Part shown: in pieces, positions 1 to 43,901 of the stretch
How the letters are laid out: every line of letters begins with the position of its first letter
Position numbering within the stretch: the stretch's first letter is position 1
DNA from: Candidatus Magasanikiibacteriota bacterium
GTDB taxonomy: Bacteria > Patescibacteriota > Patescibacteriia > Magasanikbacterales > GWA2-37-8
Length of the DNA: 43,901 bases
Direction of reading: 5' to 3'
Assembly: GCA_963840935.1 (NCBI GenBank)
Contig: CAWJAS010000001.1
Coordinates: forward strand, 1-43,901
The notes under the pieces: generated by a model
What the model was told of the DNA's origin: nothing
Databases searched by the model: none
What the model saw: only the letters and a program-made list of their open reading frames with translations
Position numbers and translations under genes: made by a program

Positions 1-296
1 TTACCCTTATAAAAACATTTGTATGGTTTAGGCTGTTCTCTCTTCGCTCGCCGCTACTAAGGGAATCTCTTCGATTTCTTTCCTCCGGTTACTGAGATGT
101 TTCACTTCACCGGGTTGTCTTTACGCACCTATGTATTCAGTACGCAATATCTCGATTAAATCGAGATGGGTTCCCCCATTGGGAGATTCCGGGTCACGGG
201 TTGCTTGGGACCTCTCCGGAGCTTATCGCACCCTGCAACGTCCTTCTTCGTCTTTTAGTGTCAAGGCATCCACCGTATGCTCTTAATGAAATTGCA
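1..296 (-). rRNA. rrl: 23S rRNA, 5' portion (runs off window start)
   Basis: Reverse complement reads ...TAAGAGCATACGGTGGATGCCTTG...GAAGTGAAACATCTCAGTA...AGTAGCGGCGAGCGAA, conserved 23S domain I motifs; 5' end approximate, by analogy with E. coli. Confidence 0.95.
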
Positions 297-465
297 CACA
301 ACGAAAACACCAAACAGTGCTTTGGTTATGTTTCTACCCAGCAATTTGTTCCGACTAACTCGAAACAAATCTGCTTTACTTTGTTGAGCTATTGAGTAAG
401 TTGTCAACGTACTATCCGTTTTCAACCTCATTGCTCGTGCCAATAAATTGGCCTGAGCGTGAGAT

Positions 466-491
466 AAAAAAAGAGCCGCCACAAGCGACTC
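466..491 (-). terminator. Intrinsic terminator inside the 23S rRNA leader
   Basis: Minus strand GAGTCGC-TTGTG-GCGGCTC followed by T7. Confidence 0.7.
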
Positions 492-666
492 ATTTTCTAT
501 GAGTTTAAACCGCTTGGATGCTATGAGTAAGATTTAAATTGTTTGATAATGTTAAACATCATCTGTCCCTTAAAGGGTCTTACCCAGAGGTCCAAGTCGG
601 ATACGATTTGTATCCACTAAATTATTGGACATGGTCCGCCTTGGGCGGAGATTAATCGTAAGCAAA

Positions 667-695
667 ATAATAACAAAAAAATAAAAACCTGTCAA
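667..695 (-). promoter_or_regulatory. Sigma70-type promoter for the 23S leader
   Basis: TTGACA (695-690), 17 bp spacer, TATTAT (672-667). Confidence 0.8.
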
Positions 696-759
696 GAGCC
701 GGTTATGTGGATAGGGTGTGGATATTCAGGGCTCTTAAAGCCTTAAAACAGCTTTTTTA

Positions 760-1026
760 TTATAAAACAACGATAATTTCACCGTTTTTGACAATAATAT
801 CATCAGGAGAAAAACGGCCATGTAAATAACCGATTACGATGTTTTTAATAACCCCTTTCCCAATACCGGTTATTATTTTTGCGCCAGATAATTTTTTATC
901 GACGCATTGACACAAAAATTGATCAACTTTCGCTTCAATTTCATCGAGCCGACATAAATGCAAATCAATAGATTGCAAATTATTATCTATTTCAATTGCA
1001 AATTTTTTTGCTTCTAAGATGTCCAT
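760..1026 (-). CDS. Hypothetical protein, 88 aa
   Basis: ATG-started ORF filling the gap between the tRNA element and the rRNA promoter; no recognised motif. Confidence 0.55.
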   Translation of the reverse strand: MDILEAKKFAIEIDNNLQSIDLHLCRLDEIEAKVDQFLCQCVDKKLSGAKIITGIGKGVIKNIVIGYLHGRFSPDDIIVKNGEIIVVL

Positions 1027-1041
1027 ATGCGTGCATGTTTT

Positions 1042-1188
1042 GTGCCGGGGAGAGGACTCGACCTCGGCTCAAATTTTCTTCCGAAAATTTGGCCTAGCCA
1101 CCGCCTCGCGGTTTGTCTCGCCCGCAAGCTCGCCAAACATCGCTCCGGCGTTCTCGTCCTCTCGTAACTAAAACCATTTAGTTACGAG
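1042..1188 (-). repeat. Structured element downstream of tRNA-Leu(TAG), ending in a 20-bp duplicate of the tRNA 3' end
   Basis: gtgccggggagaggactcga at 1042-1061 and 1188-1207; hairpin 1161-1188. Confidence 0.85.
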
Positions 1189-1272
1189 TGCCGGGGAGAG
1201 GACTCGAACCTCCAATCCCTTTCGGGAACATGCTCCTAAGGCATGCGTGTCTACCAATTTCACCACCCCGGC
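1189..1272 (-). tRNA. tRNA-Leu (TAG)
   Basis: GCCGGGG/CCCCGGC acceptor, CATGC-CTTAGGA-GCATG anticodon arm, long variable arm, GTTCGAG T-loop; CCA not encoded. Confidence 0.95.
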
Positions 1273-1316
1273 GTACAGCACAATATATCATATAATATGT
1301 AAAAAATCAAGATAAA

Positions 1317-1348
1317 AAATAACCCTTGATATTAATCAAGGGTTATTT
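1317..1348. terminator. Hairpin downstream of pnp
   Basis: Perfect 14-bp inverted repeat aaataacccttgat-atta-atcaagggttattt. Confidence 0.7.
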
Positions 1349-1358
1349 CAAATATTTA

Positions 1359-3583
1359 TTATCTACTGCCTCTAAAACCTCCGCCACCTTTACGATCGCC
1401 TCCTCGACCACCACTTCTATTAAACCCGCCTCGGCGTTCCATCGGCGGTTGTTCCACATAGCCTTCCGGTTTTGGCAACAAGGCTTTCATGCTCAAATTA
1501 ACTCTGCCCAAATTATCAATTTCTTTAACCACCACATTTACTTTATCGCCCAAATTTAATACGTCGCTCGGTTTATTTGTGCGCGCCCAAGCAATATCAG
1601 ACACATGAACCAATCCGTCCTGCCCAGGCAATATATTTATAAACGCTCCAAAATCCTCCAAACGAACAACAGTGCCTTCATATTGTTCTCCGGCGGTTAT
1701 TTCGTGAGTAATATCATTAACAATTTTTATCGCCTTCTCGAGCCCAACCGCGTCCGATGAGGTAATATTTACGCGTCCATCCTGTTCAATATCAATAGAT
1801 ACTCCGGTATCGGCAATAATCTTATTAATTATTTTTCCACCCGGACCGATAACATCGCGTATTTTATCCGGATTAATTTGTATCGTCACAATTCGCGGGG
1901 CGTATTTTGAAAGCTCTTTTCTGGGCTCTGACAAAGTTTTACTCATTGCTTCCAAAATCTGGAGTCTCGCTTCGCGCGATTGTTTGAATGTTTGTTCTAC
2001 AATATCCCAATTCAAACCATCAGTTTTGGTATCCATTTGGATTGCTGTAATACCATCGGCAGTGCCGGTAATTTTAAAGTCCATCCCTCCCGGACCGTCT
2101 TCAATATCCTGCAAATCAGTCAATATTTTCCAATTTCCATTGTTGTCACTGGCAAGACCCATGGCAATACCCGCCACCGGTTTTTTTATCGGCACGCCCG
2201 CATCCATTAACGCAAGTGTTGAACCGCAAGTAGAGGCCATTGAGCTTGAACCATTTGAACCCAAAACCTCGGAGACAACGCGAATAGCATAAGGAAAGTC
2301 TATTTCATCGGGCAATACCGGAATCAAAGCGCGTTCGGCCAATGCGCCGTGCCCGATTGCTCTGTTTCCCGGTCCGCGAAGAGGGCCGGTTTCACCATAA
2401 GTAGCCGGAGTATCATTGTAATGATGCATATAACGCTTTGTGCCTTCTTCTTCCATGGAATCAAGTGTTTGTACATCACCCGGCGCACCCAATGTTACGA
2501 CCGAAAGAACTTGCGTGTCTCCACGTTGGAATAGGCCGGTGCCATGCGTGCGTGGCAAAAGGCCAACTTCAGAATTAAGTTCACGAATTTCATTCAATGC
2601 TCGCCCATCCAAACGTTCATTCTTTTCCAAAATTCTTTTAGTAATGAACTCTTCGATATATATTTTTATCCTGCTTAAAATTACAGTGGTAATTTTTTCC
2701 TCAGTTTCCTCTACTGACAATTTTTCTTTTATTGCTTCAACAAACCGTTCAACCATTGCCACTCTTTCCGCCCGGCTCTTTTTGAAGAATCAAAAATCCA
2801 ATCATTTTCGTGGCCAGAAATAAATTCTCTCACCTCTTTTTCTTTCTCCTTTAATTTAATTTCAAGCTCGGTTAAATTATTATGCAAATCGATTTTTTCT
2901 TGTCCGATTTCGGCCTGAATTTTTTTGATAAATTCAAGAACCGAAGCAGATTCCTTGGCGCCAAACTGCATGGCAGAAATCACTTCATTTTCCGGTTCCT
3001 CTTTGACTTCCGCTTCAACCATTATTATTTTGTCCGGGGTGCCCGCTACCACCACATCGAGCGTACCTTTTTCTCGTTCGCTGAAAGTCGGATTTAATAC
3101 AAATTTTCCTTCAACTTTGCCGACACGAACTCCCACAATCGGACCATTCCAGGGAATTGGTGAAATGGCAAGGGCAATAGAAGCGGCAATAAAAGCCGGC
3201 ACTTGTGAATCATTTTCACCATCCCAAGAAAGCGCGGTTAAAATCACCTGAACATCGTTTCGCATTGAACTTTCAAACAACGGCCTGATTGCTCGATCAA
3301 CCATCCTGCCCGATAAAATCGCTTCTTCACTCGGACGACCTTCGCGTTTAATAAAACGACTGCCTTTAATTTTTCCGGCAGCATAAAGTTTTTCCTCAAA
3401 ATTAACCATTAAAGGAAAAAAATCGATTCCTTCACGAGTTTGTTTGCTCATTGTGGCAGTCGCCAAAATGACCGTGTCGCCATATTGCACCACGCACGAA
3501 GCCTGAGTTTGAAGAGCCAGCTTTCCAATTTCCACCGAAAGCTTGCGCCCACCCCACTCCATGGACCAGTTTTTTACGTTCAT
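1359..3583 (-). CDS. pnp: Polyribonucleotide nucleotidyltransferase (PNPase), split by a frameshift near 2779-2783
   Basis: N-part has FFPLMVNFEEK and REGRPSE; C-part has RTHGTGLFQRG, SNGSSSMAS, DFKITG, KH (IGPGGK) and S1 domains. Adding one A to an A5 run joins the two ORFs (SKKSRAERVAM). Confidence 0.93.
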
Positions 3584-3595
3584 ATGTTTCCTTTC

Positions 3596-3658
3596 CGAAA
3601 CTGATCCGCGCACTACAGACGCCTCAAAAAGAGTCTATCTGTCCGCGCACCAGTTTCG
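3596..3658 (-). promoter_or_regulatory. Long imperfect hairpin in the pnp 5' leader
   Basis: CGAAACTGG/TCAGTTTCG, TGCGCG/TGCGCG, ACAGA/TCTGT and CTC/GAG helices immediately before GAAAGGAAAC-ATATG. Confidence 0.65.
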
Positions 3659-3670
3659 TTTATTAATTAA

Positions 3671-4231
3671 TTATTTATTTTTTTTAAGAACATTCCGGAT
3701 CAAAAATTTTGCTTTATCCAAGCTCAAATCCGTAAAATCATCAGCTACTTCCTTTAATTTTGACGATGTATTTTCGCCAAAAGCCATTACTTCGACTTGT
3801 TTACCTTGGTTGTATTTCAAATATTCAACCAAAGGCAAAAAATCACCGTCACCCGAAACAAGTATTATGGCGTCAAGGCTATTAGACAAACGAATCGCAT
3901 CAACCGTTAAGCCGACATCCCAGTCCGCCTTTTTTTCTCCACCCCAAAATATTTGCAAGGGTCTTTGTTTGGTTTCAATGCCCAAATTATTCAAAGCGTC
4001 AAAAAAAGGCTGTTCTTCTTTGCTTTCTGTGCTAACCACATAACCGATAGCCCGAATTAATTTTCTTCCACCCACTGCCTCGGTCAAAATATTACCAAAG
4101 CTGACTTTAGCCCCAAAAAGATTCTTGGCGCTATAATACATATTTTGTACATCAATAAACACCCCGACTCTTTGCTCGGGGTGTTTCAAAGGATTCTTTT
4201 TATTCTGGTTGGACTTCATTTTCACTTTCAA
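3671..4231 (-). CDS. NYN domain (LabA/DUF88, PIN-like) protein
   Basis: VFIDVQN, KKADWDV and LVSGDGDF motifs; start could be 4219. Confidence 0.9.
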   Translation of the reverse strand: MKVKMKSNQNKKNPLKHPEQRVGVFIDVQNMYYSAKNLFGAKVSFGNILTEAVGGRKLIRAIGYVVSTESKEEQPFFDALNNLGIETKQRPLQIFWGGEKKADWDVGLTVDAIRLSNSLDAIILVSGDGDFLPLVEYLKYNQGKQVEVMAFGENTSSKLKEVADDFTDLSLDKAKFLIRNVLKKNK

Positions 4232-4562
4232 TTATTTCTTCTTCCAGATTTTCTTCCTCGTCTTCTTCCTTGGAATTAAGACTTTTTATTTCTCTGGATT
4301 TCTTAATTTTTAACTTTTTTACCAATTCCTCATAGGACTCCGGATTTTCTTTTTTCAGATAACGCATCAAACGTCGTCTTGTGCTTACTTTGCGAAGCAA
4401 ACCGCGCCTGGATGAGTGGTCCTTGGGGTGCATTTTGAGGTGCTTAATAAGCTCCTCAATCTCGGATGTTAAAATTGCTATCTGCACCTCGCTTGAACCG
4501 GTGTCTCCTTCGTGGACCGCATATTTCTTGATAACTTGCTGTTTCTTTTTTGTATCTAACAT
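4200..4562 (-). CDS. rpsO: 30S ribosomal protein S15 with an acidic C-terminal extension
   Basis: DTGSSEVQIA and HPKDHSSRRGLL motifs; start reassigned to MLDTKK. Confidence 0.95.
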   Translation of the reverse strand: MLDTKKKQQVIKKYAVHEGDTGSSEVQIAILTSEIEELIKHLKMHPKDHSSRRGLLRKVSTRRRLMRYLKKENPESYEELVKKLKIKKSREIKSLNSKEEDEEENLEEEIIESENEVQPE

Positions 4563-4641
4563 ACATGCATAATTTTTACCGAGCGCGCCAAAGGCATGTC
4601 TTTGCCGGTTCGGAGGATTTTCCCTTAATTTAAACAAATAA

Positions 4642-4670
4642 AGCTTATCAGAAAAACGATTGTTTGTCAA
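4642..4670 (-). promoter_or_regulatory. Promoter of rpsO-NYN-pnp
   Basis: TTGACA-17 bp-TAAGCT with a TGn extended -10. Confidence 0.65.
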
Positions 4671-4686
4671 GGTGAAGCATCGTTGG

Positions 4687-5175
4687 CTAATCACAAGTGC
4701 CTATTTCTACAGTATCTCCATCGGCAATGCACTTTTGCTCATCAGAGTCAGTTAATATGGGGGTACAGCGATGGTCCATTGTTGTACATATTTTGCTTTC
4801 GCCTGATTGGCTAACGCCTGTTACGCGCCTTAACACAAAAGTGGCAATGGCATAAGAAAATACCACAACAATCAAACCAATAATAGCTGCTTCAAGAATA
4901 CCTTTGGCTTTGGTTACAAATTCCTCTTTGCCTCTTGCCGTTAACCAAATAATACCACCATATAATGTCAAACCGAAAAATACTAACGCCATTAATCCCA
5001 AAAAGGCGGAAATTGCCACTTGAATTCTTCCTTCAATTGAAGCTGATGTGCCTTCGGTTTCGTACCCGGCCTGAACGGCAGTTTTATCAAGGCCAAAAGC
5101 CCCGGCTGAAAAAGCGGTTTGGACACAAAAAAAACAAGCAAAAATCGCTAAAAATATTATAATTTTATTCTTCAT
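4687..5175 (-). CDS. VirB2/TrbC-like pilin with a 4-Cys C-terminal tail
   Basis: Signal peptide, two hydrophobic helices flanking GIIWLTARGKEEFVTKAK. Confidence 0.8.
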   Translation of the reverse strand: MKNKIIIFLAIFACFFCVQTAFSAGAFGLDKTAVQAGYETEGTSASIEGRIQVAISAFLGLMALVFFGLTLYGGIIWLTARGKEEFVTKAKGILEAAIIGLIVVVFSYAIATFVLRRVTGVSQSGESKICTTMDHRCTPILTDSDEQKCIADGDTVEIGTCD

Positions 5176-5256
5176 ATAGAATATTTATATAGCATATTAT
5201 ACCTTATCTTGATTTTTTCCGCAAAACATGCTAAAATGTTGCTTATAGTCGCTTGC

Positions 5257-5328
5257 GACCCCGTAGTTCAATGGATAGAACAAGAGCCTTCTAAGCTCTG
5301 GATCTAGGTTCGATTCCTAGCGGGGTCA
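5257..5328 (+). tRNA. tRNA-Arg (TCT)
   Basis: GACCCCG/CGGGGTC acceptor; AGAGC-CTTCTAA-GCTCT anticodon arm. Confidence 0.95.
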
Positions 5329-5367
5329 CAAATTTCTATACCTGTTAAACAGCTAATTTAAAAAAAT

Positions 5368-5898
5368 ATGCGCGAAGGCGATCCTAATGTCGAGCCAAAA
5401 ACAACAACTGACAGCGAGACTCCAGGAAACAATGAACAGCATAAAAAACCAACAAAAGAAGAGTTGGAAATATTGGAGTGCTTCACAAAAGACCATCCCA
5501 AATCGGCCGTTCAGGTGGAAACACGGCGTCATTGCGAGAAAGAAAAAGACCAGTTTCTGCGGATGGTTGATGAATTCATGCATAATAACTCGCTCGAAAG
5601 ACTTAATGCCGTTTTGGATGTATCACCCGCACTTTATGATTTATTGGTCCACTATAAAGGATGGACTGCAGAAAAAATTGAAACTGCGCTAACTAACCTT
5701 ACTCCGGAAGACGCAACAAAATACAAAGACCGATTAACAGCCAACAATGACCTAATACCGATCGTGGCGTTGATGAATAAAATAGAAAAAGAGACAGACA
5801 TTACGCAGGCCGAATTCGCCAAATTGGAGGACGCTTATAAAAAATTGTCTCGTGCTGTCGGCATAATAAACAATAACAAGGTCGACCACACCAGATAA
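5368..5898 (+). CDS. Hypothetical soluble protein, 176 aa
   Basis: Long ATG ORF between two tRNAs; no motif recognised. Confidence 0.7.
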   Translation: MREGDPNVEPKTTTDSETPGNNEQHKKPTKEELEILECFTKDHPKSAVQVETRRHCEKEKDQFLRMVDEFMHNNSLERLNAVLDVSPALYDLLVHYKGWTAEKIETALTNLTPEDATKYKDRLTANNDLIPIVALMNKIEKETDITQAEFAKLEDAYKKLSRAVGIINNNKVDHTR

Positions 5899-5997
5899 AT
5901 GATGATTCGTGGCATATCTTGCAAAGCTTCAAGCATTACGCGTACATCTTGATTTGTACAGCAAATTCTGCTAAAATCAAAAGGTTAAAAATTACAT

Positions 5998-6069
5998 GGC
6001 GGCCATAGTTCAACGGCAGAACACTGGTTTGTGGCACCAGTTACCTGGGTTCAATTCCCAGTGGTCGCC
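5998..6069 (+). tRNA. tRNA-His (GTG)
   Basis: Encoded G-1:C73 pair; CTGGT-TTGTGGC-ACCAG anticodon arm. Confidence 0.95.
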
Positions 6070-6134
6070 CAAAAACGTAAAACTTCTCGCGGTGGTTTAT
6101 AATTCTGCATATTTGTCACCTGATTTGGCAAACT

Positions 6135-7238
6135 ATGAACCAGGTAAAAAAAATTCTATTTGTTTCATGTTCCGCCGGCGCCGGTCACAAAAGAGCGGCG
6201 GATGCTTTGCATTTAACCTGCAAACAATTATACCCGCATATTGATTCGGAACACATTGATATTATTGAATATTCCGATTGGCTAATAAAAAAATCCGTTT
6301 CGTCAGGATATAATCTTTTGGTTAAACACGCTCCGGAATTGTTTGGCCTTTTGTATGACGCCGGAGATTTTTCAAAAACAGCCGAGCTTCTTAACAGCTT
6401 TTCTTTACTTTTAAAAATTAACACTAGACGTCTCAATAAATTCGTGGCGAATTATAATCCGGACATAATAATTTGCACTCATTTTTTGGCTACGGCTTTT
6501 CTAAGAAAATTTGCAGAGCGAATCCCTGTGGATATGCTCATAACGGACTATGAATTAAATAAAATAATGCTTAACCCATCTGTGAGATATTTTTTCGCAC
6601 CAAGCGAAGATATCGTGTCTGATTTGACGCGATATGGAAAAAAATCTTTTGCCACGGGCATTCCTGTTCACCCTGAATTTAAAAAGGAAAAAGATTTGAG
6701 CCTTTCGGCAAAGCATTTTCAATTGAACACAAAAATTCCAACAGTTCTTCTTATGACCGGAGGCGGAGGATTGACCGACTCAAGCAAAATTATGGCTAAC
6801 TTAACAAAAAATATTTCGGACGCGAATATCATTGCCATTTCCGGAAAAAATAATAAAAAATTATTCGACAAGCTCAACAAAGCTCTTCATCCTAATAATT
6901 CATATTCAAATATTATTGAATACACAGACCGAATCGACGAGATCATGAAATTATCGGATGTGATAATAACAAAACCCGGTGGATTAACTGTAACAGAGTG
7001 CCTTTTTTTAAAAAAACCACTATTGCTTATTTCACCTATCCCCGGCCAAGAAAAAGCGAATATAAAATTCGTTGAAAAAAATAATTATGGCCGGCATATT
7101 ACCGACCATAATTTAATCCACATTGAAACAAATAATTTATTAACCGGAAAAAATTCTTTTTCTTCTCCGTCTTTGCCGATTGATTCGTGCGAACAAATAT
7201 TGAAAATATCTCTCGATCTCCCTACTCAAACGGAATAA
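6135..7238 (+). CDS. GT28-family glycosyltransferase (MGDG synthase/UgtP-like)
   Basis: GAGHKRAA, IICTHF, ITDY, TGIPV, ITKPGGLT and PIPGQE motifs. Confidence 0.88.
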   Translation: MNQVKKILFVSCSAGAGHKRAADALHLTCKQLYPHIDSEHIDIIEYSDWLIKKSVSSGYNLLVKHAPELFGLLYDAGDFSKTAELLNSFSLLLKINTRRLNKFVANYNPDIIICTHFLATAFLRKFAERIPVDMLITDYELNKIMLNPSVRYFFAPSEDIVSDLTRYGKKSFATGIPVHPEFKKEKDLSLSAKHFQLNTKIPTVLLMTGGGGLTDSSKIMANLTKNISDANIIAISGKNNKKLFDKLNKALHPNNSYSNIIEYTDRIDEIMKLSDVIITKPGGLTVTECLFLKKPLLLISPIPGQEKANIKFVEKNNYGRHITDHNLIHIETNNLLTGKNSFSSPSLPIDSCEQILKISLDLPTQTE

Positions 7239-7651
7239 ACTCTTCTTGAGACGGCTGTGTTTTCACCGCATTACGGTTCCCTCCTGTTGCCATATAGACC
7301 ACAAAAGTGGTAATCGCGTAAGATAAAATAACAATAATAAATCCTATCACCGAAGCGGTGATTATTTTTTTTGCCTTTCGCGACTTGTTCTTCGTTTCCT
7401 CCGGCCGTCATCCAAGTCGCCCCTGCATAAATCATTAATATCAAGAAAACAGTGCCAACAACGCCAAAAGCTGCACGGATAATTACTGCGGCGGTTGTAC
7501 GCGGGTCTTGTGGGGAAGAATAACCGGCTCCTTCTTCCGCAGCTGCTTTTAATTGACCTTCGATGGCAGTAATTTGAGCGGAAGTGGATATCGCCGCAAA
7601 TATTCCGACCGCCAAAATAAAGAGAAAAATAATTTTTTTATTTATTTTCAT
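7222..7651 (-). CDS. VirB2/TrbC-like pilin, frameshifted at an A8 run (7365-7372)
   Basis: GATWMTAGGNEEQVAK; removing one base restores KKIITASVIGFIIVILSYAITTF and a TAG at 7222-7224. Confidence 0.75.
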
Positions 7652-7660
7652 ATATTAAAA

Positions 7661-8245
7661 TTACATACTTGCTTCAAAAGCGCATCCTGTTTCTTGGGTA
7701 ATATATGGGGTGCAGGATTCACCCGGATACCAGCGATTACCTGTTCCTGACCATTTTGTGTTACAGTGCCCGGCGCTGGCTGTTTGTGTGCATTTCTCTT
7801 CATTTGCACTTACACAACACCCAAGTTTTGGCGAGCTTCCCGACCCACCCACATCAGCGCTGGGCGCTTGAGCGCCAATAATAAAATTAAAAACCAAGGC
7901 GGTAATACCATAGGCCGCCACGACTATTACAAGCCCCACGAGCGACGAGGTAATTATTTTCTTCGCTTTGCTTATCGACTCTTCGTTGCCAGATGCGGTC
8001 ATCCAAAGAACGCCGGCATAAATTGTTAAAACCAAAAATAAAACACCAATAACAGACAAAACTCCACGAATAATTCCGCCCACTGTTCTTGAAAGTGCGT
8101 ATTCATCGCTCGCTTCATAGCCGGCCTTTTCAGCTATGCTTTGCGCCATGCCGTCATCCCCAAAACCGATATCAACCGCTAAAACCGGAGTAATAAAAAC
8201 CAACAAGCAGGCAAATATGATAATTATCGATATCTTTTTTTTCAT
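7661..8245 (-). CDS. VirB2/TrbC-like pilin with a 6-Cys C-terminal domain
   Basis: GVLWMTASGNEESISKAKK core; tail CC..C..C..C..C. Confidence 0.85.
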   Translation of the reverse strand: MKKKISIIIIFACLLVFITPVLAVDIGFGDDGMAQSIAEKAGYEASDEYALSRTVGGIIRGVLSVIGVLFLVLTIYAGVLWMTASGNEESISKAKKIITSSLVGLVIVVAAYGITALVFNFIIGAQAPSADVGGSGSSPKLGCCVSANEEKCTQTASAGHCNTKWSGTGNRWYPGESCTPYITQETGCAFEASM

Positions 8246-8263
8246 AATTAAAAAAAATTATTT

Positions 8264-8629
8264 TTATGCAATTGGCGCGCTAATACGACCAAGAATAAAA
8301 TTAGTTATAGCGTATGACGCAAGTATAACAACCATTCCAATAATTGATGTCATAAGTATTCTCTTTGCTCTGTCAACTTCCTGGTCACGACCCGCAGCCT
8401 TTAACCACACATAACCGCCGTAAATCATCAATAACAAAAATACTGTGCCCAAAACATAGAATACTCCAGCCAAAACAGTTCCGGTTAATCCTTCAAAATT
8501 CCTTGATAAACCAACGCCTTTATCTTGCATAAACTCCAATTTATCACCAGCGTCTTTTAATCCTTGCGCCAAAACAACCACGGGCATAAGCACGAGCAAG
8601 GAAAGAGAAATTTTACCGATTATTTTCAT
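8264..8629 (-). CDS. VirB2/TrbC-like pilin
   Basis: GYVWLKAAGRDQEVDRAKR core between hydrophobic helices. Confidence 0.85.
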   Translation of the reverse strand: MKIIGKISLSLLVLMPVVVLAQGLKDAGDKLEFMQDKGVGLSRNFEGLTGTVLAGVFYVLGTVFLLLMIYGGYVWLKAAGRDQEVDRAKRILMTSIIGMVVILASYAITNFILGRISAPIA

Positions 8630-8632
8630 ATG

Positions 8633-9106
8633 CTATTCGCAACATTGTTGACCTGATGGGCAAACACCATTTACGGGCCTATAAGGACATGGTAAATCAG
8701 CCGGTAAACAACCGCCGCCGGCATCAGCGCAAGATTTGCTTGAACCACCAACACGCAAAGCGACAAAAGAAGTAATTGTGTAAGCCGATAAAGTTATGGC
8801 AAGCCCGATAACAGCACCGATAATAATTTTTTTCGCTTTAGTAATTTTTTCTTCATTGCCGGACGCCGTCATCCACATTAAACCACCCACTATGGTTAGC
8901 ACCAGGAAAATAGTTCCGGTTATGGCTAATACCGCCTTTATAACATTGGCGACGCTGTTTTCGAGGTCACTTTCCAAGCCAAGCCCACCCACCGCGGCAT
9001 CCAAACGAGAAGTGCCGAGGGGATCAGCCGCAAAAATAATAACTGGTATAATCAAAAAACCAACTCCTAATAGTACTCCAACCAAAAATAAAATATTTTT
9101 TTTCAT
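8633..9106 (-). CDS. VirB2/TrbC-like pilin with one C-terminal 6-Cys module
   Basis: GLMWMTASGNEEKITKAKK; tail CADAGGGC...VCPSGQQCC. Confidence 0.85.
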   Translation of the reverse strand: MKKNILFLVGVLLGVGFLIIPVIIFAADPLGTSRLDAAVGGLGLESDLENSVANVIKAVLAITGTIFLVLTIVGGLMWMTASGNEEKITKAKKIIIGAVIGLAITLSAYTITSFVALRVGGSSKSCADAGGGCLPADLPCPYRPVNGVCPSGQQCCE

Positions 9107-9123
9107 ATTATAAAAAATGAATA

Positions 9124-10065
9124 TTAATCTTTAATCTCTCCCGTGCAACAAAAATAACCTTCATAAGCGCCGAAACAGTACCCCGCCTTAATTGCGTCAC
9201 TCGACTTACAGCTTGATTCCTCTTTGACACACCATCCGCCCGCAGACCGAAGGCAATCTTTGCAACAAACGTCGCCCTTTGCGCAACCACTTTCACCAGA
9301 AACCGTACCATTATGAATGGCAAGGCAAGAACTTTCGTTTACACAAAAATTACCGGCTTTTTCACAGGCATTTTTTTCCGGGGCTTGCACATTAATATCG
9401 GCAGAAACGGCACCTTTATTAACTTCTTGCTCATATGTCTTATATTGATCGAGCGGAATACAACATTTAGTGTTTATCGAACCATAACAATAACCGCTTA
9501 GTATTTTACCTTGGCACTCTCCAACATCTGAACATTTTCCACCATATTGGCCAAAAATAATTTCGCATTTATCTTCACAACATTTTTTATTATTTTCAAT
9601 ACTATCCCAAACACATTCATTTTTACTAATACAAACTTGAGTATCTGGGCATGTCGGCTCGCACTTTGAATCGCTAACTTGAATTAAACTGTCAAAAATA
9701 AAGCTTGTCAAAGCGTAGGCCGACAAAACAATAACAAGACCGATCACCGCGGATATCATTTTGCTTTTGGCGCTTTGAACCTTTTCCGTGGAACCGGCCG
9801 CTGTCATCCAAATAAAACCGGCATACAAAATTAATAAAAAAAAGAAAATTCCGGATAGTGATAACGCAATAGAAATCAAGTAGCCCAAAATTGAAGGAAT
9901 GTCACCCGATTTGCTCAAAGCATTGCTGGACAAACCTGATTCTCGGCCTGCTGTTCCCAACCCAAAATCTGATTGAGCTAGTACTATCGGAGTAATAAAA
10001 GCAAAAAAACCAAAAACTGCTAAGACTGAAAAAATTATTTTTAAATATTTTTTATTCATAGACAT
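9124..10065 (-). CDS. VirB2/TrbC-like pilin with four tandem 6-Cys modules
   Basis: GFIWMTAAGSTEKVQSAK; 24 Cys in four C-C-C-C-CC units. Confidence 0.85.
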   Translation of the reverse strand: MSMNKKYLKIIFSVLAVFGFFAFITPIVLAQSDFGLGTAGRESGLSSNALSKSGDIPSILGYLISIALSLSGIFFFLLILYAGFIWMTAAGSTEKVQSAKSKMISAVIGLVIVLSAYALTSFIFDSLIQVSDSKCEPTCPDTQVCISKNECVWDSIENNKKCCEDKCEIIFGQYGGKCSDVGECQGKILSGYCYGSINTKCCIPLDQYKTYEQEVNKGAVSADINVQAPEKNACEKAGNFCVNESSCLAIHNGTVSGESGCAKGDVCCKDCLRSAGGWCVKEESSCKSSDAIKAGYCFGAYEGYFCCTGEIKD

Positions 10066-10066
10066 T

Positions 10067-10483
10067 TTAAGGGGAGGATGCGGGTGTCGAAGTCGTTTCT
10101 AACGGTGTGGCTGTGAATCGAGAAAAAATAAATATCGAAATTGCGTAAGAAGCAACCACAATAACAAGCCCGACAACGGCCATTTCCAAAATTTGTTTTG
10201 CTTTATCAACTTTTTCATTTGAACCCATGGCAGTCATCCACATAATTCCGCCGTATAACATCAAAAGAAAAAATATTGTTCCGACAAAACCCAAGGCAAT
10301 TTTTATTACGTTTCCAATTAATAATTCGGGAGTGCCTTTGCTTACAGCTATATCCATCAATCTTGTGCGTTCGGCGGTATCTTCTAAGCCATATTTATCT
10401 TTATCCTGAGAAAAAACTAAAATCGGCGATAAAATAATCGTTGTTGTAATAATAAAAATAGTAATCGCCTTTTTTATTGACAT
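10067..10483 (-). CDS. VirB2/TrbC-like pilin
   Basis: GIMWMTAMGSNEKVDKAK; S/T/P-rich tail. Confidence 0.85.
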   Translation of the reverse strand: MSIKKAITIFIITTTIILSPILVFSQDKDKYGLEDTAERTRLMDIAVSKGTPELLIGNVIKIALGFVGTIFFLLMLYGGIMWMTAMGSNEKVDKAKQILEMAVVGLVIVVASYAISIFIFSRFTATPLETTSTPASSP

Positions 10484-10529
10484 AAATTTTGCGATAACTT
10501 CTATTTATAAAAACTATCACAAAATTCTC

Positions 10530-10601
10530 CATCAGGGGATTGCGCGCCTATCCTTAATTTTTTGCAATATTAATTAAGAAAAGCGCGCAAATCCCCTGAT
10601 G
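10530..10601. terminator. Long imperfect stem-loop after the putative major pilin
   Basis: catcaggggattgcgcgc ... gcgcgcaaatcccctgatg inverted repeat. Confidence 0.6.
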
Positions 10602-10613
10602 AAAAAAGTCTTT

Positions 10614-11018
10614 TTATAAACCACCAGTGTTGGTAGTTGCCGTAACCAATTGGTTGATAATAAAACTGGCTAACGCGTAGGCAGACAAAATAATTGCCAA
10701 ACCAATGACGCCGGAAAAAATCCATTTTTTAGCTTCACCAACCTGTTCTTCATTACCGCCCGCTGTCATCCATTTGAAACCGCCAACCAAGATAATAACC
10801 ACGGCTACGATACCGAGAAGCCCCATGGCCACGCGGATAATTTGCGCGACTGTTGTTCGCACGTCAGTACTACCCAAACCGGTTGCCGCTCCATATTCCA
10901 AACCTAATTGTTCTGAAGTAATAGTGTCATAAGTGGTGGCCAAAGCCGGAGCGGAAAAACATAAAAATCCACCAAACACGATTGCCATTGCCGCGATAAT
11001 CATTGTTGTTTTCTTCAT
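10614..11018 (-). CDS. VirB2/TrbC-like pilin, candidate major subunit
   Basis: GFKWMTAGGNEEQVGEAKK; start MKKTT preceded by a strong GGGAGGTGA Shine-Dalgarno. Confidence 0.88.
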   Translation of the reverse strand: MKKTTMIIAAMAIVFGGFLCFSAPALATTYDTITSEQLGLEYGAATGLGSTDVRTTVAQIIRVAMGLLGIVAVVIILVGGFKWMTAGGNEEQVGEAKKWIFSGVIGLAIILSAYALASFIINQLVTATTNTGGL

Positions 11019-11138
11019 AATTTCACCTCCCTTCAAATAAACGCCCTTTTTGCCAAATTGGCAAAAAACAAGCGTGGGATATATCAAAAACTTGTATATA
11101 TTTTATATTAAATAGCTAATTTTCGCAATATATTTATT

Positions 11139-11519
11139 TTACCCGGTTTGTCTTCCGGCCAAAAAATTTAAAATAGTACTCACAAGCACATAACTGCCCA
11201 AAGCCAAAACCAAACCAACAATCGCCCAAATCATTGTACTGCTCCCTTTTTTTACTTTATCAGGATTTCCGGCTGAAGTGAGCCATTGAAATCCTCCCCA
11301 GACCATCATGACCAAAGCCAAGCCACCAATAACTCCAAGTGCGGATTTGATAATTAAACCGATTATTTGAGAGGGATTAGCACTAACTTCAATGGGATTG
11401 CTTAATTTTACTTCTTTTGTTGCCTCGCTCGCAGCCAAGCACAAATCAGAATTAAAAAAAATAATAACTAGTGAAAAAAATATAACTAATGAAAAAATAA
11501 ATATTTTTTTTCTTTTCAT
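11139..11519 (-). CDS. VirB2/TrbC-like pilin
   Basis: LSNPI ... GFQWLTSAGNPDKVKKG core. Confidence 0.85.
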   Translation of the reverse strand: MKRKKIFIFSLVIFFSLVIIFFNSDLCLAASEATKEVKLSNPIEVSANPSQIIGLIIKSALGVIGGLALVMMVWGGFQWLTSAGNPDKVKKGSSTMIWAIVGLVLALGSYVLVSTILNFLAGRQTG

Positions 11520-11523
11520 ATTT

Positions 11524-12066
11524 TTAACCGATTTTATCTAAAACAGTTTTAACAATCATATAACTCGCCGCCATTGCCACAGCTCCGAGTGTTGTCCAAA
11601 TCAATATATTTTTTGCTTTTTTTATTTGATCCGCGTTTCCTGACGACGACATCCATAAAAAACCCGAATAAATATATAATATTAAAACAATCGAGCCGAT
11701 AAATGCAAGCATGGCATTGATAGCTCTTGAAAACAAATCCGTCGGTTTACCAATGTCCATTGGATTTAAATCAGTACTAACCGATTTTATTATTTCTTTT
11801 TTTTCTTTCTCCGCCTGTTCTAGCGCGGCCGCTTCAGCTTCTGCCGTAGGATCGGGAGTTTCTGTTGTTTTAGTCAAATAATCCGCGGGAAATGCGATAC
11901 AGCATAATTGCCCGGAAGGACAAACTAGCGACATTGCCGGATCCTCGTTTTTGCCACATTTAACCTTACATGAGCCTTTGTAACCATCACTACTACACTC
12001 AAGCGCGCTCACAGCACCAGGCAATAAGAATAGTATCGATACTAATGTTATTATAATTTTTTTCAT
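11524..12066 (-). CDS. VirB2/TrbC-like pilin with an N-terminal 6-Cys module
   Basis: Signal peptide MKKII, CSSDGYKGSC...VCPSGQLCC, then GFLWMSSSGNADQIKKAK. Confidence 0.85.
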   Translation of the reverse strand: MKKIIITLVSILFLLPGAVSALECSSDGYKGSCKVKCGKNEDPAMSLVCPSGQLCCIAFPADYLTKTTETPDPTAEAEAAALEQAEKEKKEIIKSVSTDLNPMDIGKPTDLFSRAINAMLAFIGSIVLILYIYSGFLWMSSSGNADQIKKAKNILIWTTLGAVAMAASYMIVKTVLDKIG

Positions 12067-12091
12067 ATTTTGAAAACCCAGCCAAAGAAAA

Positions 12092-12547
12092 TTATTTTTT
12101 AACGAATTTAATAAGTTCAATATTGTTTAATCGATAATCCCCTTTGACTTTAATAGTATTGCTCAAAAAAGAAATCAAAGCATAAGCGCTGAAAGCCACG
12201 ATTAACCCGGCAACAGCCGCCACCATGGCCCCTGTACCTTGCTTGATTTTTTCTTGATTGCCTTGTGACATTATCAAAATAAAACCTCCGTAAACAAAAA
12301 ACATTAACGCAAGGGCCCCAATAAAAGTAAACAAATATTTGCCAATATTTATAGCCAACCATATAAAAATATTTAAATTATCGCATTCGGGTTTGCCTTT
12401 TATTTGAGACCAATCATTTGACAATAAACACTCGGGAATTATCGCGCTTTTTTCCGGAGCTGTTGTGGCTGAAAAAACCGTTCCGGCACAGACAATAAAA
12501 ACCGCCCCAATAAATATTCCCACAATAATTTTGCTCGTTAATTTCAT
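12092..12547 (-). CDS. VirB2/TrbC-like pilin
   Basis: IIPEC...C pair; GFILIMSQGNQEKIKQG core. Confidence 0.85.
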   Translation of the reverse strand: MKLTSKIIVGIFIGAVFIVCAGTVFSATTAPEKSAIIPECLLSNDWSQIKGKPECDNLNIFIWLAINIGKYLFTFIGALALMFFVYGGFILIMSQGNQEKIKQGTGAMVAAVAGLIVAFSAYALISFLSNTIKVKGDYRLNNIELIKFVKK

Positions 12548-12551
12548 ATTA

Positions 12552-13956
12552 TTACATGGTTTGATTAATTTTTGCCGCCGCTCTATTCAAAACTTCTTGA
12601 TACCACTGCGTCGGACGAGTTTCATAATTAGGTGGAACCGATAACCACTCCACAATCATATCTTTAATTGCCTGTTCGGCTGAAGAATAATTGCTACCTC
12701 TATACCAATTATCAGAGATTAACGCCTGAGATACAAACGGCTGTAAATCCAAATCTTCTTTTTGTTTATCGATCAAATAACGCAAGGCGGTCGGTCTTTT
12801 TGTGTTATTCAAATATTGTTCTACCGCGCTTGAACGAGTTAAATAATTAATAAGTCCCCAAGCTTCATTTTGATTTTTGGATTTTCCCACCACGCATTGC
12901 GCCCAATAATTAGCCACATTCACCGGATTATTCGGGTCGAGTTAAATCATCGGTAATATCCCGTAGTTTAACTGTGGGGCACGGGATTTTATTTGGACGT
13001 TATGATAGCTATAACCAAAGAAAAAAGCTGTTTTTCCCTGAATAAAACTTTCCAGCAAATCGTCCATTATCTCATTCCACGAATATGTATCGCGCGCGGG
13101 ATTGGCAAAATCCGTATAAAAAGTCATAACCGACATTGCCGGCGATTCTTACGCCGGACCCGAGACCTTGCGGAGCAATATTAAAAACGGCTCTATTGTC
13201 GCGCGAAATCATATCAACCGCGCTTTGCTTAAAAAGTACATATAAAATATCATCGACTCCGATAATATTGCCGGATGCGCCAAGAGCCGCTCCGGACTGG
13301 ACTAACTTACCCGTCTCCAAATTAAATTTTGAAATTTTTCTGGCAGCATCTTGAAACTGCTCCCAAGTAATAGGCGGTTCGGCAATTTGCGATCGGTCAA
13401 GCAAATCCTTATTATAATAAATCGCCATTGTATCCAAAGATAATGGCAAACCATAAATTTTATTATCTATAATGACATCCTTTTTAACCGTCTGCAAAAA
13501 TTCTCTGTCAATCTGAAAAGCGGTGGGCAATGCAACCGGTCTGGTATTAACTATGGTCTCAACTTGCCCGACAATATTCTTTTGGTTTACAACGGTTGTG
13601 TCCACGAAACTGGGTGGCATTGACGCAAGCTTGCTTTGAAATTTTTTCAAATCTCTCGCGTGCACCGATATTAAATCAGGCCCTTTATCTTCGGATAATG
13701 CCTCGGTCAAACGGTCATAGAGCTCATCAGCGCGCAACTGGCGGACCGTGACTTTAAGATATGGACGGGTGGCAACATATGAGGCGACTTGCGCGTTTAA
13801 CTGTTCAACATCATCATAAACAGTCCAATATTCAAGATTTATTGGCTTTGTTGCCGCTTGCTGTTCTTTGGAAAGACCCTTGCACCCAAACCCGGAAAAC
13901 ATTAAAACAGCGCAAATTACGGCGATTGAAAATAATGAATATTTATTTTTTATCAT
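12552..13956 (-). pseudogene. Extracellular sugar-type solute-binding lipoprotein, interrupted by a frameshift (~13150) and an in-frame TAA (12942-12944)
   Basis: Lipobox GFGC, GPD, YGLPLSLDTMAIYYNKDL, PPITWEQF; three ORF pieces join as GVESPAMSV... and LPMI*LDPNNPVNVANYW. May be intact if the lesions are sequencing errors. Confidence 0.75.
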
Positions 13957-13971
13957 AGTTTATTAAATTTA

Positions 13972-14832
13972 TTATACCACACCGCGCAAATACTTCCTAA
14001 ATTCCTTACTTAATTTTTTATCTCGCAAAGCAAAATCAACATTTGCTTTCAAATATCCAAGTTTTGAACCTGTATCATAGTATTCACCCTCGATTAAAGA
14101 TGCGTAAAGCGGTCTATTTTTTAATAATTTAAAAATCGCATCTACCAGCCACCTCTCCCCGCCTTTGCCTAATTTTGTATTTTCCAAAGCTTCAAAAATA
14201 TCAGGCGTCAATATGTATCCGCCCAAACTGGCAAGACGAGAAGGCGCTTTTTCCGGCCCTGGTTTTTCTACAATATTTTTTACCTGATAAACTTTTTTCT
14301 CAACCTCAATTCCGTCAATTATGCCGTATTTCTTTGTGCCATCTTTATCCACTTTATATGCGGTAAGCACTGGATCGCCATATTTTTCATACACGTCAAT
14401 TAATTGTTTTAATTGAGATTTTTTTGGCGTATAAAAAAATTCATCTCCCCACATAACCGCAAACGGCTCATTACCAATAATCGGTTTGGCGCAAAGCACC
14501 GGCGTTCCATTTCCATAAGGCCCCCTCTGACGGATAAAAATAAAATTTGCCATATCAGCTATTTTTTTGACTTCTTCAGCGACCTCTTCTTTACCTGTTT
14601 TTTTCAAAAGACTGATTAGTTCATAATTCGGGCTAAAATGATCTTCCACCGCTCTTTTGCTTGGTCCGGTAATAAAAATAATATCTTCAATCCCCGCTCT
14701 AATCGCATCTTCAACCACATATTGAATAATCGGCTTATCAACAACCGGCAACATTTCTTTTGGCTGAGCCTTGGTGGCCGGTAAAAATCTGGTCCCGACT
14801 CCGGCGACCGGAATAACGACTTTTTTTATCAT
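13972..14832 (-). CDS. galU: UTP--glucose-1-phosphate uridylyltransferase
   Basis: GVGTRFLPATKAQPKEMLPVVDKP and VEKP motifs. Confidence 0.95.
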   Translation of the reverse strand: MIKKVVIPVAGVGTRFLPATKAQPKEMLPVVDKPIIQYVVEDAIRAGIEDIIFITGPSKRAVEDHFSPNYELISLLKKTGKEEVAEEVKKIADMANFIFIRQRGPYGNGTPVLCAKPIIGNEPFAVMWGDEFFYTPKKSQLKQLIDVYEKYGDPVLTAYKVDKDGTKKYGIIDGIEVEKKVYQVKNIVEKPGPEKAPSRLASLGGYILTPDIFEALENTKLGKGGERWLVDAIFKLLKNRPLYASLIEGEYYDTGSKLGYLKANVDFALRDKKLSKEFRKYLRGVV

Positions 14833-14896
14833 AATTTATTATTAATTTACTGATAATTCATTATAACAAACCTAAATATCACTCGCAACCGATAAA

Positions 14897-16270
14897 TCAA
14901 TTTACTTCTTCCCAGCTGATCATCACGTAATCAGAACCAACCGGAAAACTTGGTGGTGGATTAAAAGTCAAATTGGCATCATATGTTTTTGAAGTATTCC
15001 TATATCCAGAAGTAATAGACCCGCCTTGATTCACCCAACTCCAAGTCCAAATACCGGCGGAAATCACCGAGCCGAAAATAGTTAGATTATCACGCATATT
15101 ACCCGGGTAATAATATCTTTTTGTCGCACCTTTTTGAGCCAAAATAGCTGCATTAATCTCCAAATCTTCGGGAGAATTATATGACACCAAAACGTTTTGT
15201 TCGCCAATCAAACCCAGAACATGATTGCCGTCTTTTGCCAAATATGTGATGTCATCCGGAATAATAAGCGAATATCCGGGAGCGGTTGCCACTGTCGCCC
15301 GCCCGTTTACCACTCCTTTCACCCAAACCGTGTCTTCAACATAAATATAACTACTTGAAGGCATGGGGTAATTAGTGGCCGTACCCAAAGTTCTGATATC
15401 AATGCAAAAAGAATAGTATTTATTATCACCAATATCTTTGCCATTATAACAATAAGTTCTTTCCACTTTTCTCACATCAACCGTGGCATCAGATTTAAAC
15501 TCAACCAACCAGCCGGATTTGCCTGATGATGATAAATATATTCCTCCATCCTCCGCGCCTTCTTTAATGTCATCCAATTTGGTGGAAACCGCGTCAAAAT
15601 CCTTTGCCGGTACGGGGAAACTCCAATATTCAGTTGGTCCACCATCGCCCCAAATCCCCGGTTTTTCATTATTATTACAACCTTGGTGTGGTTTGCAAAT
15701 ATATGTTGGCACGGCGCTCGTAATCGGTGAGTCGGTTGTGCCGTCAAATCGAATTCCGCTATTGGCGTGAATCTTCCCATGGATAGACTCATCGTCGCCA
15801 AACCAAGCGTCTGTATTTGTTAAAAAGGAATAGTCAGTCATTGAGGGAAAACCTACACGAGCCTTAATCGTTCTCTCTGCATCTGGATAATCCGTTAGCC
15901 AACCTGTAGATTCAATGGTAACCACGCTTGAACCAATTTGAGGCGGAATAATATTCAAAGAAAAATATCCGATTGTCGCGCCATTTTTATCTTGATATGA
16001 ATGCAAATAAGGACCGGGTTCACCCGTGCCGTCCTGATAATCTTCTTTATCATGCGCCAAATGCCAACGATAGTAATTAATTCCGGCTTCGGCAATTTGA
16101 AAAGCCATTTCGCGTTTATGTTTGTAAGTGGAAGCGCGGTGCTCGCCTATTGTATAACTAAATACCGCGGTTACCACCACGGCAAAAGCCAATAAACCAA
16201 ACATTATTGAAAACAATAAAATATTTCCTCGCTTGTTCAAATTAATTTTTTTGCAAAAAAACATAAACAA
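14897..16270 (-). CDS. PilX-like type IV minor pilin / pilus assembly protein
   Basis: KRG-NILL hydrophobic N-terminus lacking Glu5, AFQIAEAGI, C-terminal SWEE. Confidence 0.75.
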   Translation of the reverse strand: MFMFFCKKINLNKRGNILLFSIMFGLLAFAVVVTAVFSYTIGEHRASTYKHKREMAFQIAEAGINYYRWHLAHDKEDYQDGTGEPGPYLHSYQDKNGATIGYFSLNIIPPQIGSSVVTIESTGWLTDYPDAERTIKARVGFPSMTDYSFLTNTDAWFGDDESIHGKIHANSGIRFDGTTDSPITSAVPTYICKPHQGCNNNEKPGIWGDGGPTEYWSFPVPAKDFDAVSTKLDDIKEGAEDGGIYLSSSGKSGWLVEFKSDATVDVRKVERTYCYNGKDIGDNKYYSFCIDIRTLGTATNYPMPSSSYIYVEDTVWVKGVVNGRATVATAPGYSLIIPDDITYLAKDGNHVLGLIGEQNVLVSYNSPEDLEINAAILAQKGATKRYYYPGNMRDNLTIFGSVISAGIWTWSWVNQGGSITSGYRNTSKTYDANLTFNPPPSFPVGSDYVMISWEEVN

Positions 16271-16885
16271 CTAATTGGTTTTCAAATTTCTTATTTGTGA
16301 TTTTGTTTCAATATGAAACGGGGCGGGAGAAATATTTGGCTCAGCTTCCAAATCCAAAGTTATCCCAATTACTTTTACCTGAGTAACATTAACCGGAACT
16401 GAAAGGGGTGGCTCATCACCCGAATAATTTTCACTATAGTAATTAAAAATAGGTGTGGTAGTGTTATAAACATCTTCCGCCACAACAACTATTTGTTCAG
16501 TACCCGTCGCGTAAATTAAAGGATTGCCCGATGGTTTTATTACTCCTTTTTTAAAATCAGTCCCGTCTAAAAAATATCTTATTCTTTCTCTATAATTATC
16601 ACTGTCAATATTGCTATAAAAAATTAATTCCTGCGCTGTTACTTTTTCTAATGGATAGGCGCCAATGGACGAGTAATTAGCGCTTCTTAATTCATTAACA
16701 AAAGTCTGAACAACGCGCCGACCGTCGTCCTGAGTTTTTAATTGTTCCCAAATAATATTTCGAGTCTTAAAACTAAAAATTAAAATAGCCGACAATGAAA
16801 GTATTACTAAAGAAAAAATACCAAGGGCGACAGCCATTTCCAGCAACGTAAAACCTTGTAAATTATTTTTAATATTTTTTTTCAT
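16271..16885 (-). CDS. Type IV prepilin-like protein (PilW/PulJ-like)
   Basis: QG-FTLLE class III signal; start reassigned to MKKNIK. Confidence 0.85.
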   Translation of the reverse strand: MKKNIKNNLQGFTLLEMAVALGIFSLVILSLSAILIFSFKTRNIIWEQLKTQDDGRRVVQTFVNELRSANYSSIGAYPLEKVTAQELIFYSNIDSDNYRERIRYFLDGTDFKKGVIKPSGNPLIYATGTEQIVVVAEDVYNTTTPIFNYYSENYSGDEPPLSVPVNVTQVKVIGITLDLEAEPNISPAPFHIETKSQIRNLKTN

Positions 16886-16886
16886 A

Positions 16887-18680
16887 CTAATCAACGGGCA
16901 ATAATATTTGCAAATCAATTGTTCCATTCACATCAACGGTACCTGTGGTCGACAAATAACCATCGCGTGAAATTTCATAAATATATGTACTAGAACTCAT
17001 GTTGTTAAAAAAACTTTGCCCCGGTGGCGTGCAACTATTGGTATAGGTAAATGCGATTTCAAACAATTGAGGCGTATTTTCTTCATCATCGGTAGACAAA
17101 AATACGCGGTAACGCAGATATCTTTCACCATTATGCCCACTGTAAATTAGGGTAGAAGTGGCTGTGTAAAAACTGGCATCTGTACCGTCTGGCCCGATAA
17201 AATCCCAGCTTTCCGGCGTGCTACTGTTGCTTGTGGCAATTTGGAACTGAACAGGGTTTGCGCCGAGTCCGGGCAATTGGTTAAGCGGGGCCCAAACAAT
17301 ATTATTAAAATTAACCGAACCGCCCATATCAAATGTTGATGACTCGAGCCAACCATTGCTAATATAATCATCTCCGATTAGCGCCAATCGCAAATCGCCG
17401 GCAGGCGAATCCACGCTGACTCCACTATTATCACTAAAATATTTTTCTTCATCTTCATATAATTCTTGTCCACTTCCGTCTGACCAATCAGTTTGGCGAG
17501 AATATCCAAGCCCGGTAATAATTGTTTCGTCGTAGCCGGAACCAAGCAATCTCACGCTTGCGTCGGATAAAGGCAAAAGAGTGCCTGAATCTTTAACACT
17601 CATTAAAAGAGAATAGTCGGTTTTTGGACGTAAAATTATATTTATTTCTTGCGCTAAGCCCGGGTTTAAATACAAAGGTAAAGCCGGAATAGTTCCCGCC
17701 ACATCATATGCCGTTCCCGAAGCCCCAAAATAATAGTCTCCCCACTCAAGTAAATTATTGTAATAATAATATCCGCTTCCATCCAATTGAAACGCATCAA
17801 TAAATTTCGGAGTGTCCGGTTCGGTACCGATTAATTTTTTGCTCCAAATATTTAATGTTTGATTCGGCAAAGCAACACAACTTGGAGTAATGGCCGATAT
17901 TCCGAGTGACGATAACAAATCAATGGAAAAATATATTTCCGTCGCTTGTTGGCTCGCCACGTTAGCTGGCAATTTAACCGGATTCAAAACCAACTCGCTT
18001 GAACTTGTGGTGTAATCATTCGAATGTTCGTCTTTTGACACATATATTTGATATCCAAGAGTGCTCGTGGGCGTATCCACTATTCTTAACCAACCGTCAT
18101 CACCAGTCGTGTCGGTCAAATCAATAGGCGGTGTTGTTGACACGTTTATTACGCGAACAGTGGCACCCGATACAGGGCGCCCGTTGGCATCAAAAACCTG
18201 AATAAACAGAGAGCCATTGAGAGTGTCTCCTTCTCTGTTTTTTGGCGCAATTATTGTGTTTAATACAAACGGCTGTTTTTGTGAGCAATCCGCGCAAATA
18301 ATAGACATTTCAACAAGTTTATAATCAGCCGACGAAGTATCTTGCGGAGTGGTTGTTACCGTGCCGTCAAACGGGTCGTCAATATTACGAATAGTCGTAA
18401 CGATATTAAAATCAATTCCATTTCTGATTATCGTTCTATCTCGCTCTAATACTCCACTTGGGACACCACTAACCAAACCGACATCTTGGTACGGCAAATT
18501 GCGCACAATTTCCAATTGCTCGCTTAAAATTGCCGTCTCCAATATGTGCACTCTTGATAAATAAATAATTTTAAACAAATATCTAACACCACCATATACT
18601 CCGGTCACAAAGATAACAAAAATAGCGACTGCGAGCATCACTTCGGTTAAAGTAAAACCACTTGAAAAATTTTTTTTCAT
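16887..18680 (-). CDS. Large type IV prepilin-like protein (PilV-like) with beta-sandwich/carboxypeptidase-regulatory-like domains
   Basis: SG-FTLTE signal, EIVRNLPY, VFDANGRPVSGATV. Confidence 0.8.
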   Translation of the reverse strand: MKKNFSSGFTLTEVMLAVAIFVIFVTGVYGGVRYLFKIIYLSRVHILETAILSEQLEIVRNLPYQDVGLVSGVPSGVLERDRTIIRNGIDFNIVTTIRNIDDPFDGTVTTTPQDTSSADYKLVEMSIICADCSQKQPFVLNTIIAPKNREGDTLNGSLFIQVFDANGRPVSGATVRVINVSTTPPIDLTDTTGDDGWLRIVDTPTSTLGYQIYVSKDEHSNDYTTSSSELVLNPVKLPANVASQQATEIYFSIDLLSSLGISAITPSCVALPNQTLNIWSKKLIGTEPDTPKFIDAFQLDGSGYYYYNNLLEWGDYYFGASGTAYDVAGTIPALPLYLNPGLAQEINIILRPKTDYSLLMSVKDSGTLLPLSDASVRLLGSGYDETIITGLGYSRQTDWSDGSGQELYEDEEKYFSDNSGVSVDSPAGDLRLALIGDDYISNGWLESSTFDMGGSVNFNNIVWAPLNQLPGLGANPVQFQIATSNSSTPESWDFIGPDGTDASFYTATSTLIYSGHNGERYLRYRVFLSTDDEENTPQLFEIAFTYTNSCTPPGQSFFNNMSSSTYIYEISRDGYLSTTGTVDVNGTIDLQILLPVD

Positions 18681-18758
18681 ATATCGAAGATATTATACCA
18701 CAAAACAGCCGACTTGATTAATCAACGATTTTTTGATAGATTATTATTTATAAACTTC

Positions 18759-18840
18759 GGTCCGGTGGTGAAACTGGTATACACGAGGGACTTAAAATCC
18801 CTTGCCGCAAGGCGTGTGGGTTCGATTCCCACCCGGACCA
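18759..18840 (+). tRNA. tRNA-Leu (TAA)
   Basis: GGTCCGG/CCGGACC acceptor; AGGGA-CTTAAAA-TCCCT anticodon arm; long variable arm. Confidence 0.95.
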
Positions 18841-19051
18841 CTATACAAATAGCAGTGCATTTATTGCACTGCTATTTGTATAGTTTGGACGAGGGAATCG
18901 AACGGGCAGAAATGAGGCGCGAGTCTTTTTGGAAAAAAAGACGAGCAAGCCGAATGTCGCCAATATGCCAGTGGCATATTGGCGCTGCCCAGGGCAAGGA
19001 GTCGAGCCGATTGTGGTCGGCGAGACGACGAGTAATTCCCACCCGGACCAC
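18841..19051 (+). repeat. Structured element downstream of tRNA-Leu(TAA), ending in a 17-bp duplicate of the tRNA 3' end
   Basis: attcccacccggaccac at 18825-18841 and 19035-19051; 19-bp perfect hairpin 18841-18883. Confidence 0.85.
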
Positions 19052-19057
19052 ATAAAC

Positions 19058-19084
19058 AAAATATCCCATTTAATGGGATATTTT
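19058..19084. terminator. Probable bidirectional terminator between the tRNA element and nrdG
   Basis: aaaatatcccatt-t-aatgggatatttt. Confidence 0.7.
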
Positions 19085-19097
19085 ATATTTCGCATGT

Positions 19098-19790
19098 TTA
19101 TCGCCACAGGCACTGCGCGACAAATTTTTTTATTTTTTTACACATCTTTTCAAATTCTTCGTCAGTGTATGTTGTCATTTCGGCAAACAAAGGGTCCAAC
19201 GTTCTCCCCGGCAAAAATTTTTGAAGCACATAGCGCTTGACGCCTTTTAATTCATCGGCGATTTTCAAAATATCTTCTTCAGTAAGCAATTCTTTTACTA
19301 CCGTAGTTCTGAATTCATAATCAATCCCCGATTGACGAATCAAATCAACACTTTTTTTAATTTTTTCCGTATCAATCATTGAGCCGGAATGAGATTGATA
19401 TTTTTCAAGCGGTGATTTGTAATCCATAGCCAAATAATCCAAATAACCATCTCTAACTAGTCGTTCAATCATTTCCGGACGACTGCCATTAGTATCCAGC
19501 TTCACCGCAAACCCAAGCGACTTCAACTTTGAAATAAAATCAGGCAAATCATTGTGCAAAGTCGGTTCCCCGCCGGTGATCACCACACCGTCTAATTTAT
19601 TTTGACGCGTGGATAAAAAATCCAAAATCTCTTTTTCGGTTACAGGCGTAAACATTCCTTGGGTCGGATTAATTAATTCCGGATTATGACAAAACGGGCA
19701 TCGGAATGGGCATCCTTGCGTAAACAGAATCGCTGAAGCACGCCCCGGAAAATCAATGAGCGAAAATTTTTGCCATCCGCCAAATATCAT
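19098..19790 (-). CDS. nrdG: Anaerobic ribonucleotide reductase activating radical SAM protein
   Basis: CPFRCPFC motif, ITGGEP, LDTNG; overlaps the nrdD stop (ATGA). Confidence 0.9.
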   Translation of the reverse strand: MIFGGWQKFSLIDFPGRASAILFTQGCPFRCPFCHNPELINPTQGMFTPVTEKEILDFLSTRQNKLDGVVITGGEPTLHNDLPDFISKLKSLGFAVKLDTNGSRPEMIERLVRDGYLDYLAMDYKSPLEKYQSHSGSMIDTEKIKKSVDLIRQSGIDYEFRTTVVKELLTEEDILKIADELKGVKRYVLQKFLPGRTLDPLFAEMTTYTDEEFEKMCKKIKKFVAQCLWR

Positions 19791-21895
19791 ACTTTGATCG
19801 GCAGGAGGGTTTTATAAGTCTTTCTGATTTTAAATTCAGCTCTCTTGCCCTTGTTCCATTGTTCCACCGGGCGCAAATATCCGACCACGCGCGAATACAC
19901 TTCACAACGCGCCTTGCACTCCGGGCAAGTATTATGCTCGCCCGATAAATATCCGTGCGTCGGGCAAACACTGAATGTCGGCGAAAATGTAAAATACGGC
20001 AAACGATAATTCTCGCAAATTTTCTTTACCATACTCTTTACCGCGTTCGGGTCGGTGATTTTTTCTCCGACAAATAAATGCAGTACGGTTCCACCGGTAT
20101 ATTTGGACTGCAAATTATCTTGCAAATCAAGAGCTTCAAAAATATCATCCGTAAAATTAACCGGTAAGTGGGTGGAATTGGTATAGAACGGGTCAACTCC
20201 GGTTTTTTTGTAAATATCTTCATTGGCAACAATTATATCCGGATAAAGTTCTTTGTCTTTTTGAGCCAAACGGAACGAGGTGCCTTCGGCCGGTGTTGCT
20301 TCCAAATTGAAGTTATTACCGGTTTCCTTTTGGAAATCAACCATTTTCTTTCGCATAAAATCCATTACTTTTTCGGCAAAAGCGCGTCCTTTTTCACTGG
20401 CAATATTTTCATGCATCAAATTAATAATCGCCTCATTCATACCAAGAATTCCAATGGTATTGAAATGATTTTTCCAATAAACCCCATGGCGCTCTTTCAT
20501 ATTGCGCAAATAATATTTGGAATATGGGTATAAATTTTTCTCAGTGAATTTTTCAAGAACTTTTCGCTTTATTTCCAAGCTGTCTTTGGCCATCTCCATT
20601 AATCTTCCAAGCTTTTTCAAAAAATCATTTTCATTTTTGGCCGTATAACCCAAGCGAGGCAAATTCAAAGTAACCACTCCAATTGAACCAGTCAAAGGAT
20701 TCGCGCCAAAAAGTCCGCCACCGCGCTTTTCAAGCTGGCGATTATCAATCCTCAAACGGCAACACATTGAGCGGGCATCTTCCGGACTCATATCGGAATT
20801 AATAAAATTGGAAAAATACGGAATGCCATATTTGGCTGTAATTTCCCAAAGCGATTTGATGCGCGGATTATCCCAATCAAAATCTTTGGTGATATTATAG
20901 GTGGGAATTGGAAAGGTAAAAACTCGTCCCTTGGCGTCACCCTGCATCATCACCTCAAAAAAAGCCTTATTAAACAAATCCATTTCTTTTTGAAAATCCC
21001 CATAACAATCTTTTTGTGGTTTTCCGCCAATAATCACCGCTTGGTCTTTATAATAATTTGGGATATTCAAATCAAGCGTCACATTGGTGAAAGGCGTTTG
21101 AAACCCGACGCGTGTCGGCACATTCATGTTGAACAAAAACTCCTGAAGCGCCTGCTTGATTTCATCGTAAGTTAATTTGTCATAGCGGATAAACGGCGCA
21201 AGCAAGGTGTCAAAATTTGAAAACGCCTGCGCTCCCGCTGCCTCGCCCTGCAAAGTGTAAAAAAAGTTAACCACCTGCCCCAAAGCGCTTCTAAAATGCT
21301 TTGGCGGTTTGCTTTCAATTTTTCCGGACACACCCCTAAAACCTTCCATGAGTAAATCATGCAAATCCCAACCAACGCAATAAACCGACAAAATATTCAA
21401 ATCATGAATATGCATATCCCCGCTCAAATAGGCCTCTTTAATTTCTTTCGGATAGATTTTATTCAACCAGTAAACCTTGGAAATTTCTGATGAAATATAA
21501 TTATTAAGGCCCTGCAAAGAAAAAGTCATGTTGCTGTTTTCGTTCACTTGCCAATCAAGCTGGTCCAAATATTGGTCAACCAAATTAACGCTCGCTTTGT
21601 TGTTAAGCTCGCGCAATTGGGCGTGCTGGTCGCGATAAATAATGTATGATTTGGCGGTTTGCCTGTATGACGAGCCCAGAAGTACTTCTTCCACCAAGTC
21701 TTGAATCTGTTCGACTGTCGGGATTTTGGCTTCAATATAATTTTCGGCTACTGACAATGCTTTAAGAGTCAATTTCTCTGCCATTTTTTCGTCAAACTCG
21801 CCCGTGGCCGCGCCGGCCTTAACGAGCGCCTTGGTTATTTTTTTGGGGTCAAATTTCACTGTCCGACCGTCTCGCTTTTTGATTTTTTGGAACAT
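19787..21895 (-). CDS. nrdD: Class III anaerobic ribonucleoside-triphosphate reductase with ATP cone
   Basis: IKKRDG ATP cone, SMCCRL, ATPAEG, CxxH/CxxC metal site, glycyl loop SRVVGYLRP. Confidence 0.95.
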   Translation of the reverse strand: MFQKIKKRDGRTVKFDPKKITKALVKAGAATGEFDEKMAEKLTLKALSVAENYIEAKIPTVEQIQDLVEEVLLGSSYRQTAKSYIIYRDQHAQLRELNNKASVNLVDQYLDQLDWQVNENSNMTFSLQGLNNYISSEISKVYWLNKIYPKEIKEAYLSGDMHIHDLNILSVYCVGWDLHDLLMEGFRGVSGKIESKPPKHFRSALGQVVNFFYTLQGEAAGAQAFSNFDTLLAPFIRYDKLTYDEIKQALQEFLFNMNVPTRVGFQTPFTNVTLDLNIPNYYKDQAVIIGGKPQKDCYGDFQKEMDLFNKAFFEVMMQGDAKGRVFTFPIPTYNITKDFDWDNPRIKSLWEITAKYGIPYFSNFINSDMSPEDARSMCCRLRIDNRQLEKRGGGLFGANPLTGSIGVVTLNLPRLGYTAKNENDFLKKLGRLMEMAKDSLEIKRKVLEKFTEKNLYPYSKYYLRNMKERHGVYWKNHFNTIGILGMNEAIINLMHENIASEKGRAFAEKVMDFMRKKMVDFQKETGNNFNLEATPAEGTSFRLAQKDKELYPDIIVANEDIYKKTGVDPFYTNSTHLPVNFTDDIFEALDLQDNLQSKYTGGTVLHLFVGEKITDPNAVKSMVKKICENYRLPYFTFSPTFSVCPTHGYLSGEHNTCPECKARCEVYSRVVGYLRPVEQWNKGKRAEFKIRKTYKTLLPIKV

Positions 21896-21964
21896 ATTTA
21901 TGTAAAAATATTATATTTTTAATAAAAATTGATTATTTTTTGAAGAAAATCGACTTTTTTAACA

Positions 21965-22012
21965 ATACCATATATTGTGTTTGAAATTTTTTTGAGACAC
22001 AACATATGGTAT
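21965..22012. promoter_or_regulatory. Tandem NrdR boxes
   Basis: ataccatatattgtgt (21965-21980) and acacaacatatggtat (21997-22012) match acaCwAtATaTwGtgt, 32 bp apart, upstream of nrdD. Confidence 0.85.
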
Positions 22013-22106
22013 TTATTGAGCAAATTCATTATAGCATTTTTTTGCAAATGTCGCCAAACGTCATTTTTTTATCTCAACAACGCGGTTTTTTGAAAAACAA
22101 AAAAAG

Positions 22107-22115
22107 TTATCCACA
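22107..22115 (+). promoter_or_regulatory. DnaA box
   Basis: Perfect TTATCCACA in the nrdD/ruvB divergent intergenic region. Confidence 0.55.
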
Positions 22116-22188
22116 GATATTTTTTCCCACGCACCCGCATAAATCGCCAATGGACTATTTTGAACGATTATAATACAATATAGGCACT

Positions 22189-23226
22189 ATGAATGACGAA
22201 GAAAATTTTATTGAAGACGAAGACATCACCGCTCCGGAAGTAAAAAACGAGGAGATTGTTTTTGAAAACACCTTGCGCCCCAAAGAATTGGGTGATTTTG
22301 TTGGTCAAGAACAAATAAAACAAAATTTGGATATCTCCATCAAGGCCTCAAAAAAACGCAATGAACCGATGGAACACATTTTGCTATTCGGCAACCCGGG
22401 GCTCGGCAAAACAACACTTGCCCACATCATTGCTCGTGAAATGTCCGGTAACATCAAAGTCACTTCCGGACCGGCCTTAGAAAAAATCGGTGATTTGGCG
22501 GCTATTCTTTCCAATTTAGAGGAAGGCGAAATTCTTTTTATTGACGAAATACACCGCCTTAACAAAACAATTGAAGAAACTCTCTATCCGGCCATGGAAG
22601 ATTATTCGCTCGACATCATTATTGGTTCTGGTCCGGCCGCCCGCACCATTCGAATGCCACTAAACCGCTTCACTCTAATCGGCGCAACCACAAAAATGAG
22701 TATGATTAGTGGGCCTTTGCGTGACCGCTTTGGCCACAGTTTTCACCTGAATTTTTACGAACAAAATGATATTGAAAAAATACTCAGCCGAAACGCCAAA
22801 TTACTTGGCGTTACAATTGACGATAAATCAACAACTTTAATTTCCGTTCGCGCTCGCCGAACTCCACGAGTGGCCAATCGCCTATTAAAACGAGTGCGTG
22901 ATTTTGCCGAAGTCCACGGCGCCGGTCAAATTAATTTAGACATTGCCAAATCAGCTTTAAACCTGCTTGCCATCGATGAATACGGGCTTGATGAAATCGA
23001 CCGCCGTTTGCTCACGGCCATGATAGACAAATTCAGCGGGGGCCCGGTCGGGCTTTCCACAATCGCCGCCTCAATCGCCGAAGAAATTGACACAATTGAA
23101 GATGTGATTGAACCATACTTAATGCAAATCGGATTTTTGGAGCGCACTCCGCGCGGACGCAAAGTTACTCCGCTCGCCTACAAGCATCTTGGCTTTGAAC
23201 AAAACTCTTCCAATACTTTACTTTAA
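22189..23226 (+). CDS. ruvB: Holliday junction branch migration helicase RuvB
   Basis: LRP, GNPGLGKT Walker A, FIDEIHR, RTPRGR. Confidence 0.97.
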   Translation: MNDEENFIEDEDITAPEVKNEEIVFENTLRPKELGDFVGQEQIKQNLDISIKASKKRNEPMEHILLFGNPGLGKTTLAHIIAREMSGNIKVTSGPALEKIGDLAAILSNLEEGEILFIDEIHRLNKTIEETLYPAMEDYSLDIIIGSGPAARTIRMPLNRFTLIGATTKMSMISGPLRDRFGHSFHLNFYEQNDIEKILSRNAKLLGVTIDDKSTTLISVRARRTPRVANRLLKRVRDFAEVHGAGQINLDIAKSALNLLAIDEYGLDEIDRRLLTAMIDKFSGGPVGLSTIAASIAEEIDTIEDVIEPYLMQIGFLERTPRGRKVTPLAYKHLGFEQNSSNTLL

Positions 23227-23231
23227 TAAAT

Positions 23232-23504
23232 ATGATCACAATACCCTTAATTTCATTTTTAATTATCTATTGCCTGTTCTTGCTTTTATTCGTAATTTTT
23301 TTCTTTGTGAACGTCGGCCATTTGGCAAAAACCGCTTCAGTTTCAATCGCCAGTTTAACCATCACCTTTTTTGTTTTGGCTTTCGCGCTCATAACCGTGG
23401 GCGCGACTTTTTATTTATTGTCTGACGCGAGCTGGGGCAATCAAATAACTATTTTTAACTCGAGTTGGTTCGGTGATAACCTTTCCAAAATAAATCAATT
23501 TTAA
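23232..23504 (+). CDS. Small membrane protein with two hydrophobic helices
   Basis: Tightly packed between ruvB and the next gene. Confidence 0.7.
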   Translation: MITIPLISFLIIYCLFLLLFVIFFFVNVGHLAKTASVSIASLTITFFVLAFALITVGATFYLLSDASWGNQITIFNSSWFGDNLSKINQF

Positions 23505-23508
23505 ACAT

Positions 23509-24069
23509 ATGGGTATTGAGGAATTTATTTACAAAAAATCCTACGAAAAAGTATTGCACAAACTTCGCAGGCATTTAATCACTTTTTTACCGGCCTTTGT
23601 TTTTTTTATTATCATGCTTATTTTGCCGGCAATATTCTATTTTGTTTTAAAAAGCCAGATGCCGAATTGGTTTGAAAACTCGACATCATTCACTCTTTTG
23701 GTCTTACTTGGCAGTATCTATATTTTGAGTGTTTTAATATTTTTGTATTCTTATTTTATTGATTTTTATCTTGATGTTATGATTGTGACAAACGACCGAT
23801 TGATTGATATGGAACAGCATGGGCTTTTTGCTCGCACAATTTCCGAGGTTGATTTGTATCAAATTCAAGATATTACTTCGGAATGCAAAGGAATTTTTCA
23901 CACCATGTTTGATTTTGGTTCAATCATTATTCAAACCGCCGGCGCCCTGCCAAAATTCACTGTGCATAATATAAAGAAACCGCACGAGATGAGAAAAATA
24001 ATTCTTGATTTGGTTGAAGAAGACAGAAAATATCATCACGGGGAAGCGGTGAGACAGGCGATTTTATAA
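23509..24069 (+). CDS. Membrane protein with a bacterial PH (bPH_2-like) domain
   Basis: Two TM helices, then IVTNDRLID...IQDI...FGSIIIQTAG. Confidence 0.8.
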   Translation: MGIEEFIYKKSYEKVLHKLRRHLITFLPAFVFFIIMLILPAIFYFVLKSQMPNWFENSTSFTLLVLLGSIYILSVLIFLYSYFIDFYLDVMIVTNDRLIDMEQHGLFARTISEVDLYQIQDITSECKGIFHTMFDFGSIIIQTAGALPKFTVHNIKKPHEMRKIILDLVEEDRKYHHGEAVRQAIL

Positions 24070-24081
24070 AGACGTATAATT

Positions 24082-24112
24082 AAAAAAGGCCCGACACATT
24101 TCATGTCGGGCC
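24082..24112 (-). terminator. Intrinsic terminator
   Basis: GGCCCGACA-TGAAATG-TGTCGGGCC-T6. Confidence 0.8.
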
Positions 24113-24203
24113 GAATGAACGAACCAAGTGACCAAGGACCGAACACCGGCCGTGAGGGCCGAGTATCCGAGTGCCTGCCCGCCTTGGGCGGGATCGAGGT
24201 TCT

Positions 24204-24752
24204 CTACTCGCAGAGGACGAGGACGCCGTCGGAGGAGCTGAACTCGCAGCGGAAGTTGTCGAGGATGAAGTAGCGGTGCGCACCGTGCACGTTGACGCAC
24301 GGCACGTTGACGTAGCCGTCCTCCCGCCGGCTCGTCCAGCGGGAGTCCTCACTCAGGGCGACGACCCAGATCCACTTCTCCACCTCTTTGGGGTGGCTCG
24401 CGAGGAAACCGGCGAGGTCGCCGGTGTTGGCCAGAATGTGGCCGGCGGCAACCAGGCGCTCCGCAGCCTGCTCGCCCGTCTCTCTTCTGAGGAAAGGCTC
24501 GACCCGCACTTTAACCGTCTGGACATCCGTCCCCTTGAGCGGGAAACGCTCCGGGGTAATATAGGTGTTGAAGTTGCGGTCGTTGCCCGGGCCGAGGGCG
24601 CGCTGGATCAGATTCATCAGACCGAGGGACTGGTCGTAGGTGACCGAGAGACCGATGAGCTTCTTGGCACCGCCGATGATGAGGTCGAACACGAACCCGA
24701 CCACCGGGAGCAACGCCTCCAGCGTCCACTCCTTTTTGTCTTTCCGGCTCAT
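24204..24752 (-). CDS. GC-rich hypothetical protein resembling C-type-lectin-fold DGR target proteins
   Basis: SD GAGGAG before MSRKD; C-terminus W..DGYVNVPCVNVHGAHRYFILDNFRCEFSSSDGVLVLCE; family assignment from recalled similarity only. Confidence 0.7.
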   Translation of the reverse strand: MSRKDKKEWTLEALLPVVGFVFDLIIGGAKKLIGLSVTYDQSLGLMNLIQRALGPGNDRNFNTYITPERFPLKGTDVQTVKVRVEPFLRRETGEQAAERLVAAGHILANTGDLAGFLASHPKEVEKWIWVVALSEDSRWTSRREDGYVNVPCVNVHGAHRYFILDNFRCEFSSSDGVLVLCE

Positions 24753-24876
24753 GATTTCTCTCCTCTGCTTTGGGCGCGCCTCTTGTTCCGACATTATGCC
24801 GAGACCCAAGGCTTGCCATTTCTCTTGATTTTACTTATTTTTTATTAAAATGAGCGTTTTTTTAAGCTAACGTCAT

Positions 24877-24905
24877 ATTATATCACATTTTCGCCTTTTT
24901 GTCAA
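24877..24905 (-). promoter_or_regulatory. Consensus sigma70 promoter
   Basis: TTGACA-17 bp-TATAAT upstream of the GC-rich gene. Confidence 0.8.
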
Positions 24906-24973
24906 GGGTCTTTCTTGGCTAATTTTAGCCAAAATCATAATTATAAAAAGCCCAATTTAGGGGCTTTTTTTGT

Positions 24974-25038
24974 GTCATTCCCGCGTAAGCGGGAATCCAG
25001 AAAATTGACCACTGGATCCCCGTTTACGCGGGGATAAC
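24974..25038. repeat. REP-like palindromic element (ATTCCC-N8-GGGAAT type)
   Basis: gtcattcccgcgtaagcgggaatccag ... ctggatccccgtttacgcggggataac. Confidence 0.75.
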
Positions 25039-25048
25039 AAAATAGTGT

Positions 25049-27250
25049 TTAATAAATCCTCTCCACCGCCACTCCCGTATAATAATATTTCAAAAGCTGG
25101 TCATAAGTCCAAGCGTCTTTGTCTGCCCTCATAGCCGCGTCTTGCGCGCTCATGCCGACTCCGTGCCCGTGCATTGTTTTGCCAATGTCATAAAGACATT
25201 CCACGCTCTGAGTCCACGGTTTGTCGGTTCCACCCCAAACCTCTTTCCAACCACGGGTCTCGCCGTCTGAATTGGCAAAATATGGCGTCACCACCGGCGT
25301 TCCTCCGTGTGTCACCATTTCGCCATAAGTAACGCGCGCCGCCTGCACCACGCGCGGCATCAAAACTTCGGAATTATAACCCAAATACAACTGGTCAACG
25401 GTTGTCGCCACCACGTCATAGGTGCGCTGGTCAGCCGGCACGCCATTGTTCATGTGAAAATAGGCATAACTACGAGCAGCCACCAAAATCGCTTTTATAT
25501 ATTCCATGGCCGCGCCATTTGACGTTTCACCTATGCCCGCCACATATTCATCAAGCAAAAGTTCGTTCACCACCCATGGCACAGCGCTTTTGTTCGAATA
25601 AACATATTCAAAAATATTTCTGTAAGTATTAAAATTTTTGCTTCCTTTCCAACTGACCAATCTGCTATAGCTATCAATCACAAAATAACTGTTACTGTCG
25701 CGCGGAATAAGGCGAATTTTGTCTCTGCAAGTGAAAGTGAGAGAGGCGCTCGTGAAAGTGTAGAGTCCGTCAAAATATTTTAATTCGGCTTTTTCATTGG
25801 CCGGCAACTCACCTCGTAAAATTTCTCCACTCCAAACCTGATATACAAAAGGCGAAGAAAAATCGACCGGGTCGGTGGTTTTAAGCAATCCAACTCTTAT
25901 TTTTGGTTCACTGACCAACACTCGCGTTTGAGATGTGGTAAAACTGGGTTCAGTGTAGCCTGCTGGCGCATCTGATGTTACGGTTAAAGGCAATTCCAAA
26001 ATTCCGCCGTCCAATGTGTGGCCATTAGCCGTCAATTGAAAACGGGCGATGTATTCACCTTTGTATTTTGGCGCGCGGAAAGTAAAATCAATTTCAATAA
26101 TTCCATTTTCCAAAATTTGAGTTGTTTTTTCAAATATTTTTTTCTCGTCTTTCCAGTTGCTGTCGGCAATGGTAAATCTTTCAATAGCTGTCGGGCCGGA
26201 ATCGGTCCGCATACTGCCGGCTTCCTGCCATAAATAATTATTCCATTGAATTGTTCCGTTGTTGCGATAGCGGACTTTGAACTCAATTACCTGCCCACCC
26301 GCGCCTGAAACCTGCCTGGATGAAAAAGCGACCAAGTTAGCTTTATATTCATTTGATACTTCGACCGCCTCGTCTTCAACACCCTCGGTTGAATTGCCGG
26401 CGGTGTCGCCATTGTCTGCCGAAGAGGCCGGAGTAGCAACGGCAGTATTTAATTTATTGACCGCGCTTCTGGTTAATGGGCCAAAATATCCGACAGCCGG
26501 TGATATTTTATTTGCGCTTTGGAATTTGGCGAGCGCGCTTTTGGTGAGTGAACCGAACAGGGTTGTTTCATTACCTGCTGAACCCACGCCGGATGCGGAA
26601 ATCACAAAACCTTTGGCGTTTAAAAATTTTTGCAGTTCTTTCACATCCGCTCCGGTCATGCCAAGCTCGAGATCACGGGTAAAAGTGTATCCGCCCGCAG
26701 TCGCGCTTGAGGCGCTCGAAACAGTTGATGGTTGTGTTGTTGAACTCGGCGCCGTTACTTTTATTTTTAAATAAAAATAACTGGATTTAATCCAAGTCAG
26801 ATTTTCCACGGCCAAATAAAAATCTTCCTGATAATCTCCGGTTTTTGTTGGCGCGGTTAATTTAATTTTTATTTCGGCTGTTTCACCGGGCTTGGTCACG
26901 GCGCTGATTTTTGCCGGCTGGCTTTTGGACAGCCAATTTGAAGAAGCAAAAATGCTCTCTCGATAATTTGAATTGACCGTGTAAGCGGAAACATAATTCG
27001 CGCCTGTCGGATACCATGTGGTTGAGCCGGTATTTTTTATTTTAATGGTTATTTCTTTGGTCGCGCCGGCTTCAATTGTAATCGGGTCAGCCACAGATTG
27101 GCCGGCATAAGCGCCTTGATAACTCAAATCTTTAAATTGCGGTGGGGTGAATTCAATGGCCGATGCGTTTTGGGCGCCAAAAAACAAGGCAAAAATCATT
27201 GCCAAAGAAAAAATAATTGTGCGCTGAAAAACCATATTCATTATTAACAA
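25049..27250 (-). CDS. Secreted SpoIID/LytB-domain protein with Ig-like domains and a peptidoglycan-binding domain
   Basis: Signal peptide; IKNTGSTTW Ig-like domain; G.DVKELQKFLN...GYFGPLTR PG-binding; AARSYA, DQLYLGY, GHGVGMS and LKYYYTG. Confidence 0.85.
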   Translation of the reverse strand: MLIMNMVFQRTIIFSLAMIFALFFGAQNASAIEFTPPQFKDLSYQGAYAGQSVADPITIEAGATKEITIKIKNTGSTTWYPTGANYVSAYTVNSNYRESIFASSNWLSKSQPAKISAVTKPGETAEIKIKLTAPTKTGDYQEDFYLAVENLTWIKSSYFYLKIKVTAPSSTTQPSTVSSASSATAGGYTFTRDLELGMTGADVKELQKFLNAKGFVISASGVGSAGNETTLFGSLTKSALAKFQSANKISPAVGYFGPLTRSAVNKLNTAVATPASSADNGDTAGNSTEGVEDEAVEVSNEYKANLVAFSSRQVSGAGGQVIEFKVRYRNNGTIQWNNYLWQEAGSMRTDSGPTAIERFTIADSNWKDEKKIFEKTTQILENGIIEIDFTFRAPKYKGEYIARFQLTANGHTLDGGILELPLTVTSDAPAGYTEPSFTTSQTRVLVSEPKIRVGLLKTTDPVDFSSPFVYQVWSGEILRGELPANEKAELKYFDGLYTFTSASLTFTCRDKIRLIPRDSNSYFVIDSYSRLVSWKGSKNFNTYRNIFEYVYSNKSAVPWVVNELLLDEYVAGIGETSNGAAMEYIKAILVAARSYAYFHMNNGVPADQRTYDVVATTVDQLYLGYNSEVLMPRVVQAARVTYGEMVTHGGTPVVTPYFANSDGETRGWKEVWGGTDKPWTQSVECLYDIGKTMHGHGVGMSAQDAAMRADKDAWTYDQLLKYYYTGVAVERIY

Positions 27251-27307
27251 CGATTAGAATCGAGAAAATGTAACTGCAAAAAATATTATAACAAAAAATA
27301 GACAAAT

Positions 27308-27338
27308 AAAAAAGACCCCGCACATTGCATGCGAGGTC
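27308..27338 (-). terminator. Intrinsic terminator
   Basis: GACCTCGCA-TGCAATG-TGCGGGGTC-T6. Confidence 0.75.
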
Positions 27339-27374
27339 CGACTGAATTAATCGATAAACTAAGGAGCAAGTGTC

Positions 27375-27929
27375 TCAAGAATTGCGAGAAAAAACGGCTT
27401 GGCCGGTATATAGCCCGCCATTAGACACATCAACATTCCAACCTCCATTATACCAGTGCACATATACTACACGTATTCTGCCTTTGATATCGTGAATGTA
27501 GAAGAAATTCGCAAAACCGCTGGTCAAAAGAGGCCCAGATTCTCCGCGGGGTTGAAGCTTTAGAAGTTCAAACACACCGGCCAGTGTGACTAAGGCTACT
27601 TTTTCCCCGCCGAGGAATACATACATATCTGTATCCGACGAATCGTGCTTAACTATGTGATGGAATTTCGGAGGTTTTACTATCACTACTTCAACCTTTT
27701 CTAAAAAATATTCCCGGAAACCTCTACCAATGCAATAGAATCCAACCTCCGAATTGTCCACCTTGAAGTGGTCGGCGACAACGAACAACTGTTTCAACGC
27801 GATCTTGTCCGGCGTACCCAGCCCTCCCTTAAGAAACTCACCGAGCTCCTTCGCGAACGCATCGCCGTTTTTTCCGGCCAGGCGTTCTCTTATCTCTCCG
27901 ATCAAATTCCACGATGCTTTGTAGTCCAT
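27375..27929 (-). CDS. Hypothetical protein resembling CPR DGR-target (lectin-fold) family
   Basis: SD-like AAGGA before MDYKAS; QPRGESGPLLTSGFANFFYI...W..GGWNV...VFSRNS; family assignment from recalled similarity only. Confidence 0.7.
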   Translation of the reverse strand: MDYKASWNLIGEIRERLAGKNGDAFAKELGEFLKGGLGTPDKIALKQLFVVADHFKVDNSEVGFYCIGRGFREYFLEKVEVVIVKPPKFHHIVKHDSSDTDMYVFLGGEKVALVTLAGVFELLKLQPRGESGPLLTSGFANFFYIHDIKGRIRVVYVHWYNGGWNVDVSNGGLYTGQAVFSRNS

Positions 27930-28121
27930 GATTTTTCCTTTCCGCCAAAGGCATTGGACGGGACAGCTCCGACTTTGCGGAACCGGCCAGGCCATTCACC
28001 TTTTGGCAAAAATTGCCGGTCGGACTAACCGGCGTTACGATGAAAAGAACATTTGTTAATGAAGTCAAACACTTTTTCGCCATTTTGTCAATGATATGCT
28101 ATAATCTGGCTATACATATAT

Positions 28122-29534
28122 ATGAACGAAACGCGCGAAATCGCAAAAAATACAATTTGGCAATTTTCCGGAAAGATTATTAGCACAATCTTAGGGCTTG
28201 TGGCCATCGCCATTATGACCCGCTCTCTTGGCGTTGAACAATTTGGCTGGTATGCCACCGCCATCGGCTTTTTGCAATTCATCGGAATTTTCACCGACTT
28301 TGGCTTCACGGTGGTCACATCAACCATGCTATCCCAGCCCGCTTTTGACAAAAAAAAATTATTGAACAATCTTTTTACATGGCGGTTTATAACCGCCCTT
28401 CTCACCCAAGGTATTATTCCTTTAACCATTTTCTTTTTTCCTTATCCCGCGCCGATTAAGTGGGCGGCAATAATCATGGCTCTTTCTTTTATCGGTGTGT
28501 CTCTCAACCAAGTTCTGATTGCTTTTTATCAAACGCGACTTTCCATGCATATTCAAGCCATCGGCGAAGTAATCGGCCGAATCGTGCTTGTTTCAGGCCT
28601 CATCTTGGTCGCTTGGGGCAACTACGGATTTTTGCCGATGATGGCCGTAATCACTCTCGCCTCTTTTGCTTACACCGGCTATCTTTGGTACCGAGCCGAA
28701 CCAATTCGTTTTGAAATTAATTTGGACATCAGCAAAGCGATTTATAAAAAAATCTGGCCAACGGCTTTAGCTGTTATTTTTAATTGTTTTTATTTGCAGG
28801 GCGACAGGGTTATTCTGCCTTTGTATGCCTCGCAAACCGAAGTCGGACTTTATGGCGCCGCTTATAGGGTAATTGATATAGCGCTTCAAGTTTCATCAAT
28901 GCTTATCGGTCTTTTACTCCCTCTTATTTCGTTCGCTTACTCGCGAGGGAACCGTGAAAATTTTGTCAAAGAATCACAGCGTGCATTTGATTTGATGATT
29001 TTATTTATATTTCCAATTATCGCCGGAGTGCTGGCACTGGCAAAACCGATAATGAGTTTTGTTGGCGGTTCGGAATTCGCCGCCTCGGGAATATTTTTAC
29101 GCATTCAAATTTTAACCATGTTCGGCATTTGTTTTGGTATGGTCTTTGGCCATATTAATCTTGCAATCAATCGGCAAAAACAGGCGCTTTGGATATATGT
29201 GATAGTGGCAATATTTGGTGTTGTCGCTTATTTTATGCTCATACCAAAAATGGGTGGCATGGGCGCGGCCTGGGTCAGAGTCGGCACGGAATTAACGGCC
29301 GGCATCGGGCTTATGATAATAACCGGCTACTATTCAAAATTTTGGCCGGGACTTCGGGCATTCATTAAAATCGCTTTTGCCAGCGCCACAATGGGTTTGG
29401 TCGTGTGGTATATGCAACCGGCAAACTTATTTGTCTCGATTATTGTTGGCGCCTTTATTTACGGCGCGCTAATTTTGTTGCTAAGAGTGGTTTCCAAACA
29501 AACTCTTAACAAAATTTTGGCCCGTGGCAATTAA
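28122..29534 (+). CDS. Polysaccharide flippase (Wzx/MOP superfamily)
   Basis: IAKNTIWQ, RSLGVEQFG, DFG, VGLYGAAYR; multiple TM helices. Confidence 0.9.
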   Translation: MNETREIAKNTIWQFSGKIISTILGLVAIAIMTRSLGVEQFGWYATAIGFLQFIGIFTDFGFTVVTSTMLSQPAFDKKKLLNNLFTWRFITALLTQGIIPLTIFFFPYPAPIKWAAIIMALSFIGVSLNQVLIAFYQTRLSMHIQAIGEVIGRIVLVSGLILVAWGNYGFLPMMAVITLASFAYTGYLWYRAEPIRFEINLDISKAIYKKIWPTALAVIFNCFYLQGDRVILPLYASQTEVGLYGAAYRVIDIALQVSSMLIGLLLPLISFAYSRGNRENFVKESQRAFDLMILFIFPIIAGVLALAKPIMSFVGGSEFAASGIFLRIQILTMFGICFGMVFGHINLAINRQKQALWIYVIVAIFGVVAYFMLIPKMGGMGAAWVRVGTELTAGIGLMIITGYYSKFWPGLRAFIKIAFASATMGLVVWYMQPANLFVSIIVGAFIYGALILLLRVVSKQTLNKILARGN

Positions 29535-29594
29535 TTGTCGTATTGGGTATTTTTTGCTAAAATAGTATTATTATACTAACTTAAAAATATAAAT

Positions 29595-30647
29595 ATGGAT
29601 TTTTCAAAAATCAAAAATTATGTCTTTATCGGTTTGCTCGTAATAGTAACCTTGGTATTTCTTTCAATGCTCAAGGTATTTGTCTACCCGATTTTTTGGG
29701 CGGCCATCATAGCCGGCATGTTTTATTCGGTTTACAAAGCCATCAATAAAAAAATAAAAGTACCTAATTTGAGCACAGCCATAACCATGACGCTTATCTT
29801 AATAATTATTGTAGTTCCATTATTTTTTATCAGTATTTTAGTGGTACGAGAATCAATTGATATTTATTCGGCCATAAATCAAAAAAGCGGGCAATTTAAC
29901 GCAGAGATTGTTCAAGCGATGGATTGGATAAAAAATCATCAAATAACTTCCGGATTGAATATTAATGAAGAATTTTGGGCGCAAAAATTTTCCGATATCG
30001 CCACGTCCATTACTTCATTTATTTTGAATTCAGCCAAACAATTCACGCAAAATTCCATTGTGTTTTTCATAATGTTTTTTATCACTTTTTATACTTTATT
30101 CTACTTCATCAGAGACGGCGAAAAATTGCTCAAAAAGCTAATGCACTTATGCCCACTCGGGAATGATAAAGAAAAAATGCTTTACACAAAATTCACTTCC
30201 ACCACGCGAGCGACTCTTAAGGGTTCCTTAATTATTGGCCTTATTCAAGGCGCTTTGGGCGGAATTATGTTCGCGGTCGCCGGAATTCATGGAGCGATTA
30301 TTTGGGGACTGCTTATGGTCTTGCTATCTTCTGTGCCGGCGGTAGGTTCGTATTTTATCTGGTTGCCCGCGGCAATAATAATGATTATTGCCGGCCACTT
30401 GTGGACCGGCATTGGCATGATACTCTTTGGAGCGCTTGTGATTGGCACAATTGATAATATTTTACGGCCGATTCTTGTTGGCAAAGATTCACAAATGCAT
30501 CCGCTCTTGGTAATGCTTTCCACACTGGGGGGTATCGCCGTATTTGGAATTTCCGGTTTTGTAATTGGACCAATTATTGCTTCTCTTCTTTTGGCATTCT
30601 GGGAGATGTACGAGCATTATTACAGAAAAGAATTGGATTGTAATTAA
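29595..30647 (+). CDS. AI-2E family transporter
   Basis: FIRDG, IDNILRPILVG, HPLL, GFVIGP. Confidence 0.92.
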   Translation: MDFSKIKNYVFIGLLVIVTLVFLSMLKVFVYPIFWAAIIAGMFYSVYKAINKKIKVPNLSTAITMTLILIIIVVPLFFISILVVRESIDIYSAINQKSGQFNAEIVQAMDWIKNHQITSGLNINEEFWAQKFSDIATSITSFILNSAKQFTQNSIVFFIMFFITFYTLFYFIRDGEKLLKKLMHLCPLGNDKEKMLYTKFTSTTRATLKGSLIIGLIQGALGGIMFAVAGIHGAIIWGLLMVLLSSVPAVGSYFIWLPAAIIMIIAGHLWTGIGMILFGALVIGTIDNILRPILVGKDSQMHPLLVMLSTLGGIAVFGISGFVIGPIIASLLLAFWEMYEHYYRKELDCN

Positions 30648-30674
30648 ATAGTTCAAGTCCAAACCGCAAAAATA

Positions 30675-30707
30675 AAAATACTTCCCAATTATAGGGAAGT
30701 ATTTTTT
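30675..30707. terminator. Bidirectional terminator
   Basis: aaaaatacttccc-aattata-gggaagtattttt between convergent genes. Confidence 0.75.
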
Positions 30708-30708
30708 G

Positions 30709-30781
30709 TTGCGGGGCTAGGACTTGAACCTAGAACCTTCGGGTTATGGGCCCGACGAGCTGCCAGTTGCTCTACCCCGCT
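30709..30781 (-). tRNA. Initiator tRNA-fMet (CAT)
   Basis: Three consecutive G-C pairs in the anticodon stem (TCGGG-CCCATAA-CCCGA); unpaired A1:A72. Confidence 0.92.
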
Positions 30782-30808
30782 ATGTTTAATTTTTTACTAT
30801 TTAGCCAG

Positions 30809-30880
30809 AGCGGGTGAGCGGAATCGAACCGCCATCTCATCCTTGGCAAGGACGTATACTAACCGTTGTACTACACCCGC
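30809..30880 (-). tRNA. tRNA-Gly (GCC)
   Basis: GCGGGTG/CACCCGC acceptor; CGTCC-TTGCCAA-GGATG anticodon arm. Confidence 0.95.
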
Positions 30881-30901
30881 AAAAATATTTTTGTGATGTT
30901 A

Positions 30902-30930
30902 ATTGTATAATAAAATCGTTATCTTGTCAA
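30902..30930 (-). promoter_or_regulatory. Promoter for tRNA-Gly/tRNA-fMet
   Basis: TTGACA-17 bp-TACAAT. Confidence 0.7.
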
Positions 30931-30991
30931 GAAATACGCGAAAAATCGATTTTATTATTAAAAACACCCGGCCTCAAGCCGGGGTTTCTTT

Positions 30992-31189
30992 TTACCAATC
31001 ATTCTTCGCCATATCGTCATCGTCGTCATCATCAATTTTATCGCTCAAATCTATTTTTTTGACCACGATATCGTCGTCTTCGTCACCGTCAACTTCATCG
31101 ACCTCATGGAAACCCTCCATTTCCTCGTCTTTTTCTTCGGAAAGATCTTCGTTTTCCGAATCAAAATCGTCGATAATATTTGTCGTCAT
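30992..31189 (-). CDS. Small very acidic protein, 65 aa
   Basis: ATG ORF with upstream TTGACA-17-TATTAT (31267-31239) and a downstream hairpin. Confidence 0.65.
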   Translation of the reverse strand: MTTNIIDDFDSENEDLSEEKDEEMEGFHEVDEVDGDEDDDIVVKKIDLSDKIDDDDDDDMAKNDW

Positions 31190-31273
31190 AAAGCCTAAAA
31201 AAGCTAAAATAATTAAAATATATAAACTTTCTAAAAAAATAATATATTATTCACCAAAAATTGTCAAGTAAAA

Positions 31274-31567
31274 TTATCGGAAAAAAATGAACCAAACTAG
31301 AAAAATTTGCCCTCCAAGAATAACTGCAAAAACCGCCTGAAAAGACGTTTTTTTTGTTTTATGGCGAAATATTTTCATGCCAAGCAAAGCACCCAAAGAC
31401 CCACCGATTAAAGCAATAATTAAAAGCATTTTTTCGCTTATTCTTCTAGCGCCTGTATGACCCGCCTTGGCTTTATCCAGGCCGTAAATAAAAAAAGCAA
31501 CCAAATTAATAATGGCAAAGTAGGCTATGATAGCAAGCTGACCGGTAGTAATAATTATAGTGCCCAT
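31274..31567 (-). CDS. DUF1294 family membrane protein
   Basis: DKAKA..RRISE..L...GGSLGA..M..FRHKTKK. Confidence 0.9.
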   Translation of the reverse strand: MGTIIITTGQLAIIAYFAIINLVAFFIYGLDKAKAGHTGARRISEKMLLIIALIGGSLGALLGMKIFRHKTKKTSFQAVFAVILGGQIFLVWFIFFR

Positions 31568-31646
31568 ATATTTTTTATATTATAGCAAATTCGAAGAATA
31601 TTGACTAAACGTCAAAAATTAGATATTATGATTTAGAAATATATAA

Positions 31647-31722
31647 TGCGGGTATCATATACTTTGGTATATAATATCCTTACTCGGAAGTATGAGAGCA
31701 CGGCTCTCATACTTCGCTCGTT
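31647..31722 (+). repeat. Duplicated tRNA-Gly 5' end plus hairpin
   Basis: tgcgggtatcatata at 31647-31661 and 31722-31736; 13-bp hairpin 31687-31715. Confidence 0.8.
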
Positions 31723-31794
31723 GCGGGTATCATATAATGGTTATTATCCCAGTTTTCCAAACTGGTGACAGGGGTTCGATTCCCCTTACCCGCT
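31723..31794 (+). tRNA. tRNA-Gly (TCC)
   Basis: GCGGGTA/TACCCGC acceptor; CCAGT-TTTCCAA-ACTGG anticodon arm. Confidence 0.95.
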
Positions 31795-31884
31795 CAAACC
31801 CGTCAGTCGTGACTGACGGGTTAAATATTAATAAAGAATCAAAAAAAACCGCCTAAATTAATAGACGGTTTTTAATTTTGTTAT

Positions 31885-32445
31885 TTACGCCCTAGCTGAA
31901 TACAATCCAGTTTCCGTATTTACCAATATTTCTTCGCCTTCTTTAATAAAAATTGGTGCCGCGATGCGCAGTCCATTCTCCAAAGCCACTTCCTTTGTAA
32001 CATTACCGGAAGCGCTGTCGCCTTTAACGGCGGGGGGTGCTTCCACCACCTTGTATTGCACTTTTTTTGGCAGTTGAATACTAACCGGCCTTTCTTCATA
32101 AATGCCAACAATTACCTCAAGGCCTTCTTTCAAATATTTTGCCTCGTCGCCAATCAAGTCACCGTTCATCTCGATTTGCTCGTAACTTTGCATATTCATA
32201 AAAGCATAATTGTCGCCTGTTTTGTACAGATATTGCATTGTTTGAAATTGAACTGAAACAATATCAACCGTTTCAACAGTTTTATATGTTATTTCAATCA
32301 CTTTGCCGGAAGCGAGTGATTTCATGCGGGTGCGCACAAAGGCCGCCCCCTTACCCGGATTAACATGCTGAAATTCGACAACGACAAATAAATCATTTTG
32401 ATGCCTTATAACAACGCCCTTTCTTATTTCTGATGTGGAAGCCAT
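31885..32445 (-). CDS. efp: Elongation factor P
   Basis: HVNPGKGAAFVR, KGDSA, PIFIKEGE. Confidence 0.97.
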   Translation of the reverse strand: MASTSEIRKGVVIRHQNDLFVVVEFQHVNPGKGAAFVRTRMKSLASGKVIEITYKTVETVDIVSVQFQTMQYLYKTGDNYAFMNMQSYEQIEMNGDLIGDEAKYLKEGLEVIVGIYEERPVSIQLPKKVQYKVVEAPPAVKGDSASGNVTKEVALENGLRIAAPIFIKEGEEILVNTETGLYSARA

Positions 32446-32478
32446 ATAGGAAATTTATAACGATTAAGCAACGGGATA

Positions 32479-33018
32479 TTAAACAATTTTTGTATTCTTG
32501 TCAATAACTCTATTATTTCGCATAGAATGAAACGCCATCAATAATTTTTGGACGCCTTTTTCCACCGATGGATGAATTAATTTAACAAATCCTAATCCAA
32601 GCACCATCCACAAAACTCCATGATACAAATCAATGTGGCCATGAAAATTGGCAAAATTTTTGCTATAATCCCAAGCCCGATGGCCAAGCACAGAGAGCGT
32701 TATTACTCCTCCAAAATATTCCACTGTCGTCATAATCGCTCCGACGACCGGCATAAGCAATAATGGATTTTTATTCCACAATAATTTTTTTACAGAAATA
32801 ATGAGTAACGCCCCAAAACCGTAAATAGGCGCGAAAGAAATCGGCAAAAGAAAACTTTTAAACATTCCTCCCAAAATAATATATCCGCTAACAAATGACC
32901 CATGCATGGAATCAATTAGCCACCCGACAAAACCATAAATCAAAAAATACGCCACATACTGTTCCAATACGGATAAATCTGGCTCAAAAAATTTTGAAAA
33001 AAACTTTTTCACAATCAA
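32479..33018 (-). CDS. Putative ABC-transporter-type IV permease-like membrane protein
   Basis: GW..D, PIYGFG, EYFGG, WDYS, NFHGHI motifs; start uncertain. Confidence 0.75.
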   Translation of the reverse strand: MIVKKFFSKFFEPDLSVLEQYVAYFLIYGFVGWLIDSMHGSFVSGYIILGGMFKSFLLPISFAPIYGFGALLIISVKKLLWNKNPLLLMPVVGAIMTTVEYFGGVITLSVLGHRAWDYSKNFANFHGHIDLYHGVLWMVLGLGFVKLIHPSVEKGVQKLLMAFHSMRNNRVIDKNTKIV

Positions 33019-33070
33019 ATTAACCGTTAACTTTCAAAAGCTAAATCCTATTATACCATTTACATAGATA

Positions 33071-34093
33071 TTATTCACCTATGGCCTGGAAAATCACTTC
33101 ATTAATATCTTTCACACCGGTGAAAAGCATAATCATCCGGTCAACACCAAGTGCGATTCCGCCGGCTTCGGGTAAGCCCGACTCCAATGCAAAAATAAAT
33201 TCTTCATCAATCGGCCATGTTTCTTTGCTCATGCTCATTCTTTTTTGTTTATCGATTTCAAGACGATTTTCTTGTTCTTTGGCATCGGTTAATTCACCAA
33301 AAGCATTGGCCAGCTCAAGCCCGCCAATATACAATTCAAACCTTTCGGAATAGCGCGAGTCATTTTTTGACAAACGGGAGAGCGAACACATTTGCTCCGG
33401 ATAATCATAAATAATAATCGGTTTTTCTGCGCCCAATTTCAATTCAATTTCATTTAAAAATATTTTATAAAACAGATCCTCATATGGCTCATCCGTTTCG
33501 GCCGTGTACCCGCGTTCAAGCGCCAAAGTCGCCATTTTTTCTGCCGTCAAATAATCGTTCAGATCAACGCCAATAAATTTTTGCCAAATTTCTCGCATTG
33601 TCGCCCTCTCCCACGCAACGTTAATTTTTATGTTTTTTTCTTTATACTGAATTTGGTCTGCGTTTAATTGTTTCGCGATAAATTTAAATAAATTCTCGGT
33701 ATCATCCATAATTTCTTCGATGGTTCCCGGCGCTCGATACCACTCAATCATGGTGAATTCCGGATTATGATTACCGCCAAATTGCTCAAAATCACGAAAA
33801 CATTTACAAATTTGAAAAATCTTTTCATAGCCCGAGGCTAATAATTTTTTCATGGCAAACTCGGGTGATGTTTGCAAATAAAACTTATGTTCTTCTCCGT
33901 GAGGGTCGTGCAATATTATCGGAACGGGATTCAAATACGGCTCCTGCCCGGAAAAACGAAGAGCAACCGGCGTTTCGACTTCCTTAAAATCATTTGACCA
34001 AAAAAATTCTCGAATTAAACGAATTATTTTAATCCTTTTTTCATATATATCGCGAAGACGAGAGTCATTTTTTAAATCAATCCAATTTGACAT
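33071..34093 (-). CDS. epmA: EF-P lysine aminoacylase EpmA/GenX
   Basis: LQTSPEFAMKKLL, HNPEFTMIEWY, ELANAFGELTD and GIALGVDR; no anticodon-binding domain; near efp. Confidence 0.92.
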   Translation of the reverse strand: MSNWIDLKNDSRLRDIYEKRIKIIRLIREFFWSNDFKEVETPVALRFSGQEPYLNPVPIILHDPHGEEHKFYLQTSPEFAMKKLLASGYEKIFQICKCFRDFEQFGGNHNPEFTMIEWYRAPGTIEEIMDDTENLFKFIAKQLNADQIQYKEKNIKINVAWERATMREIWQKFIGVDLNDYLTAEKMATLALERGYTAETDEPYEDLFYKIFLNEIELKLGAEKPIIIYDYPEQMCSLSRLSKNDSRYSERFELYIGGLELANAFGELTDAKEQENRLEIDKQKRMSMSKETWPIDEEFIFALESGLPEAGGIALGVDRMIMLFTGVKDINEVIFQAIGE

Positions 34094-34162
34094 AATTATT
34101 ATTTAAAAATAACGGTACACTTTATTTGTGTACCGCCAATTTTTTATATTTCAAACAATCGA

Positions 34163-34387
34163 TTACTTCGGCATGAAAGACATGAGCGAAATTTGGCGCG
34201 CTTTCTTTATCGCGCGAGCCACCTGTCGCTGATGCTTTGCGCAAAGTCCGCTTCTGCGTCGCGGGGCAATCTTCATGTATGAAGAAACGAAACGGCGCAA
34301 ATTACCGATATCTTTATAATCAACAATCTGGCGATTATTGGCGCAGTAAAGACAAACTTTTGCTGATTGATTCTTATTATTGGTCAT
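34163..34387 (-). CDS. rpsR: 30S ribosomal protein S18 (zinc-binding type)
   Basis: CLYC, DYKD, CAKHQR, AIKKAR. Confidence 0.96.
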   Translation of the reverse strand: MTNNKNQSAKVCLYCANNRQIVDYKDIGNLRRFVSSYMKIAPRRRSGLCAKHQRQVARAIKKARQISLMSFMPK

Positions 34388-34396
34388 AACTATTTA

Positions 34397-34846
34397 TTAA
34401 AACGGAATATCTTCAACCTTTATTTCTTCTTCCATTACTTCGGATGGGTCTCCTCCCGCATCGTTCATCGGAGACGGACCGGATGACGCACCGCTAAATC
34501 CGGATGAGTCAGCGCCTTGGCGGGCGGAAAGCATTATCATGTTTTCTCCAATAATCTCTGTTCGATATCTTTTTATTCCATCTTGGCCGGTCCACTCGCG
34601 CGTTTGCAATCTGCCTTCAACATAAATTCTTTGGCCCTTTTTTAAATATTGTCCTACTATTTCCGCTAATTTACCCCAAAAAACCACATTGTGAAACTCG
34701 GCCTGTTTTTGCTTTTGTCCGTTCGCGTCATTCCAATAACGGTTTGTGGCCACACCAAATGAAGCGACGCTTTTGCCGGTCGGAGTTGACCGAACTTCCG
34801 GGTCGCGAGTTAGATTGCCAATTATCATCGCGCGATTTAAATCCAT
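34397..34846 (-). CDS. ssb: Single-stranded DNA-binding protein
   Basis: IIGNLTRDPE, VEGRLQTR, C-terminal DIPF. Confidence 0.97.
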   Translation of the reverse strand: MDLNRAMIIGNLTRDPEVRSTPTGKSVASFGVATNRYWNDANGQKQKQAEFHNVVFWGKLAEIVGQYLKKGQRIYVEGRLQTREWTGQDGIKRYRTEIIGENMIMLSARQGADSSGFSGASSGPSPMNDAGGDPSEVMEEEIKVEDIPF

Positions 34847-34867
34847 ATTTTTTTTAATTATTTATTA

Positions 34868-35434
34868 TTATATATTTATATTGTCATCCGATAAAATCTC
34901 GTCTAATTTTTTATCGATTTCTTTGAGATCCATCTCCTCGGGTTGTGATTTTGTCTCAATGACAATTTCTTTTTCCGGCACGACGACCTCATCTTCTTTT
35001 GTTACTACTTCTTCCGTCGGTTCGGGTGTAACGTGAATCTCTTCTTTTTCCACCGGACTGTCATCAAAATGTTTTTCACCTCTCGCATCTTCGCTAAAAC
35101 TGCTCTTATTTTCATCGCTAAAAAACTTGTTATTTTCGGCTCCTTCCATCGCATTATTGTAATTCGATAAAACAGCGCGCAATAAACCGCGAAATAATTT
35201 AATTTTATCTTCAATAATTTTTATGTTTTGCGGTTCAGACTGAAAAACGATTGAATAAAAATATCCATAACGGACATTTTTTATCGGAAAAGCAAGGCGA
35301 TTTTTGCCCATTGACTTAACGCTTGATTCACTGCCAAACTCATTAACAATAGCCAAAACCTCGCCCATTTTAACTTCTGATTCATTTTCGTCTAAAGTTC
35401 CGGGTAATACCAGGAATAATTCGTATTTTTTCAT
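34868..35434 (-). CDS. rpsF: 30S ribosomal protein S6 with a long acidic extension
   Basis: MKKYE, GKNRLAFPIK, GYF; rpsF-ssb-rpsR synteny. Confidence 0.92.
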   Translation of the reverse strand: MKKYELFLVLPGTLDENESEVKMGEVLAIVNEFGSESSVKSMGKNRLAFPIKNVRYGYFYSIVFQSEPQNIKIIEDKIKLFRGLLRAVLSNYNNAMEGAENNKFFSDENKSSFSEDARGEKHFDDSPVEKEEIHVTPEPTEEVVTKEDEVVVPEKEIVIETKSQPEEMDLKEIDKKLDEILSDDNINI

Positions 35435-35635
35435 AATTTATTAAATAATCAATTACCGGCCTTTACAAATATTACAGCCGATTTAGCGCATATACTATAT
35501 CATAAAAATTAAATATGTCAACACCCGGAGAACGCCTCATTTTATCAACAGAAAACTCCACTAATTGTTCAAAATGTGCTATTATTATGTAGGAAGTGTC
35601 AAAATGACGCGTTTTTTGAGGTTAATAATATTTTT

Positions 35636-37363
35636 ATGTTTCCAAACAAACTGTTGGAGGAGATTATCATAGAAAAAAAATTGATTCCCGACATGAAAAA
35701 ATGGGAAGAAATAAAGAAGGAAATCGGAGTAGACAATAAAAATTTAATCGATCTGTTGATAAACAAGAATTTGATTGATGAATTTGTGTTATTTAACAAT
35801 ATCGCTGAGTACTTAAACGTCCCTTTTGTCACCCTAAAAGACAAAGAAATTTCGCCAGATATCATCAATTTAGTGCCAAACCCTCTAGCTTTGACCCATT
35901 TTGTAATGGCTTTTTCCAAAAATGACAAAGAAATAATGCTTGCCATGGTTGACCCGACAGACATGGAAACCGCTGAATTTATCAAAAGAAAAACCGGATT
36001 AGAACCCAATATATCCATAACTTCGCCATCTGAAATGCGCGAAGCCCTTCGTTTATACAGTTCAAATTTAGAGGAAGAATTCAAAATTATCCAAGAAAGA
36101 ACCAGCGAGGCGTCCTCGGACGGAGACTTAAAAAAAGTGGCCGAAGAACTTCCAATTATTAAAGTTGTCAACAGTATATTGGAACACGCAATCTACGAAG
36201 AAGCCTCGGACATTCACATTGAACCAAGCGATAAGGATGTTGGTATCCGCTACCGAGTTGATGGTATTTTGCATCCAATCATGACCCTGCCAAAATCATT
36301 GCAAAGCGGTATTGTGGCGCGCATAAAAATATTAGCCAATCTTCGTTTGGATGAACATATGGTACCTCAGGACGGAAGATTTAAAATTCAAATTCAAAAT
36401 GATAAAATCGCTTTTCGTGTTTCCATAATTCCCGTATATGACGGAGAAAAAATCGTAATGCGTTTACTGCCGGAAGGAGTAAAATCTCTCACTCTTGAAG
36501 AACTCGGATTTTTACCGGACAAAAAAATTATAATTGAAAAAGAAATAAAAAATCCGAATGGCATAATTTTTGTAACCGGCCCAACCGGTTCCGGTAAAAC
36601 TACCACATTATATTCAATATTAAATTTGCTAAACCAGCCCGGAGTGAATATCAGCACTATTGAGGACCCAATTGAATATAGAATTAAAGGCATTAACCAA
36701 AGTCAAATTAACCCAAAAATCGGCTTTACTTTTGCCAGCGGACTAAGGGCTTTTTTGCGCCAAGACCCAAATATAATCATGGTTGGAGAAATTCGTGATC
36801 ATGAAACGGCTGAAATCGCTCTGCACGCGGCCATGACCGGTCATTTAGTTATGTCTACCTTGCATACCAACGACGCTCCCACCACACTGCCAAGGTTAAT
36901 CGATATGGACATTCCGCCTTTTTTGGTTTCGTACACCACTAACTTGGTTATCGCTCAACGTTTGATAAGAAAAATATGTAAATACTGTAAAAAAGAGGTG
37001 ACTTTGGACAAAGCCTCGGTAATTGATTTGGGTAAAATATTCGGCATACAAAAAATACTTGATTTGTTCAAGGCCAACAACGTACTCGGGCCCAATGAAA
37101 AATCTCTCGATAAAATAGTATTTTTTAAAGGCGAAGGATGCCCAAAATGCAAACAAACCGGTTATAAAGGCCGATTGGGTATTTATGAAGTAATGCAGAT
37201 GAACGATGAAATTACAAAAAAAATCGCCGAACATGCTACCGCGACCGAAATAAAAGAAGCGGCGCAAAAAAACGGAATGACCACAATGTTTGAAGACGGA
37301 TTAATCAAAGCAAAAATGGGGCTTACTACGATTAATGAAATTCTAAGGGTAACAAAAGAATAA
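35636..37363 (+). CDS. pilB: Type IV pilus assembly ATPase PilB (GspE family)
   Basis: ASDIHIEP, GPTGSGKTT, LRQDP, GEIRD, STLHTN, tetracysteine motif; start reassigned to ATG MFPNK. Confidence 0.92.
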   Translation: MFPNKLLEEIIIEKKLIPDMKKWEEIKKEIGVDNKNLIDLLINKNLIDEFVLFNNIAEYLNVPFVTLKDKEISPDIINLVPNPLALTHFVMAFSKNDKEIMLAMVDPTDMETAEFIKRKTGLEPNISITSPSEMREALRLYSSNLEEEFKIIQERTSEASSDGDLKKVAEELPIIKVVNSILEHAIYEEASDIHIEPSDKDVGIRYRVDGILHPIMTLPKSLQSGIVARIKILANLRLDEHMVPQDGRFKIQIQNDKIAFRVSIIPVYDGEKIVMRLLPEGVKSLTLEELGFLPDKKIIIEKEIKNPNGIIFVTGPTGSGKTTTLYSILNLLNQPGVNISTIEDPIEYRIKGINQSQINPKIGFTFASGLRAFLRQDPNIIMVGEIRDHETAEIALHAAMTGHLVMSTLHTNDAPTTLPRLIDMDIPPFLVSYTTNLVIAQRLIRKICKYCKKEVTLDKASVIDLGKIFGIQKILDLFKANNVLGPNEKSLDKIVFFKGEGCPKCKQTGYKGRLGIYEVMQMNDEITKKIAEHATATEIKEAAQKNGMTTMFEDGLIKAKMGLTTINEILRVTKE

Positions 37364-37366
37364 TTT

Positions 37367-38473
37367 ATGGAGGAAAATTCATCCCAAAAAAAATCTGCAA
37401 TCGCCCGATTTAGAAACAAGCTAAACGAAAAATTTGGCACTGTTCCTTTTGTCCAAAAATTCATGCTCATCCATCATTTGGAAATAATGACAAAGGCCGG
37501 GTTATCCATTGTGAATTGCTTGAATGTTTTGAGCGCAGAAATCGATAATCCAAAATTAAAAAAAGTGGTAGTTGAAATTAAAAACGAAGTTGAAACGGGT
37601 AAGCAATTAAGCGAAGTTCTTTCAAAATACCCAAAAATATTCCCTCCTATTTATGTAAGTATGATAGGAGCCGGTGAAATAGCCGGAAAATTAGAGGAAT
37701 CTCTCGGGCAAATCAGCAATCAAATGAAAAAAAGTCAACACCTTAACGCTAAAATAAGAAACGCCATGATTTACCCGGCTGTTATTATTTCCGCCATGAT
37801 TGGTATATCATTTTTTGTAGTATTCTATATTATGCCAAAAATATTGGTCATGTTTGAAGAAATGGACGCCGAACTGCCTGTGGCCACTAAAATTCTAATT
37901 AACATTACCAAATTTGCTCAGCATTATTGGTGGTTGATAATTATCGTCGTTTTTGCCCTTATCTTCGGATTTATTAAGGCAATGAAAATTTACTCATTTA
38001 GAAAAAAAATGCACCGCATATTTCTTTCTCTGCCAATCTTTGGAGCAATAATAAAAAAAATTAATCTGGCACGCTTTACCTTAACACTGTCTTCTCTTTT
38101 GGCTTCGACCATCCCCATTGTCGAGGCGGTTAAGGTATCTTCCGAAGTATTACGAAATATTATTTACAAAGAAAATCTTTTAGCCGCCGCCGGAGCGCTT
38201 AAACAAGGAGAAGCTCTGTCAACAACACTGTCAGAGAATCCACATATTTTTCCAACCATGGTTACAGAAATGATAATGGTTGGGGAACAAACTGGAAAAG
38301 TCGAAAAAATGCTTGGCGAATTATCCGAGTATTACAACAATGAAGTTGAAGACACGATGAACAACTTTTCTTCCATTATTGAACCCGTAATTATTTTAAT
38401 GCTCGGATTAGGGGTTGCTGGTATTGCTGTCGCTGTTATAATGCCCATGTATTCATTGGCACAAAATGTCTAA
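37367..38473 (+). CDS. pilC: Type IV pilus platform protein PilC (GspF family)
   Basis: AGEIAGKLE, AMIYP, VGEQTG, IEP. Confidence 0.92.
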   Translation: MEENSSQKKSAIARFRNKLNEKFGTVPFVQKFMLIHHLEIMTKAGLSIVNCLNVLSAEIDNPKLKKVVVEIKNEVETGKQLSEVLSKYPKIFPPIYVSMIGAGEIAGKLEESLGQISNQMKKSQHLNAKIRNAMIYPAVIISAMIGISFFVVFYIMPKILVMFEEMDAELPVATKILINITKFAQHYWWLIIIVVFALIFGFIKAMKIYSFRKKMHRIFLSLPIFGAIIKKINLARFTLTLSSLLASTIPIVEAVKVSSEVLRNIIYKENLLAAAGALKQGEALSTTLSENPHIFPTMVTEMIMVGEQTGKVEKMLGELSEYYNNEVEDTMNNFSSIIEPVIILMLGLGVAGIAVAVIMPMYSLAQNV

Positions 38474-38476
38474 TAT

Positions 38477-39565
38477 ATGATTATTAATAATCCATTTAAA
38501 GGAGCTTTCGGCTTAGATATCGGCGATTCATCTATTAAAATTGTTCAGTTAACAAAAAAATGGCGTCCAAGCGGTCGAACACGTTATAATATTTCGGATA
38601 TTCGCCAAATAAGCCTGCCTGAAGGAGCGATTTCTTTTGGCGAAATACTTCAGCCCGATATCGTAATAAAAAAACTGCAACAATTATTGGGCACGAACGC
38701 CAAAATTCCTCCTTTAAAATGCCCGTGGGTCGCGGCCAGCCTGCCGGTTACAAAATCATTTCTAAAATTAATTGAAACTCCGGTTAGCGAAGATAAATTA
38801 AACGACGAAGTTATTTTGCAAGAAGTTTCCAAGCATTTACCATGGAATATTTCCGAAATTAAAATTGATTGGCAAATAATTCGAAATCCTTTTCCAAAAA
38901 AGAACGAATCCCAATTGCTTATCGGCGCGGTGCCAAAAAAAACAATTTTCGATTATTCCAATATTTTAAAATCCGCTAACTTAAAACCGTTATTTTTAGA
39001 AATTGAAGATTTGGCAATCGCCAGAGCGATGATTACGGCGAGTAAAACATACGAAAATGAAGCACGGGCAATCCTTGATTTGGGCGGTTCTCGCTCCAGT
39101 TTGATTATTTATGACAAAGGCAGTATTCAGTTTTCTTCATTAATTGATTTTTCCGGTGATTATATCGACCGCATACTTTCTACACGGCTTAATATTGAAC
39201 CTGCTTTGGCGAAAGAATTAAAAATTAACAACGGCCTTAATTACATAAATAAATACCCAGAATATTTAAAAATAATGATCGAGCTGGCGGAAAAATTAAC
39301 AAATAATATTCTCCAAAAAATGAAATTTTACGACGATCATTTCAATAATACCAATCCCATAACACACATTACCATGTCCGGCGGAATGTCGATTATGAAT
39401 AACCTTGATAAATATTTAACGGAAAAAATAAACATTGAAGCGGCACCCGGCGATATTTGGAAAAATCTTTTTAATAAAAAAATCAGCCAGGAAAATAAAA
39501 AAAATTTAGCATTTGCTTCTGCAATAGGCCTTGCCTTACGCGCGACTGATTGGCCTTTGAATTAA
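38477..39565 (+). CDS. pilM: Type IV pilus alignment protein PilM
   Basis: GLDIG, LDLGG, SGG and AIGLALR actin-like motifs. Confidence 0.9.
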   Translation: MIINNPFKGAFGLDIGDSSIKIVQLTKKWRPSGRTRYNISDIRQISLPEGAISFGEILQPDIVIKKLQQLLGTNAKIPPLKCPWVAASLPVTKSFLKLIETPVSEDKLNDEVILQEVSKHLPWNISEIKIDWQIIRNPFPKKNESQLLIGAVPKKTIFDYSNILKSANLKPLFLEIEDLAIARAMITASKTYENEARAILDLGGSRSSLIIYDKGSIQFSSLIDFSGDYIDRILSTRLNIEPALAKELKINNGLNYINKYPEYLKIMIELAEKLTNNILQKMKFYDDHFNNTNPITHITMSGGMSIMNNLDKYLTEKINIEAAPGDIWKNLFNKKISQENKKNLAFASAIGLALRATDWPLN

Positions 39566-39569
39566 AACT

Positions 39570-40115
39570 ATGATGACACTTAACCTTAATTTCTTACCCG
39601 AAAAAGACCAAAAAAATATTAAAACAGCCTCGCTGATAAGCTGGGGTATTAATGTTTTCAAAATTACTCTTTTCTTATTCATTTTATTCAACGGTTTTTT
39701 GTTTTTGATTAATTTCTTATTAAGCGAACAAGTATCAATGCTCGCCAAAAGAAGCGAAGAAGTTAATAAAAATTATTTTTTCTATAATCAAGAAGTGACG
39801 AATATCAATGAACAGTTAAAACACATTAACATGGCGGCTACCAATTATTCAATTTTAACTCCATATTTGCATGAATTAATAAACACTCTACCCGGAGAAA
39901 TTCAATTAAAAAGTATTATACTTGACGCAAAAACCGGTGGTATTTCGGCTGTGAGTGGCATAGCGACCGATCGCAATGCGCTATTAAATTACAAGGAAAT
40001 TCTTGAAAATATTGACTGGATAACATATTTTGACCTGCCTACTTCACAATTAATTCAGAAAGAAAATATTAATTTTAACATTATATTGGAAATTGGGTCG
40101 GTTAAACCAAAGTAA
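39570..40115 (+). CDS. pilN: PilN-like protein
   Basis: LNFLP motif, single TM, coiled coil, position after pilM. Confidence 0.78.
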   Translation: MMTLNLNFLPEKDQKNIKTASLISWGINVFKITLFLFILFNGFLFLINFLLSEQVSMLAKRSEEVNKNYFFYNQEVTNINEQLKHINMAATNYSILTPYLHELINTLPGEIQLKSIILDAKTGGISAVSGIATDRNALLNYKEILENIDWITYFDLPTSQLIQKENINFNIILEIGSVKPK

Positions 40116-40117
40116 TT

Positions 40118-40651
40118 ATGAAAAGATCATTAATTCTACTGCTAATTATTATACTCGCGAACGCCGGATTTTTGGGCATGACTTTTATATTTAAAAAAAG
40201 AATTAATAAAAATACTTTTGTCATTGAGGAAGAAATAACAAAATTGAATAAAAAACATTTAGAGATAGATAATCTGCGAGACAACCTTCAGCAAATAAAA
40301 AATATTGATGAAGATATATCGATTTATGAAAAATATTTATTCACCAAAGGTAATGAATTGGATCTAATAGAGGATTTGGAAAATCTGGCGATTGCGAATA
40401 AAGTAACCCAAAAAATAGTTACCCATAATATCGATAATAAAAAAAGTGAAATACTCGAAATTACTCTTTCAATTGACGGACTTTATTCTAATGCGATTAG
40501 GTATTTATATGATTTGGAAAACTATGATTATTTTATTAATATAGAACGAATTGAATTATTGCCAAAAATTTCTACCGCTTTGGAAACATCGCCAAATAAC
40601 CCCTCCGTTAACATGCGTCTAAAGATATCGTTGTATGCCAAAAACATTTAA
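40118..40651 (+). CDS. pilO: PilO-like protein
   Basis: Single TM, coiled coil, G.Y...YL..LEN..YFINI pattern; operon position. Confidence 0.72.
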   Translation: MKRSLILLLIIILANAGFLGMTFIFKKRINKNTFVIEEEITKLNKKHLEIDNLRDNLQQIKNIDEDISIYEKYLFTKGNELDLIEDLENLAIANKVTQKIVTHNIDNKKSEILEITLSIDGLYSNAIRYLYDLENYDYFINIERIELLPKISTALETSPNNPSVNMRLKISLYAKNI

Positions 40652-41000
40652 ACCAAATACACGTAATTATACGTCGACCAGCCATAATAATAATTATTAT
40701 TATTGGTTTATCACCTCCTTAATTATAGTCATTTGTTTTACGGCTATTTTGATATGGTTTGGGAATAATATTTTTAATAAAACAATGGATGCAATAAATA
40801 AATCAAATCAAAAAATTGTCGAAAAAACCGGCATTGAAGTATCCGCGGAATTAAATCAAGATGATTTTTTACGGACCAGCCAAATAATTGACGCGAAAAA
40901 CTCTCGCTTAATTCCAGCGACTAATATCAGAAATATATTCTTGTTTAATTCATATACCGGCCAAACACCAAAAATTATTGAAAATATTAATATTGAATAA
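40635..41000 (+). CDS. Single-TM hypothetical protein at the PilP position
   Basis: Overlaps the pilO end; RNIF resembles the RNPF motif. Confidence 0.6.
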   Translation: MPKTFKPNTRNYTSTSHNNNYYYWFITSLIIVICFTAILIWFGNNIFNKTMDAINKSNQKIVEKTGIEVSAELNQDDFLRTSQIIDAKNSRLIPATNIRNIFLFNSYTGQTPKIIENINIE

Positions 41001-41001
41001 A

Positions 41002-42177
41002 ATGGATCTGAAATTTAAAAAAAATTGGTTTTTACTTGGAAATTTTACTACAATTTCTGCCGCCGAGTTATCGGCGGTATTAAAATTACGTGAAGATGAA
41101 TATTTGATGGAACAAAATTTTTTTATTTGTGATAAAAATATCAGCAACCCCGAAGAATTAATTGAACGGCTTGGCGGAACTGTAAAAATAGCTGTCTTTG
41201 CCGGCGTAGCCGATACTGCCGAGCAATTATCAGAAAAAATCGCAAATATTATTGCCGATGCGAATGGAAAAATAGTATTTGGTATTAGCGCCTATTTTGG
41301 CGAGAGTGGTGAAACTTCGCAGTGGGTATATAACCTGGGGAAAACAATAAAAAATGAACTGAAAGATAAAAAATTGTCCTGCCGTTATGTATTTAATCGT
41401 GAACCTGTTTTATCATCAGTAACTGTGCAAAAAAATAATTTGCTTGAAAAAGGATTTGAGTTTTTGGTAATAAAAAAAGGCGATAGATACTACTTCGCCA
41501 GAACCAAAGCTGTCCAACCATTCGAAGAGTGGGGCCGACGAGATATCGGCCGTCCGGAACGAGATCAAAAAAGCGGTACACTCCCCCCCAAACTTGCCAG
41601 AATAATGATAAACCTTTCCGGTGCCAGTTTAAATAATTCGATTTTAGATCCATTTTGCGGTTCAGGAACCATAATTTCAGAAGCGGTAGTTATGGGATAC
41701 AAAAAAATATTTGGTTCTGATATCTCCTTCAAAGCGACCGAGGACAGTAAGAAAAATATTGACTGGATAAAACCGGATAATAACGCAAAAATTATAAACA
41801 CCGATATCTCCGAATTAAGTAAAAAAATAAAACCTGCTTCCATTGAAATAATTATTACTGAGCCCTTTTTGGGAAAACCACTAAAAGGCGGGGAAACGAA
41901 ACAAGTTTTGGAAAAACAATCGGAAGAGCTTAAAAAACTTTATTTGATTGCATTTTGCGAATTTAAAAAAATTCTAACAGATAACGGAAAGATAATATTT
42001 ATTATCCCCCGTTTCAAACATGGTGGAGAATGGTTGCGAATAAACTGCGTAAACGAAATTAAAAAGCTCGGGTTTAATACCGAGCCTCTTTTCCAAAATA
42101 GAGAATATTTAATTTACGCGCGGGCTGATCAAAAAGTCGGACGCGAAATTTGGAAATTCACCAAAACCGCCTCTTAA
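41002..42177 (+). CDS. Trm11/UPF0020-like SAM-dependent RNA methyltransferase
   Basis: LPPKLARIMINL, LDPFCGSGT, ITEPFLG; start reassigned to MDLK. Confidence 0.82.
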   Translation: MDLKFKKNWFLLGNFTTISAAELSAVLKLREDEYLMEQNFFICDKNISNPEELIERLGGTVKIAVFAGVADTAEQLSEKIANIIADANGKIVFGISAYFGESGETSQWVYNLGKTIKNELKDKKLSCRYVFNREPVLSSVTVQKNNLLEKGFEFLVIKKGDRYYFARTKAVQPFEEWGRRDIGRPERDQKSGTLPPKLARIMINLSGASLNNSILDPFCGSGTIISEAVVMGYKKIFGSDISFKATEDSKKNIDWIKPDNNAKIINTDISELSKKIKPASIEIIITEPFLGKPLKGGETKQVLEKQSEELKKLYLIAFCEFKKILTDNGKIIFIIPRFKHGGEWLRINCVNEIKKLGFNTEPLFQNREYLIYARADQKVGREIWKFTKTAS

Positions 42178-43319
42178 TTAGCATTGGTGCTATCAATAAA
42201 ATACTGTCCCAAATTTGAGTCAGTGTCTGTTGAAATTGGAATATCTGACCAGCTATCATCGGTTTCCTCAACTACCTGCTCCGTCTGCTCACTACCCTCA
42301 GAATTTTCATTGGCATCTTCAATATCTGAATTTTGCCCTGTATCACCATTCAGATTTGGTTCAAGTTCTTGAACATTATTTTGATTTTCCGTAATAATAG
42401 CTTCGTTCAATCTTCTGGGTTCCAAAATAATAGTATTGATAACCCGTCTAATTCTTGGAGCAAATTTTTTAATTATTTCTTCACTATACAATTGTCTAAC
42501 CCTGTCTTCGCTTAAGCCCTGTGATTGCAACTCAAGCAAGCGTTTTCTAATGACATCATCTGCCAAAAGCGACCTGGCTATCCATCTTGTTTTTAATATT
42601 GCTCCGTCAATCGGCCTGACCAAATCATTAATGCGTTTTTTACGCGAAGCAAAACCAGCTAAATCATCAGAAGTAATAACTAATATTTGATTCTCACTAA
42701 CCGTTGCTTCCTGATTTGGCATAGTACTTCCATCACTCTGATCAATGGGCAAAACGGCAATATTGTGTTCTGATCCGATTATAGTGGTCGATTCTCGCGT
42801 GGCGCTTGCTCCAAAAGCCGACCCGCGAACTGCAGCCACGGCGTTACTCGTGGTTACTTCCCAAGCGGATTCCGGAGTCACAAGTTTAATAATTTTTGAC
42901 CACAAATTGCCGGCGATCAAAGAGATTTTGACTTTTAAAGTTTTAAAATCATAATCATACTCTCCGGTCAAAATTTGTATTTTTGTATTTGAATCCATCC
43001 TAGCAACCGAACCATCCGGAAAGTACACGTTTGCCATTCCGGTCTTATCGGTTTCAATAGTTTCTCCCTCTGCTATTTCGTCACCTGTAATTAAAGGTTG
43101 TTTTTCACTATCATCAGATACGATAAAAACTCCGGTTGCCAAAACTTCCACCCACGGCCTGCCAATTTTTTGCTCTTCCTCCTGCTCAATGGTTTCATAA
43201 TTTTGCGTGGGCTGATTTTGAACAACGGGCGTGGTTTTTTTACTTCCGCAACCGCTAAAAAAAATTACCAAGGCAATAAGACAAACAAAAAGTGATAATA
43301 AACGAATTTCATTTTTCAT
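42174..43319 (-). CDS. FecR-domain lipoprotein with an acidic tail
   Basis: Lipobox FSGC; IETD..G.A...FPDGS..RMD.NT; VTTSNAVAAVRGS. Confidence 0.8.
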   Translation of the reverse strand: MKNEIRLLSLFVCLIALVIFFSGCGSKKTTPVVQNQPTQNYETIEQEEEQKIGRPWVEVLATGVFIVSDDSEKQPLITGDEIAEGETIETDKTGMANVYFPDGSVARMDSNTKIQILTGEYDYDFKTLKVKISLIAGNLWSKIIKLVTPESAWEVTTSNAVAAVRGSAFGASATRESTTIIGSEHNIAVLPIDQSDGSTMPNQEATVSENQILVITSDDLAGFASRKKRINDLVRPIDGAILKTRWIARSLLADDVIRKRLLELQSQGLSEDRVRQLYSEEIIKKFAPRIRRVINTIILEPRRLNEAIITENQNNVQELEPNLNGDTGQNSDIEDANENSEGSEQTEQVVEETDDSWSDIPISTDTDSNLGQYFIDSTNAN

Positions 43320-43335
43320 AAAAAAAATTTAATTA

Positions 43336-43901
43336 TTATTTAGAAGGGTTAACGTGAAAATAAATAACGTCTCCATCCTGAATTTCATATTCTTTGCCCT
43401 CAAGTCTCATTTTGCCGGTTTCCTTTATTTTACTCCAACCGCCAAAATTCACAAAATCTTCCCAATTCACCACATCGGCTTTAATAAAACCTTTCACAAA
43501 ATCAGTGTGAATTACGCCTGCTGCCTCAGGCGCTTTCGCTCCTTTTCGAACCGTCCACGCGCGTGTTTCCGGCTCTCCGCTTGTCAAAAATGTCACTAAA
43601 TTAAGCAATTTATAGCTGGCTTTTATTAATTTATCCAATCCAGTCTCGACCATCCCCAAATTATTTAAATAATCTTTAGCCTCCGCCTGGCTGAGTTCAG
43701 CTAATTCCGACTCAAGTTTTGCACAAATTTCAATTTGCACGGTTAATTCATTTATTATTGTTGAACCTCCTTTCGCGGTTTCCGCTTCATCAACGTTCAA
43801 CACATATAGCATCGGCTTCATCGTTAACAAACATAAACCCCTAACTATTTCATTTTCATCCTCCGAATATTCAAGTTCTCTTGCCGAACCACCTTTTTCC
43901 A
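43336..43901 (-). CDS. ychF: Ribosome-binding ATPase YchF, 3' part (5' end outside window)
   Basis: KPMLYVLN, ETRAWT, AAGVIHTDF, EGKEYEIQDGD. Confidence 0.95.
   Translation of the reverse strand, partial: EKGGSARELEYSEDENEIVRGLCLLTMKPMLYVLNVDEAETAKGGSTIINELTVQIEICAKLESELAELSQAEAKDYLNNLGMVETGLDKLIKASYKLLNLVTFLTSGEPETRAWTVRKGAKAPEAAGVIHTDFVKGFIKADVVNWEDFVNFGGWSKIKETGKMRLEGKEYEIQDGDVIYFHVNPSK

Follow-up and report, generated by a model that had tools for sequence, protein, structure and literature searches.

The stretch of DNA analysed here (hereafter the window; 43,901 nucleotides from a Candidatus Magasanikiibacteriota bacterium, contig CAWJAS010000001.1) opens inside a 23S rRNA gene on the minus strand. 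A folded RNA of 195 bases with a built-in terminator is encoded between a promoter and this gene (window 466-662, minus strand), and all of the leader elements named in the original prediction were found in place on that strand (Table 1). The gene itself is cut off by the contig end. The assembly lacks the 5S gene and the remainder of 23S, and a profile search of the genome with RF02541 returned no 23S match, although Rfam does detect the 296-nt fragment. Linkage to 5S and the leader-trailer helix were therefore examined in relatives only. There, the 23S and 5S genes form an operon that is unlinked to the 16S gene, at a distance of more than 140 kb. The 23S gene had been described as stand-alone, which holds in relatives with respect to 16S but not with respect to 5S, and the gene of the window is truncated. 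Two sequencing runs contained the organism, both in the form of contigs: an RNA run (word share 0.04) and another whose kind is not stated (0.24). When compared with window 1-900, the RNA run provided one exact contig (94-306) that leaves the leader uncovered; contigs can show neither RNA ends nor absence.

Table 1 Features of the 23S leader region, in window coordinates.
Feature	Position	Strand	Details
23S rRNA gene, first 296 nt	1-296	-	RF02541, 201.2 bits, model 1-299; truncated at contig start
Pre-23S leader, presumed strand of the leader-trailer (processing) helix	297-420	-	By analogy with relatives
BoxA-like box ACGUUGACAACU	399-411	-	3' of terminator; relatives have (G)AACUUUGACAAUU there
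Terminator loop, segment D and U7	466-481	-	GCGGCUC 479-473; U7 472-466
Segment C GAGUCGCUUG	482-491	-	Partner B or D
Inner antiterminator hairpin	482-504	-	ACUCAU 504-499 / AUGAGU 493-488
Segment B AUCCAAGCGGUU	508-519	-	Partner A (anti-antiterminator) or C (antiterminator)
CUC linker and helix H3	524-589	-	CUC 589-587, invariant; UGGGUAAGA 586-578 pairs with UCUUACUCA 532-524
Segment A CCGACUUGGAC	590-600	-	Partner Z (read-through fold) or B (termination fold)
H2b, variable hairpin inside Z:A	599-615	-	GGAUAC 615-610 / GUAUCC 604-599
Segment Z ACCAUGUCCAA	625-635	-	GUCCA 630-626 pairs with UGGAC 594-590 of segment A
H1, variable 5' hairpin	635-649	-	UCCGCC / GGCGGA; 649-644 pairs with 640-635
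Sigma-70-type promoter	667-695	-	TTGACA 695-690, 17-nt spacer, TG-n-TATTAT 675-667 (TATTAT 672-667)
Two TATCCACA boxes	706-724	-	Read TGTGGATA on the plus strand at 706 and 717; directly upstream of -35

Across positions 1-1500, promoter-like and terminator-like sites are no more numerous than in shuffled sequence; the evidential weight lies in the quality and conservation of the two sites concerned. The promoter matches 11 of 12 consensus positions, in line with its earlier description as a consensus promoter, and in 69 of 81 distinct relatives the element is immediately preceded by a site of the form TTGAC[AT]-N16-18-TAnnnT. Transcription probably starts near 657-660. The TATCCACA boxes, which are DnaA-box-like, may bind a factor or act as an upstream promoter element. 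Of 81 distinct relatives, 70 have a TATCC[AC]CA box in the 130 nt preceding the element, usually some 50 nt from its start, and the same box is also present at 16S promoters. No conserved promoter that could give a separate start was found between 466 and 296: the conserved TTGACAA 3' of the terminator was considered as a -35 element, but a suitably spaced TAnnnT follows it in no more than 3 of 81 copies, and it was reassigned to the boxA-like box.

The leader (455-662) has a predicted minimum free energy (MFE) of -67.9 kcal/mol, compared with -40.6 ± 3.7 kcal/mol for 200 dinucleotide shuffles (z -7.41; no shuffle equal). Rfam provided only chance-level matches in 297-720, both at gathering thresholds and in E-value mode. 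The best match of the region in E-value mode (250-1300, up to E = 10) was STnc430 at 21.4 bits (gathering score 47; E = 1.1). The leader corresponds to no known ncRNA family by either search, and none of the described aptamer families in Rfam matches the element. A covariance model (R1) was used to search 151 genomes of the same order, with record titles Candidatus Magasanikbacteria or Patescibacteria. The genome of the window contains exactly one site (148.3 bits), and the element was detected in 95 of the 151 sampled genomes with one site each (49 of 59 in family f1, 41 of 58 in family f5), a weak second match being seen in one genome. A 23S 5' motif follows on the same strand within 520 nt in 78 of 81 distinct copies, and at every locus tested from four other families (20 of 20) Rfam placed a 23S start downstream on the same strand. 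Inspection of three genomes of the order without a model match showed that in each the promoter, the GGACCUCUG core and the terminator still precede 23S; one (G101) has a clear boxA-like box too. The leader element is a conserved RNA element, present in one copy per genome.

A strong promoter and a strong terminator of its own, together with the high degree of structure (z -7.4), the single copy and the conservation, would also suit a free-standing, trans-acting small RNA of ~195 nt, with 23S transcribed by read-through from the same promoter. We consider this improbable. The element never occurs away from 23S (78 of 81 copies within 520 nt on the same strand, with 20 of 20 tested loci confirmed by Rfam), 23S lacks a promoter of its own (a promoter-like site in 3 of 81 copies), and no Rfam family is matched. 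An alternative pairing to the terminator (B:C, see below) would be pointless in a plain small RNA gene. Moreover, 9- and 10-mers of the leader core showed nothing consistently shared with or complementary to the 16S or 23S-5S precursors of five genomes. This k-mer comparison is crude, and short or imperfect duplexes could escape it; within that scope, conserved complementarity was not seen, and trans pairing and rRNA mimicry were set aside.

Within the leader, H1 is replaced in relatives by other self-complementary sequences or is missing (by eye, uncounted), and H2b varies in both length and sequence and is missing in some. Segment Z is nearly invariant among relatives, and its CCA (634-632) can pair with UGG (586-584). 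The helix H3 encloses two hairpins (577-567 and 563-545), the second with a semi-conserved AUGUUUA(A)C in its loop region, and the AAUGUUUA motif of the H3 region is retained even in other orders of the class. The segment consensus is ACCAYGUCCA for Z, CGCUUGGAC for A, AUCCAAGCGGUU for B, AACCGCUUG for C and GCGGUUC for D. Two candidate functions for parts of this region were rejected. A leader peptide would depend on the only AUG, in ACCAUGUCC at segment Z, which is ACG or AAG in most relatives, and there is no leader ORF. GAUGUUUAACAUUAUC (563-545) was considered as a boxA, but is a hairpin with semi-conserved AUGUUUAC in relatives, and the box shared with 16S lies 3' of the terminator. As side observations, the invariant GGACCUCU slightly resembles the 16S 3' tail GGAUCACCUCCU of the same genome (by eye only, and given no weight), and the predicted MFE structure for the window pairs the transcript 5' end UACGAUU with the H2b 3' side AAUCGUA, with partial, uncounted counterparts in family f1.

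The element contains two overlapping structures at its 3' end. The terminator helix pairs GAGUCGC 491-485 with GCGGCUC 479-473 and is followed by U7, while the antiterminator has an outer helix CAAGCG 516-511 / CGCUUG 487-482 around the ACUCAU/AUGAGU hairpin. When Z:A, H3 and the terminator are considered together, 89.7% of positions are paired and double changes occur in 16 of 21 pairs (equalled by 0 of 500 shuffles), in an alignment (A3) that was fitted to this structure and favours those three helices. Z:A has 98% standard pairs in 81 rows, with the compensated variants AUCCA/UGGAU (counted) as well as GUCCC/GGGAC and GUGC/GCAC (by eye). H3 shows changes on both sides in 8 of 9 pairs; it is entirely different yet complementary in relative L103, and reads GGGUAAC/GUUACUC in family f5. 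The terminator helix C:D is paired in 94.1% of cells, with double changes in 6 of 7 pairs and a U tract in the aligned copies, such that the predicted intrinsic terminator (491-466) is both present and conserved with compensatory changes across the order.

The two remaining helices lie outside the alignment model. B:C is paired at 85.1%, compared with 27-49% in slid registers, and has double changes in 6 of 9 pairs. Its double-change cells number 16, where shuffles give 6.0 (0 of 500 equal). Two of five measures were unremarkable: 51 of 500 shuffles equalled the number of pairs with a double change, and 422 of 500 equalled that of further pair types. Covariation support for B:C is moderate, because most of its columns are invariant. 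A:B had been overlooked in the original prediction. It joins the 3' strand of GUCCA/UGGAC to the 5' strand of the antiterminator and is paired at 79.9% (10 positions, 76 rows), compared with 22-52% in slid registers. Its double-change cells number 35, where shuffles give 20.5 (0 of 1000 equal). At three positions, B and D have both changed in step with C (in the L018 clade, the L085/89/90/91 clade and L098; by eye). The covariation rests on few lineages, as segments Z, A, B, C and D are mostly invariant and kin are not independent. All four helices (Z:A, A:B, B:C and C:D) pair through compensatory changes. The predicted helices are thus conserved in relatives; covariation supports both C:D and B:C, and these mutually exclusive pairings are each kept by compensatory changes across the order.

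The helix / 6-nt bulge / helix arrangement of the antiterminator in the window, overlapping a terminator, had invited comparison with the T-box riboswitch, in which uncharged tRNA pairs with the antiterminator bulge. The GUUUAA bulge does exist in the window and in its own genus; in most relatives, however, the same bases are paired within a continuous B:C helix, and no UGGN bulge was seen. The T-box sequence and the specifier-loop stem are absent, and RF00230 was not matched in Rfam up to E = 10. The analogy proved superficial, and a T-box-like mechanism is highly improbable.

Competition between the helices is also evident in predicted energetics. In the window, the full-leader MFE structure includes a competing helix between UCCAAG-CGG 518-510 and CCG-A-CUUGGA 600-591. 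Across 76 copies, the full-length MFE structure contains A:B in 80% and the terminator in 95%, whereas Z:A is found in 0 of 76. The GUCCA/UGGAC helix of the original prediction is upheld by covariation but missing from the predicted fold of the full leader. We refer to the combination of Z:A and B:C as fold R, and to A:B stacked on H3 together with C:D as fold T. At full length, fold T is predicted to be more stable by a median of 7.9 kcal/mol (76 copies), A:B making the terminator fold the thermodynamic ground state in these calculations. Before D has been made, the gap is only 2.0 kcal/mol (IQR 0.1-4.2; 76 copies). As Z:A never appears in the full-length MFE structure, fold R would depend on kinetics or on a factor.

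Two further features located 3' of the terminator, both missed previously, separate it from the 23S gene. The first is the box at 399-411, a putative boxA by its resemblance to the general consensus. A strict pattern for it was matched in 31 of 81 23S leaders. Boxes of the type (G)AAC(U/C)UUGACAA precede both the 16S and the 23S genes, with a similar box 129-160 nt before the 16S gene in the genome of the window and in four relatives. The genome encodes NusB, and a Rho RNA-binding domain was not found in it at a rated completeness of 100%. The second feature is a long leader-trailer helix. In four relatives, ~120-130 nt before 23S pair with ~110 nt after it (-65.6 to -88.9 kcal/mol), and by analogy window 297-420 is presumed to be an ordinary pre-23S leader that provides the leader strand of the processing helix; positions 297-323 are conserved across the family.

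The element has a 5' module (helix / asymmetric loop / helix, CCA-N-GUCC ... GGAC-CUC-UGG), and a similar one is seen, together with a long hairpin, in the family's 16S leaders, which lack a clear terminator. These leaders would fit a constitutive role of the element, in which the polymerase always passes the terminator or stops there at a fixed, low rate. The competing helices would then be intermediates of folding rather than a decision point, and the folds would serve co-transcriptional pre-23S handling (for example factor loading, processing or 5' protection). No effector has been found that would speak for a switch, and rRNA leaders are known in which helices act in assembly and quality control rather than as switches (PMC10250234). 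It would also be paradoxical to place the sole, essential and highly expressed rRNA operon behind a strong terminator unless read-through is efficient, and efficient read-through would equally fit a non-regulatory role. However, a canonical GC-rich hairpin with a U tract stays paired in 94% of cells, helped by compensatory changes, and persists in divergent leaders. Moreover, B and D both follow changes in C, as expected only if both pairings are selected, and the folds lie within ~2 kcal/mol at the decision point. A constitutive leader is consequently unlikely in our view, if a little less so than a small RNA.

We instead favour, with a probability of roughly 0.6, a reading of window 466-662 as the sensor and terminator of a cis-acting transcription attenuator that gates 23S (23S-5S in relatives). 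The alternative folds suggest that large-subunit rRNA output is switched on or off after transcription start. The promoter at 695-667 would be the origin of the only transcript able to make 23S (and 5S in relatives), and RNA polymerase would encounter the C:D and U7 terminator ~195 nt after the start. Whether the terminator forms would be set by five segments (Z, A, B, C and D) linked in a chain of pairings that exclude one another. Z:A would form first, and fold R would sequester the 5' arm of the terminator, leading to read-through into the boxA-like box, then the leader-trailer helix and finally 23S. Termination would result from fold T, the predicted equilibrium fold. As the two folds are predicted to be nearly isoenergetic once C is complete, the outcome could be settled by any influence acting in the brief interval from the synthesis of B to that of D.

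We infer both that termination is conditional and what its input may be. The leading candidate, at somewhat short of even odds, is a protein that holds the Z:A / CUC / H3 module, a similar module being present in 16S leaders; it could be a Nus-type factor, a ribosome-assembly factor or a ribosomal protein. Polymerase speed or pausing, and thereby the NTP or (p)ppGpp level, is a possible but less probable input, and a small-molecule ligand an unlikely one. More tentatively, these strands can be joined in a reading that we regard as doubtful: post-initiation control of large-subunit rRNA throughout this order of ultra-small Patescibacteria (diverged elsewhere in the class), by an RNA dedicated to sensing either a free protein (ribosomal or assembly) or a nucleotide such as NTP or (p)ppGpp, with the 5' module recurring in the 16S leader and a shared factor keeping both rRNAs in step. 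The original interpretation is, as a whole, partly supported.

Known control of rRNA synthesis acts mainly at the promoter, and known attenuators govern mRNAs. The original prediction knew of no description of an element of this kind, and the open-access literature searched likewise contained no report of an attenuator or riboswitch preceding an rRNA gene, nor any work on the rRNA leaders of Magasanikbacteria. If the broader reading above is true, an rRNA operon would for the first time be seen under riboswitch-like or attenuator control. A conserved terminator switch ahead of the boxA-like box, in the only 23S-5S operon, would add a new point at which ribosome production is controlled. It bears on how 16S and 23S output are matched in bacteria with unlinked single-copy rRNA genes, and on how the much-reduced Patescibacteria regulate ribosome synthesis. 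The element represents a well-defined new RNA family for databases, and its ~195 nt with defined competing helices make it amenable to in vitro transcription, probing and reporters despite the uncultivated hosts.

Among known systems, the attenuators and riboswitch platforms typified by Bacillus trp-TRAP and pyr-PyrR likewise have a terminator in the 5' leader, strands with two partners, a terminator fold that is more stable and a decision taken before the last strand is made. The leader described here has a conserved terminator between promoter and gene, an exclusive antiterminator and a competing anti-antiterminator, A:B. It differs in that an rRNA operon rather than an mRNA would be controlled, a leader ORF is absent and no described sensor family is present. 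The T-box riboswitch shares the antiterminator overlapping a terminator, bulged in the window, whereas our element has no Stem I and does not precede an amino-acid-related gene. The processive antitermination RNAs put of phage HK022 and EAR of Bacillus are also structured leaders with a terminator to pass, but act on the polymerase at distant terminators, whereas here a terminator strand would be sequestered by an alternative helix; no Rfam match to them was found for the element.

The rrn antitermination system (boxB-boxA-boxC with NusB/NusE/NusA/NusG), PMC10250234, resembles the present case in that an rRNA leader is involved, a boxA-like box is shared here by the 16S and 23S leaders, and NusB is encoded. 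In contrast, a strong terminator here lies upstream of the boxA-like box, and a complex assembled at that box could therefore not protect against it. The classical anti-Rho role is inapplicable, since no Rho was found. We know of no counterpart of the Z/A/B/C/D chain in the E. coli rrn leader. Ribosomal-protein-mediated transcription attenuation is described for two B. subtilis leaders, infC-rpmI-rplT with L20 (PMC1865079) and rplJL with L10(L12)4 (PMC4538822). Both reportedly control ribosomal-protein mRNAs and mimic rRNA binding sites, whereas here an rRNA gene lies downstream and the element shares no sequence with 16S, 23S or 5S in the crude k-mer comparison. Both are nevertheless reported to be ~200-nt, terminator-ended leaders that sense a ribosome component, and provide a plausible model for a protein input to the 23S leader.

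The minus-strand RNA ahead of the 23S rRNA gene folds well below its dinucleotide shuffles, with a folding energy for 455-662 of -67.9 kcal/mol against -40.6 ± 3.7 kcal/mol for 200 shuffles (z -7.41). The original prediction had placed an attenuator-like switch here, and the helices it listed are all present where it put them. From 5' to 3' we name the segments Z, A, B, C and D, which can form helices Z:A, A:B, B:C (antiterminator) and C:D (terminator), with a further helix, H3, between A and B. A search of 297-720 against Rfam at gathering thresholds gave no family match; with E-values of up to 10 admitted, the top match was at chance level (21.4 bits, E = 1.1). A T-box identity was rejected, as the GUUUAA bulge is genus-specific, the T-box sequence is absent and Rfam offers no match. 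A leader-peptide attenuator was likewise discarded: most copies have ACG or AAG in place of the AUG of ACCAUGUCC.

Features of the 23S leader region and of the 16S locus in the window's genome (G000; C1, contig)
Feature	Position	Strand	Details
Smr-domain protein	760-1026	-	88 aa; PF01713, E = 1.6e-10; directly upstream of 23S promoter
TATCC[AC]CA box copies	706-713 and 717-724	-	minus strand reads TATCCACA
Promoter	TTGACA 695-690; TG-n-TATTAT 675-667	-	17-nt spacer; near-consensus, 11/12 positions
Structured leader RNA	466-662	-	~195 nt, after promoter; ends in canonical intrinsic terminator
Terminator	GAGUCGC 491-485; GCGGCUC 479-473; U7 472-466	-	5-nt loop
boxA-like box	411-401	-	ACGUUGACAAC; conserved past terminator; relatives (G)AACUUUGACAAUU
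23S rRNA gene	starts at 296	-	cut by contig start; RF02541, model 1-299, 201 bits
16S rRNA gene	C1:759033-760576		full
TATCC[AC]CA box, further copy	G000:C1 ~760981		before 16S promoter

The element is a real, conserved leader RNA family. A DNA search of 100 genomes of the family recovered the entire leader at 75-82% identity in the genus's five other genomes, and leader fragments 300-500 nt upstream of the 23S gene in many further genera. At 29 family loci the same words occur in the same order: CAYGUCC (29/29), GACCUCUG (28/29) and a CAAG(C/U)GG-like word (26/29). The 24 of these 29 leaders with script-definable ends were aligned, and the covariance model built from them identifies a single site within the window's genome (148.3 bits). 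Within a sample of the order, 95 of 151 genomes have one site each, with a weak second match in one genome. By family, matches were obtained in 49/59 genomes of f1, 41/58 of f5, 1/1 of f4, 1/4 of f7, 2/7 of f8 and 0/21 of five others, where the strict filters applied mean that a negative denotes 'not found in the genomes searched' and not absence. At 20/20 loci drawn from f4, f5, f7 and f8 an Rfam 23S start follows on the same strand after 130-300 nt, and a 23S 5' motif occurs within 520 nt downstream in 78 of 81 distinct copies. Terminator and 23S are a median 186 nt apart over these 81 copies, and 170 nt apart in the window. Three genomes of model-negative families display, by eye, a promoter, a GGACCUCUG core and a hairpin with U-tract terminator before 23S, and one of the three, G101, also has a clear boxA-like box.

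Beyond the order, the model matched 12 of 151 genomes in a class sample, three of them from f1 including the window's genome. Three of the weak matches from other orders were inspected and retain AAUGUUUA, UCCAAGCGGUU, CCGCUUG, GCGGUU and the U tract, with a 23S gene downstream in both of the two testable cases. The word AAUGUUUA(C), which lies within H3 (541-563 in the window, and in relatives), is retained in other orders despite most of the sensor diverging. Contigs bearing the core pattern (83 stretches) are mostly titled Candidatus Magasanikbacteria / Magasanikiibacteriota or 'Patescibacteria group', and include some MAGs automatically labelled as other taxa, besides a few matches that are probably due to chance.

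A 5S gene adjoins the 23S gene (~100 nt after it) in four relatives, and in four relatives the 16S gene is >140 kb away on the same contig, so that the element's target is a 23S-5S operon unlinked from 16S. The 23S gene that the original prediction called 'stand-alone' is, in relatives, separate from 16S but accompanied by 5S. Two of the order's model-negative genomes have 16S and 23S on separate contigs. The assembly of the window's genome lacks the 5S gene and the remainder of 23S. This genome also has a fragmented second 16S-like match (G000 C2:9184-10515; model positions 9-873, 875-902 and 929-1335), and GC content far above the rest over 300 nt at the end of contig C1 and 200 nt at the start of contig C2; these may reflect a chimeric join or contamination.

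A TTGAC[AT]-N16-18-TAnnnT pattern was found just upstream of the element in 69/81 copies, and between terminator and 23S in only 3/81. A separate start between 466 and 296, which would have spoken against attenuation, thus has no conserved promoter-like site, and 23S is reachable only via the terminator. The element could alternatively be a free-standing sRNA gene; this is unlikely, since the element is always accompanied by a 23S gene, which lacks a promoter of its own.

Pairing was counted in an alignment of 85 rows (81 distinct). Helices Z:A (GUCCA/UGGAC), H3 (CUGGGUAAG/CUUACUCAG) and C:D are together 89.7% paired (39-49% in slid registers), with both-side changes in 16 of 21 pairs, a level reached by 0/500 shuffles; these scores are favoured because the alignment was fitted to these three helices. 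The B:C helix, which lies outside the model, is 85.1% paired compared with 27-49% in slid registers. Double changes occur in six of its nine pairs, with 16 double-change cells versus 6.0 in shuffles (0/500 reach this), while two of five measures are unremarkable, being reached by 51/500 and 422/500 shuffles. The mutually exclusive terminator and antiterminator originally proposed are accordingly both retained through compensatory changes. In three clades, compared by eye, B and D have each followed a change in C, at three different positions: AAGUGG, CCACUU and GUGG (B, C and D) in the L018 clade, AAGCA, UGCUU and GCAG at loci L085/89/90/91, and AAACGG, CCGUUU and ACGG at L098. Such matched changes are what selection on both pairings would predict.

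An additional helix, A:B, had been overlooked. In the window's minimum free energy fold, UCCAAG-CGG (518-510, B) pairs with CCG-A-CUUGGA (600-591, A), segment A doubling as the 3' strand of Z:A. Across 10 positions in 76 copies (the 81 minus five with gaps at anchor columns) A:B is 79.9% paired, compared with 22-52% in slid registers, and has 35 double-change cells versus 20.5 in column shuffles (0/1000 reach this). Compensated variants include CACUUGGA/UCCAAGUG, CUGCUUGGA/UUCAAGCAG, CUUGUUUGGA/UCCAAACAGG and UUAGUUUGGA/UCCAAGCUAG; for Z:A they include AUCCA/UGGAU and, by eye, GUCCC/GGGAC and GUGC/GCAC flanked by CCA/UGG. Because much of the chain is invariant, the covariation comes from a limited set of interrelated lineages.

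The five segments are linked as a chain, every inner one having two partners. In fold R, Z:A and B:C would coexist and the terminator's 5' arm would be hidden; in fold T, A:B stacked on H3 would accompany C:D and lead to termination. Unconstrained minimum free energy predictions at full length contain A:B in 80% of the 76 copies and C:D in 95%, and neither Z:A nor B:C in any. When the RNA is cut after B, A:B is predicted in 78%; when cut after C, A:B is predicted in 57% and B:C in 34%. With helices enforced, fold T is favoured at full length by a median 7.9 kcal/mol (more stable in 72/76), and termination is therefore the predicted equilibrium outcome. Before D is made, the gap is just 2.0 kcal/mol (IQR 0.1-4.2), with fold R more stable in 18/76. 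Z:A would be the first to form during synthesis, and the choice between R and T would be finely balanced at the moment of decision. As an rRNA operon needs heavy transcription, read-through must be favoured in growing cells. This could be achieved kinetically, if a fast polymerase outran the displacement of Z by B, or through something that holds the Z:A / CUC / H3 module.

The box past the terminator, which we take to resemble boxA, has a similar counterpart 129-160 nt upstream of the 16S gene in the window's genome and four relatives, and the window's genome encodes NusB. In four relatives, the ~120-130 nt preceding 23S are predicted to pair with the ~110 nt that follow the gene (-65.6 to -88.9 kcal/mol), which is the usual type of leader-trailer processing helix. 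The pre-23S leader is thus a standard one apart from the sensor and terminator added at its 5' end, a location at which an antitermination complex that depends on boxA could not yet protect the polymerase. The Rho RNA-binding domain was not found in the window's genome (rated 100% complete), which has two RelA/SpoT homologues. Contigs of the sole RNA run with the organism cover 94-306 and leave the leader uncovered, and are uninformative on it. Comparing k-mers between the leader and the 16S and 23S-5S precursors of five genomes revealed no consistent identity or complementarity.

A TATCC[AC]CA box, presumably DnaA-box-like, immediately precedes the -35 hexamer of the 23S-leader promoter in 70 of 81 distinct relatives, and also occurs at 16S promoters in the window's genome and four relatives. 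Genome-wide the word is about as frequent as expected by chance (66 in 910 kb), so the notable point is that it keeps a fixed place at both rRNA promoters; it may be a site for a factor shared by them. The 16S leaders (G000:C1:760577-761000; loci L188-L191) have their own conserved architecture within the family: promoter, UUCUAAGUCC...GGAUACUGG module, long purine/pyrimidine hairpin (GGAAAGAGAAAAGAG / CUCUUUUUUCUUUC) and GAAC(C/U)UUGACAA box, with no clear terminator seen in them. AAAUGUGAC, similar to AAUGUUUA(C), follows the boxA-like box there, and the helix/loop/helix of the module resembles, by eye only, the CCA-N-GUCC...GGAC-CUC-UGG of the 23S leader. In at least two further genera, translations inspected by eye show peptides similar to the C-terminus of the Smr-domain protein that stop immediately ahead of the promoter. 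Further upstream, the last 20 nt (1188-1207) of tRNA-Leu(UAG) (1188-1272, minus strand) are exactly repeated 146 nt downstream (1042-1061), which looks like an insertion scar in a tRNA gene, though only ~125 nt separate the copies.

Judged from sequence, a full transcription-attenuator anatomy before the sole 23S-5S operon is well supported for this order of Patescibacteria; conditional termination and its signal are what we infer. Full-text literature searches yielded no account of an attenuator or riboswitch ahead of an rRNA gene, nor any work on the rRNA leaders of Magasanikbacteria. The rRNA-related passages of a premature terminator survey (PMC2965389) leave an rRNA leader attenuator unmentioned; context is provided by parts of accounts of Patescibacteria ribosome biogenesis (PMC12641178) and of E. 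coli rrn leader elements (PMC10250234). The leader RNA family is apparently undescribed so far. Pausing and attenuation in the rrnB leader of E. coli are reportedly an old proposal.

Follow-up and report, generated by a model that had tools for sequence, protein, structure and literature searches.

A folded, tRNA-tailored repeat module behind tRNA genes of a patescibacterial genus, with a layout resembling that of the Escherichia coli tRNA-linked repeats

Introduction

What lies between a tRNA gene and a displaced second copy of its own 3′ end? The window, by which we mean the whole stretch of 43,901 nucleotides analyzed here (contig CAWJAS010000001.1 of a Candidatus Magasanikiibacteriota bacterium, assembly GCA_963840935.1), contains a tRNA-Leu(UAG) gene whose last 20 nt recur exactly at a spacing of 146 nt (1042-1061 and 1188-1207). 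The original prediction pointed to a hairpin and a segment antisense to the T-arm of this tRNA within the interval, and suggested either a conformational switch in tRNA maturation or a non-autonomous element built from its target; it overlooked the tRNA-linked repeats (TLRs) of E. coli, whose layout is the same. According to PMC8144298, these have been known since 1978, comprise 22 units at 10 loci, and lack an accepted origin or function.

Results

Anatomy of the module behind tRNA-Leu(UAG)

The interval and its tRNA gene comprise the following features.

1188-1272, minus strand: tRNA-Leu(UAG) (tag) gene (ARAGORN; Rfam RF00005, 56.8 bits)
1188-1207, minus strand: first repeat copy, the last 20 nt of tRNA-Leu, from T55 to one base past the discriminator
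1161-1188, minus strand: hairpin H1, 12 bp with a 4-nt loop, directly 3′ of tRNA-Leu (12/12 inverted repeat)
1150-1163, minus strand: antisense T arm GAGAGGACGAGAAC, 12/14 complementary to 1196-1209
1101-1149, minus strand: core domain 1, GCCGGAGCGATG, a variable hairpin, then CCGCGAGGCGG (from the alignment; helices 3-5)
1062-1100, minus strand: core domain 2, TGGCTAG, GGAA-loop hairpin, CGAGG (helices 6-9)
1042-1061, minus strand: second copy of the tRNA 3′ end, T55 to N73+1 (direct repeat, 20/20)
1041-1187, minus strand: the whole family-A module, about 147 nt, non-coding (covariance model R1, 155.5 bits, E 6.4e-40; the match holds by construction because the window copy is among the 14 sequences used to build R1)

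The arms of H1 (1161-1172 and 1177-1188) pair at 12/12 positions by inverted-repeat comparison. The target of the antisense arm, 1196-1209, is the T-loop and T-stem of tRNA-Leu(tag); GAGAGGACGAGAAC complements tRNA positions 53-56 and 59-66, leaving a tandem G.A opposite R57-A58, and also pairs with the T-stem 3′ strand of the duplicated end to form helix 2. The hairpin loop of core domain 1 is CTTG, and the TGGC of core domain 2 has two partners, the element's final bases and C56-G57 in the duplicated end. Where the real tRNA has GAGGTTCGAG, the minus-strand duplicate reads GAGGT-CGAG, with one T missing.

The module is rich in G+C (0.59 in 1051-1200, versus 0.28-0.38 in 751-1050 and 0.31-0.32 in 1251-1400), and the only open reading frames crossing it are mechanical ones of 40-50 amino acids, with no gene fragments inside; the start codon of the ORF at 760-1026 lies 15 nt past the second copy of the tRNA end. 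Apart from tRNA, Rfam gave no match at its gathering thresholds or up to E = 10, and no cloverleaf was called in the module, ARAGORN and Rfam both recognizing only 1188-1272. The repeat, hairpin, antisense arm, missing T, high G+C and non-coding character that made up the original prediction are therefore all present where it had placed them. A likeness of 1138-1151 to the tRNA 5′ end was considered and set aside as a coincidence: all copies open their core with the same GCCGGAGCGATG, regardless of which tRNA precedes them.

Recurrence of the module at other tRNA genes

In the source genome an exact 15-20-nt copy of the gene's own 3′ end lies 81-193 nt downstream of 15/47 tRNA genes, so that the architecture is not a matter of chance; two further modules, at Lys-ttt (with an interrupted copy) and at Pro-ggg, were found through the core, and modules are present at 17/47 tRNA genes. 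Model R1 matches 16, 10, 10, 2, 9, and 8 copies in the six genomes of the genus, none of which is empty; a same-strand tRNA lies just upstream in 44 of the 52 strongest matches in the genus, and 21 tRNA species are involved. In a sample of 151 Patescibacteria genomes, 7 genomes in 6 families match and 144 do not. An exact 16-mer occurs in at least 119 genome contig loci, 80 of which were checked with the covariance model; 18 of these 80 hold true matches (20 in all), and most of the 80 are chance matches in GC-rich genomes. Thirty-nine loci in viral contigs also carry the exact 16-mer, none of them matching the covariance model. The conserved module, with its compensatory base changes, occurs in more than 70 copies; family members are about 147-200 nt long and always in the orientation of the tRNA. 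Of 13 copies measured, counting from 58 nt ahead of the core through to the copy's end, 6 are exactly 167 nt long.

A second module in the window, behind tRNA-Leu(UAA), has the same architecture and a different core of about 130 nt; we call it family B.

18759-19051, plus strand: family-B module behind tRNA-Leu(UAA)
18840-18884, plus strand: family-B hairpin, 20 bp
18893-18903, plus strand: family-B antisense arm GGGAATCGAAC, 11/11 complementary
19035-19051, plus strand: family-B copy of the tRNA end, 17 nt

A conserved, covarying fold

RNAalifold, applied to the 14 copies of the source genome, gave 44 pairs, 27 of them compensatory. Over 70 distinct copies, 92.9% of cells pair, versus 75.0% in shuffles (0/500 reach the observed value) and 33-41% when the partners are slid, and both sides change in 37 of the 44 pairs. 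In helix 1, which is H1, all 9 of its pairs change on both sides, 97.9% of its cells are paired, and other copies carry GCGAnnnAAA-loop-TTTnnnTCGC with compensatory changes. A U.G is conserved at pair 181/276 in 49/70 rows, and G.T cells outnumber A.C cells by 136 to 34 (54 to 30 without the two conserved U.G pairs), from which it follows that the tRNA-sense strand is the folding one. The alignment also shows GGAA loops, CTTG loops, and tandem G.A, and the unpaired bases of the core are tightly conserved, with 45 invariant columns. The module consists of H1, an antisense T-arm strand, a two-domain covarying core, and a tRNA copy running from about C56 to the end (in some copies on through the terminator); it is closed by pairing between the duplicated end and the stem portion of the antisense arm.

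The antisense arm follows its own tRNA

The original prediction held that the arm is tailored to the host tRNA and has the choice of pairing with the real T-arm or its duplicate, and both parts are borne out. Specifically, i) none of 20000 random assignments of arms to tRNAs reaches the observed pairing energy for the specific part of the arm; ii) the last four bases of the arm are the exact complement of tRNA positions 53-56 in 39/40 copies, including two tRNA-Lys genes of genome G005 in which GGAC stands opposite a rare GTCC (a third such GTCC/GGAC tRNA-Lys, in G001, was read by eye and lies outside the 40-copy table); iii) the family-B arm at tRNA-Glu(ctc) has GTGC facing GCAC (G55); and iv) the pairing with the duplicate is a covarying helix. 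Predicted duplex energies average -16.3 kcal/mol for the arm with the real T-arm and -12.5 kcal/mol for the arm with the duplicate; at G001 Pro-tgg and G005 Asn-gtt the real T-stem is altered and the arm fits the duplicate better. Positions 53-56 of the real tRNA are missing from the duplicate, and the 3′ end of the arm (..GAAC) has remained complementary to them. We rejected the reading of the arm as a sense copy, that is, as the T-stem 5′ strand and T-loop of a broken tRNA duplicate, because its loop part is antisense in both the C55 and the G55 cases.

A general "anti-acceptor" segment before H1 was considered as well. Only some copies (Lys-ttt, Asp-gtc, Lys-ctt) show it clearly, and it is these, together with rows whose tested columns are the tRNA itself, that drive the permutation result (4/20000). 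This segment is not counted as part of the module, since a terminator stem formed with the tRNA end also occurs at the element-free tRNA-Met.

Occupancy, empty sites, and exchange of cores

Occupancy varies between sister species. In genome G023 the syntenic site is empty, the tRNA being followed by 40 nt and then by an ORF homologous to the downstream gene; the Leu-gag module is present in G000 and G001, the match in G003 and G005 ends with the tRNA itself, as does that in G002, where a separate piece of 89 nt spans the tRNA. The orthologous Leu-tag module is kept in two species whose flanks have ceased to align. Neither of the outcomes that would have refuted the original prediction was observed: the architecture was found at many tRNAs and in many genomes, and the empty site in a relative shows no island remnant. 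The covariance model built on the internal part describes a conserved structured module.

The cores do not group by tRNA species, and G004 Ala-tgc has the core of the neighboring Pro-tgg together with the H1 of Ala-tgc orthologs; cores have been exchanged between loci while the tRNA-specific flanks remained in place. Units stand in tandem at Arg-cct and at G004 Pro-tgg, small independent insertions share a single position within the duplicated end, after GAATCC, and in three copies shared element sequence (AACGAAGTGAG..) directly follows the real tRNA.

Transcription

Contigs from two metatranscriptome runs cover the core; they come from relatives, are 88-95% alike, and could reflect DNA carry-over, so that we take them as a weak hint of transcription. 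Their depth over the module is 2-10, versus hundreds for the tRNA. Two contig joints skip 128 nt, resting on about 20-21 repeat letters and being indistinguishable from the plain tRNA of a relative. Judged by eye, a terminator-like hairpin and T run lie between tRNA and module in 7 of the 15 copies of the source genome, so that transcription of the module would require read-through.

Recombination enzymes

The source genome, scored 100% complete, encodes one DGR-type reverse transcriptase, one full tyrosine recombinase, and one full large serine recombinase (LSR); it has 0 matches to IS110 (PF01548) and TnpB (PF07282), and the Nop family was not found in it. No dedicated recombinase was associated with any module copy examined, no candidate was found for an autonomous element with an integrase sharing the module ends, and no integron-type integrase lies nearby, only a recombinase fragment at C1:146922.

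Discussion

A counterpart, in layout, of the E. coli tRNA-linked repeats

The closest parallel in layout is with the TLRs of E. coli, of which the four tyrT/tyrV units and the rrnB unit, among the 22, were compared. Like the modules, the TLRs (tyrT/tyrV, and rrA/rrB/rrF behind 5S) lie directly 3′ of the gene in the same orientation; in both, the final 18-20 nt repeat the gene's 3′ end exactly, starting from the T-loop; both form tandem units; and both can lie between two related terminators. The tyrT/tyrV units have the order antisense arm, about 95 nt, and last 19 nt of the tRNA, and their GGGGAAGG(A/G)TGAGAA(C/G) is antisense to the T-arm of tRNA-Tyr, the tyrT units sharing the same ..TGAGAAC motif with the modules; the rrnB unit lies between two terminators and keeps the tRNA-type GGATTTGAAC, although its 3′ copy is derived from 5S. 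In a search that lay outside the papers of 1978-1999 we found no published description of this antisense arm in the E. coli repeats.

The CPR modules depart from the TLRs in their core, in having the additional hairpin H1, and in occupying many more tRNAs (17/47 tRNA genes, versus 22 units at 10 loci in E. coli according to PMC8144298). The RtT covariance model, which we take to be RF00391 (the RttR/rtT RNA of the 178-bp tyrT/tyrV repeats), gave no match in 950-1350 up to E = 10, and the best match of R1 to the E. coli loci (E 0.045) is out of register, so that homology is not significant.

A possible tamed repeat in the tRNA trailer

We tentatively favor, at somewhat short of an even chance, the reading of the module as a TLR-like, non-autonomous repeat that is transcribed in the tRNA trailer, folds up its spare tRNA end, and spreads or is exchanged by homology among tRNA loci. 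Read-through from the tRNA promoter would place the module in the 3′ trailer (the rrn repeat units of E. coli are transcribed by read-through and processed, according to PMC8144298); there the self-contained fold would hide the spare tRNA end, so that it would not compete with the real 3′ half, and would also supply a tRNA-like 3′ end of the RNA that can be trimmed. The module would then be selfish yet tamed, a passenger that encodes no enzyme. Births may be rare events in which homology-guided recombination or template switching places a copy behind a tRNA whose T-arm matches; the stretch of the target between the T-loop and the insertion point would thereby be duplicated, making the direct copy target-derived and the antisense arm donor-derived. 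Gene conversion would homogenize resident copies.

We wish to stress that it is the anatomy of the copies that suggests such a birth by homology-guided copying and target duplication, which would leave H1 unexplained. Nor would a harmless passenger obviously explain the conservation of the unpaired core bases, and it does not explain why the arm continues to match positions 53-56 of the real tRNA. The patchy spread, tandem arrays, and fixed-point insertions fit an enzyme-driven, site-specific element equally well.

A possible integrative mini-element

Such an element would be an active, non-autonomous, integrative mini-element (CIME- or MITE-like), mobilized by a recombinase in trans that crosses over in the T-loop and T-stem; the element would bring in a replacement tRNA 3′ end, and the antisense arm and direct copy would form its recombination site, either a folded single strand mimicking the target, as in attC or attP, or a guide recognizing the intact target across the crossover. 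We regard this as possible but unlikely. CIMEs are att-flanked derivatives of integrative elements that lack an integrase, and P4-like integrases use tRNA sites of the T-loop class; with these the modules share direct repeats running from the T-loop to the tRNA end, as at attL and attR, an intact tRNA, tandem arrays, and clean empty sites, to which species-variable occupancy and a patchy distribution in the phylum may be added. The AACGAAGTGAG.. sequence after the real tRNA in three copies fits an element-borne 3′ end, the complementarity of arm and target extends to either side of the repeat boundary (53-56 and 59-65), the independent small insertions fall at one point of the duplicated end, and LSR elements do target tRNA genes in these genomes. 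The modules differ from CIMEs, however, in having a conserved folded interior rather than decayed cargo, an antisense copy of the target, and a variable repeat length, and in the absence of any cognate autonomous element or integrase among our finds. One full tyrosine and one full serine recombinase must be set against the 17 occupied tRNA genes and the 21 tRNA species genus-wide; the viral contigs held no true copy; the only LSR element found beside a module, in G002, has another insertion point; and the length of the duplication varies and can span a whole terminator, which is unusual for site-specific crossover.

Integron attC and CTX phage attP(+) are folded single-strand recombination sites, and like the modules they combine inverted and direct target-like copies that can pair within one strand, strand-specific folding, conserved mismatches, and cassette-like tandem units. 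The order of attC is R''(RYYYAAC)...R'(GTTRRRY), whereas the modules are inside-out, GTTC...GAAC rather than ..AAC...GTT.., and lie at tRNA genes rather than in an array led by attI, which counts against this version of the mini-element.

A possible guide or switch

In both the modules and the E. coli TLRs, the antisense arm could be a working guide that reads the T-loop of its own tRNA, in DNA or in precursor RNA, across the start of the duplication, serving programmable, enzyme-poor homing to tRNA genes or a tRNA-specific maturation switch; we consider this doubtful. The bridge RNA of IS110, the EBS of group II introns, and the omega RNA of TnpB are guide segments of mobile elements. As in the modules, part of the element is complementary to the intact target, spanning the insertion boundary, and the 3′ end carries a sense copy of that target, but the lengths and layout differ and the partner enzymes are absent from the complete genome.

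The switch proper, in which pairing of the arm with the real T-arm would block the cloverleaf or its processing and pairing with the duplicate would free the tRNA, strikes us as improbable. It is attractive in that three segments have two mutually exclusive predicted pairings, as in attenuators, where segment 2 (here the arm) has a choice of partner, segment 1 (here the real T-arm) or segment 3 (here the duplicate); that covariation occurs in both, at position 55 of the real tRNA and in helix 2 with the duplicate; that the Leu-tag module has been kept between species; and that the E. coli repeats have the same layout within tRNA and rRNA transcripts. Yet modules occur at no more than about a third of the tRNAs, and the set of tRNAs occupied varies between sister species; the module is dispensable, given the 144 sampled genomes without a match; terminator-like hairpins stand ahead of nearly half of the modules in the source genome; no sensed signal is apparent and neither pairing forms a terminator, unlike attenuators; and PMC8144298 states the function of the E. 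coli repeats as unknown, apart from binding of CsrA and Hfq by the rrn units.

The decayed att scar of a large integrase-bearing island or prophage, of which direct repeats of a tRNA 3′ end are the classic signature and for which tRNA flanks are likely sites as hot spots of mobile elements, is effectively refuted here, as the original prediction had argued on the strength of the arm: the interior is one of more than 70 conserved copies with compensatory changes and holds no gene fragments, nearly half of the measured copies have exactly the same length, the architecture is found at other tRNAs and in other genomes, and the empty site in G023 has the tRNA directly followed by the same downstream gene, with no island remnant.

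Implications

Next to the TLRs of E. coli, the modules make up a second set that is both large and diverse, with dozens of copies at 21 tRNA species in several candidate phyla; a fold supported by covariation, together with the rule of antisense T-arm, folded core, and direct 3′ end, makes the old TLR question testable by comparison and mutation. Were the arm a guide or a switch, it would represent a novel means by which an RNA, or an element without genes, targets individual tRNAs, and if the principle holds in both sets, the mechanism would be common to Proteobacteria and Patescibacteria. Modules of this kind account for many apparent "att scars" at the tRNA genes of bacteria with small genomes, and should not be scored as remnants of prophages or islands.

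The flanks of tRNA genes are hot spots for mobile elements in these genomes. At tRNA-Asp of G002, a 6.87-kb element encoding an LSR, a rolling-circle Rep, a methylase, and MvaI/BcnI lies between the tRNA and the orthologous module; it is inserted at the tRNA tip with a shared CCCGCAAA, its junctions differ from the module ends, and we therefore rejected a link between the module and LSR elements and regard this one as a separate insertion at the tRNA tip.

A tRNA-tailored repeat behind tRNA-Leu(tag)

The feature behind tRNA-Leu(tag) is real and non-random: it is a tRNA-tailored, structured repeat resembling the tRNA-linked repeats (TLRs) of E. coli. The original prediction, that a 12-bp hairpin directly follows the tRNA and leads into a segment antisense to that same tRNA, about 90 nt of GC-rich sequence, and a 20-bp duplicate of the tRNA 3′ end, 146 bp away and one T short, holds in every part:

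1272-1188, minus strand: tRNA-Leu(tag) (tRNA call and Rfam)
1188-1161, minus strand: perfect 12-bp hairpin (inverted-repeat search)
1163-1150, minus strand: antisense arm GAGAGGACGAGAAC, 12/14 complementary to GTTCGAGTCCTCTC of the tRNA
between arm and copied tRNA end, minus strand: G+C-rich stretch of about 88 nt (0.59 G+C versus about 0.3 in the flanks)
1061-1042, minus strand: tRNA end repeated exactly over 20 nt, at a distance of 146 nt
15 nt after the copied end, minus strand: start codon of ORF 760-1026

The match of the copied end continues further if one missing T is allowed (GAGGT-CGAG). The predicted lack of coding capacity was also borne out: ORF inspection revealed no apparent coding sequence between the tRNA and ORF 760-1026, and tRNA was the sole family matched by an Rfam search over the module.

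Recurrence at other tRNAs and in other genomes

Repeats of tRNA 3′ ends were likewise found elsewhere in the window's genome (G000; 910 kb surveyed, 47 tRNA genes), where a genome-wide scan located exact 15-20-nt copies of the tRNA's own end 81-193 nt downstream of 15/47 tRNA genes. Two additional modules, at Lys-ttt (whose copied end is interrupted by a 22-nt palindrome) and Pro-ggg, were located via the conserved core, and Arg-cct has a second tandem unit. Family A lies behind fourteen tRNAs, the window copy among them, and family B behind two; other short module types occur at Val-tac and as the first unit at Asn-gtt. The family-B loci are:

18759-18841, plus strand: tRNA-Leu(taa), second tRNA in the window with a like layout but another core
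18842-19051, plus strand: family-B module of tRNA-Leu(taa), core GGGCAG...CTGCCC...GAGTCGAGCCGATTGTGGTCGGC
G000:C1:636403: second family-B copy, behind tRNA-Glu(ctc)

The tRNA-Leu(taa) module comprises a 20-bp hairpin, GGGAATCGAAC (antisense to the T-loop of its tRNA, 11/11), some 130 nt of further sequence, and 17 nt repeating the tRNA end. At an element-free tRNA-Met (window 30650-30781, minus strand), the terminator hairpin takes in the tRNA's last 5 nt (CCGCA...TGCGG), and thus tRNA ends can join terminator stems in this genome.

BLAST with the window copy found relatives in 13/41 related genomes (same genus 5/5; same family 12/24; other families of the order 0/16). R1, a covariance model of family A with 73 matches among the loci compiled for analysis, matched 16, 10, 10, 2, 9, and 8 times in the six genomes of the genus. 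A same-strand tRNA lies just upstream of 44/52 best matches, and the architecture, whose absence from other tRNAs or genomes would have spoken against the original prediction, recurs behind 21 tRNA species. The other eight comprise two second tandem units, two modules behind broken tRNA-Asn remnants, one parted from tRNA-Asp by a large insertion, and three without explanation. The broken tRNA-Asn copies, one with an internal deletion and the other a 3′ half alone, precede intact modules (G002:C5 near 255300; G005:C1 near 522050). Of 151 genomes sampled evenly over the phylum, 7, from 6 families, had family A; records with true copies are titled Candidatus Magasanikbacteria, Kuenenbacteria, Komeilibacteria, Adlerbacteria, and Parcubacteria.

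Occupancy of a given tRNA varies by species: i) the Leu-tag module is found only in G000 and its congener G005, at 79% identity with flanks no longer alignable; ii) the Ala-tgc module is present in G002-G005 and not in G000; and iii) the Leu-gag module is present in G000 and G001, while the match in G003 and G005 ends at the tRNA end, as does a separate 89-nt piece over the tRNA in G002. The proposed search for empty alleles succeeded in G023, a relative from another genus, where tRNA-Leu(tag) is followed by 40 nt and then a homolog of ORF 760-1026 (29% identity, E 1e-11) without a module; this is a syntenic empty site.

Anatomy and fold of family A

Alignment gives the order H1 (the heading hairpin); a stretch specific to the tRNA, with (T/G)(C/A)GAAC at its end; a core of GCCGGAGCGATG, a variable hairpin, CCGCGAGGCGG, TGGCYAG, a hairpin with a GGAA loop, and CGARRCC; and the tRNA copy, which starts near C56. 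Copies differ in length by steps, through the insertion of palindromes measuring 22 and about 14 nt. The 22-nt perfect palindrome (TCCCAAAGGGATCCCTTTGGGA and variants) is optional in cores at Pro-tgg, Leu-gag, Ala-ggc, and Glu-ttc, lies once inside a duplicated tRNA end (Lys-ttt, G000:C1:512253-512412), and behaves like a tiny insertion module in its own right.

RNAalifold predicted 44 pairs, with compensatory changes in 27. Over 70 distinct rows, 92.9% of cells are paired (a figure somewhat favored by fitting the alignment to R1), compared with 75.0% for shuffles (0/500 as high) and 33-41% for slid partners, and both sides have changed in 37/44 pairs. The helices contain 136 G.T versus 34 A.C cells (54 versus 30 without two conserved U.G positions) and 122 G.A cells, mostly tandem in a single hairpin. 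The G.T excess implies that the tRNA-sense strand folds, as RNA or single-stranded DNA, and this strand specificity led us to reject double-strand protein-binding palindromes. When the module folds, the arm's stem segment joins the 3′ strand of the duplicated T-stem and the core UGG joins C56-G57 of the duplicate, leaving the arm's last six bases unpaired in the junction. In two metatranscriptome runs, the core (1048-1160) is spanned by relatives' contigs with a depth of 2-10, and tRNA-like sequence reaches hundreds; because DNA carry-over is possible, these contigs are only a weak hint that the core is transcribed.

Tailoring of the antisense arm

The arm's specific part pairs with its own T-loop and T-stem at a mean of -9.3 kcal/mol, versus -5.8 kcal/mol for random tRNAs of the genome, and 0/20000 shuffled tRNA assignments matched the observed energy. 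Different tRNAs with identical T-arms have identical antisense arms (e.g., Pro-ggg and Asp-gtc), and in 39/40 copies with an adjacent tRNA the arm closes with four bases exactly complementary to positions 53-56, the single miss being an offset in the tRNA call. U55 is almost universal in tRNA T-loops, but both tRNA-Lys genes of G005 have GTCC (C55) and their modules GGAC; tRNA-Glu(ctc) of G000 has GTGC (G55) and its family-B module GCAC; and tRNA-Lys(ttt) of G001, read from printed sequences outside the 40-copy table, has C55 with matching pairing. Since the duplicated end lacks positions 53-55, this covariation concerns the real tRNA. The unusual T-loops lie at G000:C1:636330-636402 (Glu), G005:C1 near 163800 and 533600 (Lys), and G001:C22 near 61100 (Lys-ttt).

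Comparison with E. coli repeats

PMC8144298 describes 22 such repeats at ten E. coli loci, with function given as unknown save for three rrn units, which are transcribed via terminator read-through, processed, and bound by Hfq and CsrA. The four tyrT/tyrV units, as we read their sequence, carry GGGGAAGG(A/G)TGAGAA(C/G), antisense to the tRNA-Tyr T-arm (22 nt at 86%; 10/10 against the unit's own 3′ copy), then about 95 nt of G+C-rich sequence and the tRNA's last 19 nt; this is the layout of the Patescibacteria modules, including the tandem G.A opposite R57-A58. The rrnB unit, between terminators T1 and T2, keeps a tRNA-type GGATTTGAAC despite the 5S rRNA gene in front, and its 3′ copy is 5S-derived, trailer included, which suggests that the target supplies the direct copy, whereas the antisense arm is passed on from the donor. 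T1 and T2 start alike at this locus (4171756-4172057; CAAATAAAACGAAAGGC versus CAAATTAAGCAGAAGGC), a likeness that would follow if the duplication behind the repeat also gave rise to T2. Neither an Rfam search nor R1 against the E. coli loci demonstrated homology, and we therefore file the Patescibacteria family as TLR-like, probably working as TLRs do, outside the Rfam family RtT. Our literature search, which covers older subscription papers poorly, found nothing on such modules in Patescibacteria.

Origin and spread

An att scar, which the original prediction had already discounted, is rejected for the tRNA-Leu(tag) module, one of many conserved, covarying copies and with a syntenic empty site. 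We tentatively favor a non-autonomous passenger of tRNA transcription units whose fold would sequester the spare tRNA end; new copies might arise through homology-guided copying with target duplication, and existing copies would then be homogenized by recombination. Cores do not group by tRNA, nor is their grouping by genome clean, and G004 Ala-tgc combines the core of the adjoining Pro-tgg module with the H1 of its G003 and G005 orthologs; thus cores are exchanged while tRNA-specific flanks stay. The duplication extends through the tRNA terminator to H1 at Lys-ctt and Arg-cct of G000, Lys-ctt of G004, Pro-cgg of G003 and G001, and Gln of G002.

A site-specific element mobilized in trans is a less likely but serious rival. 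Five copies carry small insertions at one common point, just after GAATCC of the duplicated end, which would suit such an element. G000 encodes one reverse transcriptase, one full tyrosine recombinase and one fragment, and two serine recombinases, one large and the other truncated; no member of the IS110, TnpB, or Nop families was found in this genome (completeness score 100%), nor any autonomous form of the module among the loci and genomes examined. One candidate parent, an element of about 6.6-6.87 kb between 19-nt repeats at G002 tRNA-Asp (G002:C4:63700-71300), encodes a large serine recombinase (497 aa), a rolling-circle Rep (REP_ORF2-G2P), an N6/N4 methylase, and an MvaI/BcnI-type endonuclease. 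Both junctions carry CCCGCAAA, at the tip of tRNA-Asp, and the element lies upstream of terminator and module. A shared downstream flank shows this module to be the ortholog of the one at G000 Asp. We therefore reject the element as parent; it was inserted separately and later.

A switch in tRNA maturation, a rival that we rate as somewhat less likely still, would draw on the proposed pairing of the arm with either the real or the duplicated T-arm. Both pairings are real possibilities: the predicted duplex is stronger with the real T-arm (mean -16.3 versus -12.5 kcal/mol; 32/34), and at G001 Pro-tgg and G005 Asn-gtt, where the real T-stem is altered, the arm still fits the duplicate.

At locus L101, a 230-aa ORF (5457-6149, plus strand) with a putative LAGLIDADG-like motif, recognized by eye, separates tRNA-Glu from a family-A module that lacks H1 and whose duplicated end is unlike the acceptor arm of the upstream tRNA. 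A 23S rRNA gene runs off the window start, with its 5′ end lying inside (window 1-296, minus strand; 201 bits). A polynucleotide phosphorylase-like gene (window 1359-3613, minus strand) reads as two overlapping ORFs, 2729-3613 and 1359-2762, for which a frameshift, a sequencing error, and a split gene are all candidate explanations.

Follow-up and report, generated by a model that had tools for sequence, protein, structure and literature searches.

The window analysed here is a 43,901-nt stretch of DNA from a Candidatus Magasanikiibacteriota bacterium, and the locus of interest begins with a tRNA-Leu(TAA) gene at 18759..18841 (ARAGORN; 60.6 bits with the Rfam tRNA model), which like all other parts of this locus lies on the plus strand. 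Directly 3' of the gene stands a perfect 20-bp hairpin (18840..18884, arms 18840-59 and 18865-84, 100% complementary over 20 nt). This hairpin is terminator-like, yet only TTT stands after it, and a comparison of copies showed that it is non-homologous from one copy to the next. It is followed by the spacer TTGGACGA (18885..18892), in the single-sequence fold a weak anti-acceptor segment with five bases pairing with the acceptor part of a distal repeat; the 9-nt spacing is identical on either side of the hairpin. Next comes an antisense T-arm (aT), GGGAATCGAAC, at 18893..18903, found by repeat search and consensus fold to be the complement of tRNA positions 53-63 and the exact reverse complement of 18820-18830.

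Behind the antisense segment lies a structured core that we refer to as type B. Its first part (18904..18990; RNAalifold on 10 copies and single-sequence fold) is held together by helix P2, in which GGGCAG (18904-09) pairs with CTGCCC (18985-90) and which encloses two hairpins, namely Ha (18923-42; tcttttt/aaaaaga with a GGAA loop) and Hb (18958-18984; CGCCAATATGCCA/TGGCATATTGGCG, also recovered by repeat search). The 3' part of the core contains hairpin Hc, GCCGATTGTGGTCGGC, at 19006..19021, predicted in both the consensus and the single-sequence folds. According to the repeat search, the last 17 nt of the tRNA gene (18825-18841) are the proximal copy of a repeat whose distal copy (DR), ATTCCCACCCGGACCAC, lies at 19035..19051. 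The DR is an exact copy of tRNA positions 58-74, spanning T-loop A58 to N73+C, and since it starts at A58 it is devoid of GTTC. The repeat search also identified the terminator-like hairpin of the original locus at 19058..19084, and ATAAACAAAA, just 5' of it, is common to the empty site in the congener G004 (L309). According to the consensus fold, aT can take either of two partners: pairing with the head of the distal repeat gives the closing helix P1, and the T-arm of the tRNA is the alternative. The sequence-only reading had described 18820-19084 as a mini-element tailored to its tRNA, and all the features it listed are present and lie far above chance expectation: the perfect hairpin right after the tRNA, the antisense segment complementary to this same tRNA, the tcttttt/aaaaaga hairpin and the distal 17-nt duplicate without an intact GTTC.

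Two further loci of this kind were located in the window, both on the minus strand. The first one, element 1, lies behind tRNA-Leu(TAG) (gene at 1188-1272) and occupies 1042..1187. It comprises a hairpin H1, aT, a 121-nt core and a 20-nt DR at 1042-1061, and the covariance model R1 matches it over 1042-1162 with 129.7 bits; we refer to its core as type A. The likeness between element 1 and the tRNA-Leu(TAA) element that had been pointed out beforehand extends to the architecture, but not to the core, as the two belong to different subfamilies whose cores cannot be aligned. The second one is a solo left end behind tRNA-Met(CAT) at 30651..30707, consisting of a terminator hairpin, the anti-acceptor segment TTGCGG and an aT, GGACTTGAAC (30651-30660), with neither core nor DR.

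To describe the fold of these elements, thermodynamic stability and compensatory changes were considered. The sense strand of 18885-19051 folds at -72.4 kcal/mol (z = -6.4), a value equalled by 0 of 200 shuffles. In the case of type B, RNAalifold on the 10 copies gave 43 pairs, 15 of them with compensatory changes, and in the case of type A, 25 of 35 pairs have changed on both sides. Paired cells in the type A alignment amount to 93.7%, compared to 34-41% after sliding the partners, with 0/500 shuffles reaching the observed values. The 42 G-T cells, against only 6 A-C cells, indicate that it is the tRNA-sense strand that folds. GGAA tetraloops are present in both types. Conserved secondary structure with compensatory support, the generic mark of a structured RNA or ssDNA element, was found. 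When alternative folds were compared, the distal copy was favoured as the 3' strand of the tRNA in 14/14 loci, by 2.6-11.3 kcal/mol, in a secondary-structure prediction that leaves aside tRNA tertiary structure, base modifications and co-transcriptional processing.

The copies extend well beyond the window. In the 910-kb genome G000, to which it belongs, the final 15 or more nucleotides of a tRNA gene recur without mismatch behind that gene in 15/47 cases. As a control, a copy of the own last 15 nt was searched within 400 nt and occurred downstream of 15/47 and upstream of 0/47 tRNAs, and in only 8 of 2162 pairings was such a copy found downstream of another tRNA. Inverted matches of at least 9 nt to the own tRNA positions 53-65 within 150 nt were equally one-sided (8/47 downstream, 0/47 upstream), which places the inverted T-arm matches above the chance frequency that the sequence-only reading had named as one way of refuting it. 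Its suggestion of a general phenomenon, made from two instances, was borne out far more widely: G000 holds 15 type A matches of the covariance model R1 and at least 3 copies of type B. Within the order, 39/151 genomes contain type A, and weaker matches occur in other parts of the phylum. In G000, element 1 has about 13 homologues, the tRNA-Leu(TAA) element one. Genomes G002 and G004 have 8-9 copies each, and copy numbers range from 2 to 15 within one genus. As a side observation, these elements are the main dispersed repeat of the 0.9-Mb G000, where they occupy one third of the tRNA genes.

Among relatives, a same-strand tRNA lies 23-211 nt upstream in 26/28 best-per-genome loci; the DR of these loci matches at 19/19 positions in 15 cases and at 18/19 in 4, and is decayed (13/19 or fewer) in 5/26. 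In metagenomes, a tRNA was found within 300 nt of 64/80 copies, covering 30 isoacceptors, with a DR of 19/19 in 40 and of 18/19 in 8, so that at least 30 tRNA isoacceptors are occupied by type A; one copy sits behind a tmRNA-like 3' end. Insertion is strictly behind tRNA or tmRNA genes and in a single orientation.

The tRNA-Leu(TAA) element belongs to a widespread family whose members are small folded elements that encode no protein and stand behind the tRNA genes of small-genome bacteria. This family has at least four core types (A to D), among which type A is the larger subfamily, with a constant length of 121 nt, while type B has a constant length of 161 nt and likewise a covarying fold. 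All subtypes share a common plan, i.e. tRNA, hairpin, antisense T-arm, structured core with GNRA loops and a DR of tRNA positions 56/58-74, and type A has an additional anti-acceptor segment (aA). In combination, aA-H1-aT and the DR reproduce the acceptor and T stems of the cognate tRNA, with the hairpin placed exactly at the 65/66 junction. The right junction is constant at 56-58, and the left end varies between aT only, H1-aT, aA-H1-aT or a form with leader. GAAGCC is constant to the left of the distal repeat, and a T-stem-like inverted core site is absent there. Only 2/14 DRs have CA after them, and the junctions bear no CCA or A-tail marks.

The antisense segments follow their own tRNA, as the sequence-only reading had claimed. 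In permutations, aT matched its own tRNA better than other tRNAs (0/20000 permutations reached the observed match), and the same applied to aA (0/5000). Even rare variants are tracked, such as GTGC in tRNA-Glu(CTC), GTCC in a tRNA-Lys and a changed T-stem in the tRNA-Leu of G002. Part of this apparent tailoring may, however, reflect old scaffolds whose cores were swapped by gene conversion.

Cores are exchanged between element copies. In G005, the Leu-TAA and Glu-TTC copies differ by 3.8% in their cores and at 6/17 positions in their DRs, while the Glu-TTC core of G000, orthologous to that of G005, is quite different. Cores at different tRNAs can be 94-100% identical over 48-115 nt. Copies at the same tRNA in other species have 17/17 identical DRs with cores that are 18-25% different. 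Turnover is also visible at single sites. An identical tRNA-Leu(TAA) gene is empty in G004, carries type B in G000 and G005, type A in G001 and type D in G002. In the case of Glu-TTC, G000 has the order tRNA-A-DR-B'-DR and G005 only B, and at tRNA-Asn and tRNA-Arg(CCT) the decayed copies are the distal ones; newer copies are thus those nearest to the tRNA. Tandem, truncated and interrupted copies occur, among them a Glu-TTC copy of G005 truncated within aT. Because some DRs are decayed or split by a 22-nt insert, an intact DR is dispensable for the host. Finally, the duplication sometimes runs on through the terminator (52, ~55 and 72 nt), and such a repeat extending past the tRNA end was present in 7/49 metagenome copies and a few genome copies. 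As both short and terminator-spanning repeats exist, a single mechanism has to cover the two.

These observations bear on the possibility that the family is a non-coding RNA useful to the host, co-transcribed with the tRNA or scaffolded on it. According to this explanation, aA:DR and aT:DR would together mimic the acceptor and T stems, so that a small RNA could be excised and stabilised by RNase P, RNase Z and the CCA-adding enzyme; this RNA might, for example, specifically target its own tRNA's 3' terminus as a regulator, sponge or decoy. The strong covariation, the GNRA loops, the strand asymmetry and the constant length are what such an RNA would show, as are the reproduction of the cognate acceptor and T stems by aA-H1-aT with the DR, the DRs that stay identical despite 18-25% core divergence and the spread across the phylum. 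The patchy occurrence (39/151 order genomes, and the wide range of copy numbers within one genus) argues against it, together with the congener in which the same tRNA is empty, the different core types that other congeners carry at it, the tandem, truncated and interrupted copies and the terminator-like hairpin that separates tRNA and element in many copies. On balance we consider a host RNA unlikely, although it would be compatible with a selfish element.

The significant guide-target complementarity also raises the idea of an RNA-guided or RNA-mediated mobile element, in which aT/aA would act as a guide pairing with the tRNA gene or the tRNA, followed by target-primed or template-switching copying. 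Such copying would account for a right junction that is site-specific within the T-loop, for a left junction and a duplication length that both vary, and for the 5'-truncated copies. In line with this are the constant junction at 56-58 next to a variable left end, the duplications that at times pass through the terminator, and the G005 Glu-TTC copy that is cut off inside aT. The search for enzymes speaks against it. Co-occurrence with a reverse transcriptase or an HUH nuclease, which the sequence-only reading had put forward as a check, was not found: among 41 genomes, reverse transcriptase PF00078 showed no association (5/12 element-positive versus 17/29 element-negative genomes), and G002 and G004, in spite of their 8-9 copies each, gave no match. 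The single reverse transcriptase of G000 resembles that of a diversity-generating retroelement, as it adjoins an Avd-like gene. Searches for RNA-guided nuclease or recombinase families, intron ribozymes, Tn7-like genes, TnpB/Cas12-like genes and the IS110 recombinase were all negative, and the junctions are free of CCA or A-tail marks. An RNA-mediated origin therefore appears to us quite improbable.

A more classical explanation would be that of miniature or decayed integrative elements, whose repeats are attL and attR of a tyrosine integrase with crossover in the T-loop, so that the copies would be integrase-less satellites or remnants that depend on phages or plasmids for mobilisation in trans. 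[quoted passage not shown] On the other hand, no integrase was found in or adjoining any element examined. Of the tyrosine recombinases (PF00589) in G000, one is full (C1:569894) and one partial (146922), neither at an element and the full one far from any. Inspection by eye of 2.1-2.6 kb upstream of the orphan metagenome copies L369, L381 and L392 revealed no integrase-like ORF, nor did just 0.4-0.7 kb upstream of three further orphan copies. As one homologous core is found at 30 or more tRNAs, each with its own repeat, an integrase without any sequence requirement in the exchanged segment would be needed. GAAGCC to the left of the distal repeat is unlike an inverted core site, and a covarying fold of constant length is unexpected of remnants. 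Searches of mobile DNA were negative as well: neither type A nor type B had a BLAST match in the phage collection, the plasmid collection likewise contained none for type A, a specific two-block pattern had 0 matches in 2.9 million viral contigs, and a bare 14-mer pattern gave only chance matches in unrelated organisms among genome and viral contigs. Remnants of integrative elements are thus rather doubtful as an explanation.

Similarly, known RNA families did not account for the elements. In the Rfam 15 scan of the tRNA-Leu(TAA) region and seven other loci, only tRNA exceeded the gathering threshold on element loci; one tmRNA and one group I intron lay outside the elements, and the remaining matches were far below gathering scores. 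The Intron_gpI model, which detects a true intron in the tRNA-Asn of G005, had no match on the elements. A group I or other intron was rejected on additional grounds: G-U is absent from the would-be 5' splice site, and both a terminal G and a group I core are missing. Snap-back or P-nucleotide synthesis as the sole origin of aT was rejected too, because the acceptor between T-arm and hairpin is only partly complementary and H1 interrupts aA and aT. A literature search found no description of such elements, and together with the negative Rfam, phage and plasmid searches this agrees with the earlier view of an undescribed system. Two metatranscriptome runs contained 7-9% of the sampled words; their contigs on 17500-20500, which as contigs are unable to show absence, cover only conserved tRNA parts (from other organisms, with loose ends) and 19485-19865 of the neighbouring gene.

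Altogether, the reading that we prefer, with a probability of roughly one in two, is that of a previously undescribed, protein-less selfish family at tRNA and tmRNA 3' ends, which in effect inserts into the T-loop and, we infer, spreads by means of homology arms. Each copy would amount to an insertion between nt 55 and 56-58. The tRNA gene stays intact because the element supplies a replacement copy of the 3' end, and the distal DR would be the displaced original one. The aT, in type A also the aA, could pair with either copy of the 3' end and would close a 121- or 161-nt multi-hairpin fold of the tRNA-sense strand. Transcripts ending at the hairpin behind the tRNA would presumably yield a normal tRNA, while read-through transcripts could refold into a cloverleaf completed by the distal copy, with aT/aA keeping the proximal one locked. 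The predicted product would be a tRNA-scaffolded RNA, possibly trimmed by the tRNA end-processing enzymes.

Regarding its spread, the preferred reading requires no own enzyme: the tRNA-derived flanks 1-55 and 56-74 would serve as portable homology arms, allowing recombination into any genome with the same tRNA, and the repeats would permit precise loss. Resident copies would swap cores by gene conversion, limited by the T-loop-derived segments. New tRNA targets would be reached only rarely, via T-loop microhomology; selection, or else a correction templated across the hairpin, might then adjust aT and aA. The weak point of homology-arm spread is the right arm, since 17-19 nt is short for RecA-type recombination. 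It also speaks against the preferred reading as a whole that the first gain of aT, aA and DR at a new tRNA is left unexplained, yet at least 30 tRNAs are occupied and cores at different tRNAs can be nearly or fully identical. The decayed or interrupted DRs and the coexistence of short and terminator-spanning repeats count against it too.

Comparison to known systems helps to place the family. Like islands and prophages at tRNA and tmRNA genes, the elements target the 3' end, regenerate the gene by element-borne sequence, displace a repeat that starts in the T-loop and have their newer insertions next to the gene. The displaced tRNA fragment by which islands are recognised is present here as a 17-20-nt exact repeat from 56/58 to N73+1. 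Unlike islands and prophages, the elements are 130-210 bp long, are without integrase or any gene, and have an antisense T-arm and acceptor and a covarying fold of constant length; and whereas islands follow a pattern of one integrase and one tRNA, here the same core stands behind 30 isoacceptors, with an own repeat at each. With MITEs and with REP-, Correia- and RPE-type repeats they share being short, non-coding, multi-copy, foldable, patchy, nested and tandem. In contrast to MITEs, their inverted ends (aT/aA versus DR) copy the target and differ per tRNA instead of being constant sites for transposase binding, the target duplication has no fixed length (15-20 nt, sometimes 52-72 nt), and no parent insertion sequence or transposase was found in G000: Y1, IS110 and TnpB-type transposases were not found in this genome, and its self-BLAST revealed no IS-like repeats.

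Archaea have non-canonical tRNA introns in the T-loop as well as split tRNA genes. These resemble our elements in the insertion inside the T-loop, in complementary flanks that join the tRNA parts and in a proposed link to mobile DNA; one paper (PMC3293823) proposes a mobile-element model of archaeal tRNA gene disruption. The gene here, unlike one with an archaeal intron, is uninterrupted, as a complete proximal 3' end is present. Moreover, splicing endonuclease PF01974 and RtcB ligase PF01139 were not found in G000 (100% complete), and no bulge-helix-bulge motif is evident in the elements.

Small RNAs linked to tRNAs are another point of comparison. The 3' external transcribed spacer sRNAs, tmRNA, the bacterial Y-RNA-like YrlA and mascRNA either derive from tRNA transcripts or mimic the acceptor and T-stem for tRNA enzymes, and the elements may be alike in these respects. 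To our knowledge, none of these RNAs copies the acceptor and T stem of a neighbouring tRNA, and none is multi-copy at many tRNAs. Guide-bearing mobile elements, such as group II introns with their EBS/IBS, IS110 with its bridge RNA and tRNA-homing CRISPR-associated transposons, also have an internal segment complementary to their own insertion site. One difference is that the elements described here have in addition a sense copy of the site.

A more far-reaching proposal, which we regard as possible but speculative, is that of a new class of protein-less mobile RNA/DNA parasite using the tRNA as promoter, scaffold, processing signal and homology arm. In such a parasite, aT/aA would be a programmable guide that chooses the target tRNA or is re-templated from it, and the read-through transcript would be a tRNA with the element as T-loop insertion. 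Bacteria would then have an equivalent of the T-loop introns and split tRNAs of archaea, and a 'tRNA-like genomic tag' would exist to this day.

At least two structured RNA motifs, 121 nt and 161 nt long, are well supported and new to Rfam. If the preferred reading of a selfish family is true, DNA would be able to spread without an enzyme of its own, with the most conserved of all genes serving as its landing pads and homology arms, and the disrupted tRNA genes known from archaea would have a parallel in bacteria. In that case, alternative folds of tRNA precursors are predicted in which the distal copy replaces the own 3' end, and tRNA annotation as well as island finders that rely on tRNA fragments would be affected. 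Antisense and sense arms matched to their target are, moreover, a design found in nature that could be tried as a tRNA-specific RNA scaffold or sensor. As a separate observation on mobile DNA at tRNA genes, the island at tRNA-Asp in G002 measures 6.7 kb and carries a large serine recombinase.

The window contains seven tRNA genes, and the one for tRNA-Leu(TAA) occupies 18759-18841 on the plus strand (Rfam tRNA, 60.6 bits). A repeat search of 18700-19200 recovered every feature that the sequence-only reading had listed behind this gene, all on the plus strand: a 20-nt perfect inverted repeat (18840-59/18865-84), GGGAATCGAAC at 18893-18903 as the exact reverse complement of 18820-30, a 13-bp hairpin (18958-84), an exact 17-nt direct repeat (18825-41 and 19035-51) and a terminator-like hairpin (19058-84). 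A small hairpin with a GGAA loop lies at 18923-42 on the same strand. The tRNA-sense strand of 18885-19051 folds with -72.4 kcal/mol (z = -6.4), and the opposite strand reaches z = -4.6. In the complete genome (G000; 910,183 bp in two contigs, rated 100% complete) one clear homologue of this element 2 could be identified, with 77% identity and behind tRNA-Glu(CTC). The type A element behind tRNA-Leu(TAG), element 1, has about 13 homologues there, and a type A covariance model (R1) detects 15 copies.

Presence of the elements is closely linked to the tRNA genes. ARAGORN predicts 47 tRNAs in the whole genome, of which 15 have their own last 15 nt exactly repeated within 400 nt downstream and none upstream; as a control, such a copy was found in the downstream regions of other tRNAs in 8 of 2162 pairings. 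For inverted matches of at least 9 nt to positions 53-65 of the same tRNA, the counts are 8/47 tRNAs on the downstream side and 0/47 on the upstream side, so that the inverted T-arm match is beyond chance. The distal direct repeat of the tRNA 3' end (DR) always starts in the T-loop, between C56 and A58, and ends one base past the discriminator. In the G000 tRNA genes whose 3' ends were inspected, this base is a C, CCA is unencoded and the DRs terminate exactly at this C.

The anatomy was derived by aligning 32 copies from G000 and its relatives, followed by alignment A1 of 27 trimmed type A copies. In 5' to 3' order along the tRNA strand, type A consists of the tRNA; a terminator-like hairpin or a GAACGAAGTGAG leader, either being optional; an anti-acceptor segment (aA) that complements tRNA positions 66-74 over about 9 nt; a hairpin, H1; an antisense T-arm (aT) that ends in GAAC and is directed against positions 53-65; a core in which P2 (CGCC:GGCG) surrounds a covarying hairpin and P4 (GGCTAG:C.AAGCC) a GGAA-loop hairpin; and the DR, which repeats positions 56-74. 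Most copies measure exactly 121 or 122 nt between the beginning of aT and the DR end. In the case of type B, to which element 2 belongs, aT is followed by P2 (GGGCAG:CTGCCC) around two hairpins, one with a GGAA loop and one of 12-13 bp that covaries, by a third hairpin and by a DR from A58, with a near-constant length of 161 nt (161-164 nt in 9/10 copies, 181 nt with a 20-nt insert in the other). The proposal that both elements have the same architecture holds, with cores that differ between types A and B. The same frame encloses type C, a small core after tRNA-Asn, and type D, a core at tRNA-Leu of the congener G002 and at tRNA-Glu of another genome (G079). A 22-nt palindromic mini-insert with a consensus near CCCNAAGGGRTCCCTTYGGGA was seen nested within the cores of five type A copies and twice inside a DR (G000 C1:512254-512387, Lys-TTT; C1:248380-248420, distal DR of Glu-TTC), both times near the T-stem/acceptor junction, which suggests a second, still smaller insertion sequence.

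The consensus fold of type A (RNAalifold on A1) comprises 35 pairs, in 25 of which both sides have changed, and 0/500 shuffles reached any of five measures. Altogether 93.7% of cells are paired, as compared to 34-41% when the partners were slid by 1-3 columns, a margin that is large even if this control is somewhat favourable because alignment and structure derive from the same sequences. The type B consensus contains 43 pairs, 15 of them compensatory. Since G-T cells (42) outnumber A-C cells (6) and the loops are GNRA when read along the tRNA strand, it is the tRNA-sense strand that folds, either as RNA or as the DNA strand itself. In types A and B we also saw that 5'-GA-3' of the tRNA tail often faces GA and not TC in aA or aT, giving tandem G.A, and the last hairpin has a version consisting mostly of such pairs. 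Such pairs are compatible with RNA helices.

Elements are moreover tailored to their own tRNA, as the sequence-only reading had proposed. At nine variable positions the type A aT matches its own tRNA at 6.30/9 on average and other tRNAs at 4.57/9, and 0/20000 permutations of the tRNA assignment reached the observed sum; because scoring was ungapped, copies with a 1-nt shift score low. In the 55 of 91 copies with room for aA, this segment pairs with its own tail at 6.71/10 positions versus 5.78 +/- 0.12 after permutation (0/5000 reached the observed value), a test that is inflated by rows in which one sequence recurs from several samples. More telling than these averages are single variant tRNAs. 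The unusual GTGCGATTCCC of tRNA-Glu(CTC) is accompanied by GGGAATCGCAC in its elements; behind a tRNA-Lys with GTCCGAAT the aT ends in GGAC; and in G002 the tRNA-Leu(TAA) has a changed T-stem pair, with a perfectly matching GTGAGAATCGAAC in its element. The T-loop of tRNA-Glu(CTC) starts with GTGCGATTC, with G at the universal T/psi position (G000:C1:636330-636402, L054, L435), and this unusual start is kept in three congeners. A solo left end was observed on the minus strand of the window (30651-30707) behind tRNA-Met(CAT) (30708-30781). It consists of a terminator hairpin, then TTGCGG and GGACTTGAAC, a near-complete antisense of the tRNA 3' end, lacks core and direct repeat, and may be a truncated element copy or a de novo palindrome extension.

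Outside this genome, BLAST with one type A copy found the type in 12/41 relatives (G000 included), and R1 in 39/151 genomes sampled from the order (29/59 in family f1, 7/58 in f5, 2/7 in f8), with 1-15 copies per genome. In a phylum-wide sample R1 matched 9/151 genomes, two of them being G000 itself and a member of the same family, and all four distant matches inspected show the plan of tRNA, hairpin, aT, core and DR. Among the best loci per genome of the order, 26/28 have a same-strand tRNA 23-211 nt upstream, and at these 26 the DR matches at 19/19 positions in 15, 18/19 in four, 16-17 in two and at most 13 in five. A specific two-block pattern gave at least 80 metagenome loci. Among the matches listed (80), 64 lie within 300 nt of a tRNA on the same strand, covering 30 isoacceptors, and the DR matches at 19/19 positions in 40 and 18/19 in eight. 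Nine of the 16 tRNA-less loci among these matches lie within 250 nt of a contig end; of the other seven, one follows a tmRNA-like 3' end with a repeat spanning CCA and terminator, and several have only the last few tRNA bases and its terminator before the element, an arrangement that in G002 is accounted for by the island at tRNA-Asp described below. With type A in more than a quarter of the sampled order and at least 30 isoacceptors in metagenome loci, the generality first argued from two instances is confirmed. In G005, another congener, ARAGORN missed the tRNA-Asn(GTT) gene (L018:1085-1409; G005:C1, about 521.7 kb) because of a group I intron in the anticodon region (Rfam Intron_gpI, 56.8 bits, E = 1.8e-12); a type A element is still found downstream of the gene.

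Turnover could be followed at an identical tRNA-Leu(TAA) gene in six congeners. G000 and G005 carry type B, G001 type A (two mismatches in DR, one in aT), G002 type D and G003 an unrelated insert of about 1 kb; G004 is an empty site, since only the terminator and the same convergent downstream gene are present. At tRNA-Glu(TTC) the order in G005 is tRNA, terminator, type B and DR. In G000 it is tRNA, terminator, type A, DR, a diverged terminator copy, a type B-like element that shares its left junction with the one in G005, and another DR, split by a 22-nt hairpin. From these two orders it follows that the newer insertion lies beside the tRNA and that it duplicated both positions 56-74 and the terminator. 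The decayed copies at tRNA-Asn and tRNA-Arg(CCT) are the distal ones. Repeats through the terminator also occur in several relatives, and in G000 extend over 52 nt at Lys-CTT, about 55 nt (diverged) at Glu-TTC and 72 nt at Pro-GGG; among the 49 metagenome matches listed with a good DR, the repeat runs through the terminator in seven and ends at the tRNA end in 41. At tRNA-Pro(GGG) (C1:498056-498481, minus strand) a 21-nt spacer and a 32-nt partial tRNA copy (about 43-74) precede the element, and the whole 72-nt unit of 56-74, spacer and partial copy recurs after it.

Cores can also be exchanged. In G005 the type B cores of Leu-TAA and Glu-TTC differ at 5/133 columns and their DRs at 6/17 positions. 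Because the orthologous Glu-TTC core of G000 is very different, the core was replaced inside a fixed frame of aT and DR. Type A cores combine, in mosaic fashion, a few versions of each hairpin, and between species, copies at the same tRNA show core differences of 18-25% with the DR kept at 17/17; if these copies are orthologous, the chance of no change at the 28 aT and DR positions at the core rate is 0.0003-0.004. This shows core transfer between resident copies by gene conversion.

One alternative is that the elements are integrase-dependent mini-islands. G000 has two tyrosine recombinases, one of them full and the other partial, and both lie away from elements. In G002 a 6.7-kb island (L322, G002:C4:63500-71200) at the extreme 3' end of tRNA-Asp separates this gene from a type A element 6.85 kb downstream. 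It encodes a 497-aa large serine recombinase, whose gene overlaps tRNA-Asp with its 3' end, a Rep-like protein, a DNA methyltransferase-like ORF and other ORFs, and it entered between the tRNA and an already resident, older element. RNA-guided or retro-type mobility would be another explanation. Y1, IS110 and TnpB-type genes were not found in G000, nor was any IS-like repeat in its self-BLAST. Its single reverse transcriptase (335 aa) lies next to an Avd-like four-helix-bundle gene (L047, C1:728118-731741) between 1-kb inverted repeats of 93% identity (C1:725293-726297/731217-732221), and this locus looks like a diversity-generating retroelement. Among 41 genomes, reverse transcriptases occur in 5/12 element-positive versus 17/29 element-negative ones; the suggested co-occurrence with an HUH nuclease or reverse transcriptase was not observed.

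Rfam scans of the element loci matched no family, nor was there a match in phage and plasmid record collections or, with the two-block pattern, in viral contigs. Systems for further comparison include integrase sublocation classes, retroplasmid template switching, bridge RNAs, tRNA scaffolds and 3' spacer sRNAs. The nearest described things include displaced tRNA fragments of integrated islands (PMC4383910, PMC9897764), the mobile-element model of archaeal tRNA gene disruption (PMC3293823) and prokaryotic MITEs, for which a term search gave no text on tRNA-linked MITEs or this phylum (PMC11602168). None of the three, as described in these sources, is a protein-less, structured, tRNA-matched family like the present one, and full-text searches of the literature found no such family either, although supplementary repeat catalogues may contain one. 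Overall, the family is real and general, and, as the sequence-only reading had expected of an undescribed system, absent from Rfam 15, the phage and plasmid collections and the searched literature.

To describe the whole transcript, tRNA, element and DR were folded for 14 G000 loci. In the predicted minimum-energy fold of all 14, aT and aA pair with the tRNA's own 3' end and the distal copy completes the acceptor and T stems; enforcing the native tRNA is predicted to cost 2.6-11.3 kcal/mol more than enforcing the distal copy. As such predictions ignore tertiary structure, base modifications and co-transcriptional cleavage, they show which refolding the sequence permits rather than what takes place in the cell. 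The observations fit an element that behaves as a T-loop insertion carrying a spare 3' end, whose conserved fold is closed by arms derived from the target, and that is often gained, lost and re-cored in a genome where no enzyme belonging to it was found. Of three proposed routes of change, gene conversion between copies is shown; spread would possibly proceed by recombination using the tRNA-derived flanks, and rare retargeting via the nearly universal T-loop sequence. Selection on the fold might keep aT and aA matched, as might templated correction across the hairpin, for which quasipalindrome correction would be the underlying concept. A rival reading, a processed RNA useful to the host, is compatible with such a selfish T-loop insertion. 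RtcB and tRNA splicing endonuclease were not found in G000, and the RNA runs gave no cover of the element, although their contigs cannot show absence.

Two minor observations concern the same genome. ARAGORN predicts two tmRNA genes with differing tag peptides in its 0.9 Mb (C1:688918-689313 and C1:769028-769438). A 5.75-kb repeat of 99.3% identity is shared between the contigs (C2:9240-14989 and C1:759294-765042) and is probably an rRNA operon, because it adjoins tRNA-Val and tRNA-Ile.

Follow-up and report, generated by a model that had tools for sequence, protein, structure and literature searches.

A GC-rich gene cassette in a Magasanikiibacteriota genome as a putative template-less orphan of a DGR-diversified protein family

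To our knowledge, no prokaryotic system other than DGRs is known to hypermutate proteins in a targeted way, and DGRs are particularly frequent in CPR/Patescibacteria. Because surveys detect DGRs by pairs of a template repeat (TR) and a VR, copies of target genes that lack a TR go unseen. The window analysed here, a stretch of 43,901 nucleotides of contig CAWJAS010000001.1 (assembly GCA_963840935.1) from a Candidatus Magasanikiibacteriota bacterium, contains a GC-rich, strongly promoted gene that a first-pass annotation, made from the letters alone, had likened to a remote DGR target. The question raised by this locus is whether the gene belongs to a family that DGRs rewrite and, if so, whether a template that could still rewrite it is present in the genome.

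The gene and the parts of its cassette

The island contains a minus-strand ORF for a small protein (P0001), and its cassette is ordered as palindrome, promoter, leader, gene, structured 3' UTR, and terminator, between two housekeeping-type genes (Table 1). The GC content over 24150-24749 is 0.61-0.67 in 300-nt windows, against 0.33-0.40 in the left flank and 0.39-0.49 in the right flank, and the coding sequence (24204-24752) has a GC of 63% and a GC3 of 88% in a genome of 40-42% GC. The sharply GC-rich island of the first-pass annotation is thus borne out, together with its perfect promoter, its Shine–Dalgarno sequence, its terminator, and its count of 31 C-ending codons among the last 38. The post-stop hairpin and the four short repeats that it had listed are likewise real, and the repeats belong to a family-wide CTYGG feature, as this motif occurs 89 times in the ~100 nt past the stop codon of 32 family members, compared with 8.8 +/- 2.9 (maximum 17) in 200 shuffles.

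Table 1. Features of the P0001 cassette and of the interval around it, in window positions.
Feature	Position	Strand	Basis
Intergenic interval between a bPH-domain gene (23509-24069, +) and a SpoIID-like gene (25049-27250, -), with the cassette inside at 24082-24932	24070..25048	.	Relatives compared
Palindrome TTGGCTAATTTTAGCCAA, 18 bp, near-perfect, 9 nt upstream of the -35 box	24915..24932	.	Sequence confirmed
Predicted sigma-70-type promoter TTGACA-17-TATAAT with extended -10 (TGATATAAT); TTGACA 24905-24900, 17-nt spacer, TATAAT 24882-24877, TG ahead of the -10	24877..24905	-	12/12 consensus matches
Predicted 5' leader, ~118 nt, with CTTGG and CTCGG motifs and Shine–Dalgarno GAGGAGAG at 24765-24758 (AGGAG core 7 nt ahead of the ATG)	24753..24870	-	Start site inferred from the -10 box
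CDS (ATG 24752 to TAG 24204), small protein of 182 aa (P0001) with a predicted C-type-lectin-like fold	24204..24752	-	ORF, 60 homologues, AF2 model, fold matches
VR-like tail, residues 140-182 TSRREDGYVNVPCVNVHGAHRYFILDNFRCEFSSSDGVLVLCE, with GC-rich constant end GGCGTCCTCGTCCTC (IMH-like position)	24207..24335	-	Homologue columns, TR alignment
GC hairpin CCCGCC-CAA-GGCGGG, 11 nt past the stop codon	24178..24192	-	Sequence confirmed
CTYGG array (ACTCGG, ACTCGG, CCTTGG, ACTTGG) with inner hairpin CGGCC-CTCAC-GGCCG	24122..24175	-	Family-wide enrichment
Intrinsic terminator GGCCCGACATGAAATGTGTCGGGCC then TTTTTT; 11-bp stem (24112-24088), T run after	24082..24112	-	Shared with two sister cassettes

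Perfect TTGACA-N16-18-TATAAT sites number 25 in the 910-kb genome, the promoter of P0001 among them. Some of the other sites precede, by eye, tRNA-like or RNase-P-like sequence. The core of the palindrome (GCTAANNTTAGC) has 12 copies in the genome, several of them just upstream of a TTGACA, and is kept in the sister cassettes. The post-stop hairpin, followed by CAGGCACTC, is also found in a paralogue of P0001 (C1:179465-180109) and in the family members L029 and L058, and L017 has a variant of it; a TR was undetected for these hairpin-bearing copies, of which L029 and L017 are too short for judgement.

It is hardly credible that the island is a gene for a structured non-coding RNA and not for a protein. 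High GC in an AT-rich genome, a strong promoter, and a terminator would suit such a gene, as would the stable predicted fold of the 3' UTR (-59.4 kcal/mol, z = -4.3), but GC1/GC2/GC3 of 0.62/0.40/0.88 is a codon-type pattern, 60 homologues keep the same frame open, and the protein is modelled with a mean pLDDT of 90.7. Moreover, Rfam yielded no gathering-score match in 23000-26000: all nine matches were below that score (the best at 32.5 against 80 bits), those outside the ORF lying mostly on terminators and on a repeat element at 24937-25057, and the one inside it being weak (Hrs13, 17.2 against 52 bits). The RNA fold of the 5' leader is unexceptional (z = -1.7), and RNAalifold, applied to 13 3' UTR sequences of relatives, returned zero pairs and hence no consensus structure. 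A hand-drawn nested-hairpin structure for the 3' UTR, pairable in 77% of cells, was rejected, since 42/500 shuffles reach that percentage, and it is also unsupported by covariation, its score being equal to the shuffle mean.

A protein family with a hypervariable tail

P0001, in which a conserved core of ~110 residues is joined to a 40-residue C-terminal tail, has 60 homologues, with E values from 1e-67 to 1e-22. Searches of sequence libraries gave nothing in Pfam, one chance-level row in NCBIfam, and two chance-level rows among PDB sequences. Across 58 homologues, the tail consists of invariant scaffold positions (columns 148, 150, 151, 155, 157, 160, 162, 164, 167, 173, 176, 178, and 179, 84-98% conserved) interleaved with hypervariable NNC-coded positions (columns 141, 147, 149, 152, 154, 156, 159, 161, 163, 165, 166, 169, 170, 172, 174, and 175, with 10-16 residue types each), from which K, E, Q, M, and W are almost absent, with the exception of position 170. 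In P0001, 15/16 hypervariable codons are still NNC. Its tail aligns in frame with TRs from other genomes, and the NNC-rich part coincides with the adenine codons of the family TRs; relative to the majority sequence of six family TRs, mismatches are found at 12/26 TR adenines and at 3/64 conserved non-A positions (p = 9e-6).

A TR was found at four of the ten genome loci of the family (L010, L013, L015, and L018) and at 7/31 metagenome loci, while two of the six genome loci without a TR end 56-180 nt past the gene. At the four TR-bearing genome loci, TR and VR are identical at 100-104 of 120 positions, with 13-17 mismatches at TR A and 3 others, background scores being 77-90. In the DGR-linked relatives, ~490 nt separate the start of the VR from that of the downstream TR, beyond which bAvd and RT are encoded, the adjoining ORFs being bAvd-like (PF22296) and RVT_1 (PF00078). 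The metagenome loci come from an alignment-based scan that returned 33, of which 31 were analysed and L059 and L060 were dropped (N-terminal part only, contig end); a scan based on the single protein gave 382 pattern matches, zero of which were confirmed.

One of these relatives, L018, or LCOG01000012.1, is catalogued by Wu et al. 2018 (PMC5758913, Table S1) as DGR #337 of the CPR set (LCOG01000012.1_5870_6943, from Parcubacteria group bacterium GW2011_GWA2_47_26), with the order TG-TR-(AVD)-RT and the VR class 'Ungrouped'. Its target gene is of the same family as P0001 (59% identity by tblastn over residues 37-182), shares the tail scaffold (VP, G, R, F.L..FR, S, GVLV.SE) and the CTYGG-rich 3' flank, and is equally GC-rich (GC3 0.95). 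It has its own TR ~490 nt downstream, with 13 adenine mismatches, and then bAvd and RT. The P0001 gene is accompanied by none of these; its terminator is a different one, of the cassette type, and it has an extra post-stop hairpin. Thus, on the grounds of sequence comparison, P0001 belongs to a family that is diversified by DGRs in other Patescibacteria genomes.

The gene could alternatively be an ordinary horizontally acquired GC-rich gene, its NNC end being a product of high GC with DGRs uninvolved, in keeping with the many other GC-rich genes of the genome whose third codon positions are composed similarly, some of these genes being unrelated by eye, and with the patchiness of the family, matched in 9/60 genomes of the same taxonomic family and in 0/2 sampled genomes of the same genus. 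This is very improbable, as C-ending codons make up 31/38 of the tail against 67/144 elsewhere in the gene (Fisher p = 1e-4), the variable columns are those of the TR adenine codons, and homologues adjoin TR, Avd, and RT. The C-codon excess therefore surpasses the GC bias of the gene itself, and the earlier caveat that high GC alone raises NNC frequency does not account for the tail. Close family members have a GC3 of 0.64-0.95, and the adjoining RT and Avd genes have host-like GC. Whole-gene adenine depletion was considered as a trace of mutagenesis and set aside as undecisive because T is depleted too: A3/T3 is 0.35 for the family, 0.53 for ten further GC-rich genes from this genome, and 0.86 for host genes.

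The first-pass annotation had also proposed a structure prediction for a lectin fold. In the AF2 model of P0001, VIA-align found its best match at Z 7.3 (8oks_B), followed among others by TvpA of Treponema denticola (2y3c, Z 6.0 over 130 residues) and Mtd of a Bordetella phage (1yu0, Z 5.2 over 112), and nearly all of the 50 listed rows are, by title, C-type-lectin or FGE/EgtB-type domains; by VIA-align's own note, Z values at such a level can reflect a common arrangement. The top Foldseek rows are lectin domains as well, although weak (E of at least 0.13). P0001 is consequently predicted, with moderate support from middling matches none of which attains Z 8, to have a C-type-lectin-like fold with the variable residues in its C-terminal strands. 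Their position in the last ~40 residues can be compared with the description of DGR variable proteins given by Wu et al. 2018. P0001 shares with Mtd and TvpA the predicted fold, but it has no sequence similarity to them, is much smaller (182 aa), and lacks a cognate TR in its genome. The lack of any TR or RT in the genome or relatives, together with a non-lectin fold, had been named beforehand as the outcome that would speak against a DGR origin; relatives carry both, and the predicted fold is lectin-like.

The missing template and the resident DGR

The assembly consists of 910 kb in 2 contigs, with 100% marker completeness. Blastn of 24088-24905 against it recovered the paralogue and shared flanks only, with no template repeat, and an adenine-tolerant ungapped scan of the genome for a TR of the P0001 tail gave nothing over background; a positive-control search recovers the L018 TR in its own genome (88% identity, E 1e-41). 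The self-comparison of the genome revealed one TR only, at C1:730808-730924, with VRs at 731236-731349 and 726165-726281. This comparison has rows for both contigs, the completeness of C2 being unproven, and the blastn search and the adenine-tolerant scan are independent tests. Hence, neither a cognate TR for 24207-24335 nor a DGR-type RT/Avd serving it was found in the assembly. The search for a genomic TR next to an RT that the first-pass annotation had recommended came back empty for the P0001 tail, and its remark that the window holds neither RT nor TR agrees with the genome searches. As regards the end of the VR, GGCGTCCTCGTCCTC and the downstream hairpin are present, and an IMH is defined with respect to the IMH* of a TR, which is absent here.

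The single TR belongs to a resident DGR at C1:726-731 kb, ~700 kb distant, and it is most improbable that P0001 is a remote target of this element. The resident DGR is complete, with RT and bAvd, and its one TR serves two VRs, 17/17 and 19/20 of the mismatches to them being located at adenines of the TR (T on the plus strand). In addition, non-adjacent or remote targets are described for other lineages by Wu et al. 2018, and they resemble the P0001 gene in that a VR-bearing gene is located far from any RT gene. Nevertheless, the VR of a remote target matches the TR of its element, whereas the resident TR matches only its own two VRs and encodes ...AFGNLGNAYWNRDNRQANLNRNDPGNRNDNNGLRSAV, unrelated to the P0001 tail, and 24088-24905 has no similarity to the DGR region. 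The sole PF00078 match in the genome (C1:729618-730241) is the RT of this DGR, and it shares just 34-37% identity with the RTs that accompany the P0001 family. Moreover, the remote targets (>100 kb from the RT) that Wu et al. 2018 (PMC5758913) describe are found only in or near Lineage 4 and not in the CPR set. The P0001 gene is thus best classified, from the lack of a cognate template in the genome sequence, as a TR-less orphan and not as a remote target. The earlier idea of a DGR target holds in so far as the family is TR-linked in other Patescibacteria, but a currently variable, dispersed target is unsupported, as there is no cognate TR in 910 kb.

Since the genome has no matching template repeat, the P0001 gene is probably a frozen, no-longer-diversified variant of a DGR-rewritten family, with strong transcription predicted from its own consensus promoter. 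The tail would have been written by adenine mutagenesis in a genome, ancestral or donor, that was equipped with the cognate TR-Avd-RT, after which the target gene would have moved or lost its template, plausibly through recombination between conserved promoter and terminator frames, a route inferred from the shared flanks only. This gene would now give the cell a single, unchanging binding specificity, and the paralogue would add a second.

What tells against a frozen copy is that tail decay is nearly nil (15/16 NNC, drift of 3/64 at non-A positions, GC3 88%). The undecayed tail is as compatible with a template lost very recently, or with one that lies outside the assembly, as it is with a frozen copy. 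As the assembly consists of two contigs, the TR could be located on a small piece missing from it or on an extrachromosomal element. The gene might then still be an active DGR target, with template and RT provided in trans from a contig gap, a plasmid, a phage, or another strain; the intact GC-rich constant 3' end and downstream hairpin would be in line with this, as would the RTs of same-genus genomes, which are 56-59% identical to those linked to the P0001 family. Such an active target is nonetheless unlikely, given that 910 kb with 100% marker completeness contain no TR and only the unrelated PF00078 match of the resident DGR, that tblastn against 50,697 phage records gave no match, and that TR-less high-GC copies recur elsewhere (L012/G076 and L011/G077), with no TR within their assemblies.

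The insertion site, sister cassettes, and stand-alone targets

The interval between the bPH and SpoIID genes measures 8-88 bp in relatives (~140 bp in G007) and is free of the cassette in G002, G004, G005, G007, and G010; in G002, G004, and G005, the three printed in full, it contains a single terminator-like hairpin. Other DNA occupies it in G003, and a complete DGR in the same-genus genome G001. A target-site duplication seen by eye around the cassette (ATAATTA.AAAA.GCCC on both sides) was rejected because both copies are A-rich lead-ins of terminator hairpins. No prophage context was seen within ~2 kb of the P0001 cassette.

Three cassettes of the genome have a common promoter and terminator and different target-type genes. 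The promoter of P0001 is identical over 29/29 nt to that at C1:338896, its leader has 83% identity with that of the paralogue (C1:179365-179538) and, in its first part, 91% identity with the cassette at C1:338896-338993, and its terminator recurs with 1-2 mismatches per 32 nt at C1:180155 and C1:339739. BLASTP found no significant similarity between the protein of the third cassette and P0001. A truncated copy of the promoter-upstream sequence adjoins one cassette. The terminator region is also 90% identical over 97 nt to G005:C2:173549-173646, and in G005 an Fpg-adjacent RT and bAvd stand beside a frame-bearing target-type gene, with no TR anywhere in this 99%-complete genome. The 'morons' of prophages are self-contained add-on transcription units and resemble the P0001 cassette in that one gene, flanked by a promoter and a terminator of its own and deviant in base composition, is placed between unrelated genes, but the promoter and terminator frame of the P0001 cassette is common to several cassettes with different DGR-target-type genes.

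A tentative reading of these arrangements is that DGR target genes of Patescibacteria circulate as self-contained promoter-to-terminator cassettes, which enter and leave DGR loci, as well as further intergenic hot spots, through recombination at their conserved frames. In this way a lineage could keep a store of frozen binding variants, strongly expressed and out of the mutator's reach, the opposite product being an RT-Avd pair without a template. Such a reading fits the three shared-frame cassettes, the truncated upstream copy, the DGR of G001 at the same site, and the TR-less RT-bAvd of G005. The shared frames, and one intergenic site that holds an orphan target or a complete DGR depending on the species, suggest how targets become linked to mutators and come apart from them, by a route that can be tested.

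The locus likely represents a known kind of system, here in a stand-alone state, and it offers a TR-less copy in clean condition, with an intact hypervariable tail, a composition like that of its DGR-linked relatives, one of the best predicted promoters of the genome, and no template. If such copies are frozen variants, they would be a record of specificities that were selected and then shielded from more mutagenesis, and they may be good candidates for finding the ligands of the variable proteins of CPR bacteria.

The GC-rich island and its signals

The sharply GC-rich island noted in the first-pass annotation is borne out by its composition: 300-nt windows over 24150-24749 have a GC content of 0.61-0.67, against 0.33-0.49 around them, in a genome of 40-42% GC. 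The positional GC of its gene (GC1/GC2/GC3 of 0.62/0.40/0.88) is typical of a coding sequence whose codons are GC-rich, unlike that of an RNA gene. The promoter was rightly described as perfect (12/12 matches, with TG before the -10 box), being one of 25 such sites across the 910-kb genome, and strong transcription of the gene is predicted. The Shine-Dalgarno sequence (GAGGAGAG, with its AGGAG core 7 nt upstream of the ATG) and the terminator that had been described were also recovered, as were the post-stop hairpin and four short repeats; moreover, 31 of the last 38 codons end in C, as claimed, against 67/144 in the rest of the gene (p = 1e-4). A near-palindrome lies upstream of the -35 box; its core, GCTAANNTTAGC, has 12 copies in the genome, several of them preceding a TTGACA box by 5-15 nt, and may act as an operator or belong to the promoter as an upstream element.

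In 32 family members, the motif CTYGG occurs 89 times in all within the ~100 nt that follow the stop codon (8.8 +/- 2.9 in shuffles), in copies both with and without a template repeat (TR). The 3' UTR of the window gene folds strongly (z = -4.3), and neither a consensus structure nor covariation was found in the 3' UTRs of relatives; thus, the motif is conserved as sequence. The post-stop hairpin and the CAGGCACTC that follows it are also present in the paralogue, the second family copy of the source genome, and in loci L029 and L058, and L017 has a variant of it; no TR was detected in these hairpin-bearing copies, L029 and L017 being too short to judge. The 40% GC source genome has many more islands and genes that are GC-rich (GC3 0.72-0.93), some of which encode long proteins containing Asp-Ser/Thr dipeptide repeats.

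Coordinates of the features discussed (C1 and C2, contigs of the source genome; positions without a prefix are those of the window)
Feature	Position	Strand	Details
Window gene (cassette 1)	ATG 24752 to TAG 24204	minus	182 aa, sole gene of GC island
Promoter	24905-24877		TTGACA-17-TATAAT
Terminator	24112-24088		11-bp stem
Post-stop hairpin	24178-24192
Near-palindrome	24915-24932		18 bp
Other palindrome-core copies	C1:126052, 187070, 338770, 338872; C2:17944, C2:121662; others
Repeat element	24973-25042		~68 nt
Paralogue (cassette 2)	C1:179465-180109
Third cassette (L004, L005)	C1:338896-339768		identical 29-nt promoter, same terminator; gene 339019-339654, 211 aa, GC3 0.76
Copy of promoter-upstream sequence	C1:338730-338798		97% identical
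Resident TR	C1:730808-730924
Resident variable repeats	C1:731236-731349 and 726165-726281
Fpg-TsaD interval	C1:243356-244090
DGR at bPH-SpoIID site (L083)	G001:C11:19000-22400
RT-Avd locus (L084)	G005:C2:169500-175500
GC-rich islands	C1:663250-680800; C1:765500-770900; C2:1-9250
GC-rich single genes	C1:99010-99501; C1:167451-168638; C2:127831-128322

A diversity-generating retroelement target without its template

The family of the window gene is a target of diversity-generating retroelements (DGRs). In four of ten species-representative loci (L010, L013, L015 and L018), the final 120 nt of the gene occur twice, the second copy, the TR, starting ~490 nt after the start of the first, with 100-104 identities (the background of this search being 77-90 of 120), 13-17 mismatches at TR adenines and 3 others; in two of the six loci without a second copy, the sequence stops 56-180 nt past the gene. 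The TR is adjoined by a bAvd-like accessory gene on the opposite strand and by an RVT_1 reverse transcriptase (RT). Close family members have a GC3 of 0.64-0.95, and the adjacent RT and Avd genes are host-like in GC. The ratio A3/T3 is 0.35 in the family, 0.53 in ten other GC-rich genes of the source genome and 0.86 in host genes, which does not single out a cause for the GC richness of the whole gene. Among metagenome loci (33 returned and 31 analysed, two N-terminal fragments being left out), a TR is present in 7, several of which are the same elements as genome loci, and absent in 13 whose sequence extends at least 620 nt downstream; 11 are too short to judge. Within the same taxonomic family, one of 12 loci carries a TR, and the more distant of these members are host-like in GC and have, in their tails, residues that NNC codons do not encode. 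L018 (LCOG01000012.1) is listed by Wu et al. 2018 (PMC5758913) in Supplementary Table S1 as DGR no. 337, where it is entered in the CPR set as TG-TR-(AVD)-RT, with VR class 'Ungrouped' and target 'no annotation'; one TR-linked member is, thus, already catalogued.

The tail of the window gene aligns in frame with TRs from other genomes and, compared with the majority base of six TRs, differs at 12/26 TR-adenine positions and at 3/64 conserved non-A positions (p = 9e-6), with NNC at 15/16 hypervariable codons. The corresponding mismatches of the paralogue are 17/26 and 12/64, indicating that it has drifted more than the window copy. However, a cognate TR was not found in the source genome. A blastn search of 24088-24905 against the assembly (two contigs, 100% marker completeness) matched only the paralogue (C1:179630-180139, 72%) and flank copies, and an adenine-tolerant ungapped scan of the genome yielded only the paralogue above background; as a control, a search of this kind recovers the TR of L018 in its own genome (88% identity, E 1e-41). 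Two other TR-less, high-GC family copies (L012 and L011) have no TR in their assemblies either.

Comparison of the genome with itself revealed a single TR, which belongs to a resident DGR with two variable repeats (17/17 and 19/20 mismatches at TR adenines), an RT and bAvd. This DGR was rejected as the remote source of variation in the window gene, because the peptide encoded by its TR is unrelated to the window tail and its RT is only 34-37% identical to those linked to the family. The first-pass proposal of a remote DGR target therefore holds in part: the family is TR-linked elsewhere and the tail bears the signature, but, with no cognate TR in the genome, the gene is a TR-less orphan rather than a remote target.

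Protein family and predicted fold

Pfam, NCBIfam and PDB sequence searches with the window protein returned nothing usable. Sixty homologues were found in a large protein collection (E 1e-67 to 1e-22), and all those carrying an organism name come from Patescibacteria/CPR assemblies or metagenomes; the family is small, since a profile run against 1.84 billion cluster representatives matched 179 of them at E <= 1e-3 and 56 at E <= 1e-30. In a 58-member alignment, the N-terminus is variable, the core is well conserved, and the C-terminal tail interleaves near-invariant columns (V148, V150, P151, V155, G157, R160, F162, L164, F167, S173, G176, L178 and V179) with columns holding 10-16 residue types. 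The variable positions, apart from position 170, have almost no K, E, Q, M or W and thus hold residues encoded by NNC codons. The window protein is ~31 residues shorter than the paralogue in the N-terminal helical segment (24752-24650 against C1:179468-179680; LLSVVGFLFELL...VFDLIVGAKK against LLPVVGFVFDLIIGGAKK), apparently owing to a deletion between two short stretches that resemble each other.

The AlphaFold2 model built from this alignment has a mean pLDDT of 90.7, with low confidence for residues 1-30. Foldseek against the PDB gave nothing at E <= 0.001, its top rows, at E 0.13-1, being C-type lectin domains and Bd2740-C. Of 48,161 chains compared by VIA-align, 43 reach Z >= 5 and none Z >= 8; by title, nearly all of the 50 rows listed are C-type-lectin or FGE/EgtB-type domains, including 8oks_B (Z 7.3), Lcl-C (8q4e, 6.0), TvpA (2y3c, 6.0 over 130 residues) and Mtd (1yu0, 5.2 over 112 residues). 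These matches make the lectin-like fold anticipated in the first-pass annotation a prediction of moderate strength.

Shared cassette frames and the orphan state

The promoter and terminator of the window gene are common to three cassettes of the source genome: the promoter is identical at 29/29 nt at C1:338896, and the terminator recurs, but for 1-2 of 32 nt, at C1:180155 and 339739. By BLASTP, the third-cassette protein has no similarity to the window protein, and in its family (113 homologues) a separate scaffold-plus-hypervariable tail of the same kind ends in RFLAVRK. Ahead of this cassette, a copy of the sequence upstream of the window promoter (terminator, palindrome, then TTGAC) stops inside the -35 box, ~100 nt before the third promoter, and may have been left by an exchange of cassettes.

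The interval between the bPH-domain and SpoIID-like genes measures 979 bp in the source genome and is far shorter in relatives (8 bp in G010, 83-88 bp in G002, G004 and G005, and ~140 bp in G007), which identifies the window cassette as an insertion. The interval holds a single terminator-like hairpin in G002, G004 and G005, the three printed in full. At the same site, G003 has ~1.2 kb of unrelated AT-rich DNA (37% GC; L020, C6), in which two open frames are seen by eye, as is a similar palindrome-plus-TTGACAAAA motif, and the same-genus G001 has a complete DGR, with a GC-rich third-family target gene (249 aa, GC3 0.89), TR (94 identities and 23 adenine mismatches, of 120), bAvd and RT. By eye, this target is related to C1:181863-182780 of the source genome. 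The window-gene family is patchy, with a match in 9/60 other genomes of the taxonomic family and in neither of the two same-genus genomes of that sample; no gene-body DNA match was found in five same-genus genomes. Between the window cassette and the SpoIID-like gene, an element with two tandem hairpins (ATTCCCGC-GTAA-GCGGGAAT, then ATCCCCG-TTTACG-CGGGGAT) has many matches on both strands in relatives and looks like a REP/MITE-type repeat. It may resemble the ATTCCC-N8-GGGAAT pattern of Neisseria dRS3 repeats.

In CPR bacteria, DGRs are reportedly known also from Paul et al. in 2017. They are a known kind of system (Wu et al. 2018, PMC5758913; Roux et al. 2021, PMC8144416). In the available text of Roux et al., the words 'orphan', 'paralog' and 'GC content' do not occur, and in that of Wu et al. 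'degenerate' is absent and 'lacking' appears once; TR-less target copies are not claimed here to be undescribed. Of note in the window gene are its orphan state and the shared cassette frames.

Adenine mutagenesis would have written the tail at a place that had a cognate TR-Avd-RT, and the gene would later have parted from it, most simply through recombination between conserved frames. The arrangement in G005 fits such a route. There, an RT (389 aa, 56-59% identical to those linked to the family) and bAvd adjoin Fpg, in the gene order of the L010 DGR, next to a GC-rich target-type gene (202 aa) in the same promoter/terminator frame, its 3' UTR and terminator being 90% identical to those of the window gene. 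No TR is present in this locus or in the rest of the 99%-complete genome, which leaves a template-less RT-Avd pair. In the source genome, the Fpg-TsaD interval, which carries RT and bAvd in G005, contains only a small self-promoted ORF (63 aa, hydrophobic), with the palindrome and promoter frame and its own terminator. The window gene would now provide one fixed binding specificity and the paralogue a second.
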